64,000 nt of DNA, from positions 186,001 to 250,000 of the forward strand of contig JBEWZL010000209.1 of NCBI GenBank assembly GCA_045837725.1. Direction: 5' to 3'. Within the stretch, counting starts at the first letter, position 1. Every line of letters starts with the position of its first letter. Positions 1-64,000 of this stretch are shown here, one piece after another. Position numbers and translations under genes: made by a program. The notes beneath the pieces were generated by a model. The model was given only the letters and a program-made list of their open reading frames with translations, ran no database searches and had not been told where the DNA came from. The stretch is from Vermamoeba vermiformis. Lineage: Eukaryota.

Positions 1-1344
1 GGATGTCGACTACTTACGGGTGGCACGGAAGATAGCAATTTGAGGAACGCTTTCGGTAGTTCTTTGTTGTACTTGATGCCTGTTTTCAACGTTTCAAATG
101 TGAGTACTTCTCCTTCTTTGCTCTTTGAATTGGCGTTGCTCAATGTCTCGACGTTCAAGCTGTCACGCATCTCCTTAGCAACTTTCTCAGCATCGGTCGA
201 AGCACTTTGCAATATGAATTTCAACAAAACAGGCAAGTCCTCGATTTTGCTGCTGTCAAGCATGTGAATAATGCTACTGCGCACTTTGTCCAACAGTTCG
301 GGCTTGAGGTTCAGATTGGACAGTGTATCGACAACTGAAACAGTGAATTCTGCGTCAGTCTCCAACATGTTGCGTAGTTCGTCAATAATGAGCTTGAAAA
401 TAACGTCAGAGAATGGTTTTGAATAACTGAATAAGCGTACCTGATGTCCATAATCATCTACAATCTCCGGAATAAACGACACAATCTCCTTCTTCAATCG
501 CGGTGTGCACACTGACAACGTCTCCACCAACTTCCTGGCCAAGCCCTCGCTGTCAACGATGTGATCTAACCAACGGAACTGACTCAGAATTAGCCGCGGG
601 ATATTGTCCTCGATGGCCATTGCACTGCGTTTGTTAGAGTCAAATTGCACGATCATCAATGCCGAACTTACTCGTCGTCGGTCATGTAGTCAGGAATCTT
701 CTCCAACAAGAAGTCAATCACTGCTGTTTGCGTTGCTGGCACGCCAAGAAACATTTTGACGATACTCTCTTGCCCAACAGCACCGACAGCCATGAAGCTA
801 ATAAGCTTATTAGAACAACAATAATCATGGCGCAGTATGACTTACGCGGAGTCTTCGTTGGCGCTCGCAATCAACGGGATCAAGGATCGTTTTAGGTTGT
901 CTTCGTTTGACAGATGCGCGAAAAATGCTTTCAAAACATTTTTCTTAGCATCAGCGTCGCCATTATATTTCTTTTCAAGGCTGCGTTTGGTGGCAGCAGT
1001 CGAGCCTAAATTAGAAATATTAATTTCTGGATGTCGGAATAGGTCGCCTTTCTCTTACCCGTTAAATGCCATTTGCTGCCTCTAATTTTTAAAGAATATT
1101 CCCTCATAAGCTTCGAAAAGTCGTCAGTTGGCGCTGAGCCAGATTCGTCATCAATGCGCCGTTTTTTCGTTGGTGATTGGCCTAAAAATCATGAATTATG
1201 GTTAAAAATATTTTAGATTAATTTTATTTGGTTAAGAAATGGAAAAACAGCCAGGCGCAAGCCTTCAGATCGCGGATCGAAGCTGGATTCAGGCTTTAGC
1301 CGAAGCTTACTTGAATCTGCAGAGCTAATTTCCTTTCTCTTCAT
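1..1344 (-). CDS. FANCD2: Fanconi anemia group D2 protein, multi-exon; 3' end lies beyond the window start
   Basis: Minus-strand exon (~441-625) reads NIPRLILSQFRWLDHIVDSEGLARKLVETLSVCTPRLKKEIVSFIPEIVDD, matching the FANCD2 N-terminal region. Probable ATG at 1344 (MKRKEISSADS, then a GTAAGC donor). Confidence 0.85.
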
Positions 1345-1740
1345 GGCTAGCGATTCCTTATGACTCTGCTTTGTTGTCTTCAGCCAAACAAACAAAATGA
1401 AATAATTCGCGCGAGAAATTCTGAGAATAAAGTACAAGACAAAGAACAAACCAAAATTGGTGACTGTTTCTACAAGAATCGCAATATTCAGAGCAACGGG
1501 ATCACTAGGGATGGATCAATGATTCGGCCAATAGAACCAAAAAAACAGCGAGAACCGGACCTAACTCTGCGTGAGCAGTGAACTACTTGTCTTTGTAGTA
1601 CAACCGTGTGGTACTCACACAAGCAGCTTGACACGTCACGTGCATTTTAAAATTGATAAAAGTCTTGACAAAATCAGATCGGGAACAAATTTTTATTTTA
1701 CTTGCTCGGTCATTCATGACAACATAGATAGTAGTCACGA

Positions 1741-2772
1741 ATGTCGAATCAATCAAGTCCCAATAGCAATGTATCACCAACACGGCTGTCGGTCTCAAAC
1801 ATTTGGAAAATGCACGGAGGATCAGTCCACTTATTGATACCCACCGCTGCTCCAATTCTGCTTCCAGAAAATACTAATACACAAACCGGTCGCAATAATG
1901 TAAATAATAATAATACGATTTCAAACAATTTTGTCAATAATTCTGTAAATACTCCAAATCAAATACCACAAGTTGTAAATAAGAATTCCAGCGGGAGTAT
2001 AAATATCAATGTAAATAATAGAATAACCGAAGCAAATAATGCACGCAGTAATACGACAACAGTTAATAATTCTTCGGCGGATTCAACATCGATCAAAAAA
2101 CCACCCAACGCTTTTATGCTCTATAGTAATGACATGCGTGCCAAACTGAAGACCGAATTACCTGATGCTAAGCAAGGAGAGCTCGTCAAAATAATTGGTG
2201 CTCGCTGGAAGGCATGTCATCCAGATGAAAAAGCAAAGTACGCGCAAAAGGCCGCGGAGCTGCTAGCAGAATGGAAGACAAAACATCCTGGCTGGGAAGA
2301 TGCACTCAGACAGAAGCGCCAAGAGAGTGCCGCCAAATCGAAGAAACGACGTGCCGAAGCCATGAGCTCGGATCTGGTCTTGAGTGACAGCAGCAATCAC
2401 AGTGTAGCAGAGACTGCAGTGCAAGAACCCGCGCATAAGAAGAGGAAGGTGGACAGCACTCGCAGTGCGAATACGACCAAGAACAGCTTGACTACAGCGA
2501 GCTTGAAGGACTCACTCATGGCTGCAAATAGCATACTCAACAACATCTCGCTGTTTTTAACGAGTCGCAATCAAAGCATACCAATCGCGCGACCTAGCTT
2601 TGATGAAGAGGACAGTCAGTCACAGGACAGCTGTCAAGTAGATGCTTCGCGCAAGAGCTCATTGTACTCTAACCCGATCACACCCTGCTTTGATGAAGAT
2701 CAGACCAGTGACAGTAGCAATGAAGTGCTCAATGACAACAGTGCGCAGTATGTGGATACGCGGGCTGATTAG
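1741..2772 (+). CDS. HMG-box DNA-binding protein, intronless, with Asn/Ser-rich flanks
   Basis: 343-aa ORF containing IKKPPNAFMLYSNDMRAKLK...ELVKIIGARWK...EKAKYAQKA...HPGW, a single SOX/MATA-type HMG box. Confidence 0.9.
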   Translation: MSNQSSPNSNVSPTRLSVSNIWKMHGGSVHLLIPTAAPILLPENTNTQTGRNNVNNNNTISNNFVNNSVNTPNQIPQVVNKNSSGSININVNNRITEANNARSNTTTVNNSSADSTSIKKPPNAFMLYSNDMRAKLKTELPDAKQGELVKIIGARWKACHPDEKAKYAQKAAELLAEWKTKHPGWEDALRQKRQESAAKSKKRRAEAMSSDLVLSDSSNHSVAETAVQEPAHKKRKVDSTRSANTTKNSLTTASLKDSLMAANSILNNISLFLTSRNQSIPIARPSFDEEDSQSQDSCQVDASRKSSLYSNPITPCFDEDQTSDSSNEVLNDNSAQYVDTRAD

Positions 2773-3130
2773 TGTTTTAATAAATTTTGTTTTAAAGCCA
2801 CCCAGTCTGATCTAGAAAAGGCAAGCACCGCGTGGTATCAATCTAGACTTATTAGCGAGACCAAATGAGATGTTGACTGGACTGTGTTTGGGGTCGATGT
2901 ACTTGTTGGCTTTTTAAGGGCGAGGATGCCTCTTCAGAGGAAAAGACCCGCTGATGATAGTGAACACAGTATCAGAACCCGATTCCAACACACCGTTGAG
3001 ATCAAACAAGTTAAAATAAGTGCTCACAGGGTGCAACAATATGCCAGCCTATATAGAGCTATTCATTTCACTCGCAGATGGAATCAAGAGTGCGTTCGTC
3101 AAATAAATGGATGTCAAATCAAATTTACAA

Positions 3131-6324
<3,194 letters not shown>

Positions 6325-6354
6325 GGTGATCTGGATCGCAAAAAATGTTCGATT

Positions 6355-6970
6355 GAGGGAATTAAAAACTTAACTTACGCGGCATAAATTTTTTTTTTCG
6401 CGCTTAAGTTATGCGGCGTAAAAAATTATTCCTCAAATGCGTTTCAAACTTAACTTATCTTTTTTCTCAAATCAACCGCGACCTTGAGCGACGCTCAAAA
6501 ATTATAGTATTAATAATATAATTAAGTACCAATGTTATATTAACGTAAGCCACGAAAGTGGTTATGAAAGAAAATTTCAAATAATCCGAAAATTAGATCC
6601 CGCTTTCTCTCGTGCGAGTATGTGTCGACTGGCTCGTTTAGCGTTCAGAATTATCGTTAGACACTATGACAGCCTTAGTCTACCATACTCAGCAGTGTGG
6701 TGCCTCACTGGAGTTGAGAATAGACTGCGTGACTCAAAAAAAATCATTCGCTTTTCTCCTCAGCAACGAGCACCACAAGAGTCGCACCACTCCAGTTCCA
6801 TCTTATATATGCAGTAATATAACTATATATATTTTTAAGAATTTTTCTGTCGTGCTAAGCCACCGATCAGCACATCATCTGATCTTCAATTTTTTTGTCT
6901 CTCGTGTCAAGAGCTAGTTCTTAGCGATTTTTTTTTTTTATGCCACGTAAGTTAAGTTTTTAATTCCCTC
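6355..6970. mobile_element. Non-autonomous DNA transposon (MITE-like), 616 bp
   Basis: Terminal inverted repeats GAGGGAATTAAAAACTTAACTTACG(C/T)GGCATAAA at 6355-6388 and 6937-6970 (33/34 match). ATT on both flanks (6352-6354 and 6971-6973). No credible internal ORF. Confidence 0.8.
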
Positions 6971-7104
6971 ATTGACACTTATTTTTATTTTCATTTTGTA
7001 CAATATCTACATAAGCAGAAGTCAGGTGGCTAATTAAGTCATACCTGAGCTCAGGCCTTTCTACTTTACAAGCATTAAACTAATCTTATCCTATCCCGTG
7101 ACCC

Positions 7105-8002
7105 CTATTCCTTGTGCTGGTCGTGCACATCCGCAACGCTGTGTTCAATCTCGGAGTGCATGCCGACCAGTTCAGGGTGCGCGAGTGGATCAGTTTGATG
7201 GTGCTCTTCGGTCATATGATCAGGCTGACTCACGTGGCCTGCATCGTGACTTGACTCCTCCTGCGAGCCCTTCTTAGAGTCGTCGAGATATGCTTCACTG
7301 TCCGCGCCCATTGACGCGTTGTTGTCGCCTGAAGACGCCTCGTCCTCGCCCTCTTCGCCATTCTTCTTGCGTTGAAATCGACCGCTCTTGCCTCGCCGCC
7401 TGTTTGTGGCGTGTTTGTGGCGAGATTCGTGTAAATATGGCTGTAGAAGATGATAAGACTCTATATCAGTGAATATTATGGCATCACTACGCACCTTGCG
7501 CTGTTTTGGCAGTTTGTTTTCTTGTTCGAGTTTAGCGCGTTGTTGTCGTCGCTTAAGAATGCGGTGGTATTGTTTGGCATTGACGTATAACGGTTCCTCT
7601 ACTACTTCGGGCTGTGCTACTCGTTGTGTATACAAATTGAGGTTCATATAGTTGTGTGCTGCATTTTCCTGTAGATGTGACATCCGCGTCAGCAAAATCG
7701 AAATAACGCAATGCACACTCCGGGCATGAATCGGAAATAATTATCTCAGCACAGTAGATTAATACTTACAGGAATTTGTGCGTCTCCGTGCAAGGCGTGT
7801 AACGAGCTGGCCTGATGCACTGCCGCGTCATCTACGAAAAGTGAATGAATTAATTCAAATAAACTCCGCAACGAACTAAAAAAATTATAATAATATTTGT
7901 ACTAAAAATAAAATTAATTTCTCAACGATTTATACCTGCAGGCGCATCTTGCGGAACGAACGTCTGATTCGGTGCAGTTGCAAATGCATATTGCGCGGCC
8001 AT
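7105..8002 (-). CDS. NFYA: CCAAT-binding factor subunit A (NF-YA/HAP2), multi-exon
   Basis: [25 protein letters not shown]...[24 protein letters not shown] is the CBF-B/NF-YA domain. Probable ATG at 8002 (MAAQYAFAT). Confidence 0.93.
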
Positions 8003-8323
8003 ATTCTCCAAAGGTCCTTTGACACTTATACTAAGTAAATTTCGGTAAGTCTGCCGTGAGTGGTGGGGAACTGACCAATAGTGTGAGAGTAAGTGACGAA
8101 AGGAAAAAAAACTAACCAATGGCAACGAACCCCCTCTGAGAAAGTCAAGAAAACCGTTTGCTTTCATTTTATAATCTTGATTTTCGGGAGTAAGCTGATT
8201 TGTACGATATTCTTTGACTTTTCCCTCAGAGTCACGCGCTAGATCGTAGTTTACACGATTTCGATTTATTTTACTTATATATGTACATGCTATTCGAGTA
8301 TTAGGACAGAATAATCAAAAATC

Positions 8324-11300
8324 CTATAGGTTGCTAATTTCATCCATCAGGTCGTTGAGGAGCTGTTTGGAATCGATCGACGTCTTCACCTCCGGTCGCG
8401 CATCCATTGCACTAGGCACGGTTGTGACCGGGGTATTAATGAATTCGGCGACAATATTACGATTCGGTTTGGGCAATGGGAATGTTGAAACCAGTGGGCC
8501 TAGAGAGCCTGTCATGGTGTCGCCCTCGGATGAGTTCGTCAAGCTGCGCGGTTTGGCGTTGTCATCAAAGGCTCGCGGTTTCAATAAAGGTATCGGGCCC
8601 AGCGAGCCAGGGGTAATGTCTGTCTTGCGCGACAGACTGGCACGAGGCACTGCGCGATCAGTGTGACGCCGCGATTTCTTAATGTCAGCCAGGGCTTTGG
8701 CACGTGACGCGGTGGGTGTGGGCTCTTCTTCCACAGTCTTCAACGGCTTTTCAGCTGATCCTCGCTTCATCCTCTTGATCTCAGCAGGTGTGATCGAGGG
8801 CATTGGTGAAACAGATGTGCGTCGCTTTTTGTCCTTGAGTTCCTTGGCTAACTTCTTCTCCTCTTCCTTTTCAAGCTCGCGCTGTTTCTTTGCTTCTTTG
8901 GAGCTCAGAGCAGTAGCGCCAATAGAGGCTGAGTGCTTCATGCTGGCTGTGGCAGGAGGTGTTTCCACTGACACGAGGGAAGCTGACTTTGCCATCTCTT
9001 CTTTGGGCGTGGGTTTGGCAGGCGGAATGTCCGTCAAGGTCTGCGTCACTTCGTCCAACAAGTTCGAGATCGAATCTTTCTTGCGGATTGAAGCGCGCAC
9101 ATGAGCTTGAGACTTGCGGCGTTCGTTCTTAATTGACGTTCTTTTAGTCTTCTCCGCACCAGCTGCTGTTGTTGGTCGGCGCGGTGAAGTTCGCAAATCT
9201 TCTTCGTCCACCAAGTACAATACGACTTGCAACAGCTCGTAGATCTCTGTCTGTACAGCTTGCAACTCTTTGTCGCGAAGAAGTTTGTTGTAGATTGCGC
9301 GTAATGGGTTGAATTTCGTCGAGTCTACGTGTTCTAACCGTTGATCTTGAGGTACAAATACAAAACACCATTTGATTGCTCCTAAGCACGGCAAACAAAT
9401 GGGCACAGCATTCTAGGCATCGGGTTAGTCGACATTAATAGGGCATAAGTAATTGCAACGTACCTGCTGATAAAATCTATCAATGGCCTTAATTAACCGA
9501 TGAATGCCTCCATTCTTTACGACTTGAATGGCAGAGTTGACGTGTTGACTGCACACCTCGAGGAATCGGCACACATTGTAGACGTACATGTGCTTTGTCG
9601 GTGAGTTGTCTTGTATGGCCAATTCTTCAATTGCAAGGGCAATGGCTTTTTGTCTGAAAGTTCACAAGTTAGTCCTGAACAACTAATTGAAACAAGTCCG
9701 GCTACATACTCAATGATTGTTGTGCGGCCTAAATTAGTGTCGGCCATCAAGCTCAAGCAAGACCAAGACTGACGAGCCAAAGGTTCTTCAGGATTGGCCA
9801 ATGAGATGTTTTGAACCAATGTATCGACACCGCCAGCAGCTGCCAGTTCCAACATGACATGAGGATTAGACGCGCAGTCTGAGAGCAAATAACTTGTAGC
9901 TGCTGTCAAGTCCCTCAATGTGTCACCAGAAATAGGATGTTCAGCGGTAGGTGGTGCAACAAGAGCCTAAAAGAATTGGTCAGACCGCGCTGTCGGCCAC
10001 TTTCAATTCAACACGTACCTTCATATGCGCCTTAGCCTTGTCACTTTGAATGATATCAATTGCTTGCAATTCCTCCCACAAATCAAGCAACAACAATAAA
10101 TTGGCCTTCAATTGCTTGTCTTGCGCTGTGAACAATTCTAATTTCAATTCATCTGCACCAACCTTGGCACAGCTCGGGTCTAGCTTGTAAATCTATCGAA
10201 CGATTAGTACGCTGTAGATTATATGGCTTTTACTAGCGAACGTACCTGTAACAATGTCTGTGCTGCTCGAATTTTAATCATCAAGTTGTCCTCGGCTTGG
10301 CCACAGATGAGATTTTTCAACGCCTCGTGACCACTGTGCTGCACGAGAGCTGAGACACCTACTGCCAGTGCACTCAACTTGAACAGACAATAGCACGCGG
10401 CACTGACGACGTTGGGCATCGGATCTTTGAGCATTTGAATCACAGTCGCAATGAGTGAGTTGCCATTAGCCAACATCTTCTCTTTGCTCAACGAGATCTG
10501 AGGCACACTGGAATTTCTCTTCACTGGAGATTCACCGCTCGCTTTGTCAATCTTGTGCTCGTTAGGATCTGCAAATGTCAATTGAACGAGTTGCAGCTGT
10601 CCTTTCAACGAAATTGCTAGCTGAGCCACGATAGCTGCGGCGTACTTTCGAACTTGAGCTGAATTGTCGCGCAATAAAGGACCGATAACTGCGACGGCAT
10701 TGTTTTCAATGACTTGATTGATGGTCTTCAAATCAATCATATTCTGCAACAAGTCCCACAGGTGTTGTTTTTTCTTCAGATCTGAAAGAGTGGCGCCACC
10801 ACTTTTGAGGGCGTTGAGGGCTTGCATAGCTTTAGTCTCACTAGGCTCGTCTTCGTCAGCATATTTCATCTTCCTCCAGCTGATATTTTGTTAATAATAC
10901 TGCTGTAAATACTTATTTCACCAACGCGTACCTATTATAGCTTTGAGAAGTCTTAAATATAGGCGCTAATTCTTCGTGTTCATCGCACAAAAACTCTTCG
11001 TTCTCGACCTCTTCTAAGAATCCCTTGGTGTAATTATAGAATTGATGTCGCACCCTGCAAGATAAATACGATCCAAGTTAGTGGCTAAAAAATATTTTTC
11101 AACGAATTAATTACGCACCATTTCTCTCCTTTTTGCAACTGAATACCGCTGATGACGTTAGTGATGAACTCCTTGTCCATAGATGATAACTTCAGACTGC
11201 GTTTCTTCACCACACCGACTGAGAACGAAGCCATCATGTCGTACCATTCGGTCTTAGTTTCAAATACTGCATTTGTAGTCGCGCAAATGTATTGTTTTTG

Positions 11301-12815
11301 TTGTACCGGAGTAATGTCCGTCAACGAGACATAAGGAAAGATCATTCCTGCGTAGCTCTGAAAAAAATCAAAATAATTAGAAATAATTCCAAAATATTGT
11401 TTATAATACCTTTAACGGGGCTACTAATAATGGCGCTGATATACAACAATTGCCGACATCTTTGGCGGGCTGTCCGAAGAACAAGATCCGATTTCTAAAT
11501 TAGGTAATCGTTTTTAATAAAGTGAGGCGAAATAGATTCTCGGTTCACTTACTCTAATAATAGGCCATACCAAATGTACATTGTGTCTACACCGAAGCGG
11601 GTAATTAACTGCGTCAAGTTCGCACCGGGCAGATCAACCCCGCTCACGGTTGGTGGAACTATCAAAGAAAAAGTTTTGTCGTTCCATTTGAAGGTCTCTT
11701 TCTTCTTCCAATTTGTATTTAACGCCTCGTATACTTGCTTTAAGATCGTTGCGTCTTTTGTTTCCTGCTCATACGTAAATACATACGCTTTAACTTCCAA
11801 ATTAGGAAAACTTACCACGAACTTGTGGATCGCCTCGCGCAAGATAGGTTCGTAAATATCGAAGCAAGGACTGCGACTCAACAATAGCATGGCTTTTTGA
11901 ATGGCTCCTCGTTTGGCTAAATTAAATCAATTAATAAAGCGCATCCCGCAAGATTATGGCAAAGTTTGGCTTTACAGCAGATCAAATTAATTAATAGCCC
12001 AACAATTAATATAAAAGGACGAGTGTCGATTGGATGACGTGTTCTTGACGAGCGAATTTTTTGTGCACCGCGCAGCTCCCGATCCGGAGATTTTGCAATT
12101 CGCATGAGATTAAACCAGTATACAACTTTAAAGACGAGGGATTATATAAAATAAAGTACCTTTTGGATCCGGCAGATTGACGAACATGGACAAGCCATAA
12201 ATTATCTCTTCGCTTACGTCACTCTTCTTTGTGGTCGGGAACTCAAATATTCTTCGTTCCTTTGATCTTTTGATCGCTATATACGTGTGGTCTTCGCTCG
12301 TAATATGAGAACCTATAACACAAAAATTAAATTAGCTCGATCGAGGCAATACGCTGTGATTCAATTTCACTTTCTACAGCGATTTCAAATCAAAAAGATT
12401 ACGTTCGGATTTTGTATGAATTAAGGTATCGAAATAGCTGATTTAATTATTATTATAAGAGTCCCGACCGTGAACGGCGGATTTATTATGCTATGAAATC
12501 TTACCATCTGGTAGAGCCAAGTCCGCTAAGTTTGGTTCATTATGCGGAAATTCGACTTCTTTTGGATATACTTCGGTCAATGTATTGCCACTGGTTATGT
12601 CAAACTCTGTGAAGGAGAGATTTAGTACCGTACCGTAACGCGAAAAACAAATTAATGCCAATAATTATATTCCCGTTGTATATATGATTTATTATCAATA
12701 AATATCATATTAAAATGCTCATAATTACGATGGGAATATTAGGCAATAAATTCGTTAGATCGCGAATTTACAACGTACCTGCAATGGCTATTGCGAAAAT
12801 AGGTTGGTCTGCCAT
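8324..12815 (-). CDS. DENN-family (AVL9/DENND11/Afi1-like) protein with ARM-like repeats and a disordered basic C-terminus, multi-exon
   Basis: N-terminus AIAEFDITSGNTLTEVYP...LADLALPDGSH (uDENN-like) and cDENN-like IFPYVSLTD...YICATTNAVFE. ARM-like segments VIGPLLRDNSAQVRKYAAAIVAQLA and GGIHRLIKAI. Confidence 0.7.
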
Positions 12816-13491
12816 TTTGTTATTTATGAATAGAAACTACTCGTATTGCTGTAGAATCACTATGTCACGGGATGGGCCTTGAGCAACCAACTAAGCAAGA
12901 CTGAATAATTCCCCAGTGACGTTGGATTTGAGTTTGTTAAACGAGCAGTTGCTGTGCTGTAAGTCTTCTGAGAACTTAAATACCCGTTCTACGCGTAATA
13001 CCCAAACAACAACGGACACATGTATCTCGAGGGCGAGGTGCAAGACCACGTGACGAACCACGTGCTTAGAACGGAGATTTCATATGATCCTGAAATAAGA
13101 TCAACAAAATTTGCATATAATTAATCAGTCTTAGATATTTGACATTATGGTACCATACGTCGTGAATTCTTGATGGACCCCGGCAGCATTTTATTATTTG
13201 GCAGGCAAGTGAGTCGATCTGGCAATAGCCCTGCTCAATCGCCTTCTTCGTCACAACTCCCGCCACAAATAGTACACCATAAACCCAGGTAAGCATATGC
13301 TTAGCGTAAAGCTTTATTTTTAATTGAACAATTGTTGCAATTTGATCGATCAGAATTTATAATTCCGAGGCCTAAAATAATTATTTACCGCCACAAACCA
13401 GCGCGAATAGTAGTGGGCCTACGTTTATACCGAATATAATTGTCTGTAAATATTTTTGTAGTCAGATCGGCTGATATTTTGTTGCAACAGA

Positions 13492-14843
13492 ATGGTGCAG
13501 TCTCTGGGGGACGAGGAAAACTCCGCGTCAGATAAACTCGAAGTGGTAGAGACGACGCCCCAAGATCCTCGAGATCCAACACCGACTCAGACGCAAGAGC
13601 TTGAGTACAATAGTCCTCCAAGTCCTACTCGCCAAGTGCGCAGTACTCGCAGTACGCCAAAGGCGGCACGCGTTGTGGTGATACCAAAAAAACATCTCAT
13701 AGTGGTACAGACTAGAGAGGCTGAGGAGTTTGAAAAGGACAGCACGAGGCACACGTACAACAATAATAACAATAATACCAATTGGCACTCTGCAAATAAC
13801 AACAACACAGACGACTTCGATGGTGATGATGCCATGGACGAGAGCTACGAGGACAATGCCGCAGATGAACACAGCCATGACGAGCACATGTCTGAAGGGG
13901 ACGAAGATGTAGATATTGAAGCACTAGACGCTGACTTTGCGCAAGAAAATTACGAACCAACTCCAGACCCACTTAGTTTTCTAGATGATGAGTACTACAC
14001 ACGTCCTCCGCTTCGATCGAAAGGCAAAGGTACGCTGGGGAAGAGAGCCAAGGGCAAGGCCTATAATGCTGGTGGCAAGGCTCCACGCGCTCCATCTGGT
14101 CGTGGCAAAGCCCCACGAGCTCCATCTGGTGCTGGCAAAGCTCCTGCAGTCAGTCCAAGAGAGAAGCGTGATCAAGAACAGCGCGTCAAGTTCTTGAATG
14201 AATTACCAAATAACAACAATGCTGCTAAAGCCAAGCCGAAGAAGAAAAAAAAGAACAATGAGCTCGGCCTCATGCCTGTAGGGAAAAAACCAGAGAATAA
14301 TGATGCACGTATGTACTAATATCGTTGCTATTACAACACAATACTAATATTCTGCGTTAGCTGCAAAGAAAAAAAAGAAACTAGGTATAAAACATCAGAA
14401 ATTAGCGTATTTGTTACTAACAACTTGCAGAAAAATGGCACAAAGAGGTGATACTGTACCAACGAAGCGGTAAATTATTGATCCCGAAGAGGAGCTTCCA
14501 AAACTTGGTAGGTACTCTAACAACTAGGTTAATTAATTGACTCGCTACAGGTACGTGAGATTGTTCATGTCAGGCTGATGGAAAACTATAAATGGGCCCG
14601 TACAAGCTTAGAGGCCCTTCAATGGGCAACTGAAGACTGGGTTAGCGAACACCTTGATCTGACTAATCTGTGCACCATACATGGTGAGTACACGCCAACC
14701 TTTGTCGTACATGTATTTTAATTGTTTTAGCAAAACGAAGTACAGCTATGGTGTCAGACAGCCAATTGGTGCGAGTGATCCGTGGGAAAATGTCACACGT
14801 AAAAGATTCTATCGTGCCTGCACTTCCTCCTCCTCCTTTGTGA
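13492..14843 (+). CDS. Divergent histone H3 variant (candidate CenH3/CENP-A) with a ~280-aa N-terminal extension, 387 aa
   Basis: Exons 13492-14308, 14361-14384, 14431-14507, 14551-14683 and 14731-14843 (all GT-AG, 1164 nt in frame). The C-terminus KEVILYQRSGKLLIPKRSFQNLVREIVHVRLMENYKWARTSLEALQWATEDWVSEHLDLTNLCTIHAKRSTAMVSDSQLVRVIRG aligns by eye with the H3 histone fold. Confidence 0.88.
14071..14145 (+). repeat. 30-nt coding tandem repeat (2.5 copies) encoding xGKAPRAPSG
   Basis: ggtggcaaggctccacgcgctccatctggt / cgtggcaaagccccacgagctccatctggt / gctggcaaagctcct. Confidence 0.9.
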
Positions 14844-14942
14844 AGCTCACGCCACCTTTCATTTTTGATTTGTTTTATTTTTTGTAAATAGCTAGCCAAA
14901 TGTAGTTGTAAATGAGTTCAGTCGCAAGTTCGTCTATTTATT

Positions 14943-16339
14943 TTACAGCAGGGCAATAATATAGACCTTCCAGCTCTCTGTCTGCTCTATCGAAGTGACC
15001 TCTTCATACGCGCTCTTAACATCGTCTCTGTCTTCATTCTGTGCCGCAAATCATCAATATTTGTTGTTTTGAATTTAAACAATGATGATGACTTACATCC
15101 GCCCACCAGACTTTTACGTCTTTGAATCCAGCCTCGTACATTGCTTCGATGACTTCGGGTAACATCCACAAGCGGAAGTCGTATGTAAACGCTGCTTTCA
15201 TACGCGAGCCATCGCTGAATTAATGTTATTAATAAATGAATATATTAGAACAAAAAAGACGTACCTAAACTTAAACGAGACTTGTCCCTTCAAGCGGTGA
15301 CTGTACGCGTCAAAGCTGGTCTGTTCCCAGATTTTCTGTCCCAGGATTAATAACTTATATATCATCGCACTCACAACACAACACACCGTCAGACTCTCAG
15401 TGACTCGCACTTCTTTCTTCAGCTCGCCTAATGACGACGTGCCGCCCAACAGATCGCACACGAATATTCCGTCAGGTTTCATGCCCTTCTGAACGTTGGT
15501 GAAGTACTAACGACAATGCGAGTCAATATTAAGGAATAGTCGAAGGTCATATATGGCACGTACTGTGATGAGCTTAGTCCGCGAGTGGAAGTAACAAATG
15601 CTGTAATTAACGGCCACTAATATATCGCACTTCTTGCCCAGGGTGTTGGTCACGTCGTTGACATCGCGCACAAACAGCTCCATTCTGCGATTGGCCACGC
15701 TGTTAGTATGCATGTGATTGCAGTATGTATATCGTATACCTATCACCGGCAGGACCTGCATCAACCTTATTATGTTCCAAGCCCCATTTGATCACGCTCG
15801 GGTCAATATCAAGGCCTGTCAGTGGTCAATGCGCTGAACTCACGGTTGATCATACACGTGTGCGTACCGTAAGCAAATCGTTCAGCATCGCCTTTGACCC
15901 ATTCAGCACACAAATAAGCAGTGCCGCAGAAATCTTCTCGCTAAAAGCAACATGTCAGATCGCGATCGAGTTCGGTGTGCTATCACCAGGATTTTTATTA
16001 TACTTAATTTCATAAATATATTATCATATTAACATAACGTGATATAAATATAATCTTATTCACAAGTTTAGAATTACTGATAATTTTAATTCGGTTTAAC
16101 TTTTTTATTACTACTTACCAATATGAGGGGCTTTCTGTGTCTAGCGGTAGTAAACACCTTCACAAATAATCGAATCTCTTCTTTGGGCGATTGAATGGCC
16201 TAAATAAAGGTTAACGGAGATCCAGATCAGATCACTTTCTAATTACCATTTGATACATTTGATGAGGGTCAGCTTTGGATGCCATTGTCTCGACGGGGCC
16301 GCCCTTCTTCTTTCTTGGCTTTTCCTTATCTTGTTCCAT
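14943..16339 (-). CDS. Class I SAM-dependent methyltransferase, multi-exon
   Basis: Spliced motifs ILREDFCGTAYLCAEW, GLDIDPSVIKWG, CDILVAVNYSICYFH and MKPDGIFVCDLLGG. Ends ESWKVYIIALL*. Confidence 0.8.
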
Positions 16340-16942
16340 TGTTTCGTGCTGTTGCTGTGCGTTTTGTTTAATGCAAGTCCCGATCGGATCACCACTACCA
16401 CTCGAGCTGAACACCCTCGCCTACTGACAGCGACTTCCTCAAATAATTCCACTTACATTATTAATATTACACTCATAAATAAGACGACTGTTCTAGAATA
16501 GAAAGTGCAGGACAACCAAATCTAATTATTTTACAGCAGGCATTAAAATATTCATTTAAATTTTTACATCCATGACACAGCCACCTCACGAGACCGACTA
16601 ACTTTTTTTTGCGCTTTTAGTTAATTTATTACCTTATATCTCGGGCCATAGTCAGATCAGGAATAAAATCTAACGTGCTCGTGCAATCTCCTAGGCATGC
16701 TGACGCTTCGTCAGTGGTAAGAGAATAACATTAATGCGAATATTTGTCAATATGAGGCGTGTGCATGCCAACAAAACAATCGAACACTGACCGATCAAGT
16801 TCCCGCTCAATTTTTTTAAACCAGAACTGACCGTTGCAAACTTGGCCAAATATAAATACGCTTGTCGTAGTGCGATTCTAATTCTCAACCGCAACACAAC
16901 GAATAGCCAAGTTAATAGTCCAGCGACTACTATTATTTAAAC

Positions 16943-17745
16943 ATGTCTGCTGATTTCCTCGCTCCCGATGTGATCAAGAAGGTGTTTGTAGAGCTCAAAG
17001 ACCTCACTCAAAACCCTCCTGAAGGCATCAAGGTCATTATCAACGAAGAAGACGTGACCGACGTTCAAGCCCTCATTGACGGCCCAGGTAATTATGAGTT
17101 TTTTATTCAAATTCCGGATTTGATATTTATTTCTAATGAGTCCAGCTTACTGATCGTTTTAATAGAGGACACACCCTTTGCCGGTGGTGTTTTTAAAATG
17201 AAGTTGAAGCTCGGCTCTGAATATCCTCAAGCTCCTCCAAAGGGCTACTTCTTGACCAAGATCTTCCATCCAAACGTCTCCGACAAGGGAGAGATTTGCG
17301 TCAACACGCTTAAGAAGGACTGGAAGGCTGATATGGGTATTCGACACTTGCTCTTGGTAAGTAAATCACTGTGCAGTCGTCTGCATTGGCGGATGCATCG
17401 ATCTAACTCGTGTAACGTGTATTGACTGTGCTCTTGCTTTATTAGACCATCAAGTGCTTGCTCATGCAACCCAATCCCGAGTCTGCTTTGAACGAAGAAG
17501 CTGGCAAGTTGTTGCTCGAAGCCTACGAGGATTACTTCAAGCACGCGCAACTCATGACTCAAATCCACGCTTTGAAGAAGGCTCCTGCTGCTACACCCGC
17601 CACTAGCACTGCTACTACCTCATCGGATGCTGACGCTAAGAAGGCTCGCGTCGAGAAGGAGAACGTGCCTCGCAACAAGGCCGCTGCTCCCACCGCCGCA
17701 TCTGCTGCCAACAACAAGTTGAAGAAGAGTCTTAAGCGACTTTAA
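16943..17745 (+). CDS. UBE2S: Ubiquitin-conjugating enzyme E2 S
   Basis: UBC fold [49 protein letters not shown] and the diagnostic C-terminus KKSLKRL. Two introns. Confidence 0.95.
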
Positions 17746-17951
17746 ATTCAACGCTACCCTCATGTACATCAATGTATTATAAACCCTCTTATTACAAATC
17801 GGATCTGCTTTTCATTTATTGTTTCGAAAAGGCCAAGAAAGAGCACAACGAGCTTGATTATTGTTTTGTTCTTTACTCGTTGTTGCAGGTCCATAATTAC
17901 AGCCACATATAATAGAGATACACAGAGGCAATATAACAGCACACAAGCACC

Positions 17952-19338
17952 ATGACGCGATATTTACCCCCACATCTTATGACTTTGTTCCATCCGAGGC
18001 CAGTGCTCGATTTTGTTGCTCCAAAGCCTTTAAATAATTACCCACAATACGAGGGTGTAGCAGACTATGTTCAGAAGTTCGAAGATCCGCGCGTAACTCC
18101 ACAACCTGAGCCTTCTCCTGGAGTTGAGACACGCGCTCAGATCAAGGAGAGAAAACGTAAAATTAGATGGCAAAAAGAAATGCAAAGAATAGAGGAATTA
18201 ATGAAGACATGTAAGAGTCCTGGAAATTATTATTAATTTTTTGGATATTTTTTTCATCGATCTATCATTTTATTTCGTGATTTTTCTCTTCTAATAGCTT
18301 AATAATATTGGTGATAATTATTGCATTTTAAAGCGATTATTTTGATGATTTTTCATCGATGCTAATAGTAATTTTTTTAGGGGATCCTCATAACAATCCT
18401 AAGGCTACTGAAGAGGCCTATAAGACTTTATTTGTCGGTCGATTGGTAAGTGCAGTAATGTAGTCATAATAACACGCATACTAACCTTTTTCTAGTCTTA
18501 CACAAGTACAGAAGAAAGCTTGCGCCGAGAATTCAGTGAATACGGACCTATTAAGACGGTAAGCATTGATATTAACTATAATATAATATTATATACTAAC
18601 GGTAATTTTAATGAATAGGTCCGTATTATTTATGATCTGGACGGCAAGCCACGAGGTTACGCCTTCATTGAATTTGAACGAGAAAAAGACATGAGAAGTA
18701 CGTTCTATGCCCGTATTATAGTGCTACTTATTAATGTAATATCGATTCGACACTAATTTGTTGCTATTTACAGCTGCATACAAAGACGCAGACGGCAAGC
18801 GCGTGGATGGTCGTCGTATTGTGGTCGATGTTGAGCGTGGCAGAACAGTGAAGGATTGGAGACCACGACGATTAGGCACGTGCATTCATGGATATATATA
18901 TATTACTATTGTTGTACTTGCAGCGACTAACGTATAATGCACACAGGCGGAGGTCTTGGTGGCACACGACTGGGCGGCGAGGACGTGAATGTCAAGTCTT
19001 CAGGTCGATTCAATCCCAACGACAGACGTCGCGATGACGACAGAGAAAGACCTCGTGAGCGCAGTCGAGAACGTGAGCGTGATTACAGAGACCGCGAACG
19101 TGACAGATACAGAGAACGCGATGGAGGACGAGGTGAAAGAGACGGACGTGACGGACGTGAAGGACGTGAAGGACGCGATGGTGGTGGCAGAGATGACCGA
19201 CGAGACCGCGGTGGTGGTGACAGATACCGCGAGCACGGTGGTGGTGACAGAGGCCGCAGAGATGACCGGTAAGTCGAGCACGTGATGTTAATCGAGTTTC
19301 GTACTAACAAATTGCAATACAGACAACACCGCTATTGA
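17952..19338 (+). CDS. SNRNP70: U1 snRNP 70 kDa protein, multi-exon
   Basis: [18 protein letters not shown]-terminus, [48 protein letters not shown] and an RD/RE-rich tail. Confidence 0.95.
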
Positions 19339-19392
19339 GCACTTAAAGTGGTTTAATCTTGTGAGATAATACTGGTGATAATAAATACAAAA

Positions 19393-22300
19393 TTACTGCA
19401 GCGAGACGACACTTTCACTGTCAGTGTTGAGTACTTTGGTGATGATATTGATCTGCGAGGGATCACCGTCAACTTCCTCGAATAAAGTCAGCAAGTTGTC
19501 GCCTTCATTGAGCCAGTCAGGTGGCACGTGATACAAGGTTTGAGTGGGCTTGTTGCACGAGTCAGGGTCGTATTCAGTGCAGCCACCACCAATCGGAGGG
19601 AGTGTGTCACAACGTCCCTTGACGAGCCAGTACCGGCCAATGTCGTAACCATTGACATAAGCATGACCACGCGTCATGGAGCTGAGGTCAATCAAGAGCG
19701 GGGCATAAGGACCTTTGCCTGTGCCTTTCAGATTCAAATGCTGGGCCTGCGAGAGCGAGAACGAGGTCTGGTACCAGGTGGCTGATTGATGCACAGGGTT
19801 ATTGAACTTGCGCCACGCGACTAAAGGCGAGCCATTGCTAGTGTAGATCTGAAAGACGGTAATTAGATGCTGCTTCATCATCGATTAACTATTGTGGCAC
19901 GTACTTGCAAAGCTTGTCCACTGAGTCCGACTTGATGCGACCAATTGCCGCGAGTGATGTCTTTGTCTTCTAGCAGCACTTGGCCAGTGATACCTTTCTG
20001 CGCGTAGGTCTTGTTGTCAATCTCTTTGAACAGACCGAGCGAGACAGACAATATCTCGAGGTCGTACGTGCCGGGGGCAGAGAAGATCAGAGCATCTAAA
20101 CAAGTCTTAGCCAAATGATCACTCGAATGTTGTTGACTTACTCTTCGCGGTGATGTTGTGATCACCTTGTTCGGAGTACAAGCTGAAGTTTTGGCCTTGA
20201 TACACGTCATTGACGTGGAACAACTGTCACAGATCGGTTAGTGATAAGAACATTGGTACCACAAAGGAGCTCATACCAATGCCATGCCTCCATGGGTGCC
20301 CGCGGACAATCTGTACACGCCCTCTTGAGGGATGTTCAGCTTCGTTCTGTAATACAAGTAGTCGGTCTTGCTCTTGGTCAATAACAACTGTTCAATCGGT
20401 GTCGGTGCATCGTACAGGCTGATCGATTTGCCCCAGGTGTCGCGCCAATACTTCCAGTGCATGTCAGCCTGTAGAGACATTAGACATTGCAGGCCAATTC
20501 AAGTATAGTTGGAGACTTACAGCAGGTACCAGCACTTCAATCTTGTCATATTTAGGCACACTAGTATCGACGTCACTCGTGTCAAACAGAGTGTTGCCAG
20601 CACTGTCGAGAACGAGCACTGAAAACGCAGGTCTGATGAAGACTTGTTCGTGATTGAATCGAATGATTTGAGTGCTGTTGTCATTGTTTTCAATGAATGT
20701 AATGGCGTTGCTGCCGTGGCCGAAAGCTATAAGGAATAGGCTTAGAAGCTGATGCGAGGACCTGTTTGTGTGTCATACTTATCGAGTTCTGAGTGCCGTT
20801 GACTGAAGGTTTCCAGCCGCCACTTTGTGATAGCACTTCAACAGCCGCTCTTAGTGGGAACTGATCGTCTAAGTTAGTACAGAGGCATTGCGTGTAACAA
20901 TGAAAACATACTGGCAAAGACAAGATGGACTCGGCATACTTGCGCATCAACAAGTGAAGTCTAAAGAGGGGATTAGCTCGTGCATCGGTAGTACAACAGT
21001 GCTCTGGACACGTACTTTGCCAAGTGAGTGAATTTGGGTTCATTCGGTGTGGCATCATGGTGCAGCATGACATCGTTGGCGTACATGTTAGCGACACCTG
21101 TCAAAGTGTCAAAGATGCGTCCAGAAAGAGGTGAAGGTACTTACCAGCACCGCCCCAGGACTCGTAGTGATTGCCTCCAAACCACATGTAGTACACATGA
21201 ATGTCTCCGCCGTACGAGAACCAGCGAGCCACGGTGTACGCCACATCTTCGGGAGTTCTGACAGCACGAGCAAGGCCCCATTGATCGAACCAGCCTTCAT
21301 TTTCAGTCCAGATTGCCGGCGTGTTAGTTTGGCGCGACCAATGGCCAGAGATCTAGCATTACCAAATTAGGAAATGATGGTCAAAGTACGCGGATCTCAA
21401 CGGTTTTTACCCAATCAGCACCATCGCATCCGTTGTATGATTCAATCGTGTTGTTTGTGAATAGACCACCGCACATGATGAATGGAATGTTTACATTGAG
21501 GCGTGTAGCTAATTGTCCGTTCCACTCGACGTACTTCATTTGTTGCTCGTCATTGTATTCCTAACACGATGTTTAATTTTCGATGCATAGGTCGTAGTAT
21601 TAACTTACATTCTCTACTTGCGATAGAATAATAGGTCCGCCATTTTCAGCGAGATAAGGTCGCACCACATCCATAATAAAGAATGCCCATTTCTCGACGT
21701 ACTTCAGCCAGGGCTCGTTGTAGCATCTAAATGACATGCCTTTTTTGTAAGTCAACCACAAAGGAAGACCTCCATAGCCCCATTCTAAATTGAAATAAGA
21801 ACTTGTCTCGTGTTAACAAAAATTTGAGAAGAACTTGCCTGCATCGACATAGGGTCCAAATCGCACTGGTTGATAATAAATAAGATACTATAAATAATAT
21901 GAGGAGTGTTCAGGACTTACAGTTAACAAACAAGCCGTGATCCGCTGCTTTTTGCAAGAACAATTCAATGTCAGCTCGTTCTTCGAAGGTATAGACGCCT
22001 TCTTCGCGCTCGTGGAAGTTCCAAAAGATGTAAGTTTGAATTAGGTTCAAGCCTTCTTGACGTGCTTTGGTAAAGATATCGTCCCACATCCCTGGTGTCG
22101 ACCTTTAAGATGACAATGACAATTAGGCTCGTGCATATTTAGATTATGTGATTTATTACCTAGGATAATGAACGACGCCTCCAACTAATAAAGCTCTTTT
22201 TCCATTAATTAAAATTGATCTTGAATCAACTGTCACTTTGTACGGCTTGCCTCGCACTTGATCATACGTATCGATGACTATTTATGCAACATTAATATTA

Positions 22301-22437
22301 AATATGCAAAATTAGGTCATAAATTGCGAGCTGAAAAGTTTTATTTGTTCCAAAAAAACAGCCTTACCATCAGCATGCACCGACCAATATAATATGCACG
22401 AGATTAGCACTGCGAGTAGCAATACTCTGTGGTGCAT
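19393..22437 (-). CDS. Secreted or lysosomal beta-galactosidase (GH35), multi-exon
   Basis: Signal peptide MHHRVLLLAVLISCILYWSVHA; GGVVHYPR, IQTYIFWNFHE, RFGPYVDAEWGYGG, GPIILSQVENEY, YMWFGGNHY and C-terminal RGHAYVNGYDIGRYW...QTLYHVPPDWL. Confidence 0.93.
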
Positions 22438-22544
22438 CGCGTGATGTATTTGTGAAATTGCGTTCTTGAATTTTTGTCGTTGTTTTGTCAGGGACCCGAC
22501 AAAAATATCGCGGGCACAAAAATTTGCTATGTAAATAACTAGAG
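22438..22544. promoter_or_regulatory. Probable bidirectional promoter between the beta-galactosidase and ITFG2 genes
   Basis: The two predicted start codons are divergent and only 107 bp apart. Confidence 0.55.
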
Positions 22545-24695
22545 ATGAAGAGCAGTAGGCAAATATCTCTGGTAGATCCGGTGATTTTTGACATCAATTC
22601 AAAGAACTTGTACAAAAATGCTATTACGTTAGGAGATCTGGACAATGATGAGTATAATGTACGAATTTATTAATTATTAAAGTGTGCCTAATATATATTT
22701 TAGGATAATGAACTTGCTGTTGGCACAATCGATGGAGATCTGATGATATTTAAGGGAGATCAGAGGAAACCGTGGAAAGTCTGCTCTAATTTAGGCTCGG
22801 TAATTATTGATAATTTATATAATTTATAATCCAATAAATTTATTTGCTCGAGTATTGACTATCAATAATTATTTAATAATTGTTTTATTTTTTGTTCCTA
22901 GATCACTTGTATGGCAGTTGGCGACGTAAGAAATGTTCATAAGGTAAATAAATAACGCCGAAATAATTTATAATCAATTCAATGCTCATCACTATTGTTT
23001 CCTGATCTAGAACTCGTTGGTGGTAGTTGTCAGTGAAGGCACGTGTTATGTATTCGATTTTGGTCAACAATCGGTCAACGCAGACAAATTATCCGTGAAA
23101 GATACAAGCTCCACACATCACCATCACAAATCCGGATCCACACCTGAAGGCACGAGCATGCCAATACTCACTAGTGGAGGCTCTCAAAATAATTTAAATG
23201 TGCCACCGTCAGTTGTCAATGCGAGCTCTGCACCGAGCACGTTAAATCCATTGCCTATTTTGGAAGCTATTCCACCGGTCGACAGCATGAACAGCAAAAA
23301 ATTCGATAAATTGTTGCAAGGACAAGAACCTAAGCCTCAAAAAGGTTCCGAGCCAGTCACCGCTGAGAATTCCGCTCAGAATTCTCCACATGATCACGTG
23401 AACATTCCAAAAATGGACAATGTCATCGAACCTGAACGCATTGAACCGAGTTTTTATCATAGAATTGCCTGCAACGCAAATTGCGTTATCATTGCGGATA
23501 TTGGTAAGTTGACGCTATTTGACACGTGTCAAAGCGAGTACGACACTAACCATTGACGTGTCACAGATGAGGACGGCAAGCAAGAGCTAATTGTGGGCAG
23601 TAATGACCGAGCTGTCTATTCTTACGCCCTGGTTGAGAGCGGCAAACATCAAACACCCTGCCTCAAACTCAAAAACAAGTGGAGTCTCATGGGACAGGTA
23701 GGTTAACGAGCTTATAGTTGCATTCAGTACTGACCTTTGATGCAGGTGCATTCGCTGTCACTCTCGTGCGACAAGTGGGGCAGACCAGTGCTGCTCGTAG
23801 GTCAAAATGGTGGCGTGTACTGTCAAATAGATCACCGAGGCCAGCTCAGGTTCAGAAGTTTTGGCAATTCCAAGGGTGAAATTTCAATCGACGACACTGG
23901 AAGTACCACGGAAGTGCAGCGACTGAAACGATGTAAGACTCAATATACTCGGGCTCTAAAGCAATTTGTCTAAACTGAATGATATTTGCAGCTTCCCTGT
24001 CACGTGCAGGCACGGTCCAATCACCGATCCTTCAAGCCATGGCCACGCTCGATGGTGTGATCAAGTTGCAAGATTTAGACGACAAGTTATTATGGGAATT
24101 ACAAGTCGAGCATCAATTATTTAGTTTGCACATCCTAGACATTAATGGTAAGTGTTCAACACGGTTTGACACGTGTCACATCTAATATTTTTTCACGAAT
24201 CAGGCGAAGATGACTTGATAGTAGTGACATCATGGGACGGCATGACGTACATCATCGATCAATATCAGAACTTTGTCCGCTTCAAGCTCGAAGACCGCGT
24301 GTGTCTCTTCATTGCGGGACACTACGCGCTGAGTCCTGGTCAGAACAAACCGTGCCTGATCTACGTCACGTTCAACGATCAAATCATCGTATTTAACAAC
24401 CTCAAGTCACTCGAAAAGATCCCTGCCCTATCGTTATTGAGCATCATGAAAGATGAATTTGAAAAAATTAACAGTTTTAAGCCCAACCCAAATTCAGGTA
24501 AGAAGTGATTGTACGTTCATAATTAGCCTGTTATTTATATGTTGAATAGATTGGTCACGGCAAGATCAAGTGGATCTCATTAAATATTTGATCAAAGACG
24601 ATGTATTTAATACTAAGTATTGTAAAAAGTATCTCGAAGAATTGGAAGAGAAAGCGAAACAGTTGAAAGGCAGTCAACAGCCAAAACAACATTAA
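22545..24695 (+). CDS. ITFG2: KICSTOR complex subunit ITFG2 (FG-GAP repeat protein), multi-exon
   Basis: AITLGDLDNDDDNELAVGTIDGDLMIFKG...LGSITCMAVGDVRN, LWELQVEHQLFSL, VVTSWDGMTYIID and KPCLIYVTFNDQI. Confidence 0.88.
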
Positions 24696-24791
24696 TAAAG
24701 TTGAATTTGTACATAATGGCGATGCATATATATTAGCGTCATAAATAAGGTTTAAATAAGGTTTACAAGTAGCTTACAAGTGGATCCAGAT

Positions 24792-25730
24792 CTATTTCCA
24801 AGCCTTCATGCTGCAAGGTTTGCATTGCGGTGAACCACCTTTATTCACGAACGGTTCTGAGCCCAGCGAATTGTTACAATCCACGCACACGAAGCATTCC
24901 TAATTAGGCAATGTCAGTCTGAGATTCAGTGAACACAAACTGAGCTCGCGTACCTTGTGGAAAGTGTTGCCACAAGCCTTCAAGAACGAGCCGCGCAAGT
25001 CTTGTTGACATTTGTGACAGACGGGGCCACCTGTAGCGTGTCTGCCGCAATAGGCCTTGCCATCGCGCTCTTGGAATGCACCAATGCCGATTGGTTGTTG
25101 ACAGTCTGCGCACCTGTAATTGATTTTAGTACTGAAAGCAAGTGCTATTCTAGACGTACTTGAAGTGTTCAGGGTGCCAATATTGATTGAGTGCCATCAC
25201 TGCTTGGCCGTTGATTTCGATCTACAGCATTGATTAGGAATAGAGCTTATAATTGATTGAATTGATATTTGACCTTCGGTTTAAAAATTATGTTTTAATA
25301 ATTCATACCTGACAGTAAGCACATCGTTGTTGGTTGCCAGCGGTGGTTTGACCAGAGGATTTACCGGGCGTTGTGTTACCGAGCATATCTTTAAGCGTAT
25401 CATCGATTGATCTCGAGTCAAACTGCGAGCTGATGTACCTAAAAATTGCCAAAAATTAGTAAACGCACGAATACATCGTTTATAAGTTAAAAAGTTCAAT
25501 AAAGTAACGTTCAATTTCGGTTTGAATTAAAAATATTTTTCAATTTCAGTTTTCTGGTTCAATATACTATATAGATATATTATGTTGTACCTCATCGATG
25601 GGTCCTCGCGTTTTTCACCGGTGTATGCATTAAACGACGAGCCAGTATTTCTTAGGACTTCACCGCAGTTTTGACAATATTTGTCTGAATCTGCGTTCTG
25701 TTTATTGCACTTTGAGCAAGTCTTAGGCAT
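24792..25730 (-). CDS. Zinc-ribbon plus two LIM domain protein, multi-exon
   Basis: N-terminal CSKC...CQNCG ribbon. LIM1 CAYC...WHPEHFKCADC...YCGRH; LIM2 CHKC...FHKECFVCVDC...QCKPC. Confidence 0.88.
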
Positions 25731-25922
25731 GTTGGTTCTGTTATATATTATTGGCTCGTTAATCAGCCAAAATCTTTGGTGTGCTTCTCCATCCCTGGTT
25801 GGTGATCTCTCAGGGTCAACTAAACTTGCTTTATTTGGTTAGTGTAGTAAAATGTTATTGATTTCACTAAATAGCACGAATCAATGTTTTTAAGCTGTTA
25901 ATATTCAGCATGCACTACAACC

Positions 25923-28531
25923 ATGGCTGATCTCGCGAGCAGTGAGTTTATCATTAAATACTGAGTACTAACTAAATAATTATTTATTATAGCGCTACAA
26001 ACGGATGATTCTATTAACCATGTATCATCTAATTATAAATGGCACCGAGTAGAGCCGAGTAATCCTGACGCAGCGCCATCTCCGCGGCAATGGTTTTCAA
26101 TGACGCTCTATAGACGTGCGTTGTATATATTTGGTGGTATTGATGCAAAGAAAAATATCACTAATGATCTTTTCAAATTTGACATCGGTAAGTTGTTGAT
26201 TTAAATGCAACGCACCAGATCCGAAAATTAAATGTGTCTTTTCTTTGCAAGGAAATTGACAATAATTAAACATGTATAATATCAATGTTAGTGTCTATCG
26301 ATTCGCGTCGTAATAATTAATTTCCTGTCAGTATCGTCAACGTGGTTCAAATTGACAACAAAACATAGCCCGCCAGCCCGTTATCGTCATTCAGCGGTCG
26401 TCTATCAGGTAAATATACGCTACATAATATGCATGAGTCATTTGCAATAATTGAAATGCGATCCTTTACAGAACGGGCTTTACATTGTTGGCGGCGTAAA
26501 TTCAAATAACGAGGCTTATGACGACGTTTGGCACTATGATTTTGGTACGTAAGCCTATGGAAGATAAAATGGTATTAATAATGTGTCTATAATAGGACGG
26601 AATCGATGGAAATTGATAAAGAAATTGAAATTACATTTCATCAGCTATTTAACTGCCGTTACTAGCGGCAAGGCGCGAATATTTGGCAGTGGCATGTTTG
26701 GCCAGGGAAATGCGCATAATTTGACATACATTTACGACTGCGATTTGAGTAAGTTATTCATAGGAACAAATTTTATTCCGAGTGGATCTGACTGACTCTA
26801 TTTAATAGGCGAAAAAACGCCTAAAATAACTACTGTTGGCAATTTTGAAGTTGATTTGCTACGAGAAGCATCGATACAGCGATATAAAGATGATTTATTT
26901 TTGTTAACAGAAGACACGTTGTATGAATTGAACAAAGGCAAGTGTTTGCAAGAATTTAATCGAGTTACTAATTATGGTAATATTATACAGACAATCAATT
27001 GACTTTTGTCAAATTGCCGGTCAGTTTGAAAGGCGCAGCTCTTGCAAACATCGACGACCACATGTTCATTATCGGGGGACAGCTTCCAAATAAGGAAATG
27101 TCTAAAGAAACCTACATTTACTCTATAAGTACGTCCGATTTAACTTACTGAAAGTGATTCTTATATTGATGTTATTAGAAACGAAAAAATTTTCCAAGTT
27201 GCCGCACGAGTCGAGCGAGCCCACTTTGTACAATCACCGCGCAGTTGCTAGTCTAGGGAGCATATTCTTATTTGGTATTATCATAGTGCTACTCGGACTA
27301 ATGCAAAGTACTAACTTGTGTTAAGGCGGTGTTAGTTCTAAGGGCGAAGAGATGGTCCATTTCAACGACATCTATGAGTATTCAGGTAAAGTTCCATTGA
27401 CACGTGTCATAACAACTAATCGTTCTTACTTAGACTCGTTCACATTGTTGCCAAATCCTTCGCATATTTCGCATTTGAGTGCGTGGCAATTACTACCCAA
27501 TGATATACTGCATCACGTGTTCTCGTTCATGAACGGTGAACATTTGGCGCGAAGTCAAACGATTTCGAAGACAGTTTATCATCTACTGTAAGTAATTTAA
27601 TGCTTTTAAGAGGTGTGACTGACTTGATTCAGCAATCGACCGTACTTCAAGACACAAATGAAAAAGTGTCACTTTTCGATTATTGGCAGCGACGAATTGA
27701 AGCGCAAACGATTCTTCGTGGTAAGTCACTTATTCGATTTAATAAGGACTATTTAATAATTGTATTGGCAGGTGCTGATTGGTCCAAGTAAATCGGGCAA
27801 GACGTCAGTCGTGAAGCGGTTAGTCGACAAAGCGTATCAAGGCTATGTTGGTATGTCTTTAGTGCTCCATACAGCTGTTCTAATCACACTACAAGATGTT
27901 GATCTGGTGTGGTATCAGCGAGAGATCAAGCACGAGTACGGTGAGACTGACATTGACATCTACGTGCCATTCTCGCGACAGAGTTTGACGGTATGTGCAG
28001 CCAAGAGTAATGGCTTAAATGATCATTTAGCTAATATACTACATTAAGGCCACCTTCTCTGGCTTAAATTATCACAACGCAGAGGTTGGCATTTTGTTGG
28101 TGTGTGACGTGAGTGCCAAGAAGTCACTGCTGCACATCAGAGCGCTGCTCGAAGAACTCAATATGCGACAACAGAACAAAGTGCCGACAATCATATTAGC
28201 GTACGTGATCATATGCACTATGTTCTTAATCTAACAGGACGCTGCTGATAGAAACAAAGCGGATCTCGCGGAGCATTTGAGACAAGTGACAATAGAGGAC
28301 TTACAATATCTGTCTAACAAGTTCAACGTTCCTTTTATAGAAACTAGGTAATTATTGCAGGATTTATTTGCAAAGGCTATTACTGATGTCTTCTGCAGTG
28401 CAAAGAACAATGTAAATATTGAACTGGCCTTTGAAAGGATCTCCCAACAAGTGTTCATCACTGCTGCACAGAAAGTAATCGCACAACAGAATCAACGTTG
28501 TGATGCGCTGCAACACAAGCGATGTAAATAA
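25923..28531 (+). CDS. Kelch-repeat / F-box / Rab-like GTPase fusion protein, multi-exon
   Basis: Kelch-type motifs PARYRHSAVV, LYIVGG, MFIIGG and LYNHRAVA; F-box LLPNDILHHVFSFM; G1 GPSKSGKT, G4 NKAD, G5 ETSAK. Confidence 0.8.
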
Positions 28532-28637
28532 ATTGGATCTGGTTGGGTAGATCTCGTTAAATCACGTGCCAAACCTAAATATGCTTTTGATTTCCAAGAT
28601 TTTATCAATCAATTTACCGCAGCAACACCACGACTAC

Positions 28638-29926
28638 ATGAGCAGTCATCACATTACGCTCGTATCTGGACGCTGCGGCGCAGGTGCCGGAGACAAACAA
28701 GCAAGAATGCTGATCAAGTGGATCGAAGAGGATCAAACGGGCAGAGCGTCATGCAGTCTATGCAAGCGTGCAATTAAATCGGGCTCCTTGCGGCTTATTG
28801 TCAAGAATGGCCGCTATGACTATCGAGTGCATTTAAGTTGTTGGAAGGTCAGTACGGATCCTGCCAAACTGTGCAATATTATGACTCTCTTTATACCCTA
28901 GATACGTCCAAATTTATACTAAAATTGCTTTATACTAAATATTTATTTGCATAATTAACCATACGTCAGCTCGAGCCTATCATCGAACCGACCATTTTCC
29001 CTGGTTTCGAAGATCTCAGTCAACCGAACAAGCAAGTAGTACAGGAGTACTGCAACAAAATCAATGGTAAATAAATATGTCTTTTTTTCGAAGAAATTGT
29101 TGACACTTGTCCGTCAGGATCCGTACTCGGAAAACGAAAGGCTGAGGATGATCCAAACGAGAAAAGCTCAAAGAAAGTATGTGTATACTGTGAATACTTG
29201 CACTACTACTGCTGGTCTAATTGGTGCAGATTTGTTTGGAGAGTGAAATGGATGAAAAGGTCTGGGATTACGAAGCTGGCTGTCCGATCAAATCTGTGCC
29301 TTCGGAGATATTCGACATCATATTCAACAATCTCGATGAGAAGTCGGTCATGAGACTGGCGCTTACGTGCAAGAAAATATTAGTTCTGGGAACCGCTGAA
29401 GACAAGTGGCAACGTACGTAGTTACGCGCGGATCTGGCAGTTTTATCAATTTTGATTTAGGTATGGTCGAGTCTAAGTGGCCTTATTTACTGCACATGAA
29501 AGTTGATGAAGGACAGCTGTGGATCTCGTTTTATCGAACTCTTCGTGATGTGAGTATTTGACGCTTTGTGGCACTTTAACTCCTACGTACCTCTCATCCA
29601 AAACTTTTCGCGACTACTTAATTATATTATTTCGGGCTTGTTTGTACTAAGGATGCTTTTTTTAGCACACTTGCGTCCATTGCTTGAAGCCTACACCGCA
29701 CTATTTTCCGCCACTCAACGGCAAGTTGTGCGAGAAGTGCCGTGGTCTTGGTCAGTACATCACACGGCCTAAGGCTTGGGCCAAACGAAAGTACAATTTG
29801 AGCGACAAAGACATGAAACATTTGAAGTTCTTCAAGACGAACACTTGCAACGCTTATTTAGAGTCAGAAGTGATAGCTCTGGCCAAATCTCTCGGCAAAA
29901 TAGAAGCGGAGGGCGACGATGAGTGA
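28638..29926 (+). CDS. PARP-type zinc finger / F-box / XPA-like zinc-binding domain protein, multi-exon (start codon uncertain)
   Basis: GRASCSLC...HLSCW...PGFEDLSQPNKQVV (zf-PARP pattern); VPSEIFDIIFNNLD..SVMRLALTCK (F-box); CVHC...LCEKC...ITRPKAWAKRKYNLSDKD...YLESEV (XPA-like). Confidence 0.72.
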
Positions 29927-29989
29927 ATACCGAAAAAAAGCTCATTGGATGTACTATAATAAATTAGTAGACTAAGCTTTGACGAGGAT

Positions 29990-31344
29990 TTACTCTTTGA
30001 TCCACAATTGTACATTTTTAGGTCTGCAACCGGGCAGATTATCAAAGAACTCTTTAATTTCTTTGTCTTTGTACCGTGTACTGAAGTGAGTCAATACCCA
30101 GCTGATGTTCTCGTACTTGCGCACGTAAGGTTCGAGCTCTTTCCAATGTACATGCAAAGCTCCTCGTGCAAGGTCTATAATACTAATGTTAGTTCAATTT
30201 TCGATGAATAATTGAGCAAAATAACGCATCCGGATCTGGCTATTAATAAAGTTCGATTTTCTTGGCTCATATTTTAAGTGTTATTATTTACCTTGATGCT
30301 CATCGAATAAGAATGTACATTCGGTAATAATAACGGGGTAGTCAAAGAGAATTGGATTCTTTTCAAACACCTCGCAAGTAGTGTCGCCTAAGAACGCGAA
30401 ACAAGGCACCGATACATCTTGATATATGACTGTACCATTCTTCCGTAGTTCTGCTATCTCTTTACCTGTCAAATCGCTCGAGAATTAATCGAGATCCGGC
30501 AACAAATATTTCTTCGAATTACGTACCAGGTTTGTCCGCGTATTCAGGTTTTAATTTCTTACGCTGTTCGCTGAATAAGTAGCCTACCGTAGGCACAGAA
30601 TGAAAGCACTCTATAATGCGTACATTGTAGTCTTTCTTATTGCACTGAACGATGTGTGTTTGACCTGGTTCAGATCTGTGCAGTACATAAGGCTTCTGTT
30701 GCTCGCGCGGAATGAACATTGAGTTGTTCATCTCTTGGGCACTAATAGCATCGGTGTATTAGTTAATTATGTTAGAAAAACGACAAGCAGTAGTCAATCT
30801 GGATGCCACCGCTTTGATTCAATACACAATTTCGCGTTCAATTCTAATTTAATACGATAAAGCCTTTGACGAATAGTAAATATGAAAATATTCTAGTTGG
30901 CGTCGTAATTGAGTTGTACGGCATCTGATCGACTGTTAAACTTACCTATGCAAGAAATTGCGCGTATATTCTTCGATTTGTTTAGGCACGAATAATTGAT
31001 TCGGTTCTATAGATACAAATGCAGGTTGAATCGCTGGCAAGTACATTGCATGATCCTGCAATTAAAAATTAATTTTAAATCGAATTAAAATTGTAAATAA
31101 TAGACTTACCATATGAGAGTGCGTTAAAAAGAATTTAGTAGCGAAGTACGATTTGTGAATCCCTCCAATATCAAGCTGGATTTTCAACTCGGGGATGTAC
31201 TTTTGAAAATCGATTAAAATTCAGTTCAATATGAATTAGTTTCGCTATACTTACAAAAAATGTTGCATCAGCTGCTTTAGAATATCCTGCTAACGTTAAT
31301 TGTTGTTGTGGGAACTTCCATGTCAATAAATCAATAAATGACAT
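29990..31344 (-). CDS. Short-form tRNase Z-like metallo-beta-lactamase, multi-exon
   Basis: GYSKAADAT, LDIGG, THSHMDH metal motif, HSVPTVGY, AFLGDT, ITECTF, HVHW and HFSTRY. Confidence 0.88.
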
Positions 31345-31822
31345 TTTGGATGTACTTCACTGATATGCGTATTTTCTTGTGGTAACGTTAAGACAGTGCT
31401 AATAATGAATAAATGGAGCTCTAACAGCAATTTAAATAATTTATCGAACCCCATTTTTCGGACTGAGAAATTAAGCGGAAGAGGGGAGACCAAACCTGAT
31501 GATAATATCAAGTAATTACGACATAAAATACATTTTGATTAATATATTTAATGGATACAACGCGTACGAGTTTGTAGCGGTTTTCAAAATTGCGCACGTA
31601 AAAACATACGAAGAATCTTGCCTCATACCCTTTTGTCGAAGATTTCGATTGCATTGCCATGATTTCTGATATTCCTTCGTGGAAACAGTCAATTTTGTGT
31701 CTTTACTTTTCTTTTCTTGATTTTTTGTAAAATTTCCGTTGAATTTCAAGTTTATTGCTTAATTTTTTCGCTTCGGGAATTTGCGGTTTTATTATTCACT
31801 TGCGATCAATACTACAACACAA

Positions 31823-32888
31823 ATGGGCAAGAAGAAACTTTCTAAGTGGTAAGTCCTACGCAGTCACGCGAGCTTTGGATCTGACTGAAATGATCCTGGG
31901 AGTCGTTACTGTTTCAACAATATTCTAATACGAATTTATTTAGTGCTATTGCAGCTATTGTTATCTGCTCTGTATTCGTCGTTACAGCTGGTTTGTTGGT
32001 GGCCTTCTTGTTCCCGCGAAGTAAGAAATTAATTTTTAAATTTTATTTGACTTGATTATGACGGAATTGGTCATAGAGTTAAATATCATAATATAATCTA
32101 TTAGATTTGATGTTCTAAAAATTTAAAATTTTAGTTCTAAGCCGGATCTAACACTTTTGAATTTTAGTGCCATCAGTAGAGGTAGTTGATAAGAAAGTCA
32201 GCTCATTCCAGGTCCAACAGTCACCACCAAGCTTGGAAATGAATATAACGGTAATATTTCAAAACGATCCGTTTTAAACTTTGATCTAACAATTTTAATT
32301 AATTGCAGGTGATTGTCAACGTCTCGAATCCAAACTTTGTTGATATTCAAGGCAAAGAACTCTTATTGGACATCTACTATCAAAGCTATGATATCGGCAC
32401 TGTCGATAAGAAGGACTTTGTATTCCCTAAACTTTCAAACTCCGTAAGTGTCAAAACAAATCCATTGCAATTTTATAATTTACAAGAATGTTATCGCTAA
32501 TTAACGTCTCACGTTATGTCACGCTTAATTAACCGAATTTTTCCGATAGACTCAAAACGTCCCAGTCGTGATCACAGCAGGCGCCGAACAATCAGTAGCC
32601 ATTGGCTTAATGGCCGCTGAATTGGCTTCTAGTGGTAAAGGTAAGTCCTATCATACCATATTTTAGTATTTAATTGTTTAATGTAATTTCAATTCGTTAC
32701 GCAAACTCGTAAATTTATGTGATTTATCGTTAATCTCTGCCTCAATCTCCGTATTGGTATTTCTAAGCTACACGTGATTAATATGTCCTTATTTAGTGCA
32801 TTACAAGGCGAAGGGCAATATTACAGTGACGTACATCGTCGTTACAGCGACATTCGACTTGGAGTTTGAGTTCGATGCCTCGCCTTAA
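31823..32888 (+). CDS. Single-pass membrane protein with an LEA_2 (WHy-like) domain, multi-exon
   Basis: Hydrophobic N-terminal helix ending FLFPR, followed by VNVSNPNFVDI...IYYQSYDIG, the typical LEA_2 NPN motif. Confidence 0.8.
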
Positions 32889-33037
32889 TCTAATAATGTA
32901 CTAGCTATTTATATTTAGCGAATTCCTTGTAAATAAGCTGAACGGAACCAAAAAATAAAGCGTATTATCCTTAAACAAAACGTTGTACCGGCAATAAATT
33001 GTTTATATAAAACAGAAGTTAAATAGAACAATATTAT

Positions 33038-34697
33038 TTACAATTTGCTCTTTTTGGTCTTCGCGCCTTCTCTCTGATAGTACAACGGCTTCTCACCATT
33101 TACTTCGATAATTTCTTTTGGTCGCTCGACAGCTATGTTGTCAGTAGCACTAGTGTTGCTGGTATTGGACTTGGCACTTGTTGTACCCGCTTTCTTGGTG
33201 CTCTTCTTTTGTTCTCGTTGGTAGTACAAAGGCTTTTCACCGTTCTCTTCCACGATCTCTTTGGATCGCGCGACAGTTTTGTTATCGTTAGAGCTTGGGG
33301 TGCTAAAAGAAGGCTTAGTGCTCGACGAACTTGTACTCTTAGCACTAGCGCCTGTACGACGCGGCCAATAATCTTTGATTTGCGGCGATACTTCGAACAC
33401 TGCACCACCACCCCTAAGACACAGATAGTGTTAGTCTCGGCCAAGTAATTTTGGTCCGATATGCAATTACTATGTAATTATTGCTATAGTATCACTGGAC
33501 TACGTACATTTTCTTCAAATCAAAAGTGAGCTCGACAAACACATTGATCACATCCTCCGTCGTCATCAAGCCACCTGATTGACTCTCCATGAACTTCAAC
33601 ACCTGTAGCGACACGGAGTTAGTGGTGTCATATTGTCACATGCTATAATGCATGACGTACATCAGGGCCGTGCGTGGTGATTAAAGGTGTCACTGTGTAC
33701 GTCGGACAAACTGCCACGACACGGATGTTGAAATCTTTGTGCAAGTTTTTCAGTGAACGTGTCAAGTGCACGACAGCTGCTTTAGTTGCGGCGTAAATTG
33801 GCGCGTGGTACTGAGGGTAAATGCCCGCTGTAATTGTACGTGAAAATTAATAAAATGTGCATTATAATCGTCAGAAATGTCAATGATAGCTTTGCATAAT
33901 TAATAAAAAATATATATAATGGTTCATAATTACCAGCAGAAGCAGTATTGATAATTAATCCGCCTTGTTCGTTCTTTTTGAGCTCTTGAATGGCAATTTG
34001 AGTGCCGTAGAACACGCCCATCATATTAATATCAACTACTTTCTTCCACTTCTCCGTTGATTCGAGTACAAAATCTTCCATAGGGAATGCAATGCCTGTT
34101 CATGCAACAATTTGATGAATATTCGGTGGATTGTCAGATCTGAAATGAATTCATAAATAACGACGTACCTGCATTATTGACCATAATATCGAAGCGACCA
34201 AATGACTTGGAAGCTAAATGGAATATTAATAATTTCGATCTGTCAATCTGAAAAATTTCAATTTCTATTTCATGCCTGTCTTAACAGCGTTTTCCACGCT
34301 TGAGCGTTGAGTAACATCACATTGAACAAATGTAGCGCTATTAGGTTTAATTTCATTCAATTCTGTTGCTACTTGAGTTCCGTCTTTGGTATTCAGATCT
34401 GCAATGACTACTCGTCCTCCTGTAATAATTAGAAAGATTTATTATAATAAATTTAGTATTAAAATTAAAAAAAATAAACGAGCATATTTGATTGCAAAGT
34501 ACTCTATAGATATTTGGGATCACAATAATTACCTAACGAGACGTATTTATGCGCTAATGCTTTGCCGATGCCTGAAGCACCACCTAAATACTGAGTTAAT
34601 TTTATTACGATCGTGCGAAAATTTTTAAGATCGCGCGGCCAGATGGCGCCTAACTAAGCTTACCAGTAATGACTGCGACTTTGCCGTCAAGGTTCAT
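33038..34697 (-). CDS. Short-chain dehydrogenase/reductase (15-PGDH-like) with a repeated C-terminal extension and PTS1 (SKL)
   Basis: VAVITGGASGIG, DIMVNNAG, IINTAS and catalytic YAATK. C-terminal ...KKSKL*. Confidence 0.88.
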
Positions 34698-34875
34698 TCT
34701 GCAAATATTCGTGTTGTTCTTATAAAAGTTCTATCAACATGCTCGTGAGATTACAAGACGAACACACCCACAAATTTCTGTGATTGCGAAATTTATGCGG
34801 AGAAGAGTGGCTTAAAAGCAACTTTTGACACGAATTATCATTATCTCACCTTTTCTAAGCAGTTAACCACACATC

Positions 34876-35571
34876 ATGCTCAACGAAGACATCATTTTGG
34901 ACACTAAACCAGATCTACGCTCCCGAAGAAAAGTCGTCCAAGGCGCAGATTGCAGAAGAACTGGCAATACACTTAGGAAACTCAGACTGGCTGAAGAACG
35001 CAAACATCATTATAGTTATATTATTCATTATACTCTGAACGAACACGGGCAACTTTGCACGGACGTGACTCGAAGTCTTAACAAACATAAGAGATGGGTG
35101 GTTGTTGAAGAGCTTGAAGAGGAATGGAATAATGATTGTAATGAAAATAATATCACCGATGAAAGTGCACCAGTTATTACCAACACTCATCATTTTAAGA
35201 AACCCACAATCAGATGGACCGAGGAGAAACTTAAGAACCGTTTGCTAAAGGCCAACGAAGATATTAATAACGATCAAGAAAATGTTGAAAATGAACCTGC
35301 AGAGAATAATGTAGAAACTGCCGACAACGAGCGAAGAAAACTTCGGATGGGGCGCAAAGGTTTTGTGGGTGCCAAACGAACAGATCAAGCTACAGAAAAA
35401 CAAGCTCCTCCTTGCAAGACTAAGTCACTTTATGAAGTTTTAAAACTGCCTCAGCGTGGTGTTTATCCTTTGAACCGCGTCACTTGCCGCTGCTCTTACT
35501 GCAGACCTCGTACCAAGAAAGGCAAACACAAGGAGACCGCTATGGCTAGAAAAATCGATTTGATGCTTTAA
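34876..35571 (+). CDS. Hypothetical basic protein, intronless, with a CxCxxC motif
   Basis: 231-aa ATG-initiated ORF, divergent from the SDR gene and followed by AATAAA. No family recognised. Confidence 0.55.
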   Translation: MLNEDIILDTKPDLRSRRKVVQGADCRRTGNTLRKLRLAEERKHHYSYIIHYTLNEHGQLCTDVTRSLNKHKRWVVVEELEEEWNNDCNENNITDESAPVITNTHHFKKPTIRWTEEKLKNRLLKANEDINNDQENVENEPAENNVETADNERRKLRMGRKGFVGAKRTDQATEKQAPPCKTKSLYEVLKLPQRGVYPLNRVTCRCSYCRPRTKKGKHKETAMARKIDLML

Positions 35572-35722
35572 ATGTATTATAGAATAAAACTTGTATTATA
35601 ATCCGAAACAACAGGGGTCACTTACTAGATCTAGATCAGCCCATTTAAATCTGCCGTTCAATGTTTCGCTAAGTTAACGTTTAATAGTTATGGTATACAT
35701 ATGTACGCGCTAGTATTGTACT

Positions 35723-36665
35723 TTACTGGAAGTACTTGGCGTAATTGGGATTGGCAAGCATTTGACGAATCACGTCTTGCGTCTCTTTCATACCCTTGTT
35801 CAACATTTCCTCGCGCAACTATGTAAACAAGTTAATATATATTCGATAGTAGAGGGCAAGCATATTATCGAGTATAATGATTAGCCACAAATAATAATTA
35901 GAGTGTTACCTTTAACTTCTTAATTTCAGCTTCGCACGCGCTAATTTGACCGCTCAATTCAGCCTTCAAATCTTTCAAAGGGGTTTGTAAAAACCTAAAA
36001 ATATGTATCAGTATCGGCTATAATATAGTACAACCATTAATAGCAAAAAAGTAAGTCATCAAAACTGTTGGATTAAAAGCAGAGATCCGATCTACATCAA
36101 TTATGTAAAGCAAACGGGATCATATGTTATCTTGCTATTTTTAGTATCGATCGTGCGATATTGTTGATACATCGATGTATCATCGGACTCGAGTCCGAGG
36201 TTGAATCATATCAAATTATACGTGTAATTCTGGTATTACTTACATTCGACCTAAAAAAATCAATATTAGCAAAAAAAATTAGTATAAAATATTTATAACG
36301 CATACCAACTGGTTTATATGATTTAACATTCTCTGGAAATTCGTTGAGGTCTTTTTGTGTTTGAAGTCCTTTTGATCGTTCTCTTTCGTTCAAATTTGTT
36401 GTGGCTTTTACTGAATTTAATTGTCTTGTAATATCAAAAAATTTATTTTGAATCTCAATCGCTCCCTACAATAATAAAACAATTATTAGTCAAATCCAAA
36501 TAAAATATTGCTAATATTTAATGCAACATATTCTCATTAGTGTAGTTAACGTTTTACTCAATAGTATTAGTATAGTAGTGTTAATAAAGAGATTACAATT
36601 TCACACAAAATATTATTTGGGATCGAGTTTGATCGCCTCCGTACCTTCTTATAATCGTCGGCCAT
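35723..36665 (-). CDS. PFDN1: Prefoldin beta-type subunit (subunit 1-like), multi-exon including a 7-nt microexon
   Basis: Coiled coil - KSYKPVGRMFLQTP - coiled coil. The GRM codons are supplied by microexon 36244-36250. Confidence 0.8.
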
Positions 36666-36876
36666 TCTTTATTATACAGTTATTGTAATATCAGGTGTCT
36701 TCTTCCACAAATTTGGTGCACAAAATGATTGCACGGTCAGCGTCAGCCAAGAACTTTCCAAGCGACCACAGATCAACACAAAACCAACTCACGAGCAAAG
36801 ATGATTTGTCTTCTTTGACGGCGAGAATACCACCACCAATCATATTTATTTGTTGATGGAAACATACTCTGAGAAA

Positions 36877-38940
36877 ATGAAAAGAAAGCGAGAAGAAGCG
36901 AATGCGAATAGAAAGCAACAGCATCCTGTTAAGAAGTCAAAATTATTGCCTGAATCTGTCGATAAAACGGTTATTATATTACTAGGTATGTCATGATGGC
37001 TTAGTAGCTAAACCAATTATTTTTCAATATTAAATATCTGATCTCGATATTATTTTAGGGCCACCAGCAATTGGTAAAGGAACCCAAGCAGCACTATTAT
37101 CTAAACAATATTCGCTTCATCACATTTCAATGGGGGAATTATTGCGCGCAGCTAGTGAAGAAGAAGGAGAACGAGGACAATACATCCGCGAACACTGGAC
37201 TGTAAGTTGACGTTATTTTAATAATTTACTAGAATTTATTTTAGTTTATCTACGTGCAAAGGATACTAACATATCGAATTTAATTAGCTAAAAGATCTAA
37301 ACGAGATTGCGTTTCAACTGCTGCAGACTGAGATCCAAAATCATTTGACAGACGATTCAGTGAAGGGATTGATTATTGACGGCACTCCAAAGACTATTGA
37401 AGGAGTGTTTCAGCTCAATACAGTACTCACCGACTTCGGTCTAAAAGTAAATTGCGTGTTTTTAATGGAAATAGCTGATCTGGACGTATTATCGAATAGA
37501 TTGAAGCAGCGCGTTGAAGACAGCAAAGAAAAGCAACGAAATGACGATAAAGAAGGTGTTTTGGACGTTCGACTTGCAAATTTCTTCAAGCAGATAGAGC
37601 TCGTGCAACAATACTACGAGAAACTAGGTCTATTATTCAAAATCAATGCGGCGCATGAAAAACAAGTCGTATTCGAGGCAATTAGCAGTATCATGGATAA
37701 TTTGCCACAAAAGATCAATATCAATCAAACCAAAGTTGCGCACGAGAATGACATTGCAATGAAGTCCATTCAGAGACAGTTGAAGAGCAATCAACTCAAT
37801 ACCGATTTAATCGGCGAGATTGTTCAAGTAAGTTAGATGAATAATATCTAATTTGGGAGCGGTGTACTGACATCTTTATTCAGGACGCGGATCAATGGTC
37901 TCACATGCTGCAGCAATTGCTGAAGTGCTGTCGCGCTAAGATTTGGACTTTTCCTGGCAAAATTCCAGTGAATATGACGAAGCAGTCCATGTGTCAAATG
38001 AAAAGCGAGGATTGGCTCGTGACATCCAAGGCAAACGGTAAGTCCCGCTTTAAATCTTTTTGTATATAGGAGCATAATTATTAATAGTATATTAATAGGC
38101 ACGCGCTATTTACTGTTTATTTATCAGCAAAAAGCGTACTTCATCAATCGCAAGCTCGACTTTTTCCATGCCCCACAAGTCAACGTGTCATCTCACCAGC
38201 TCTATTCAATAATCGATGGTGAGATGGTGATTGAAGCTGCAGACGAGAGTGACAGTGATAAATCATCGTCGTCTTTGCGGTTCCTCGTTCACGACGCGCT
38301 CTACTTGGACGGCAAGTACGTCGGAGGCTTGACATTGGTCGATCGAATGCAACGTGTCAAAACAACTGTCAACAAGATCTCAAACGACAAAGGACACGAG
38401 TACCCGGCTATATTCGTGAGCACCAAGAAATATCATCCGATCTACCAGCTGAAGCACGTGATCAATGGAGTTATTCCGCAAGAGCGGATCAAAAATGATG
38501 GACTGATCTTCGCTTACAAGTATGGCAAATACAAGCTCGGCAAGGATGAATCTACGCTCAAATGGAAGCCACTCGAGCAGTGCACGGCTGACTATGTGGC
38601 TAAAAATAGAACAGTACTGCCGGACCAGGAAGGTGGCAAAAAGATCCGGTTTGAATTGTTTATTCAAAAGGGCCCGCAACTCATGCAAAGCGACGAACAT
38701 ATTATAATGGACGAGAAGCACGAGCTGTTTGATCAGCTGCAAGACGACATGATCGTGGAGTGCCAGTTGGTGGCAGATTTGCCTGACCAAGCATTTTCCT
38801 GCGTTCCGCTCAAAATCAGAACGGATAAATCGCATCCTAACGCGGACTGGGTACTCTCTAGCCTTAAGAAAACTGTCTTGGGGTGGAAAGAGGTTGAAAT
38901 AAACGCCATCTACGAACATTTTGAATTGAGCGCAGAATAG
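36877..38940 (+). CDS. Adenylate-kinase-like P-loop kinase fused to an mRNA guanylyltransferase (Ce1-like architecture), 595 aa
   Basis: Exons 36877-36985, 37059-37201, 37288-37827, 37884-38037 and 38099-38940 (1788 nt in frame). Kinase: [31 protein letters not shown]. GTase: FPGKIPV, motif I SKANGTRY, III IIDGEMV, IIIa FLVHDAL, IV DGLIF, V LKWKP, OB-fold IVEC and [10 protein letters not shown]. Confidence 0.9.
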
Positions 38941-39120
38941 GCTTAAAGTCCTCTTTATTGACGTGTAAATATGTAAATAAATGTTTGATATCGGAAAAAA
39001 GCAAGTTCTAAGGAGTAGTAAGTTGATTTTTCGTGTTTATGTTACAGGACGATACACCACAAGATCTAACAGTCATATGAAATAGTATTGTAGAGACATT
39101 ATTGTATATACGTTTGAATC

Positions 39121-42100
39121 ATGGAGCTCGAAAGTACTGGTATGTAGAAGCTTTTTTGCTTGATCCGATCAAAGATCCTTTGTATCGCTTCAAAAATTGT
39201 CGAATAATTTCCTAGGCATAGCAAAGCGTTAATTGTAAACATGTTTATCGAATGCTTATGGGAGATGGCAATTATGATCGCTCCTATAATTACGCAAGTT
39301 ACTAATTCTTGTTCGTTGGATGCACTAGCCGGAGTGAAGGAACTGCGGTCGATGTGGGAGTTCGCCAGCATATATAGCTTTTTCAACGAATTTAGAGACA
39401 CTTTGGAGCTCACTGGCTTTTCGATCGAGGTACCAATACTGAAGCACCACTTTTATACCTTAGCACAAACTATTCATCGATTTCAAGAATATATATTTAT
39501 TTAAATTATTAAAATTCATATCAATCATTTGCTCCGGTCTGATTTTGATTCTTTGACGCAACTTACGTTCGTCGATCTGATCGAAGATCTTTCGTACAGG
39601 ATTTGGAACAGGCTATTCAAGTTAATCCTAAAGACAGTCCTCTTATGCAAGATATTTGGGTCAAGCTTTTGTTGCTTATCAGTCGCAAGAAAGCGTCTTT
39701 GATCAAGTATGTTTCTATACAGATCCCGTGACCTGCCTATAATTTGCATGATAGTACTAATACTATATATAGTGCTGACACGTGGGAGGCCACACTCAGA
39801 ACAGCAATCAATCAACATCAAAGCGCGTACTGGCTCACAAACCCGCTGAAGATTTGCGAGTACAAGCGACTGCCGCTACGCAAGCGCGTGTTTATATTGA
39901 AATCAGTCGTTGACTGGGTGCTTGAAGACAGCGAGTTGTTGCAGCGATACATTGACCGACAGAAGACCGATAAGATGGTACGTCATTTAAGTGTCAAACA
40001 GCTACGGTGACTCGGGTCTAATTGTTTCTTGACAGCGGTACACACCTCTTGGTACTGATGCCAATGGCAGTGTTTATTGGTACTTGAATGGTACGTGAAG
40101 GATATGAACTTTAAATAGGCCAATTAACTCACTTACGGACAGATTATCGATTGTACAAGGAGACAAAAGTGAGTGACGAAGAGGCACAAAAGAGGCGCGA
40201 AGAACGACGCATGAAAGACAAGCAAGACCGCGATGTCATGAAACGTGCGGCAGAGGACAAGAAGAGGCGTGAAGAAGAAAAGCGAATGGCCAATATCAAA
40301 GCCAGACCTCGCGAGTTTTACGTGCCAATTGTCGAGGAAGTGAAGACTGAAGAGAAGAAAGAGAATATTGAACATAATAACACTAATGAGAATAATGCTA
40401 ATCAAACGACTGAAAACCCAACTAATAATACTAATGGCGTTCATGATGGTGAAACCAAAAATGAAAATAATACAAATCAAGAGGACAAAATGGACGTTGA
40501 TAAACCTGTTGGCGAAGCAGCATCAGAGATTAAAGACGAGAAAGAGAGCGATAACAACGATAAAGACGAAGACAAGGGCGAAGAAAAGTCAAAGCAAAAT
40601 AACAACGATGACGACGTGGATGTTGGCATGACGTACGAGGACGAACAAATCGTTGAAGAATCTGATGAAATGAAAGAAGAAGACTTGCACACGTGGGAAC
40701 TCGTTTGCAGAAATACAACGGAGTGGGGTCATTTCGTGGAACAATTCAAACAATCAAAACACGCTGGCGAGCGCGAGATTGCAGCATTTATCGCGAAGAA
40801 TATTGTCGATCATATTTCCACGAAAATGCAAGCTTATTTGCATGCTAAGAGGCGCACTCATTTGCTGCCCATTCAACACCGCAAGAAATCCACTCGCTTG
40901 CAAATGAAAGAAATCCAAAAGATCGAACAAGTAATATTACGTTATGCTAGTATATCGAGTACTAATAGGTTCATTTATAGCGCGTGACTCGTAGTGGCGG
41001 TCGAAGGAAAGAAAAAGATGTCAAAGTGTCACGTGAAGATCGTCTCGAGGCACGAAGACAGCGTCGCGATGTGACTCTGGCCAAAGCACTCATGTCACCA
41101 GAGGAGCAGAGCGAGACTAGTGCCCCTGTTGTTGACGAGAACGGCAATCCTATTGAACAGCCTCAAGAGCAAGCTGAGCCTGTAGTGTAAGTTAATTAGT
41201 AGCTCAAGTGTGACACGTGTCAAACACTAACTTTGGTCATTGCCTGCAGTAAACCTCCCCGACCAAAGGCACCGCCACGACCTAAGGGGCCGCGCAAGAC
41301 ATTAGCAGAAGAATTGCTGGAACTCGAGCAAGAGGAGGGACCGCTCTCAGATGATGACGAGAGTGAGGACGACGATGACTTTGACGGCGGCGAGAAGCCC
41401 AAGCGACGAGCCAGCACTGGTGGTATGGAGGGAGGTCGAGGCCGTGGACCTCGCACTTCACTCTCACCTAATGCTGGTCGACCACGAGGACCGCGCCAAC
41501 ATGTACGAAACATCTCGAGACATGCACGGACTGACATTTCCTTTTATAGAAATCGAGTTTCGAAACAGAACTCGTGCCAACAATTGGCGCGACATTTGTT
41601 TCATCGCGCGGACGGCAAGTCAAACAACGCATGTGGAACGATCAAGACGGCGAGGAAGATTTCGAAGAAAGAATTTCAGCGGCACCAGCACGGCCCAAGC
41701 CTGTCAAACAAAATCATCCACGTGTCAATCCTGATCCGACGCTCAATCTCAAATTAAAGCTCTCTTTCATTAAAGAAACATTGGGCGAAGAAGGATTTGC
41801 CAAAGGTAACCATTCAGAGTGAAATTTCCTTTTATGGCAAATGTTAATTTAGTATTAGCCATGACTCCTAAAGCACGTGTTGGCCGACCACCAAAATCAG
41901 CCGCGATAACGCCTAAAAAGGAAAAACAACAGGAGGATTTTGTGCCGCCGAGCGATGAAGAGGAGTACGACGAGGACGAGGAAGAAGAGGACTATGAAGA
42001 CGAAGATGACGAGGACTTTGATGTGGGTAGTTCCAAGCGACGAAAGAGCGGTGGATCTGCTGGCAAAAATTCACGCCGAGGCTCAGCAGTGCACAACACG

Positions 42101-42868
42101 ACATTTGTGCCGCAAGCATTCACCAACACAAACAGCATTAACTCGAGCATCAATAGTCAACGTGTTGGCATGACGAGTTCCATCGATTCAATGCAGTCAA
42201 ACATCAGCAATCTGTTGACTAACATCAGCGCCACGCCCTCAGTAGGCGCGTACAAGCCACCATTGATCTTCGGCAACACAGTCTCGCCGACAGATATCAA
42301 CTGGAATTTTATCGCGCCGAAGCCAACTGCTCCTGTCGTGAGCACTTACAACATGAATCAGACGCCAGTGCTCGCTGACAATAACGCGATGAAACGCACG
42401 AGCGGACAGATGGACCCGAACACTGCCGCGTACGGTTATCAACCTGAAGGACAGCCGCAACTTAAACGACAGCGCTTGGACGAGGCCGAGCTGTTGATGG
42501 GACTGCTGCCCACTGCGAGTGCTGGTGCATTCGCGGCACAGCAGCCAAGTGTCAACATGTCACCGAGTGTCACGAGTGCGGCACAGCCTGCTGCGAGCAT
42601 TCAAAATGTGTACAGCATGCCGCAACAACAGCCAATCAGTTATCAACAAAATCCATTCGCACAAGCACCAGTGCTCAGCACGCAGTCAGTGATGAACAGT
42701 TACAACAATAACATTGGCCTCACAACGAGCACATCGAGTTTAAATAATTCACAGCCAATTAATCTGTTTACTTCGGACGAATTGCCGCAGTCTACACAGG
42801 CTAGTCAAGTGTCGGCAGCTAATTCGCAAGACATTGATCAGTTTTTGAATTTGGGACCTGACAACTAG
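39121..42868 (+). CDS. DDT/WHIM-domain chromatin protein (ISWI-partner type), multi-exon
   Basis: LRSMWEFASIYSFF (DDT), EYKRLPLRKRVFILKSVVDW (WHIM1), PLGTDANGSVYWY (WHIM2) and WELVCRNTTEW (WHIM3-like). AT-hook-like GRP motifs and a long disordered tail. Confidence 0.8.
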
Positions 42869-42976
42869 TAGAATAAACAAGTAAACAAAAACAGACCCGT
42901 TTGACGTAGACCTATTCTTTTGAGCAACCTACATTTCGCAAAAAGTATTAACACCAGTTTATCATATACTGAAACT

Positions 42977-45900
42977 CTACATCTCACAAGCCAAAGACGA
43001 TGCATTCAAGTAATACACAACCGTTGGCAGGTCTTCAATATCGTTGCCGTCTACGTCGCTACCACAAATTTCCAATTTGCCGTATTCTTCGTCGTCTCGC
43101 ACAGCAGCTTTCGCTTTCAACAGAGTGGCCAAACTAATCGCACTAATTAGCACTGTATTGAAGGCAGTAGTGCCACACTTACTCCTGATTCAGGTAGTCG
43201 TGAGCGTTGTGCTTCACAAGGCACGACGCATAAATGAGGACAGTTCCACAGCCAAGCATATCGATCAGCACACCTTTTTCCGCGAAATAATTCAACAGTC
43301 CTTTCAGCGTCATGCCCATTCGGATCTCAATCTTGTCCCACTTGGTGAATGGCTTGCCGCAGTATTGTTTGACTTGCGTTGCCAATGGTTCGCATTCGTT
43401 GAACAAACAGGCGTTCAAATTGATGTAATTATTGCGTATGCGCTCTAACTGCGTGTAGCCTAGCCGTACCTGCAAGTGGCAGTTAAGCGGGAGATTTTTT
43501 TTTGAAAAATTGCACGTACCTTGATGTACTCAATGCACGCCAATCCTGCAACGGTCGATATTGTCGATGCTATTTTTGGCACAATGTGAAAAGCCAAACG
43601 TGCAGTTTCCCAGCGCTCAACTTCTGGAATATTGTACACACGTGCCTGCAAGGTTGATGCACAATGTACGAAGGACAGATGTTGCTCGTTGTACTTGTCC
43701 AAGATCAGTGCTTTGGGTGCTTTGACCTGTTGAATTGTTAACGTTAGCGATTCGACTTCTACTACAATAATAATTTTATTACCAATTCCGGGTCTGGCAA
43801 ACTATTTCTGATTTTTTCCAGTTTGGCTTGACTCTCTCCCTCTGTTTTCTGTCGGGGCACAAACTCTCGCAGTTGCATTTGTGTTGATATCTTTTTGACA
43901 AGAGATTGGCGTTGTGAAGCATCGAGAGAACAAACTATCAACAATAAGTATATATGTATATGTTAGTGGTCAATGAGGTACTATGTGTGCCTTACATTCG
44001 TCAGTTGAAATGCCATACATCTCTGCACGAAGAATTGCTGCTGTTTCAACGAACGACAAGTGAAGTGCGTCATCGGCATTGAATGTGATCGGTGTCGGAG
44101 GCTTTCGATGACCTTTCCAAAACGCCTTGCCGTGGCTATCAATATATTCTAGAGGAAATGTATATAACAATTGCATTATGTTGCGGTAGAATCGTTTGTG
44201 GAACAGTTTGCGTGCCCATCGAATGCAGTCTGCAAAGTCCTTCGGCTGTTTCAAGATGAGTTCGTTAAGCCTTTTTAATGTAATCTCTAGCGACGTCTCC
44301 AGCAGTGTTTGAAGGTACCCTCTGTTCGTGGCATATTGTTGTACTGCTAGTGGCCCAGCGGTGTAATAAGGCTCGAATAGCCGTCACAAGCAAACGCCAC
44401 ACAGGGTTCTATCGTGCTGGGAAAGTACCACTTGCTCGGAGGTGGTGCTTTTTTGAACTCTTTTGTGAAGTGCGGGTCAGTAATGAGCGGTACAATGACA
44501 CTCGTGTGTCCTAAGCCATCTTCGACGCCACAGTCCACCATTGGTTTGTTGAAGAATACTGCTTGGTCGTGTACGAATCGGCGGCCCTCGCCACTCAGAG
44601 CGTTGCAAATGAAGTCAGCAGATCTGCAATGGTCGTTGAATATTTGTTGAGGCACACACTCGACTGCCTCATTGACCAAGTACTTGACATTCATCTTCGA
44701 ATCAATCATTTGAGCACGTTCAATGACTGCTTTGGCCTTCATTTTCTATAACGAAATTAGTTTTGTTTAATCATAGTGCTAGCACTTGATTGTACCTCGA
44801 TGTCCTGCTGCCGATACAGCGATTGTGCGACCAAATGATACTTGTTCACAACTCCGTTGTCGATCACTTTGATCACACCTTGACCGCGACACGCAACACC
44901 CATCAGTCCCAACATCTTCACGACCTCACTGACTCCAGCAATCATAACATTGGCCCCTTGAATCTTGCGTGCTAGTTCGTTGCCAAACACTTCAATCATC
45001 ACATCGTCACGTGTACCTGTCTGAGAAGAACAAGTTAGTTCTTGTAATCTTAGTACGTGCAAAGACTTACAAGCTTGACATCGTGCTCAATGAGTGAAGG
45101 CAAGCACTTTGCAGCATCGTAAAACAAGACTTGATCAATCGGCGTGCCTTTGTTTGTCAAGCACTTGATCACTTCGTGTGACATTATTCCACCAATGATG
45201 TTGATCACAGGTGTCAAGTGGCTTCCTGACACTTTGACGAGCTTCGTCACGTGATCAGCGTTCGTAACGTCATCAGGATTGATCAATGACTGACCTTGGG
45301 CGAGCACTTGATTGGCATCTTCTTCGTTCCAGGGCTCTGATTAGGTACCTAATATGAGTACTAGCTATATCATCTCGAAGCGGTGACATCTTACTTGGCA
45401 ATCGATGGTGACGTTGTTTGAAGTTCAATAGGGCACGAATAAGTGCTCGGTGCTGTGGTATTTTTTCGTACGTGAAGTTGTCCATCAATGTGAATTTGTT
45501 TGAAGATTCATCTTCATTCATAATGATTGAGAACGGTTGCTGTGAACAACGACAGACATGTTAGTCTAACTACAAAAGCACGCTATGACTCACGAATTGA
45601 AATTTCTTTGCAAGTGGCAACTCTTCGACGTATCCACCGTAAGTGTATTGAATAGGAGTTGTGTCGTTGTTGTCGTCTGCTGTCGCGAGTGATAGTTGAT
45701 GTTTGCTCGCTTTGACAACAGTGTAGATGCGATTGTTGAGTTGAGGAAGATACGCTAGGTCTCGCAGTGCTACTCGCGAGCCTGTTTGGATTCGACATCT
45801 GTTCTGGGCTTCATCGTCTAGTATAACATTCAATACTGATGCAGTGCCTGTGATGTCATCAATAGCGGATCGTTCGGCTTTTTGACAGTTGAGATCCGTT

Positions 45901-46530
45901 GAGTGCCACTCATCGCCAAAGTCATTGAACACAAAGCCCATTGCTCCAAACACTTCACACACAATCAGCGCTACGCCTTGAGATCGACATATGGTGTTGA
46001 TAGAGTCAATTTGTTCGAGTGAGTCTGCCTCAGTCATGCAAACAACATCGAACGAAGAAATACTCGTTGCTGTCAATGGTGATGTTGTATCGTGCACTGA
46101 GACACGTGCGTGCTCTCTGAACTCTGATAGTCTAGTGCAATATATTTGTGCTCTATTCTTGCCAATATCATCGTCGTGAAGCAAAAACTAGAGAAATAAT
46201 AATTCTGTGGAAGGATCCTGTTGGACAGTGAAAAAGACTTACACTTGTCGCAATATCGCTCATTTTAATATTATTTGTGTCGTATAAACTAAGATATTGC
46301 GCGCCGATCAACAATAAATTCTTAGCTACGAAGGCAATAATTAATTATTACATTTTAAAATTGGGTCAATAATCAGTAATGCACTTACCAATTTCAGCAC
46401 CAGTAGAATTTACTCCAATTATCAGAATTTTACTGGATTGAATTTTATGCACCTCAGCTGCACCAAAGCCTGGCAACTGCGACATTTCCCCCGCGTAATT
46501 TGGGCTACGAAACAAGCGTGAGTTGTTCAT
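42977..46530 (-). pseudogene. Divergent UBA1-like ubiquitin-activating enzyme: pseudo-enzyme or pseudogene with an apparent frameshift near 44385
   Basis: Full UBA1 domain order (ILIIGVNSTGAEIAKNL, IGGIMSHEVIKC, DCIRWARKLF, IMQLLYTFP, FW...RKPP, IVPKIAST, UFD). The ATP-binding GxGxxG and catalytic PxCT motifs are absent, and the frame changes between 44386 and 44383. Confidence 0.75.
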
Positions 46531-46796
46531 TTAATTAAATTTTACCATTTTAACTGCTTGTGTTGATTAAAGAGAAAAATTGGACAGAGAAGAAAGATCG
46601 TATTGCTTTGTGGAAAGCTATTTCGAGCTACTCCGTCGATTTAACACATATTATTCCGTCTTTTGGTAATGTAATGCTTTTATTATTGCTATTAGTGAAA
46701 ATTTCTAAGATGTGCAATGCTTTAAATAATGCCGTAGTAGTCGTTTTACAACTTGCGGATCACGATCGCGGATTTAGCGCCGGACTATTGCAGGTC

Positions 46797-47702
46797 CTAT
46801 TTCCCTTTTTCTTCGGGTTCTTCTTTGTGTTCATGTAAATCATGCTCTCCTTTAGTCTCCTTCTCCTCCGGTTCATCGTCCCGTTTCGATTTCTTTGCTT
46901 TGCCTTTTTCTTGCTCTCCTCTACGATTCATGACAGTCTGGAAAGCGGCGATGAGGGTTTGTATCTGCCGCTCTAACTCCTCATTCTCATTGAGGAGTTG
47001 GTGGTTGTTCTCTTGCAATTGCCGATTCTGATCTTGTAATTGCTGAATCTGAGCTTGCGAATCATTGTTATTATTTTGTAACTGTTCTTGTAAATTATTG
47101 TTGTTATTTTGCAGTTGCTGAATCTGAGTTTGCGAGTCGTTGTTATTATTTTGCAACTGTTGAATCTGTTCTTGTAAATTATTGTTGTTATTTTGCAGTT
47201 GCTGAATCTGCGTTTGCGAGTCGTTGTTATTATTTTGTAGCTGTTGATTCTGTTCTTGTAAATTATTGTTATTATTTTGCAATTGTAGAAATTGAGCGAG
47301 CAAATTATTGTTATTATTTTGCAGTTGTAGAAATTGAGCGAGCAATGCTACATTATTCGGTGGTACATAAGCAGCAGGATTTTGGGAGTAGGATACATAT
47401 TGCTTTTGCAGTTCACCCCAGGAAATTAATCCCGCGGGAAAATGAATGACCACCTGGTTGTTGCGGTATCCACCTTTTGAAACGCCAACATGATCGGCAA
47501 TCTTGGTTGGGGAAACCAACGCTGCCAATGGATTCCCAGGATCAATGAAATATACGCCTTGGATATTATGAAACTGGGGATGGACGTATGACAAAGTGAA
47601 GTTTGTTGTTTGGTTAGAGTCCGTGAAGGTAACGAGAGAACCAGCAGGAATGAGCAAAATGTCACGAGCAAACCGCCACAATTCAACGGGAAGGTTGGCC
47701 AT
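46797..47702 (-). CDS. Hypothetical intronless protein: ~100-aa globular N-terminus (RAMA-like?) plus Gln/Asn coiled-coil repeats
   Basis: 301-aa ATG ORF with repeated LQNNNNN(L/D)xxQIQQ units and a charged C-terminus. Confidence 0.65.
   Translation of the reverse strand: MANLPVELWRFARDILLIPAGSLVTFTDSNQTTNFTLSYVHPQFHNIQGVYFIDPGNPLAALVSPTKIADHVGVSKGGYRNNQVVIHFPAGLISWGELQKQYVSYSQNPAAYVPPNNVALLAQFLQLQNNNNNLLAQFLQLQNNNNNLQEQNQQLQNNNNDSQTQIQQLQNNNNNLQEQIQQLQNNNNDSQTQIQQLQNNNNNLQEQLQNNNNDSQAQIQQLQDQNRQLQENNHQLLNENEELERQIQTLIAAFQTVMNRRGEQEKGKAKKSKRDDEPEEKETKGEHDLHEHKEEPEEKGK
47030..47345 (-). repeat. Coding tandem repeat of about 42 nt (14 aa, LQNNNNN...), roughly 7 imperfect copies
   Basis: Recurrent ttgttattattttgca / aattattgttgttattttgcag units on the + strand. 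Confidence 0.85.
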
Positions 47703-48228
47703 AGTGAATGTTGCTGAGTAATAATTATAACAACCGGGTGAATTCCTTTTTATTCTTTTGATTGAGTTAAGCCCTGATTTCCTTAAGTCACGTGATGTGT
47801 CAAAGAAGATTCCAGAAGAATTACCGAACTTTCGAATTGCCTCTGTTTATGTTCATCGTCATCTCCAATGGTTTATTTTGTAATTTTTGGCGTATATGAA
47901 AAGAGTTTTTTTAAAACTCCGATCGGCTCTGATCTAGCGCTTTATTTTAAATCGATCTGCATAACCGAGCTTCCACCAATAACCAATTCCATTTTTCAGA
48001 CCTTTGCCAGTGTATCAAATAAGGTGACTTGCTTTATTAGCATCGCCTCGAATTTAGTGGATTTTTATGTGCCGCAATTTTGCCAATCGAGATAAAGCCT
48101 TTGTATCTACCGCAAGGTCAATATCGCGTATGACCAATGATGTCAAATTTGTCAAACTCGCCACAAGATCCGGGGTGCCTGGCTCGAAATACTTTGAATC
48201 TCAAGCATAACAAGCTGTGAGTGTCGTT

Positions 48229-50002
48229 TTATATTAATAACAGTATTGCTATGAACGCTATAATAACGTGCAATAATCCACTATTAATAATAGGGCTAAC
48301 GCTGACTTTTGTGATGGGGGTGTTTCCATAATTACTCGGCCCAGAAGTTGCTGAACTATCTAATGTGCAGCCATTGTTTCCCTTTCCACTGCCTGTATAC
48401 CCCGCATTGCACGTGCACTCGTACGATCCATCTGTGTTGGTGCATGTGGCATCGGGTGAGCACGGTGACTCGTCGCACTCGTTCACGTCTGCAAACATCG
48501 CTTAGTACACCTGTGGACTTACTAACATCTCATATATAGACTATTAGCGGTGCTTACCAAAACATCCAAACTCGCCAATGCCATCGCCCGTGTAACCAGT
48601 GTTGCACTTGCACTCGAACGCGCCTAAGGTGTTTGTGCACGAGGCTACACTTGAACACGGTGGTGTAGGTAGCGTGCACTCGTTGATATCTGATCACAGT
48701 GTCAGCTACTATATAGGGTTATATGGACTAGTGCGTACCAGTGCATCCAGTGCCGTTCGAGTATCTCGTGTCTAGTCCGTTGCCGTCATACCCACTCGGA
48801 CACACGCACTTGTAATAACCTGGATAGTTCACGCACGTCGCTAAATAGTAACACGGGTACGTTACCTCACATTCATTGATGTCTGCGCGGATTGATTGGT
48901 GATATTTCCTAATTTGGAAATTATATGACATACCTTCACAACCTGGGATTGTGCCTCCTTGCGTGTTGCCAAGGCCGGAGTAGCCATAAGGACACTCGCA
49001 CGTGTAGTAGCCTGGATAATTGGTGCACTTTGCTACTGCAGCGCAGGGATGATCCGCGCACTCGTTAAAATCTGGAAAAATTATCAGGCACGTACTGATA
49101 TTTAATTACCAGGTGTTTTAAGGAGTATTAAAGAACGGTGTAGTTTACTTATATTTAATTACGCGTTGACATACCAATGCAACCTTTGGAGCCAAATCCA
49201 TCGCCAGAATACCCGTACGGACAACTGCATGAAACTGTGCCATAGGCAGCGGTGCAATAATTCGATCCCGTCACGTTACAAATTTGTAAGTCATTGCATC
49301 TACTTTTCGCTGCGTAAAGAAAAGAAATTAGATTTTTGGTTGCGACAGTTAAGACTTACGTTGGCAAGTTTGCCAATCATAAACGCCAGTATCTCCGCAT
49401 CCAACAGTCCATTTAAAATCGTCCAATACTGTCAGACCGGACGATATAACCACTCGTTGAATTTCTACCAAGGCTCTAAATCCGGTGTAATTATAATAAT
49501 TGTATCCTGGATTCTGAATCATCTTGCTGCAAGATACTAAGTGGTTGTAATGGTCGTATATGTGCAGAGTACCAACAGGTGAAGCATTGGTGTTGTATCT
49601 AAAAGCAAACTCCGCGATCGGAGGATTAAAATTAAACTCGCAATTTCCAGTTTCTGATGTAAGAGCCATAAAATATCCAGGATGATATGTTTGAAAATAT
49701 TGCCAATCGCCAGAACTGTTCCACGAAGCTAAACCTAGCGCTTGGACTCCAAACATGATCTCGCAAGATGTGCCGCTCACAGTAATCGTTTGGCCGTTGT
49801 TATTGTATAAAGTAAAAGAACCAGTCGAAGTCCATGGTTGATCATTATTAAAGCCAAGGTCATCAAAGGTAATGGTTCCAGAAGGATAGCCTACATAAAT
49901 AATAGAAGTGGCTAAATCCGGGTTGGTTGGATTGCACAACAACGCTTCCAACGCACTAAATAATCCAAATATTATTGCAAGTGCGATTGCGAGTCGTTTC
50001 AT
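48229..50002 (-). CDS. Cell-surface protein with about five calcium-binding EGF repeats and a hydrophobic C-terminus (TM or GPI signal)
   Basis: Signal peptide MKRLAIALAIIFGLFSALEA. D(I/V/F)NEC...C.N..G.Y.C.C..GY.G.G repeats, roughly one per exon. Hydrophobic tail LLHVIIAFIAILLLI. Confidence 0.88.
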
Positions 50003-50251
50003 TGTTGTGTTCGCCGAAAAAAAATTAAAAAAATAAAAATCTAAAAATGTCAATCTCATATTGCGAGATTTGCCTCACCTTCAATCTGTCGCGCCAAGGT
50101 AATACCAATGCCTCACGTGGCACCTTGCAAGGGAATCGAGATCTGAAATCGAACCTTGCATCCCGAAGTGTATTAATAATAATTTCAGCAGATGCAGAAA
50201 AATAATCGCATCAATCAGGTTCGATTAGTTATTTATTAACCACTAATAATA

Positions 50252-53251
50252 TCACTGCTCTTTTTTCTTCCAAGTGACATCAATATCCTCGCTGCCCATC
50301 AAACGAATGTAGCTCGGATAAGGTTCGATCTGGATGTCCATCTCGTCCGTTATTCTTTGGATCTCCAACAACAGCTACGCATCGAATACCGTTAGTCCAT
50401 ATAAAAGACCTCATATTAACTACGTACATCGTTCTTGACTTTTCTCCAGCGAGTGTAATCTTGCCACTTCCAATCTTTCTTTAATCGTACTCGCAGTATG
50501 ACGTTCAAATATTGACCTTCGTCTTCGATCGAGTTCACGTGCATGATATACTTAGGTGACCATATCTATTCGAAGAGGATATTGTTAATATGCGAGTCAA
50601 TGTACGCCAGCCCGGATCCGATCAGATCAAGATTGCTTTAATATTTTAACTTTACCTTAGAGTTCTTCAAGTAATCTCCGATCTGCTTGTTCAATGTGTA
50701 AACTTCCTTAGAACTCGTGTCCCAGTTGAGGCCGAACTAAATTTAGCAGATCAGCAACAAGGTAACGAGTAATTAAACCGCGTTTAATGTTAATTTCCGG
50801 AATATAAATCATTGCAAATATGTTATTAGAGTATTATTTACCTGTACTTCGAAGCTAATCTTGCCACCACGGTTCAAATTGGCTAATTTTGCGTGGCTCA
50901 ATGCTGCATTACGCATAAACACGCCATAGCCATCTAAACATGATTATCAGTATATATTCATTATATATAATGATGGGCACGTGTTATGATTGCTTACCGA
51001 ATGCGTGGAAGTACGTGGACAAAACTCCGACTCGCTCAACCACCAAAATGTCACAACCGTCTGTACTCACAGTCAATTAGCTACCTAATTTAATATCGCA
51101 ATATCAATACTACTTACCAACGGTAACAAAGTCGCCGACATTAAACGGTTGCACTGAAAAACCTAGGTTAGTACGAGGACCAAAAAGTTGCGGATCTACC
51201 ACATCCAGTACTTACTGAAAAATATCATATAAAGCGAATCAAACACTTCTTGTAATGTTGCACCATATCCAAAACTAATTCACTATTAGAATAGCTCTAC
51301 ATGGCAAAATAGGTATATAAAAGGTGTACCTGAGAGCTACGAGAGCAGTGCCTATTGACAACAATACAGAGCTCCAATCGACTTCAAAATTGAACAAACA
51401 AACAAAGAACACGATCAGCACGAAGAAGAAATTGAGCAACGAGCGTGATATGTCCAACAGCCTGAATGCACGGAGGTAAGCAAATGTCACGCACTAACAT
51501 AACGACACTATTGCTTTGTGCTTGAATATTGAACTTACAATCTTCGGCCCTTCATCTTGTTTTGCAATTCTTTGCGCTCTTTGAAGATGTGCTTTGTGCC
51601 TTTAGTAAGATCCTCCTTGCACAATCTGCCGTCACCATCCTGATACCGGCATTGTTAGTGCGCCGTTGAAATTTATCCTAGGACTAATACGTACTCGGTC
51701 AAAGAAGGTCATTACTTCGCCAATGTCAGTCACATCCAGTGAGTTAAGCAGATCTGTCTCCAAAAGGTAGCCTCGTTCTTGTTCGTCAAAACTGCTCAAA
51801 ATCTGCATAAAATTGTTATTAAACCAGTTGAGTATACTAATTTATAATATAAACACGACGTACTTGGTCAGCGATCTGTCGACAAGCCTCGTCAAGTGAG
51901 TTTTTGTCGATCAGCTTGGTAACTTTTCTGAGTGATTTTGACTTGAAATCTTTGACGACGTTTCCTCGGTCAGGCAATAGTTTCTAAATAAGGCAACAAT
52001 GTCAATATTCATCAACTTGCGCCACGCAATGAAAAATTTCTTGCAGAGGTGATTGCCTTCGAACAGCTCGAAACTTACTTGTGGATTCCATTGAATGCTG
52101 CTTCTACTCTCCAAGTGCGACCGTTCAATATAAATCATGAGTTGTTCGTGCATAATCGAGTCGCGAATTCTTCCGTCCAAGTCCTCGTACAAGAAGCCTT
52201 CGATCATTTCAATAATACCCGTACGAATGCCGTATAATATTGAAATTACAAATATAGACCTAAGTACTTCATTAATAACAATAATTATATTAATTTGAAT
52301 GAGTGTACGTACCAACAAGCTCCCCATATGAAATTATCAATGGGACCGTTGTCGACTAACCCCACAAGAATGTGCGGGTATACCGACAAAATAAGGATTG
52401 CTATATTATAATATTAAAACATTAGTATTAGTAATTTACTAGAATTTTTAATTTTTCTCGGGACCAGATCTCGAGTGATTTCTCTCTCAGCCAATACTTA
52501 CACCATATCAAAAAGTGCACGCAATGTTCATATGGCGCCAAGTACTGATAAACAGGCCAACATCCAATGCACGAGAATGCAATCTTCTTCAGCAGCATGA
52601 AGAACAAGCGGAACACTATGAACAGAATGACGAAGCTGATTGCAATGATGTCGACGAGCCATAACCAATTAATTAGCGGAATATCGACTATAGTCAGTGT
52701 AGGTAGCTGCATATAGAACCGTACAACTCTTATTGTAAGCACTAACATTAATAGAGTTAGTCGATCTGCTACGTAGTTTTAGAGAATAGCTCTTGATTAC
52801 GTACCGGTAACATTGGTTAAAATTAATAATACAACTATAGCAAATACAATACGAGGCAGCTTCTTTTTAGCGCGTTCTCGATAATTAGGATCTTCTCGTT
52901 CTTCATCCTCTTTGTTTTCTAATAATCTCGATTCTTGTTCCCAATCATGATCAATAACATTATATTTTGGTGGACGCCATCTGCTCAAAAAAATTAGTTA
53001 CTGAACTTCGATCCAGATCAAAAATGAAGTTAAAATTATTGAGAAAATTCTGAACGCACACAATAAGAAAATATAGCCAACCAAAACCTATAATATTTAA
53101 TTACGCACCTTCTCCTTTTTTCTCTATTTACTTGGTTCTGTTTTCCGCCTGTAAACAGCTGTTCGATTGGATTCATTCCAGTACGTGCATTACTGCTTTG
53201 AAAAGCCTCGTATATAGGCCTTTGGTCGTCAGGAGTATTATTTATACTCAT
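50252..53251 (-). CDS. MscS-like mechanosensitive channel with EF-hand (fungal Msy / plant MSL type), multi-exon
   Basis: Multiple TM helices, EF-hand FFDRDGDGRLCKEDL, QPFNVGD, VERVGVLSTYF and LANLNRG. Confidence 0.88.
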
Positions 53252-53495
53252 CGCGGTGCATTTGTCGTCCGTGGTCTCGTATTGTTGATCGGCTCGAAAA
53301 TTTAGATTTTTTTTATTTAATAGTAGTCATGAGCTCTGATCACAACAAGGAAGGGCAAATGAAAACATAAGCCTCTAGTGTACCTATCACAGAATGATAA
53401 GCATTGCTTGGACAATTCTAATCTGGAATTTTCCTGATCTCAAGTGGCCAACATTGCCTCGGATTTATTTGCGTGTCTACTCGCTAATAAGCAAC

Positions 53496-55499
53496 ATGGA
53501 GGCTAGGAAAAAGTCCTCCAAAGGCAAGTCCTTCCTGATGGTGCCCGAAGGTAAATTTAATCCACTCGTAGCCAGTCCTAATTTAATTATTAGGGCAACT
53601 GATCACCGTAAAAAATCTACCGAACAAGCAGTCATATAATAAAGGCCAAAGCAATTATTGGTTCGATGGCCAGAAGAATATTTTTTATTTTCGAGAACAC
53701 GGACAAAAGAAAGAGAAATCAATTCAACTCTCATTCGACCAAGGAAAATACTCACATGAAGGAGTGTCGTCATCGAATATTTACGAGATTATTGTTCGCA
53801 CGAGCATATTTTCATCGTTGTTTGGCTCAACCAGCTCTGGCGATTGTCATGTTGCAGTGACCGAAGAATCGTTGAAACTTCCCTTTGAAGAACAGCCGTG
53901 GTTCATTGGTGCAGTCGACAAAGGCGAGCTCAAATCGATTGAACTAAGTAAGCTCCTAAAACTCGTTGTCTACGCATTATTCTGACGCTCTTTTTGCAGC
54001 GGAGACTCGCATGTTTTTTACACGGGCAAAAGGACCCAGAATGTATCTTCATTGGACCACGACAAAAAAGATGAAGACCCCGGGACGTCCAATACTTCTC
54101 GAGTCAAATGACCTGTCGTTAGTGCTTCCTCGTGACGAGTTCATGACTGCAATGTACAATGGCGGAACAATCAGACATCGTACTGAAGTGTTGTTTTGTC
54201 GCCGTATCATGGAGAACAACTTGGAAGTTGCTAAAAGCATATTCGCACAAGGTAAGACCACGAGATGAATATACTATGACGCTTAACTAACGCGTGTCAT
54301 CATTTTTGCGTGACAGGTGTCAATCTTGCTAGCCTCGTCCTGCGTGACCCAAACATCATTTCTTACTATATCGAGAACACTCCGCTCGAATCAATTAACG
54401 AGGAGTTGCTCATGTGGCTGCTTGAGAGTGGTGTGCCGGTGGATCGGTACAAACTTAACACAATTTTCTCGTAATTTAACTGACGACCGTTCGCAGGGAC
54501 GACAAAGAAATCATCAATGTTGCCGCATCAAAGTGCAGCGATATAGTGATTGAAGCATTGCTCGAGCACGGTGTCAAAATCACGCAGCAAATTGCACAAA
54601 GAGCGATTACGCGCAACATTCCACCGCACAGAATGCGAATTTACTTCGAGTCCCTAGTATCTGGGCCATATATTTCGATCTCTGATTACTTCAAAATGAT
54701 CAAAGACTGCAAAGACACCGATTACACCAACAGAGTATTGGTTACGCTTGCGTGGAGATATGGCAACGATGATAACTTGTTCAAACAGCTTCCTAAAGAG
54801 CTCGTGCAACACATCATAAGCTTTGGAGTCGACGATGAATACCCGTGGCTTGACTACGTGGACTCCCTTAACTTAGCTTACCTGACACATATCGATTATC
54901 ATTATCGAGTCCTCAGTCTCGGAGAGCTCATCAAGCTAGCTGTGATTGGGTGGCACTATTGGACTAAGCTTGATAGTAAATCAATCGACTTCATATTCCT
55001 GCGCCTCATCGACAACAAACAGAGCTACTACACCCAACCAAATTTCTACGAAAACTTGTCACCCTCGCAAATGAATCACCTTGTGTCGTGGTTAATCAAA
55101 TTATCAACGCGACAGCAGTTCGATCACCAAGTCTTTGTCAAATCGAGTTTGATGACGTACCTCCTCAACAACGAGAAGTCACTGCCAGTCGTTAAATCAC
55201 TCTTAGACGCACGCGTGATCAAGCGAGAGTGGTGGTTAGAGCCCGCAGACTTTGTCCATTGGCTACCATCCTCGCCAGTCCCGTTATCTTGGCACACGGT
55301 CAAACCTGTCCAGCCACACAAGTCACTAATACAGCTGTTGATACGCGAGAACTTGATGCCCGAGCAATGCACGCTGTACAATCGAGCTGTTGGCCTGAGT
55401 GCCTACCTCCGAAGAAATGGCAATACTGCAGAGGTACAAGCCGTAATCGACTTTATTGCAGAGTGTCGGAACAACTCGAACCACAAAGCATTAAATTAA
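53496..55499 (+). CDS. Hypothetical multi-exon protein, paralog A (ankyrin-like segment and F-box-like LPKEL motif)
   Basis: Clean spliced frame from ATG 53496; WLLESG/ALLEHG ankyrin-like helices; FKQLPKELVQHIISF. Clear paralog at 58132-60079. Confidence 0.7.
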
Positions 55500-55940
55500 T
55501 TATACTGCAAATATTTGCAATTCACGATCGAATAGTAAATATTTATTTATTTATTCAACTATTTACAATCACAAAGAGAATATTTGCATCTTACTAGCGA
55601 AATCACCGTTACTTATTGGTCATTGTATTTTTTATTTGTGGTTAAGTCGACAAAGTTCTCACGGCTGGGGTTGCCAGTACTTGAACAGTTCGGACATTGC
55701 TGCTGCAAAGTTCCGTTCGATTGACGCACACAACACGAGTTGGAATCTGTTCGCTAGCATCTCTTTGTTTGATGGATACGATGCCCAGACCGCGAAGAGA
55801 CTCTTTCAGCGATTGAAAGCCTTCGTCGCACAAATATTCAATTGTTCTGGGCGTAGTTTCGATCTGATAGCTGAAAGCATTTTGGTTTGGAGAATGATAA
55901 AAACCGGGTTTTTTTAGTTCGAACACTTTTATCAACTTTA
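55451..55940. repeat. Left arm of a ~490-bp diverged inverted repeat
   Basis: Reverse complement aligns with 57033-57523, e.g. aaaatgctttcagctatcagatcgaaactacg and ggcatcgtatccatcaaacaaagagatgc. Confidence 0.9.
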
Positions 55941-56007
55941 TTTTTTGCCGGTTTGCAATCGTCGCATATGAAGCTAGTAATAACAGCTAGCTAGTAACAG
56001 CGCTCGA

Positions 56008-56564
56008 TTAAACTTTACAACTATTATTGCCATAAGTTTGATCCTCTGCGCTAGTGTTCACAGTATTGTTGCCGATCCATCTCCACATTTTTTGGTCGTA
56101 ATAGTCAGTATTCCTGAAAACGTCCAAAAATAGTATACTAAGGATATTAACAACGCCTTGACAACCTAACCGCATTCCATACTGCCATTGCCAAGAGGAG
56201 GGAAGATAAACGAAAAGGATGAACAGATTCGTCAAGAGAAGATTTATGGTCCATATTTTATCCACAACTGAATTAAATTATGAATTAAAATATTAATTAA
56301 TATATAAATAATATCGATATGAAACGAAACACTACCTGCGTTTAGATATTCACGGTTAGGAATATAACCAATTACATCCGCTAGTAGCATAAGCAAGCAG
56401 CCTCCACAGGACATGCTCAGAATGGCATCCAAATAATATTGACCGGCGACATCCACATAAGAACCCCATAAATTCAAACCTAGCAGTACCAAGGACCCAA
56501 AAGAGAAAAATGTTTTGCTCACCCAACCGCCTTCGTGCAATAGACTGCTCCTTTGTGGTTCCAT
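56008..56564 (-). CDS. Small multi-pass membrane protein of unknown function, two exons
   Basis: MEPQRSSLL...YLNA, GT-AG intron (~56269-56336), then VDKIWTINLLL...CKV*. About four hydrophobic segments. Confidence 0.6.
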
Positions 56565-56735
56565 CGTTAAGAAGATTCTGATAATAATAAAGACAAGAGA
56601 CGAGATGTCCCATCGCCTTGAAATTTCCACACGACGTTTACACTTGAACTTATTTTATGGCACGTCTGTAATAAAAACTATTATTAATAATATTATTAAT
56701 AAAATTAATTAATTTATTTCATATCTTGTCTCCGC

Positions 56736-56881
56736 GATCTCAAGATCGACCTTAAAAAAAAATCAACAAAAATTCAATAATTAGTAAAAAAGGCCAATAA
56801 ATTACCCTCAACAATCCTACTACAAAACCAGCGTGTAGAGTAGTATAGTATTTATAACAAATGCTTGAGCAGTTTTTGGTT
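56736..56881 (+). repeat. Direct repeat copy 1 (copy 2 at 58022-58145)
   Basis: gatctcaagatcgacc...aaaaatcaacaaaaatt...aattacc...ctacaaaac...acaaatgcttgagca(g/a)tttttggtt is shared by both copies. Confidence 0.88.
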
Positions 56882-57032
56882 AGTCGCCGACAGCCAGAAG
56901 AATACATTACTTAGCAACGCACAATCTAAGCGCCACGCGAGCGGTGGCTAATTGTTCCAGGTTGCTAAATAATAAAGATCAATAATTTGCCAGCACTGCT
57001 TCCAAAAAGTTTGCGAAGGAAAGGTGGTCAAC

Positions 57033-57523
57033 TAAAGTTGATAAAACAAACGCTAAAAAACCCAATGTTTATTATTCTTCAAACAAAATGCTTTCAGCTA
57101 TCAGATCGAAACTACGCTCCAGAAAAATTGAATATTTGTCCGACGAAGGCTTTCGAGCTCTTGGAGAGTCTCTTCGCGGTCTAGGCATCGTATCCATCAA
57201 ACAAAGAGATGCAAACGGACATCTTTTGACTCTCGATGTCTCGGTGAGTCAATCTAGCAGCTTACACAAAAATGGAACTTCGCAGCAACCATCTCCAAAC
57301 TGTTCAAGTACTGGCAACGCCAGCCGTGAGTCAAACTTTGTCGACTCTTCCACATCCAATAATAAATAACTGCAATTTCGCTAAAAAAAAGAAAAAATAT
57401 TCTCTTTGTTGTAAGTGATGAAAATAGTCGAATAAATAACTAAATATTTTATTTGATAACAAATTGCAGCAATATTTGCAGTAAATTTAATTTATTTCAG
57501 TGCCTCGCAGTCGGCAATCAAAT
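57033..57523. repeat. Right arm of the inverted repeat; contains short ORF 57088-57369
   Basis: Partner of 55451-55940. The ORF MLSAIRSKL...IEYLSDEGFRALGESLRGLGIVSIKQRDA is intact here and frameshifted in the left arm. Confidence 0.88.
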
Positions 57524-58021
57524 TTTTACAGAACAGAAATGAAACTCCTCCAGTAATCATCGTGAGGAAACTGAGACAAGCCATTGTACCAGATTTCCGA
57601 GCACGTCTTTACCTCCGGAAAAACTCGATCCACAAGTTTACGAACATCTCTGCAGTTGTCGACGCAAAATATGCACACTAGATTAAATGCCATCGCACCG
57701 ACGAATCGGCTCTGCAACAAGTTCGCGGGCAGATCAAAGATCATTTGACAGCACAAATTGGACTTGCAATTCACGTCGGGACCCGTTCTTGAATTTCAGC
57801 AGATATACCCATGTACCTTACATATACAATTGTCGGGCCACGGCTGCAAGAGCGGTGCTCGCTTTGACGAAGAAAGAACAGATCAAAATTGCAATTAACA
57901 CAGAACCACACCCGAACATTGGATTTAATTTATACACTAGACTATTTAGATTTACGATATGTTTGTTAAATGGCAAATATTACAAAACAAAAGGCAAGCA
58001 TTGTAATCGCAGAAGGTAGTT

Positions 58022-58145
58022 GATCTCAAGATCGACCTCAAAAAAATCAACAAAAATTAACAATTATTAATATAGGTCAATTAATTACCGTCGACAAGCC
58101 TCCTACAAAACAAGCGTACAACAAATGCTTGAGCAATTTTTGGTT
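58022..58145 (+). repeat. Direct repeat copy 2, fused to the truncated 5' end of paralog B
   Basis: Matches 56736-56881 and runs into agcaatttttggttcgatggcc, where identity with paralog A begins. Confidence 0.85.
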
Positions 58146-60079
58146 CGATGGCCAGAAGAATATTTTTTATTTTCGAGAACACGGACAAAAGAAAGAGAAA
58201 TCAATTCAACTCTCATTCGAACAAGGAAAATACTCACATGAAGGAGTGTCATCATCGAATATTTACGAGATTATTGTTCGCACGAGCATATTTTCATCGT
58301 TGTTTGGCTCAACCAGCTCTGCTGATTGTCATGTTGCAGTGACAGAAGAATCGCTGAAACTTCCCTTTGAAGAACAACCGTGGTTCATTGGTGCAGTCGA
58401 CAAAGGAGAACTCAAGCTGTTAGAACAAGGTACGCAGATCCGAAGCGCGATCGAAGCTAGATCCGTTTTGCAACAGACTAACACAATAATTTTGATTATT
58501 ATATAGTATAAATACTACCGCGATTTATCTTTATAGCTAATTTGTTTATTTATGAATTTCTAATAAACTTTTTATCAGCGGAGACACGCATGTTTTTCAC
58601 TCGTGCCAAGGGACCCAAAGTGTATTTACATTGGACCACTACTAAGCGCATGAAGAACCCAGAACGACCAATACTTCTCCAGTCAAATGATCTGTCGTTG
58701 GTGCTTCCTCGCGGAGAATTCATGACCGCAAAGTACAACGGTGGCGCGGTGAATTATCTCAACGAGTTTTTGTTCTATCGATGCGCCGCTGCAAATGACC
58801 TCGCTGGCTTGAAAAGAATTGTCGCTGAGAAAGGTAAGACAGCATAAAATTTTTTGACACGTGTCAACTAAAGTGTCACTCGCAATTGTAGGTGTCAATC
58901 TTGCCAGTCCAATTCTGCACGATCCAAACGTTATATCGTACTATATTAAGAATATACCAAAAGAAGACATCAACGAAGAATTAATTCTATGGTTACTCGA
59001 GCAAGGCCTGTCCATTGACAAGTACGATCCTGGTCCGAACCTCCCTTTTAGTATTAACATTTGAACTATATAGGAGCGACAAAGAGCTCATTCAATTGGC
59101 TATTTCAAAGTGCAGCGAAGTTATCGTCGAATCGTTGTTACAACGAGGGGCCTATTGTTCCGAGTCTATTGCAGCAGATGCGACGAAACGAAATCTCCCA
59201 GTCGATCGATTGAAAGTCTATTGGACGGCCTATTGCAATCAGAAACCGACATTAAGAGATTTCATGGACATTATTCAATATTACAAACAAGACATGCATC
59301 AGAAACAAGTCTTGATCATGTTGGCTTGGCAGCACGGCAACGCGGACAATTATTTCAAATTACTCCCGAAAGAGCTCGTCAAATACATCATTAGCTTTGA
59401 TCTCGGGGAATTAGAAGCGGAACAACCTTGGTTCGAGTTAGCGTTTGAAACGTACAACGGAAAATTTACAGAAATTCCGATGTACAGCGCGGATCCAGTT
59501 TTGCTCAAGTTACTGTCGTTTATATGGAGATATTGGGACGAGGCTACAACAACTTTGAAAGACTTTTTGATTCAAATTATCATCGATCAAGACTATTTTC
59601 ATAACGCGAAGACTGACGTTATGATTTGGATGCATTGGCTGGGCAAATATATTCAACGACGAGATAATTACAATGAATTCGCAGAAAAAATTCTTCGCTC
59701 TAAATTATTCGAGTTCATTTACAGCAGTCCGGATCTGACCTTGATCAAGCACTTGTTGGCAACTGGAATCTTAAAAAAAGATTGGCACACTATAGCAAAA
59801 CGAACGAAGTACAATTCATATGCACTAGTTTGGCGAGCATTTGATTACTCCAACAAAGAGCTGATCGAATTTTTATTCCGAGAAAAAATGATGCCGCTAG
59901 AAGTTAAAAACAAGACGCTAGACACGTACTTGACAGGCCACACAAAAGTTATAATCAATTTCTTTCACGAGATGATTATCAAATATAATTTTGGCGAAGA
60001 ATTTGAAAGAATACGAGCTCGGACTCCCCAGCAGCAAGTTGAGGCCGAGGAGGCGGATCCCATAGAACTTTTTCTCTGA
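58132..60079 (+). CDS. Paralog B of the 53496-55499 gene, 5'-truncated (lacks exon 1 and its ATG)
   Basis: Near-identical to paralog A over 58132-~58420, same intron positions, FKLLPKELVKYIISF motif, open last exon. The first in-frame exonic ATG is at ~58590. Confidence 0.6.
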
Positions 60080-60128
60080 ATTGATGATCAGACTACTATC
60101 AAAAACAAGCTTGTTTATTATGGTACAA

Positions 60129-60520
60129 TTAAATACTTGCAATCTTTCCGCTGACGACGTTCAACGTATCGATACATTGTTGAATGTCAGGCCTTTCTTT
60201 CGGATCCGTTCTGCAGCACGAGGTGATAAGCTTGCGCAACACCAAGTCTTCGATCCCCTCTTCAATTCTAGCGACTCTCCTGCCTTCTTCGAACACTGGC
60301 ATGCGCTTACGTGTGAGCATTTCGTACAGCACGATGCCGAACCTAAAGAGAACTCATTAGCCCGCGCCTAACACACAACGAATAAATGTCAACTTTCTCG
60401 TTGTATGGATCTGTTCAAGGGAATTTAAGATCTGGATGTCATTTTATTTCTAATTGAATAGATAATACATAGCAAGTACACCGCAAGGTTGCCACAAAAC
60501 GGTGTCATCAAAGTATACAC
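60129..60520 (-). pseudogene. Orphan 3' fragment of a Ser/Thr or TKL protein kinase (subdomains ~VIII-XI)
   Basis: PYNEKVDIYS|FGIVLYEMLT...LITSCCRTDPKERP. There is no room for an N-lobe before the OGDH stop at 60559. Confidence 0.75.
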
Positions 60521-60558
60521 ATTGCGTAGCCTTATTGATCTCTGAACAGGCTGGTTAT

Positions 60559-63500
60559 TTATTTTCCAAAAGCCTGAGCCATGAATTGCTGGATCTCCAT
60601 CTTATGTCGGTCATTAGAAGCAGTCGCAGGTGAAGCAGCACTCGCTCTACCAGCATATAATGGCTCAAACTCATCACCTGAATTTTTCAAAGACATTATT
60701 CTTTGGTTTCTATGCATGCAGTATATTTTGAAATATTTATGTTTAATAGTACTCACCTCTAACTTTTCGGCCAGCAGTTTTGATGTGGAAGTACATGAAC
60801 GACCATGCGCCCATATTCTTAGGCTCTGTTATCATAAATAGTGTTAATATCGAGCTCTTAGTAATGTCCATAAAGGAAAAAAAAATTGAAGATCTCGTTA
60901 CCCTCTTGCACCCAGCACACTTGAGCATTCGGATACTTAGAAATAGTTTCAACCATTTGAGTCCAAGGGAATGGATGCAACTGTTCTACGCGCACGACAG
61001 CGACGGTCTTGTCTTGGAGCACCTTATTTCTATGATCGCGCAATTCATAGTAGACTTTGCCTGAACAGAGCAACAACTTGCGGATCTGATCGTCGGACAC
61101 CAAGTCAACATCAGTTTCAGGAATCATTGGCCTATTGAATTAGTATTATATTAATGAGCTGCTCGGAGTAACGCAAATCCTTAGGAGATTTAAAGGACTT
61201 TTCTTGCAAAAAAAAAGAAAATACTTACTGGAATCTGTTGGATCCGTCGAATTGGTTCAAGTCTGATTTGGCTTCAGGATGCCTAATTGCAAGACATGTA
61301 TTAGATTTTGTAATCTTAAGATTTGCGAGCAATTGCTATTTATCAACTTGTCACGGTCGGAATAATTGGAGAGAAGATCCACTAACGAGTGTGAAGTTGA
61401 TATATTAAAAGGGTTCACTTACTTGAGCAAGCTCTTTGGAGCGAGAACCACAAGAGGTTTGCGGAATTTACGAATGATCTGTCGTCGCAACAAGTGGAAG
61501 TAGTTGGCGGGCGTAGTAACATTGCACACTTGCCAATTAGCGGTCTAAAATAAAGTAAGCATACGACGGATCTTTCATTTGGCTACAGTTATCCAGAAAC
61601 TAATTTAATTTGAAATAAAATTATTTTTTGATTATTTTCGCATCTAAAAAAAAAAAAAAAAAAAAAAAAATTGGATCTTATGTTTTCGCGATAAAAATAA
61701 TGATATTGCGGAAGGAATGGCATATATATCGTTTGTAATATCGGAAGTATTGGGTACCTGATCTAACGAAGCCAATTCTTCTCCAGTAGGGAAGCGATCC
61801 GGATCGGAATCACACAGTTGCAAGTAACGCTCCATACGAGAGCTGCTGTGTTCAGGACCACCGCCCTCGTATCCGTGAGGCAACAACATCACTAGGCCAG
61901 ATTGGCGGTGCCATTTCTTCTCGCCAGAGGACAAGAACTGATCAATAATGACTTGGGCTCCGTTGCTAAAGTCACCGAATTCAGCTTCCCAAACAACCAA
62001 TGCATGAGGAGACTCGAGCGAATAGCCCAATTCAAAGCCAAGCACTCCGAACTCACTCAACGTGGAGTCAACAATATCAATGGAGGCCTTGGCACTGGCC
62101 AGTTGTTGAAGAGGGAACCAAGTCTTGCCTGTGTTTTGATCGTGCATGACAGCGTGACGATGAGAGAAGGGACCGCGTTGACTGTCTTGACCGGCAAGAC
62201 GGACGTGATGGCCTTCTAACAACAGAGTCCCAAAGGCCAGTGCTTCGGCAGTAGCCCAATCAAGTCCCTTGCCAGTTTGGAACATTTGCTTCTTAGCTGC
62301 GAGCAATCGACTGGACCCAAAAAATGATCGTCAGTATCAAGGTACATATGGCCGTATATGTTCATAGAAATCTTACGTCAAAATAGGATGAGGAGTGAAA
62401 CCGTCAGGGAGGCTGGTGATGACCTCTCCGATGTACTTAAGGACATCTGTAGGGGCACCAGTACATATGTTCTGGATGCGAGCATCTGTCTTGGGGCCTA
62501 AATTATACGAGTAAGCTATCTACTGCACATTGTTCAATCAATTCGAATTGTCAGATCCGATCCGATCAACGACCGACCGACGTACTCTTAAAGTCCTTCC
62601 ATTTGGACTCCAACCAGTCGCTAGCTATAGGCTTATAGCTCTTGCTCGCTTCCATAGCTTGATTCAAAGTGGCATAGATCCGTTCCTTCATGCGAGAGAA
62701 GGCGTCTTTGTTAGTGAGTCCTTCGTGGGCCAATCGTTCATAATAGTAGTCCAAAGTGGCCTTGTGTTGCGCAATGTTCTTATACATCAACGGTTGAGTG
62801 AATCTAGGTTGGTCTTGTTCGTTATGGCCAAAGCGTCTATTCATTACATTAGATCATAAAAATTTCGAAGAGAAACAGAATTTTTGTAATATTTGAAATA
62901 GCCGATTACGTACCTGTAGCAAATGAGATCAATAACTACAGATTTTTTAAACTACAAATTAAAGCCGTTAGCAAATTGGAGCGGACAGACGAATTTTCCA
63001 AATGCACCTTTTGTCTCCATTCAGTGGCCAACTGGCAAGCATGAACAACTGCTTCGGGGTCGTCTGAATTAACGTGGAATATAGGAGCGCCAATAGACTT
63101 GGCGATATCGGTGCAGTACTAAATAAAAAAATGAGGATCTGCTTTCGTCGATCGGAAAATTAATACGAACGAGAAATAGCTAAATTCTATATAATATATC
63201 ATGTTGCCAAATTAATATTCTTACTAAACCACCACGCGAGTTTTGAGGGTTGGTAGTGAACCCAACTTGATTGTTGATGACAATATGAACGGTACCTCCA
63301 GTAGTGTAGTCAGCAACACCAGCAAAGTTCAAAGTTTCCCAAACAACACCCTAGATAATGAAATAGATCAGCATTATCAAAATATTCGCGTTATCCTAGC
63401 TGTTGTACTAACTATTGGTTAGATGTTGAATTTTCGATCCGAAACTTTTTAATTAAAGGGGGAACTTACTTGACCAGCGAATGAAGCGTCTCCGTGCAAT

Positions 63501-64000
63501 TGAACAGCCATTGATTTGCTTCGCTCAACATCACCGCTGTAGTATTGTTTAGCACGTGTCTTGCCCTCAACAACTGGATCAACAGCCTCCAGGTGCGAAG
63601 GATTGGCCAAGAGCGACAAGTGCACTATCTTGCCACTGCGTGTCGGTCTGTCGTACGAGGTGCCCAAGTGATATTTGACGTCACCAGAGGCCCACTCATC
63701 GTAGATAACAGCACCTTTCTCGAACTCGTAGAACAGCACTTCGAGAGGCTTGCGCACGACGTTGCCGAGCACATTCAACCGACCTCTGTGGGCCATACCA
63801 ATCACAATTGATTCCACGCCAACGTTAGCAGCTGTATCGATCATAGCTTTCATGCCAGGGATCAACGCTTCGCAACCTTCCAGACCAAATCTAAAACAGG
63901 ATCGTTATTCACTTAGAAATTGGTAATTATTTAAATAAAATTGGAAATATCGTCAACATAGATAATAGTTGAAGTGTAGTACGCTAATAATCAGGCCTTA
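60559..64000 (-). CDS. OGDH: 2-oxoglutarate dehydrogenase E1 component, multi-exon; 5' end lies beyond the window
   Basis: [82 protein letters not shown] and [10 protein letters not shown]. Confidence 0.93.

Follow-up and report, generated by a model that had tools for sequence, protein, structure and literature searches.

The window, which is the whole stretch of 64 kb analysed here and has a GC content of mostly 33-52%, carries at 13173-14843 on its plus strand a gene for a protein with a histone H3 fold. The gene consists of six exons and five GT-AG introns. Positions 12400-17900 were compared with four public sequencing runs, of which three (X1-X3, called RNA as the tool's guess only) show splice joints, and the fourth (X21, from a relative) covers none of the five introns. 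As the contigs of X1-X3 skip GT..AG stretches, they are considered to be spliced. Transcript support, the check proposed for the junctions in the initial annotation, was obtained for all five introns, each as a joint in two or three of these runs.

Exon 1 (13173..13288) encodes residues 1-39, including LFGR and SP motifs, and is separated from exon 2 (13491..14308; residues 39-312) by a phase-2, GT..AG intron of 202 nt (13289..13490), for which an in-frame joint was detected in X1 and X2. The joint of intron 2 (14309..14360; 52 nt) was found in X1 and X3, and in X2 with six other letters adjoining. Exon 3 (14361..14384) is a 24-nt microexon for residues 312-320 with both flanking joints present, and places a lysine run directly before the alphaN helix. 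Joints of intron 3 (14385..14430; 46 nt) and intron 4 (14508..14550; 43 nt) were present in X1, X2, and X3, and that of intron 5 (14684..14730; 47 nt) in X1 and X3. Exon 4 (14431..14507; residues 320-345) carries alphaN with W47 and K49 and the first part of alpha1 with P63, Q68, and N69 (H3 numbering is used for all fold residues). Exon 5 (14551..14683; residues 346-390) carries the end of alpha1, loop 1 with one additional residue, W84, and alpha2 with W94, W99, D105, L106, T107, C110, and H113. Exon 6 (14731..14843; residues 390-426 and the TGA codon) carries loop 2, alpha3, and a C-terminal extension of 18 residues that ends in a proline run.

At the level of open reading frames, one long plus-strand frame (13462-14319) and three short downstream frames are joined via GT-AG introns, and the product from the ATG at 13173 is a single open frame of 426 residues (47.7 kDa). 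This ATG is the sole in-frame one past the stop codon at 13140-13142; it is a predicted start, as the contigs extend only to 13194, and the surroundings of the ATG at 13492, judged by eye, are more favourable for a start. Most likely the protein is 426 residues long with a tail of about 320 residues, instead of the 387 residues and tail of about 280 residues given initially. The three fold exons of that earlier model stand, matching consecutive thirds of the H3 profile; its start and exon count do not, exon 1 and the microexon having been missed. Four of five alternative splice models break the frame; skipping of the microexon keeps the frame, yet no such joint is among the joints listed. Contigs from three separate studies contain the gene, and its contig depth in X1 was 84.8 against 38.5 for its neighbours, in runs that had been selected for containing it. 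The gene is real: it is transcribed, spliced, open in frame, and encodes an H3 fold. It is a previously unannotated, long-tailed H3 variant of about three times the normal H3 length, as was first claimed; the accompanying claim of a centromeric histone is kept below only as the most likely reading.

On the upstream side, a short intergenic stretch (12960..13172) lies between this gene and a divergent AVL9/DENN-like gene, whose spliced contig ends at 12967 and whose exons match Pfam Avl9/SPA/DENND11. Between 12984 and 13074, this stretch contains three AACGG (on either strand), two CACGTG, and one ACGCGT, which we take to be cell-cycle motifs of the MYB3R/MSA, E-box, and MCB types, respectively. 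Three copies of AACGG compare with 0.29 expected (rank 2 of 512 five-mers), and two AACGG-type clusters were observed in the window against about one expected. The cluster is not significant once all five-mers are counted, and is regarded as a weak lead. On the downstream side, a multi-exon gene on the minus strand (14987-16250) is convergent with the histone gene, shows five CT..AC joints in X1/X2, and looks methyltransferase-like by eye; three of its frames had no Pfam match. It is followed, 2 kb downstream of the histone gene, by a spliced ubiquitin-conjugating E2 gene (16946-17745; Pfam UQ_con), UBE2S-like by eye and present as two haplotypes in X1. An HMG-box gene (1735-2772) and an NF-YA gene (7105-7740) are further chromatin or transcription genes within 12 kb. 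Farther away are a 349-codon minus-strand frame with a tandem QQLQNNNN-type repeat, probably a coiled coil (46797-47846), and two related plus-strand gene copies about 4.5 kb apart (53587-55499 and 58024-60079), with shared frames and, by eye, ankyrin-like stretches.

The N-terminal tail is composed of blocks, and the Asn-rich, acidic, and basic ones reported at first sight were all observed. Residues 1-98 are rich in S, T, and P; residues 117-208 are Asn-rich and then strongly acidic (31 D/E, 2 K/R); and residues 209-320 are basic, with 33 K/R. Exon 2 carries the S/T/P-rich block, the Asn-rich/acidic block, and the start of the basic block. GKAP occurs three times in the basic block (residues 234, 244, and 254), each copy resembling the H3 K14 motif, and the first copy, GGKAPR, equals H3 residues 12-17, a motif found by sequence comparison in canonical H3 tails. 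Two of the three copies are encoded by a 30-nt tandem duplication on the plus strand (14067..14126; 83% identity between the copies). The protein contains nine S/T-P sites, one of them a full CDK site, and neither a KEN nor a D-box. Exon 2 matched no Pfam family and nothing in the Atlas. Its single-sequence AlphaFold2 model has a mean pLDDT of 52.7 and a pTM of 0.17, with one helix at residues about 261-275 and no fold, and the exon 1 model likewise has no fold (pTM 0.27). The tail of about 320 residues is predicted to be disordered, with which the exon 2 model is consistent, as weak evidence because it was run without an alignment.

The relative represented by X21 (90-95% likeness) matches the gene only at 13213-13258. 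Within this segment all three listed differences are at codon position 3 and synonymous. In the loose ends of the X21 sequence, read by hand, L-F-G-R precedes the match and I-V-H-H follows it; the frame is unbroken, and further synonymous changes are present. This synonymous pattern points to selection on the exon 1 peptide. X21 shows no joint, and the tie of its segment to an H3 gene in that organism is putative. The N-terminal exon (13183-13279) is the sole part close enough to X21 (14 reads) to be matched, and its DNA is more conserved there than that of the histone fold.

Residues 321-408 form the fold, and residues 409-426 the hydrophobic, proline-ending C-terminal extension. When tested alone against Pfam, exon 5 gave the Histone family only (E 0.003, below the family cut-off), and its best named Atlas matches belong to the same family. 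Against solved structures, exon 5 matched a chain named 'Histone H3 variant' (9r1d; E 0.0036) and then Cnp1 (E 0.018). The joined fold scored 70.0 bits on an H3-like profile, with the match spanning positions 10-93 of 93, and 78.4 bits on a CenH3-like profile; it is about 40% identical to the references of either kind. An alphaN helix is present, as are the H3-specific stretches YQ.S..LLI, TNLC.IHAKR, and IRG. As judged from this alignment over the length of alphaN and fold, the protein belongs to the histone H3 family. Canonical H3 or H3.3 is ruled out on the predicted sequence, given its 426 residues, W84, 40% identity, and lack of both the ARTKQTARKS tail start and RYRPGT. No other H3-like fold was found in the 64-kb window.

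The profiles were built from 63 distinct H3-type folds from public contigs. Of 152 motif matches in these contigs, 81 had the fold in one uninterrupted piece; L108 was dropped for a read-through intron. Labelled from sequence only, 36 references were H3-like (with Q68, without W84), 21 CenH3-like (without Q68, with W84), and five mixed and used in neither profile. The score difference of the new fold, +8.4 bits toward the CenH3-like set, lies within the leave-one-out range of the CenH3-like references (7.5 to 17.4; n=21) and outside that of the H3-like references (-30.5 to -2.6; n=36). It was reached by none of 1000 randomly diverged H3-like sequences as against 524 of 1000 diverged CenH3-like ones. 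When W84 was scored as F, the difference dropped to +1.4 bits; the lean is also partly circular, because the reference sets were defined by Q68 and W84. The contig collections that were screened for H3 motifs contained other folds of interest. One unrelated contig (L039, 86-1108) is a second long-tailed H3 with mixed features, its fold (Q68, W84, no RYRPGT) ending a 340-codon lysine-rich frame with GKGKGK repeats. Among 34 viral-collection contigs with an H3 motif (L001-L034), most encode a near-canonical H3, and one (L032, 513-902) is CenH3-like with A68, W84, and five additional residues in loop 1.

With respect to single residues, W84, the one-residue lengthening of loop 1, and the retained Q68 and T107 were all seen in the profile alignment as described in the initial annotation. 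CenH3-like features further include the replacement of RYRPGT by a lysine run, W47, K49, P63, W94, and the C-terminal extension; the H3-like residues are Q68 and T107, and T118 is kept as well. E94, kept in all 36 H3-like references, is lost here (W94). The lengthening of loop 1 is minimal, and also occurs in at least two H3-like references (L021 and L030). Of the usual CenH3 marks, an unalignable tail (apart from the short GKAP copies), a longer loop 1, and the change of F84 to W are thus present, and replacement of Q68 and of T107 is absent. All seven residues with roles in the four-helix bundle that forms the tetramer and in loop 2 (C110, H113, R116, T118, D123, L126, and I130) are kept. 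R49, R63, R69, and R83, which have DNA-contact roles in H3, are lost together with the RYRPGT start of alphaN, and E105/D106 are changed to D105 and L106. In a quick tree the nearest row was CenH3-like, at a branch length of 8.46 and with references that include no amoebozoans; in the AU test, grouping with H3-like sequences gave p 0.394 (27 of 63 rows). The tree is uninformative, being unable to place the protein.

Among the 40 of 73 strain differences listed, 17 fall in the tail (10 of them nonsynonymous), none in the fold, and three in the C-terminal extension, and the indels listed within the gene are of 9, 3, and 6 nt, all multiples of three. In run X1, two equal-length forms were observed for a loop-2 patch on the plus strand (14731..14752), with five amino-acid differences within 22 nt. 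By hand translation, the second form reads H-G-K-R-K-T-L-R-T-S-D against H-A-K-R-S-T-A-M-V-S-D in the window; H113, K115, R116, T118, and D123 are kept by both, and G-K-R-K-T of the second form resembles loop 2 of the Dictyostelium H3v family. No other copy of the second form was found within the 64-kb window. The depths of the two forms in X1 are 61.8 and 97.9, and those of the two contigs of the neighbouring ubiquitin-conjugating gene are 27.2 and 18.6. This likeness of the two ratios speaks for an allele or a second strain and less for a paralogue, for a dimorphism seen in one run of three and with contig depth as a poor measure. A patch introduced by gene conversion from a paralogue outside the sequence examined is a further candidate explanation.

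Homologue searches gave no orthologue of the protein. No homologue was confirmed among 787 candidates for exon 2 from proteins of 149-476 residues, nor was the single candidate for exon 5 among longer proteins or any of 422 pattern matches in metagenome contigs. Exact look-up of six window ORFs was negative, and there was no Rfam match. The one match in a 50%-representative library was an 11-fold tandem repeat and was discarded. A search for long proteins with an H3 fold gave 6569 matches; among the 120 listed, none is from an amoeba by name, and nearly all are animal or plant proteins with fusion-type scores and domain lists. We found no published description of the gene in the openly accessible papers searched.

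On balance, we favour the reading that this protein is the organism's centromeric H3 (CenH3/CENP-A), of the long-tailed kind known in Dictyostelium; it is the probable one, by a judgement drawn from sequence features. W84, the longer loop 1, the degenerate alphaN, the C-terminal extension, and the unalignable tail occur together, and the profiles lean by +8.4 bits in the same direction, mostly on account of W84. Against it, Q68 is kept, the tail of canonical H3 is echoed by the GKAP copies, the best structure match of exon 5 is the 'Histone H3 variant' ahead of Cnp1, the contig depth of the gene in X1 is not below that of its neighbours in runs chosen for containing it, and in amoebae there are paralogues of CenH3-like sequence that do not mark the centromere.

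Should the centromeric reading hold, the following scheme may be proposed. Since the seven bundle and loop-2 residues are kept, pairing with H4 and tetramer formation would be expected from nucleosome structure; assembly into nucleosomes is not guaranteed, because the contact arginines and E105/D106 are changed. The rewritten loop 1 and alpha2 would be the targeting region, to be recognised by a loading factor of its own. With the R40-G44 latch and R49, R63, R69, and R83 lost, the DNA ends might be held more loosely, as in CENP-A nucleosomes, whose open DNA conformation has been tied to CENP-A N-terminal regions (PMC13192710). Kinetochore or loading proteins may be recruited by the disordered tail and by the C-terminal extension, which is hydrophobic; for docking, the conserved N-terminal LFGR/SP segment is the strongest candidate. 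The basic block, with its GKAP copies and lysine runs, could serve in linker DNA binding or nuclear import. A far more specific version, in which the 320-residue tail stands in for an inner-kinetochore linker or a loading chaperone that the organism lacks, docks via LFGR/SP, and displays three H3K14-like decoys, and in which the gene segregates as two alleles that differ by a rewriting of loop 2 where it contacts DNA, is unlikely as a whole.

The main rival, to which we give a substantial minority weight, is that of an H3 variant particular to its lineage and without a centromeric role, or of a secondary paralogue of CenH3-like type. Such a protein might enter nucleosomes and destabilise their wrapping, either at some loci only or during a single life stage (e.g. 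cyst or sexual), and its acidic and basic blocks and three GKAP copies might bind or decoy chromatin modifiers. The kept Q68 and T107 and the GGKAPR-like repeats would fit this, as would the tolerated five-residue change in loop 2, which might suit a less constrained protein, and the AU test leaves a placement with H3s unrejected. There is also the precedent of amoeba genomes with several divergent H3s of which only one is centromeric, and according to PMC2939574 the position of a divergent H3 in a tree does not suffice to assign it. Against this rival stand the co-occurrence of the five CenH3-like features named above and the lean of the profiles; in addition, the listed strain differences include no substitution in the fold, and the presence of the gene in contigs of three separate studies suggests that it is not obviously stage-restricted.

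Much less probable is a non-nucleosomal histone-fold protein of CENP-T-like or TAF-like type, with a partner other than H4 and the tail as a linker. The loss of many DNA-contact arginines, the heavily rewritten alpha2, and the layout of a long disordered tail with a C-terminal fold, as in CENP-T, agree with it; the alphaN helix, the H3-specific stretches, the 70-78 bits on H3 profiles, and the Histone family as sole Pfam result for exon 5 argue against it. Profiles of CENP-T_C, CENP-S, and TAFs did not match exons 4, 5, and 6, tested as single short exons with low sensitivity. Finally, an artefact or decaying pseudogene, in which short frames happen to be joined to an ORF of low complexity, would account for the missing orthologue in the protein and contig collections searched, and is scarcely credible, being refuted at the RNA level by five of five introns in spliced contigs and opposed by indels in multiples of three, synonymous exon 1 changes in X21, and the single 426-codon frame.

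Within the literature examined, CenH3 has been localised in one amoebozoan only, Dictyostelium, and that protein is also a giant. If the centromeric reading is true and the host is an amoebozoan, the proposal of tails in place of CENP-C/CENP-T could be tested by comparison of two long-tailed CenH3s, and the gene would supply a marker for centromere mapping in this organism. The loop-2 dimorphism would represent a natural allele pair at a DNA-contact loop; if these are alleles of a CenH3, the centromeric histone would be dimorphic within the species at a loop that centromere drive does not usually involve. If not centromeric, the protein would stand out among H3 variants for its size and for the repeated motifs that mimic the H3 tail. 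Under either reading it adds a new case to a known theme and is no new class, giant CenH3 tails being already known.

The CenH3 class is defined by function (PMC3380720), and W84 and a longer loop 1 are its standard marks in PMC4359364, where the T107 mark is printed as position 118. A curated CenpA file (supplement of PMC5579357), of which part of the entries was scored by eye, was used for comparison. In that part, about 85 entries could be scored for Q68; about 9 of these keep it, with none of the five scorable amoebozoan ones among them. T107 is kept in the CenH3 entries of S. pombe, Neurospora, S. cerevisiae, and Phaeodactylum. As fungal CenH3s commonly keep it, T107 is a weak mark; the initial annotation was correct that both residues are retained, and assigned them more weight as H3-like marks than they bear, since both occur in some CenH3s. 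Among the same entries, W47 is found in human, mouse, and Trichomonas, P63 in Dictyostelium H3v1, both Acanthamoeba entries, Entamoeba, Plasmodium, and Drosophila, and loss of E94 in Dictyostelium, Giardia, Plasmodium, Toxoplasma, Tetrahymena, and Paramecium. As read from these sequences, three of the changes seen here, namely loss of RYRPGT, loss of E94, and R63P, are found repeatedly among CenH3s of protists. The Oxytricha entry of the file combines a long tail with Q68.

Tetrahymena Cna1p and the Paramecium CenH3 pair resemble the protein here in that they keep Q68, have lost E94, and are extended both in loop 1 and at the C-terminus, and Cna1p has W84 as well, so that Q68 is compatible with CenH3. 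The ends of the Tetrahymena entry (TTHE023279) match the CNA1 primers given in PMC3144370, and the two Paramecium entries with Q68 are taken to be CenH3a/b of PMC4770206, where Paramecium CenH3 is described as 44% identical to H3. Unlike the present protein, Cna1p and the Paramecium proteins have far shorter tails, and Cna1p retains R-F-R-P-G before alphaN; the likeness is likely to be convergence, as they belong to a different supergroup. Human CENP-A, S. pombe Cnp1, and Acanthamoeba ACAS005142 have W84, a longer loop 1, and a divergent tail as found here, and W47/K49 in alphaN are shared with human CENP-A. Compared with CenH3/CENP-A in general, Q68 and T107 are retained here, the tail is several times longer, and the fold, about 40% identical, is no closer than to H3.

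Fold divergence at the same level is also observed for non-centromeric H3s of protists, i.e. Dictyostelium H3v2, the extra Naegleria CENP-A paralogues, and 9r1d. H3v2 (96 residues) and 9r1d chain A (138 residues) are both without a giant tail. H3v2 is not nuclear according to PMC2995078, and two Naegleria CENP-A paralogues are described as down-regulated or undetected in mitosis.

The closest layout is that of the Dictyostelium discoideum CenH3 (H3v1, DDB_G0291185), which has 619 residues (Dubin et al. 2010, PMC2995078) against 426 here, so that the large Dictyostelium CenH3 cited in the initial annotation does give a precedent for the size. Both tails are very long and unalignable, with S/T/P-rich, acidic, and then basic blocks, and both proteins end in an H3 fold with a poorly conserved alpha2, P63, and loss of E94. 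H3v1, in the entry scored, lacks Q68, W84, and the longer loop 1, all three of which are present here; by eye the compared tail sequences show no similarity, and the likeness is one of layout, with orthology as a candidate explanation only. In a Dictyostelium review, the long tail and C-terminal fold of CenH3 are likened to the layout of CENP-T, CENP-C and CENP-T are given as not found, and the CenH3 tail is proposed as their replacement. A further precedent for a long tail whose N-terminal part replaces a loading factor is C. elegans HCP-3, the tail of which binds KNL-2 in place of Scm3/HJURP, as stated in 10.1101/2020.12.28.424576.

What the first reader, a model, noticed from the sequence alone, without database searches (positions are those of the whole stretch)
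36877..38940. Adenylate-kinase-like kinase fused to an mRNA guanylyltransferase: candidate RNA re-capping enzyme outside trypanosomes
Seen: one five-exon, 595-aa frame joins an NMP-kinase fold ([24 protein letters not shown], short LID RNDD) to a complete capping-enzyme NTase plus OB domain (motifs I, III, IIIa, IV, V, VI). There is no RNA triphosphatase or methyltransferase domain. Established: this order is that of kinetoplastid Ce1 (TbCe1), whose kinase converts 5'-monophosphate RNA to diphosphate for capping, i.e. re-capping of decapped RNA. Inference: this intron-rich, non-kinetoplastid genome encodes a self-contained pRNA to ppRNA to GpppRNA re-capping or repair enzyme, either as a relative of Ce1 or a convergent fusion. 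The kinase lacks the usual G-x-L-V-P NMP-binding segment and has DGTPK for DGFPR, which fits a changed phosphate acceptor.
Basis: partly seen in the sequence, partly recalled or inferred. Interest (0 to 1): 0.92.

Follow-up and report, generated by a model that had tools for sequence, protein, structure and literature searches.

The report
Kinase fused to mRNA capping enzyme
An intron-rich, non-trypanosome eukaryote makes one spliced protein that joins an adenylate-kinase-like domain to an mRNA cap-adding domain, the layout of the trypanosome enzyme that re-caps decapped mRNAs, and uncharacterised relatives of this fusion turn out to be common in sequence databases.

Summary
A five-exon gene, 36856/36877-38940 (+), encodes a 602- or 595-aa protein. 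Pfam finds ADK, mRNA_cap_enzyme and a weak mRNA_cap_C match. Contigs of run X4 lack introns 2-4, and one contig joins the kinase exon to the guanylyltransferase (GTase) exons. Orthologues of 596 aa on 1.9-kb contigs match all four junctions.

Two corrections apply. Orthologues start 21 nt upstream, and motif I reads KANG, not KxDG.

This fusion has relatives. The window's kinase region matches 11 of 153 stored proteins, including a Cavostelium transcript. The fused kinases separate from 48 free adenylate kinases. They carry a remodelled acceptor site but keep the ATP-site residues. One subgroup resembles a Euglenozoa cluster (a lead).

Best reading (0.6): a TbCe1-like bifunctional enzyme that converts pRNA to ppRNA to GpppRNA. 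No activity was tested.

I could not check for a separate canonical capping enzyme, because no genome is held. A 94%-identical relative carries a frameshift in the GTase half, which hints that the gene is dispensable.

Class: new member of a known kind. Interest: moderate to high.

The parts
36856..36985 (+). Exon 1. It encodes a basic, predicted-disordered N-terminal tail (MKRKRE...KKSK).
   Evidence: Orthologues P0285, P0289 and P0290 start [13 protein letters not shown]. RNA reads of a relative cover 36774-36947. The model has pLDDT below 50 for residues 15-31.
36986..37058 (+). Intron 1, 73 nt, GT..AG.
   Evidence: The junction matches the orthologue proteins. Reads did not bridge it.
37059..37201 (+). 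Exon 2. It holds the P-loop [10 protein letters not shown] (K50 in the 602-aa numbering), HISMGELLR, and the start of the remodelled acceptor segment.
   Evidence: Pfam ADK 2e-10.
37202..37287 (+). Intron 2, 86 nt, GT..AG.
   Evidence: An X4 contig joins 37201 to 37288.
37288..37827 (+). Exon 3. It holds the rest of the kinase (DGTPK, short LID R...QRNDD...VRL) up to about 37644, then a helical linker.
   Evidence: Pfam ADK 3.6e-10. See the alignment. The linker has low pLDDT at model residues 232-259.
37828..37883 (+). Intron 3, 56 nt, GT..AG.
   Evidence: An X4 contig of 337 nt joins 37827 to 37884, with 108 nt on the exon-3 side.
37884..38037 (+). Exon 4. It holds the N-terminal part of the NTase domain and motif I, K-A-N-G. 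The Lys codon is 38028-38030, which is K320.
   Evidence: X4 shows no differing letter over 37884-38036. KANG is also present in P0285 and P0005.
38038..38098 (+). Intron 4, 61 nt, GT..AG.
   Evidence: The same X4 contig skips it.
38099..38940 (+). Exon 5. It holds NTase motifs III (IIDGEMV), IIIa, IV (NDGLIF) and V (LKWKP) up to about 38577. The OB domain with motif VI (RTDKSHPN) and the stop codon 38938-38940 follow.
   Evidence: Pfam mRNA_cap_enzyme 1.4e-22 and mRNA_cap_C 3.9e-4. S. pombe Pce1 (4pz6) scores 6e-14.

Best explanation
The gene encodes a bifunctional RNA 5'-end enzyme of the TbCe1 kind.

Proposed mechanism (inferred, not tested):
1. The N-terminal adenylate-kinase-fold domain uses ATP to phosphorylate the 5'-monophosphate of an RNA, giving ppRNA. 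The RNA end takes the place of AMP as phosphate acceptor.
2. The C-terminal guanylyltransferase forms a Lys320-GMP adduct.
3. It transfers GMP to that ppRNA end, giving GpppRNA.
This would cap 5'-monophosphate ends, such as decapped or cleaved RNAs, that the ordinary triphosphatase-dependent pathway cannot use.

Shown here: one spliced, expressed and conserved frame; both folds; complete catalytic motif sets; and a family-wide remodelling of the acceptor site.

Inferred: the RNA-kinase activity, the coupling of the two steps, and the role alongside a separate canonical capping enzyme. The basic N-terminal tail (KRKR...KKSK) suggests a possible nuclear site of action, unlike cytoplasmic TbCe1.
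For: 1. One protein. Pfam on the full-length orthologue P0285 gives ADK at 39-201 (3.4e-26) and mRNA_cap_enzyme at 296-476 (2.4e-28).

2. Folds. The AlphaFold model of P0285 has pLDDT 79.6 and pTM 0.68. Its C-terminal half matches capping enzymes: human 3s24 at TMt 0.75-0.78 and PBCV-1 1ckm at 0.73. Its N-terminal part matches UMP/CMP and AK1-type kinases: 1uke at 0.89 and 1uky at 0.85.

3. Kinase ATP site (residue names recalled from AK1). The P-loop Lys, the GELLR Arg, both LID Arg, the DD pair and the following Arg are all present.

4. Kinase acceptor site.
- G-x-LV-P/S-D is replaced by [N/H/S]W in 9 of 13 fused kinases and in 0 of 9 free ones.
- The base-reading Gln is present in 8 of 9 free kinases and 1 of 13 fused ones.
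- DGFPR reads DGxPK in 5 of 13 fused kinases.

5. GTase. The invariant residues of motifs III, IV, V and VI are all present.

6. Common descent.
- All 13 fused kinase domains lie on one side of a branch against 48 free adenylate kinases (SH-aLRT 97).
- Holding the window's GTase with the kinase-fused side gives a tree 6.74 log-likelihood units better than the free search, p-AU 0.77.
- The subgroup around P0016 is nearest to an Atlas cluster named 'RNA guanylyltransferase', PF01331 in 96% and AAA_17 in 51% of members, commonest phylum Euglenozoa, score 0.95. This is a lead, not a test.

7. Constraint.
- Against the 94%-identical L023, there are 35 synonymous and 10 non-synonymous codon differences in the 438 codons before its deletion.
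- Against P0285, the kinase domain is the best conserved part at 87.3%, with NTase at 81.3% and OB at 76.9%.

8. Known function of the kind. TbCe1 converts pRNA to GpppRNA through ppRNA (PMC11417388, abstract and passages).
Against: - No activity was measured.
- No TbCe1 sequence could be obtained, so homology to TbCe1 rests on the Atlas lead for P0016 and on recalled architecture.
- Motif I is KANG. This is rare, seen in 5 of the 125 rows that cover motif I, of 126 aligned. Its effect on guanylylation is unknown.
- The Arg of DGFPR, which binds the acceptor phosphate in adenylate kinases (recalled), is Lys here.
- The mixture-model GTase tree placed the window's long branch (1.79) with small stand-alone GTases. 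Support was 84 and 92, not starred.
- The FastTree grouping with the fused clade has only 66 support.
- The fused kinases are long branches, so the 97 could partly reflect long-branch attraction.
- Free short-type adenylate kinases score nearly as well against the window kinase (best 68.9 bits) as the best fused one (75.5 bits).
- A basic N-terminal tail could equally fit an ordinary nuclear capping enzyme.
Confidence: 0.6

Rival explanations
1. It is the organism's ordinary, probably nuclear, capping guanylyltransferase working with a separate triphosphatase. The fused adenylate-kinase-like domain has another role, such as local nucleotide conversion or regulation, and is not an RNA kinase.
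For: - The GTase motifs are complete.
- The best solved relatives are nuclear enzymes: Pce1 at 6e-14 and Cgt1, Pce1 and human enzymes by fold.
- The basic KRKR...KKSK tail is conserved in P0285.
- The kinase is a true ADK-family member.
- No second GTase lies in the 64-kb window, although this says little.
Against: - The AMP-specifying elements are replaced across the whole fusion family. That is unexpected for a plain NMP kinase.
- L023, a 94%-identical relative, has a 19-bp deletion that frameshifts the gene before motif IV. Synonymous to non-synonymous codon differences go from 35/10 before it to 8/10 after it. This would be hard to survive if the gene were the sole capping enzyme, unless L023 is a second copy or an assembly fault.
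- The GTase is compatible with the kinase-fused clade, which is distinct from the canonical clades.
Confidence: 0.2
2. It caps or modifies some 5'-phosphorylated substrate other than decapped mRNA. Examples are cleavage products of RNA processing, non-coding RNAs or foreign RNA. This would be a repair or marking role and not mRNA cap homeostasis.
For: - The chemistry is the same as in the best explanation.
- The possible nuclear signal differs from cytoplasmic TbCe1 (PMC11417388 passages).
- TbCe1's strong preference for cap-4-derived methylated ends (abstract) cannot apply unchanged outside kinetoplastids.
Against: Nothing in the sequence identifies a substrate. No RNA-binding or targeting domain was found besides the OB fold.
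Confidence: 0.12
3. One half is catalytically dead. For example, the GTase could be crippled by KxNG, or the kinase by the Arg-to-Lys change. The protein would then act as a single-activity enzyme or a scaffold.
For: - KxNG occurs in only 5 of the 125 rows that cover motif I, of 126 aligned.
- DGxPK replaces DGxPR.
- A second Euglenozoa-like subgroup, P0147, has lost the P-loop entirely, so decay of one half does occur in this family.
Against: - All other catalytic residues of both halves are kept.
- Both halves are under purifying selection.
- KANG is kept in the 83%-identical orthologue.
- KxNG recurs in four other otherwise intact GTases.
- I recall, from no call, that yeast tRNA ligase uses a KANG motif I, so Asn at this position is compatible with covalent nucleotidyl transfer.
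Confidence: 0.07
4. Two neighbouring genes, a kinase and a capping enzyme, were wrongly joined by the reader.
For: None beyond the a priori possibility. Exon 3 ends in a roughly 90-residue linker of low model confidence.
Against: - One X4 contig runs from exon 3 through exon 4 into exon 5 with both introns removed.
- 596-aa orthologues sit on 1.9-kb contigs.
- 11 of 153 stored proteins from elsewhere carry both domains in one frame.
Confidence: 0.01

Closest known systems
TbCe1, the Trypanosoma brucei cytoplasmic mRNA recapping enzyme (RNA 5'-monophosphate kinase plus guanylyltransferase)
   Same: - It is a single polypeptide with a kinase part ahead of a GTase. TbCe1's GTase nucleophile is K288; here it is K320.
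- It has no triphosphatase or methyltransferase domain.
- P0016, a proxy from a Euglenozoa-like cluster, has ADK, mRNA_cap_enzyme and mRNA_cap_C by Pfam. It shares the NW acceptor-site signature and the short LID with the window protein.
   Different: - The host is an intron-rich non-kinetoplastid.
- Motif I is KANG, not KADG.
- DGTPK replaces DGYPR.
- There is a basic N-terminal tail.
- Within the family the window protein groups with the P0010/P0057 subgroup and not the Euglenozoa-like one (support 93).
- There is no cap 4 to guide substrate choice.
- No direct sequence comparison with TbCe1 itself was possible.
Stand-alone fungal or protist mRNA guanylyltransferases (S. pombe Pce1, C. albicans Cgt1, S. 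cerevisiae Ceg1) and PBCV-1 capping enzyme
   Same: The NTase and OB fold and motifs III-VI are shared.
   Different: - Those enzymes have no kinase domain and act on ppRNA made by a triphosphatase.
- Sequence identity is only about 20-23% over the structural alignments.
Short-type NMP kinases (AK1/AK5, UMP-CMP kinase)
   Same: The fold (TMt 0.85-0.89), the P-loop, the short LID with its arginines, and the Pfam ADK match are shared.
   Different: - The G-x-LVPD loop and the base-reading Gln are replaced.
- The Arg of DGFPR is Lys.
- The domain is fused to a GTase.
   Same: - Architecture and signature motifs are shared. The window kinase region matches P0010 at 6e-26.
- Kinase domains form one clade.
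   Different: - P0010, P0057, P0091, P0023 and P0141 carry a long LID insert (PF05191), which the window protein lacks.
- None of them has been studied. Sources name them 'adenylate kinase' or 'thymidylate kinase' at most.

Membership tests
TbCe1-type kinase-guanylyltransferase (recapping enzyme) | P-loop kinase domain and GTase (NTase plus OB) in one polypeptide, with the kinase N-terminal | tested here: met
TbCe1-type kinase-guanylyltransferase (recapping enzyme) | Sequence homology to TbCe1 itself in both domains | tested here: inconclusive
   No TbCe1 sequence was obtainable. As proxies, the P0016 group (Atlas lead to Euglenozoa) shares a kinase clade with the window protein (SH-aLRT 97). 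A GTase clade is not rejected (p-AU 0.77), but the free tree placed the window elsewhere.
TbCe1-type kinase-guanylyltransferase (recapping enzyme) | ATP-dependent phosphorylation of 5'-pRNA to ppRNA | not testable with these tools
   Only sequence proxies exist: the ATP site is intact and the acceptor site is remodelled.
TbCe1-type kinase-guanylyltransferase (recapping enzyme) | Cytoplasmic localisation and a role beside a separate nuclear capping enzyme | not testable with these tools
   No genome is held. The N-terminal KRKR...KKSK tail hints at nuclear import. The frameshifted relative L023 hints at dispensability.
mRNA guanylyltransferase, covalent nucleotidyltransferase superfamily (PF01331/PF03919) | Catalytic domain above Pfam's cut-off, with motifs III, IIIa, IV, V and VI | tested here: met
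   Exon 5 alone scores 80.9 bits against a cut-off of 29.6. P0285 scores 99.8 bits. The residues that are 99-100% conserved in 126 rows are all present.
mRNA guanylyltransferase, covalent nucleotidyltransferase superfamily (PF01331/PF03919) | Motif I K-x-D-G with the nucleophilic Lys | tested here: inconclusive
   Lys, Gly and the following Arg are present, but Asp is Asn (KANGTR). KxNG occurs in 5 of the 125 rows that cover motif I, of 126 aligned.
mRNA guanylyltransferase, covalent nucleotidyltransferase superfamily (PF01331/PF03919) | C-terminal OB domain (PF03919) | tested here: inconclusive
   It scores 21.6 bits and 20.9 bits, below the 26.5 cut-off. The fold model aligns over about 350 columns to whole capping enzymes that include the OB, and motif VI is present.
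Adenylate kinase / NMP kinase family (PF00406) | Domain above Pfam's cut-off, P-loop, LID arginines | tested here: met
   The two exons score 41.4 and 40.6 bits and P0285 scores 92.6 bits, against a cut-off of 26.8. Residues are shown.
Adenylate kinase / NMP kinase family (PF00406) | Canonical NMP-binding elements (G-x-LVPD loop, base-reading Gln, Arg of DGFPR) | tested here: not met
   All three are replaced in the window protein. It has the fold but not the acceptor site of an adenylate kinase.
Metazoan/plant-type capping enzyme (Cys-phosphatase triphosphatase fused to GTase) | N-terminal HCxxGxxR(S/T) phosphatase domain | tested here: not met
   No such Pfam hit was found. These enzymes form a separate clade (support 94).

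The most novel reading that the evidence does not exclude
TbCe1 may not be a kinetoplastid oddity. It may be one branch of an old, widely spread family of RNA 5'-monophosphate kinase/guanylyltransferase fusions. The family is present in amoeba-like and other eukaryotes, and perhaps in giant viruses, and is marked by the NW acceptor-site signature. The window's member would be a possibly nuclear recapping enzyme with a KxNG active site. If so, enzymatic recapping of monophosphate RNA ends is a general eukaryotic capability. The ADK-derived domain would then be a concrete model for the still unidentified RNA kinase of mammalian cytoplasmic recapping.
Probability: 0.45. Interest if true: 0.78.

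Novelty: new member of a known kind. Interest (0 to 1): 0.62.

Why it matters
Recapping of decapped mRNA has been shown enzymatically in one polypeptide only for T. brucei TbCe1. In mammals the RNA kinase of the cytoplasmic capping complex is still described as unidentified (PMC11417388 discussion). A Toxoplasma study reports finding no TbCe1 homologue there (PMC12215270 passage).

This gene is expressed and conserved, and it has many unstudied relatives outside kinetoplastids. That makes two questions directly testable with a recombinant protein: whether pRNA capping is widespread, and how an adenylate-kinase fold is retooled for an RNA end. The shared acceptor-site changes give specific residues to mutate.

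In four searches of the paper library I found no description of such fusions outside kinetoplastids. The 2015 PNAS paper and the 1998 MCB paper on Ce1 are not held, and they may say more.

Tried and rejected
- Whole genome. None is held, so the search for a separate capping enzyme, triphosphatase and cap methyltransferase could not be run. A six-frame scan of the 64-kb window found no second GTase.
- Protein search for longer relatives of exon 5. It scored nothing.
- Profile search with the fusion alignment A1. Plain adenylate kinases swamped it. It returned only P0010 and P0057 as fusions and no kinetoplastid protein.
- Viral contigs scan with A1. It used only the P-loop pattern. None of its 22 loci has a GTase within 3 kb (tblastn), so it neither confirms nor contradicts the earlier giant-virus note.
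- Taxon of the window. It was not identified. The Atlas search with the AlaRS fragment gave only bacterial and archaeal clusters. Rfam gave no hit. PDB was uninformative. Exact look-up of 10 ATG-to-stop ORFs found none in the collection. The nearest named relatives of the GTase are amoebozoan transcripts, Planopodium desertum P0008 and Cavostelium apophysatum P0023. That is only a hint.
- Runs with small shares of the stretch's words.
- RNA reads X21-X23, which carry the same species label. They are only 90-95% alike and lie only partly on the stretch. They show that a diverged orthologue is expressed, but they bridge none of the window's introns.
- Papers not held: PNAS 2015 and MCB 1998. The search for data on the motif I Asp was swamped by the surname Kang.
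- Earlier notes by place and by sequence gave nothing.
- Two-gene reading: rejected.
Full report
**Observation**

The region 36877-38940 (+) reads as five exons: 36877-36985, 37059-37201, 37288-37827, 37884-38037 and 38099-38940. The four introns are GT..AG and are 73, 86, 56 and 61 nt long. Together the exons give 1788 nt, or 595 codons plus a stop.

Pfam on the separate exons gives these matches:
- exon 2: ADK at 2e-10
- exon 3: ADK at 3.6e-10
- exon 5: mRNA_cap_enzyme at 1.4e-22
- exon 5: a sub-threshold mRNA_cap_C match (21.6 bits against a cut-off of 26.5)

No triphosphatase or methyltransferase family appears. The best solved relative of exon 5 is S. pombe Pce1 (4pz6, 6e-14). Exon 3 matches adenylate kinases (best 3.5e-8).

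**Is it one transcript?**

No genome is held for the window, but sequencing runs could be laid. Run X4 is near-identical to the window, and the tool only guesses that it is RNA. Its contigs show three things:
- One contig joins 37201 to 37288.
- One 337-nt contig runs 37720-37827, then 37884-38036, then 38098-38171. This goes from the kinase exon through exon 4 into exon 5, with both introns gone and GT..AG at the skipped ends.
- Intron 1 was not bridged.

Raw RNA reads X21-X23 carry the species label of the likely source. They are only 90-95% alike and lie only partly on the stretch. They show that a diverged orthologue is expressed over exon 1 and exon 5.

Independent support comes from the 90%-identity cluster of P0001. 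It holds three 596-aa proteins (P0285, P0289, P0290), which the source names 'adenylate kinase'. They sit on contigs of 1916-1963 nt. These are too short to hold a 1791-nt frame plus about 276 nt of introns, so they are presumably cDNA-derived. That last step is my inference.

These proteins run colinearly with the predicted protein through all four junctions. P0285 is 82.7% identical to it, 493 of 596 aligned. They begin [13 protein letters not shown], so the in-frame ATG at 36856 is the likelier start, giving 602 aa. The two-gene reading is refuted.

**Anatomy**

Residue numbers below follow the 602-aa protein.

- Residues 1-37 form a basic tail (KRKR...KKSK). It is predicted disordered, with pLDDT below 50 at residues 15-31 of the orthologue model.
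- Residues 38-210 form the kinase:
  - the P-loop G44-PPAIGK50-GT
  - HISMGELLR
  - the segment HWTLKDL, where adenylate kinases have G-x-LV-P/S-D
  - DGTPK, where they have DGFPR
  - a short LID, R...QRNDD...VRL
- Residues 211-295 form a helical linker of low model confidence.
- The NTase domain has motif I as K320-A-N-G-T-R, then motifs III (IIDGEMV), IIIa (FLVHDAL), IV (NDGLIF) and V (LKWKP).
- The OB domain has motif VI (RTDKSHPN).

In an alignment of 126 GTase domains, the residues that are 99-100% conserved in motifs III, IV, V and VI are all present. Motif I is unusual. KxNG occurs in 5 of the 125 rows that cover it: the window, P0008, P0085, P0076 and P0078. KANG is also present in the orthologue P0285 and in P0005.

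The AlphaFold model of P0285 was built from a 15-row alignment and has pLDDT 79.6 and pTM 0.68. Its matches in the PDB are:
- capping enzymes: Cgt1, Pce1, human 3s24 (TMt 0.75-0.78) and PBCV-1 (0.73)
- UMP/CMP and AK1-type kinases (TMt 0.85-0.89)

**Relatives**

An exhaustive search with exon 5 found 268 proteins at E up to 1e-3, of which the best 150 were listed.

I then searched the window's first 300 residues against the 153 proteins stored at that point. Eleven non-self proteins matched at E below 1e-3 in their N-terminal parts: P0010 (6e-26), P0057, P0091, P0015, P0023, P0016, P0036, P0141, P0130, P0151 and P0147.

A profile of the fused kinases matched 17 of 161 GTase-holding proteins, which is about 15 clusters at 50% identity. 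Eleven of these had been used to build the profile, so they match by construction.

The sources name few of them:
- P0023 is a Cavostelium apophysatum transcript (EukProt).
- Two JGI proteins are called 'adenylate kinase' and 'thymidylate kinase'.
- The kinase-less P0008 is a Planopodium desertum transcript. It also has KANGTR and is the best non-orthologous hit.

P0016 stands for a subgroup with a short LID. Its nearest Atlas cluster is 'RNA guanylyltransferase', with PF01331 in 96% and AAA_17 in 51% of members, and Euglenozoa as the commonest phylum (score 0.95). This is a lead that the subgroup is the Ce1 type of kinetoplastids. I could obtain no TbCe1 sequence to test it.

My one viral scan found only plain adenylate kinases: 22 loci, none with a GTase within 3 kb.

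**One origin or convergence?**

*Kinase domains.* In a mixture-model tree of 61 rows, all 13 fused kinases lie on one side of a branch against 48 free adenylate kinases (SH-aLRT 97). The window and P0285 group with P0010 and P0057 (support 93).

How the rows were chosen:
- 131 stored proteins had a kinase-profile domain.
- I used 12 fused proteins plus the window.
- I added the 20 best-scoring free kinases and 28 drawn at random.
- Five duplicates and the remaining free ones were left out.

Caveat: the fused rows are long branches.

*GTase domains.*
- FastTree on 126 rows puts the window in a 22-row group that holds 13 of the 15 fused rows, with weak support of 66. The 'fused' label needs 5 changes against a shuffled mean of 14.4.
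- The mixture-model tree on 53 rows instead puts the window's long branch (1.79) with small stand-alone GTases. Support was 84 and 92, not starred.
- The AU test found that the tree holding the window with the fused side is 6.74 log-likelihood units better than the free search had found, with p-AU 0.77.

The GTase data are therefore compatible with one fused clade, but they do not prove it.

*Shared derived characters.*
- [N/H/S]W replaces G-x-LVPD in 9 of 13 fused kinases and in 0 of 9 free ones.
- The base-reading Gln is present in 8 of 9 free kinases and in 1 of 13 fused ones.

Taken together, I favour a single old fusion.

**Constraint, and a broken relative**

L023 is a 4.3-kb metagenome contig that is 94% identical to the window over 36290-40527. 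It keeps all splice sites but has a 19-bp deletion in exon 5, just before motif IV. The deletion shifts the frame.

| Part of the gene | Codons | Synonymous differences | Non-synonymous differences |
|---|---|---|---|
| Before the deletion | 438 | 35 | 10 |
| After the deletion, in the window's frame | 150 | 8 | 10 |

The numbers after the deletion are small. This pattern fits strong purifying selection on the intact gene, followed by real decay of the GTase tail in that lineage. Such decay would be hard to reconcile with a sole capping enzyme. A second copy or an assembly fault cannot be excluded.

More distant relatives (P0001-P0004, 71-81% identical) keep the exon-5 frame open to the same stop. 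Against P0285, the kinase domain is the best conserved part at 87.3%.

**Mechanism**

The set of ATP-site residues I recall from AK1 is complete: the P-loop Lys, the Arg of GELLR, two LID Arg, the DD pair and the next Arg. The elements that read AMP are replaced. The GTase has every catalytic motif.

TbCe1 shows that such a pair can convert pRNA to ppRNA and then to GpppRNA (PMC11417388, abstract and passages). Its GTase Lys is K288.

I therefore propose the same two-step chemistry here, with confidence 0.6. Both activities and their coupling are inferred.

The main rivals are:
- an ordinary capping GTase whose kinase domain has some other role (0.2)
- capping of substrates other than decapped mRNA (0.12)
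- one dead half (0.07)

**Novelty**

The kind is known from TbCe1. This gene is a new member in a non-kinetoplastid, with its own features:
- KANG as motif I
- DGTPK in place of DGFPR
- a short LID inside a long-LID subgroup
- a basic N-terminal tail

Four library searches found no paper describing such fusions outside kinetoplastids. Only 8 papers hold 'TbCe1' at all. PMC5750579 notes that TbG5-IP is 'similar in structure' to TbCe1, which may correspond to the second Euglenozoa-like subgroup around P0147. The 2015 and 1998 primary papers are not held, and I did not ask for supplements. Either might mention homologues.

**Left open**
- the organism's identity (searches gave nothing)
- whether a canonical capping enzyme exists in the same genome
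- direct comparison with TbCe1
- all biochemistry

Noticed in passing
L023:1925-2747 (equivalent to window 38099-38940): A 94%-identical relative has a 19-bp deletion just before GTase motif IV, which shifts the frame. Substitutions after it look relaxed, at 8 synonymous to 10 non-synonymous, against 35 to 10 before it.
   Followed up: partly
L023:1-126: The first 126 nt of this contig repeat window 37764-37888 (end of exon 3, intron 3, start of exon 4) at 92% identity, ahead of the colinear match. This is either an assembly chimera or a local duplication.
   Followed up: no
window 36856-36876: An in-frame upstream ATG adds METYSEK. The orthologues P0285, P0289 and P0290 start there.
   Followed up: yes
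P0006 (1019 aa; sequence): This open frame is made of at least 11 tandem copies of a unit of about 78 residues. The core of the unit (CDLPDQVFFSTPIRLLTMKSHP) resembles the window protein's motif VI region ([22 protein letters not shown]). It looks like a satellite-like array derived from a fragment of this gene in some relative.
   Followed up: partly
P0008 (Planopodium desertum transcript): This is the best non-orthologous hit to exon 5 (4e-16), and it shares KANGTR. It has no kinase domain. A Pro-rich N-terminus and a long Ser/Lys-rich tail flank the GTase. It may be a kinase-less offshoot of the fused clade.
   Followed up: partly
P0147, P0078 (Euglenozoa-like second subgroup): The fused layout is kept, but the P-loop has decayed (GPPNSPKKK in P0147) and Pfam gives no ADK hit. 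This group might correspond to TbG5-IP, which PMC5750579 calls similar in structure to TbCe1.
   Followed up: no
P0155 (1139 aa): This is a longer form of the P0130 fusion. A low-complexity N-terminal extension of about 585 residues, rich in Ala, Pro and Gln, precedes the kinase.
   Followed up: no
window 3131-4477 (-) and 1735-2772 (+): These are an alanyl-tRNA synthetase fragment (tRNA_SAD 3.9e-14) and an HMG-box protein (1.2e-20). Eight of the ten large open frames scanned had no Pfam family.
   Followed up: no
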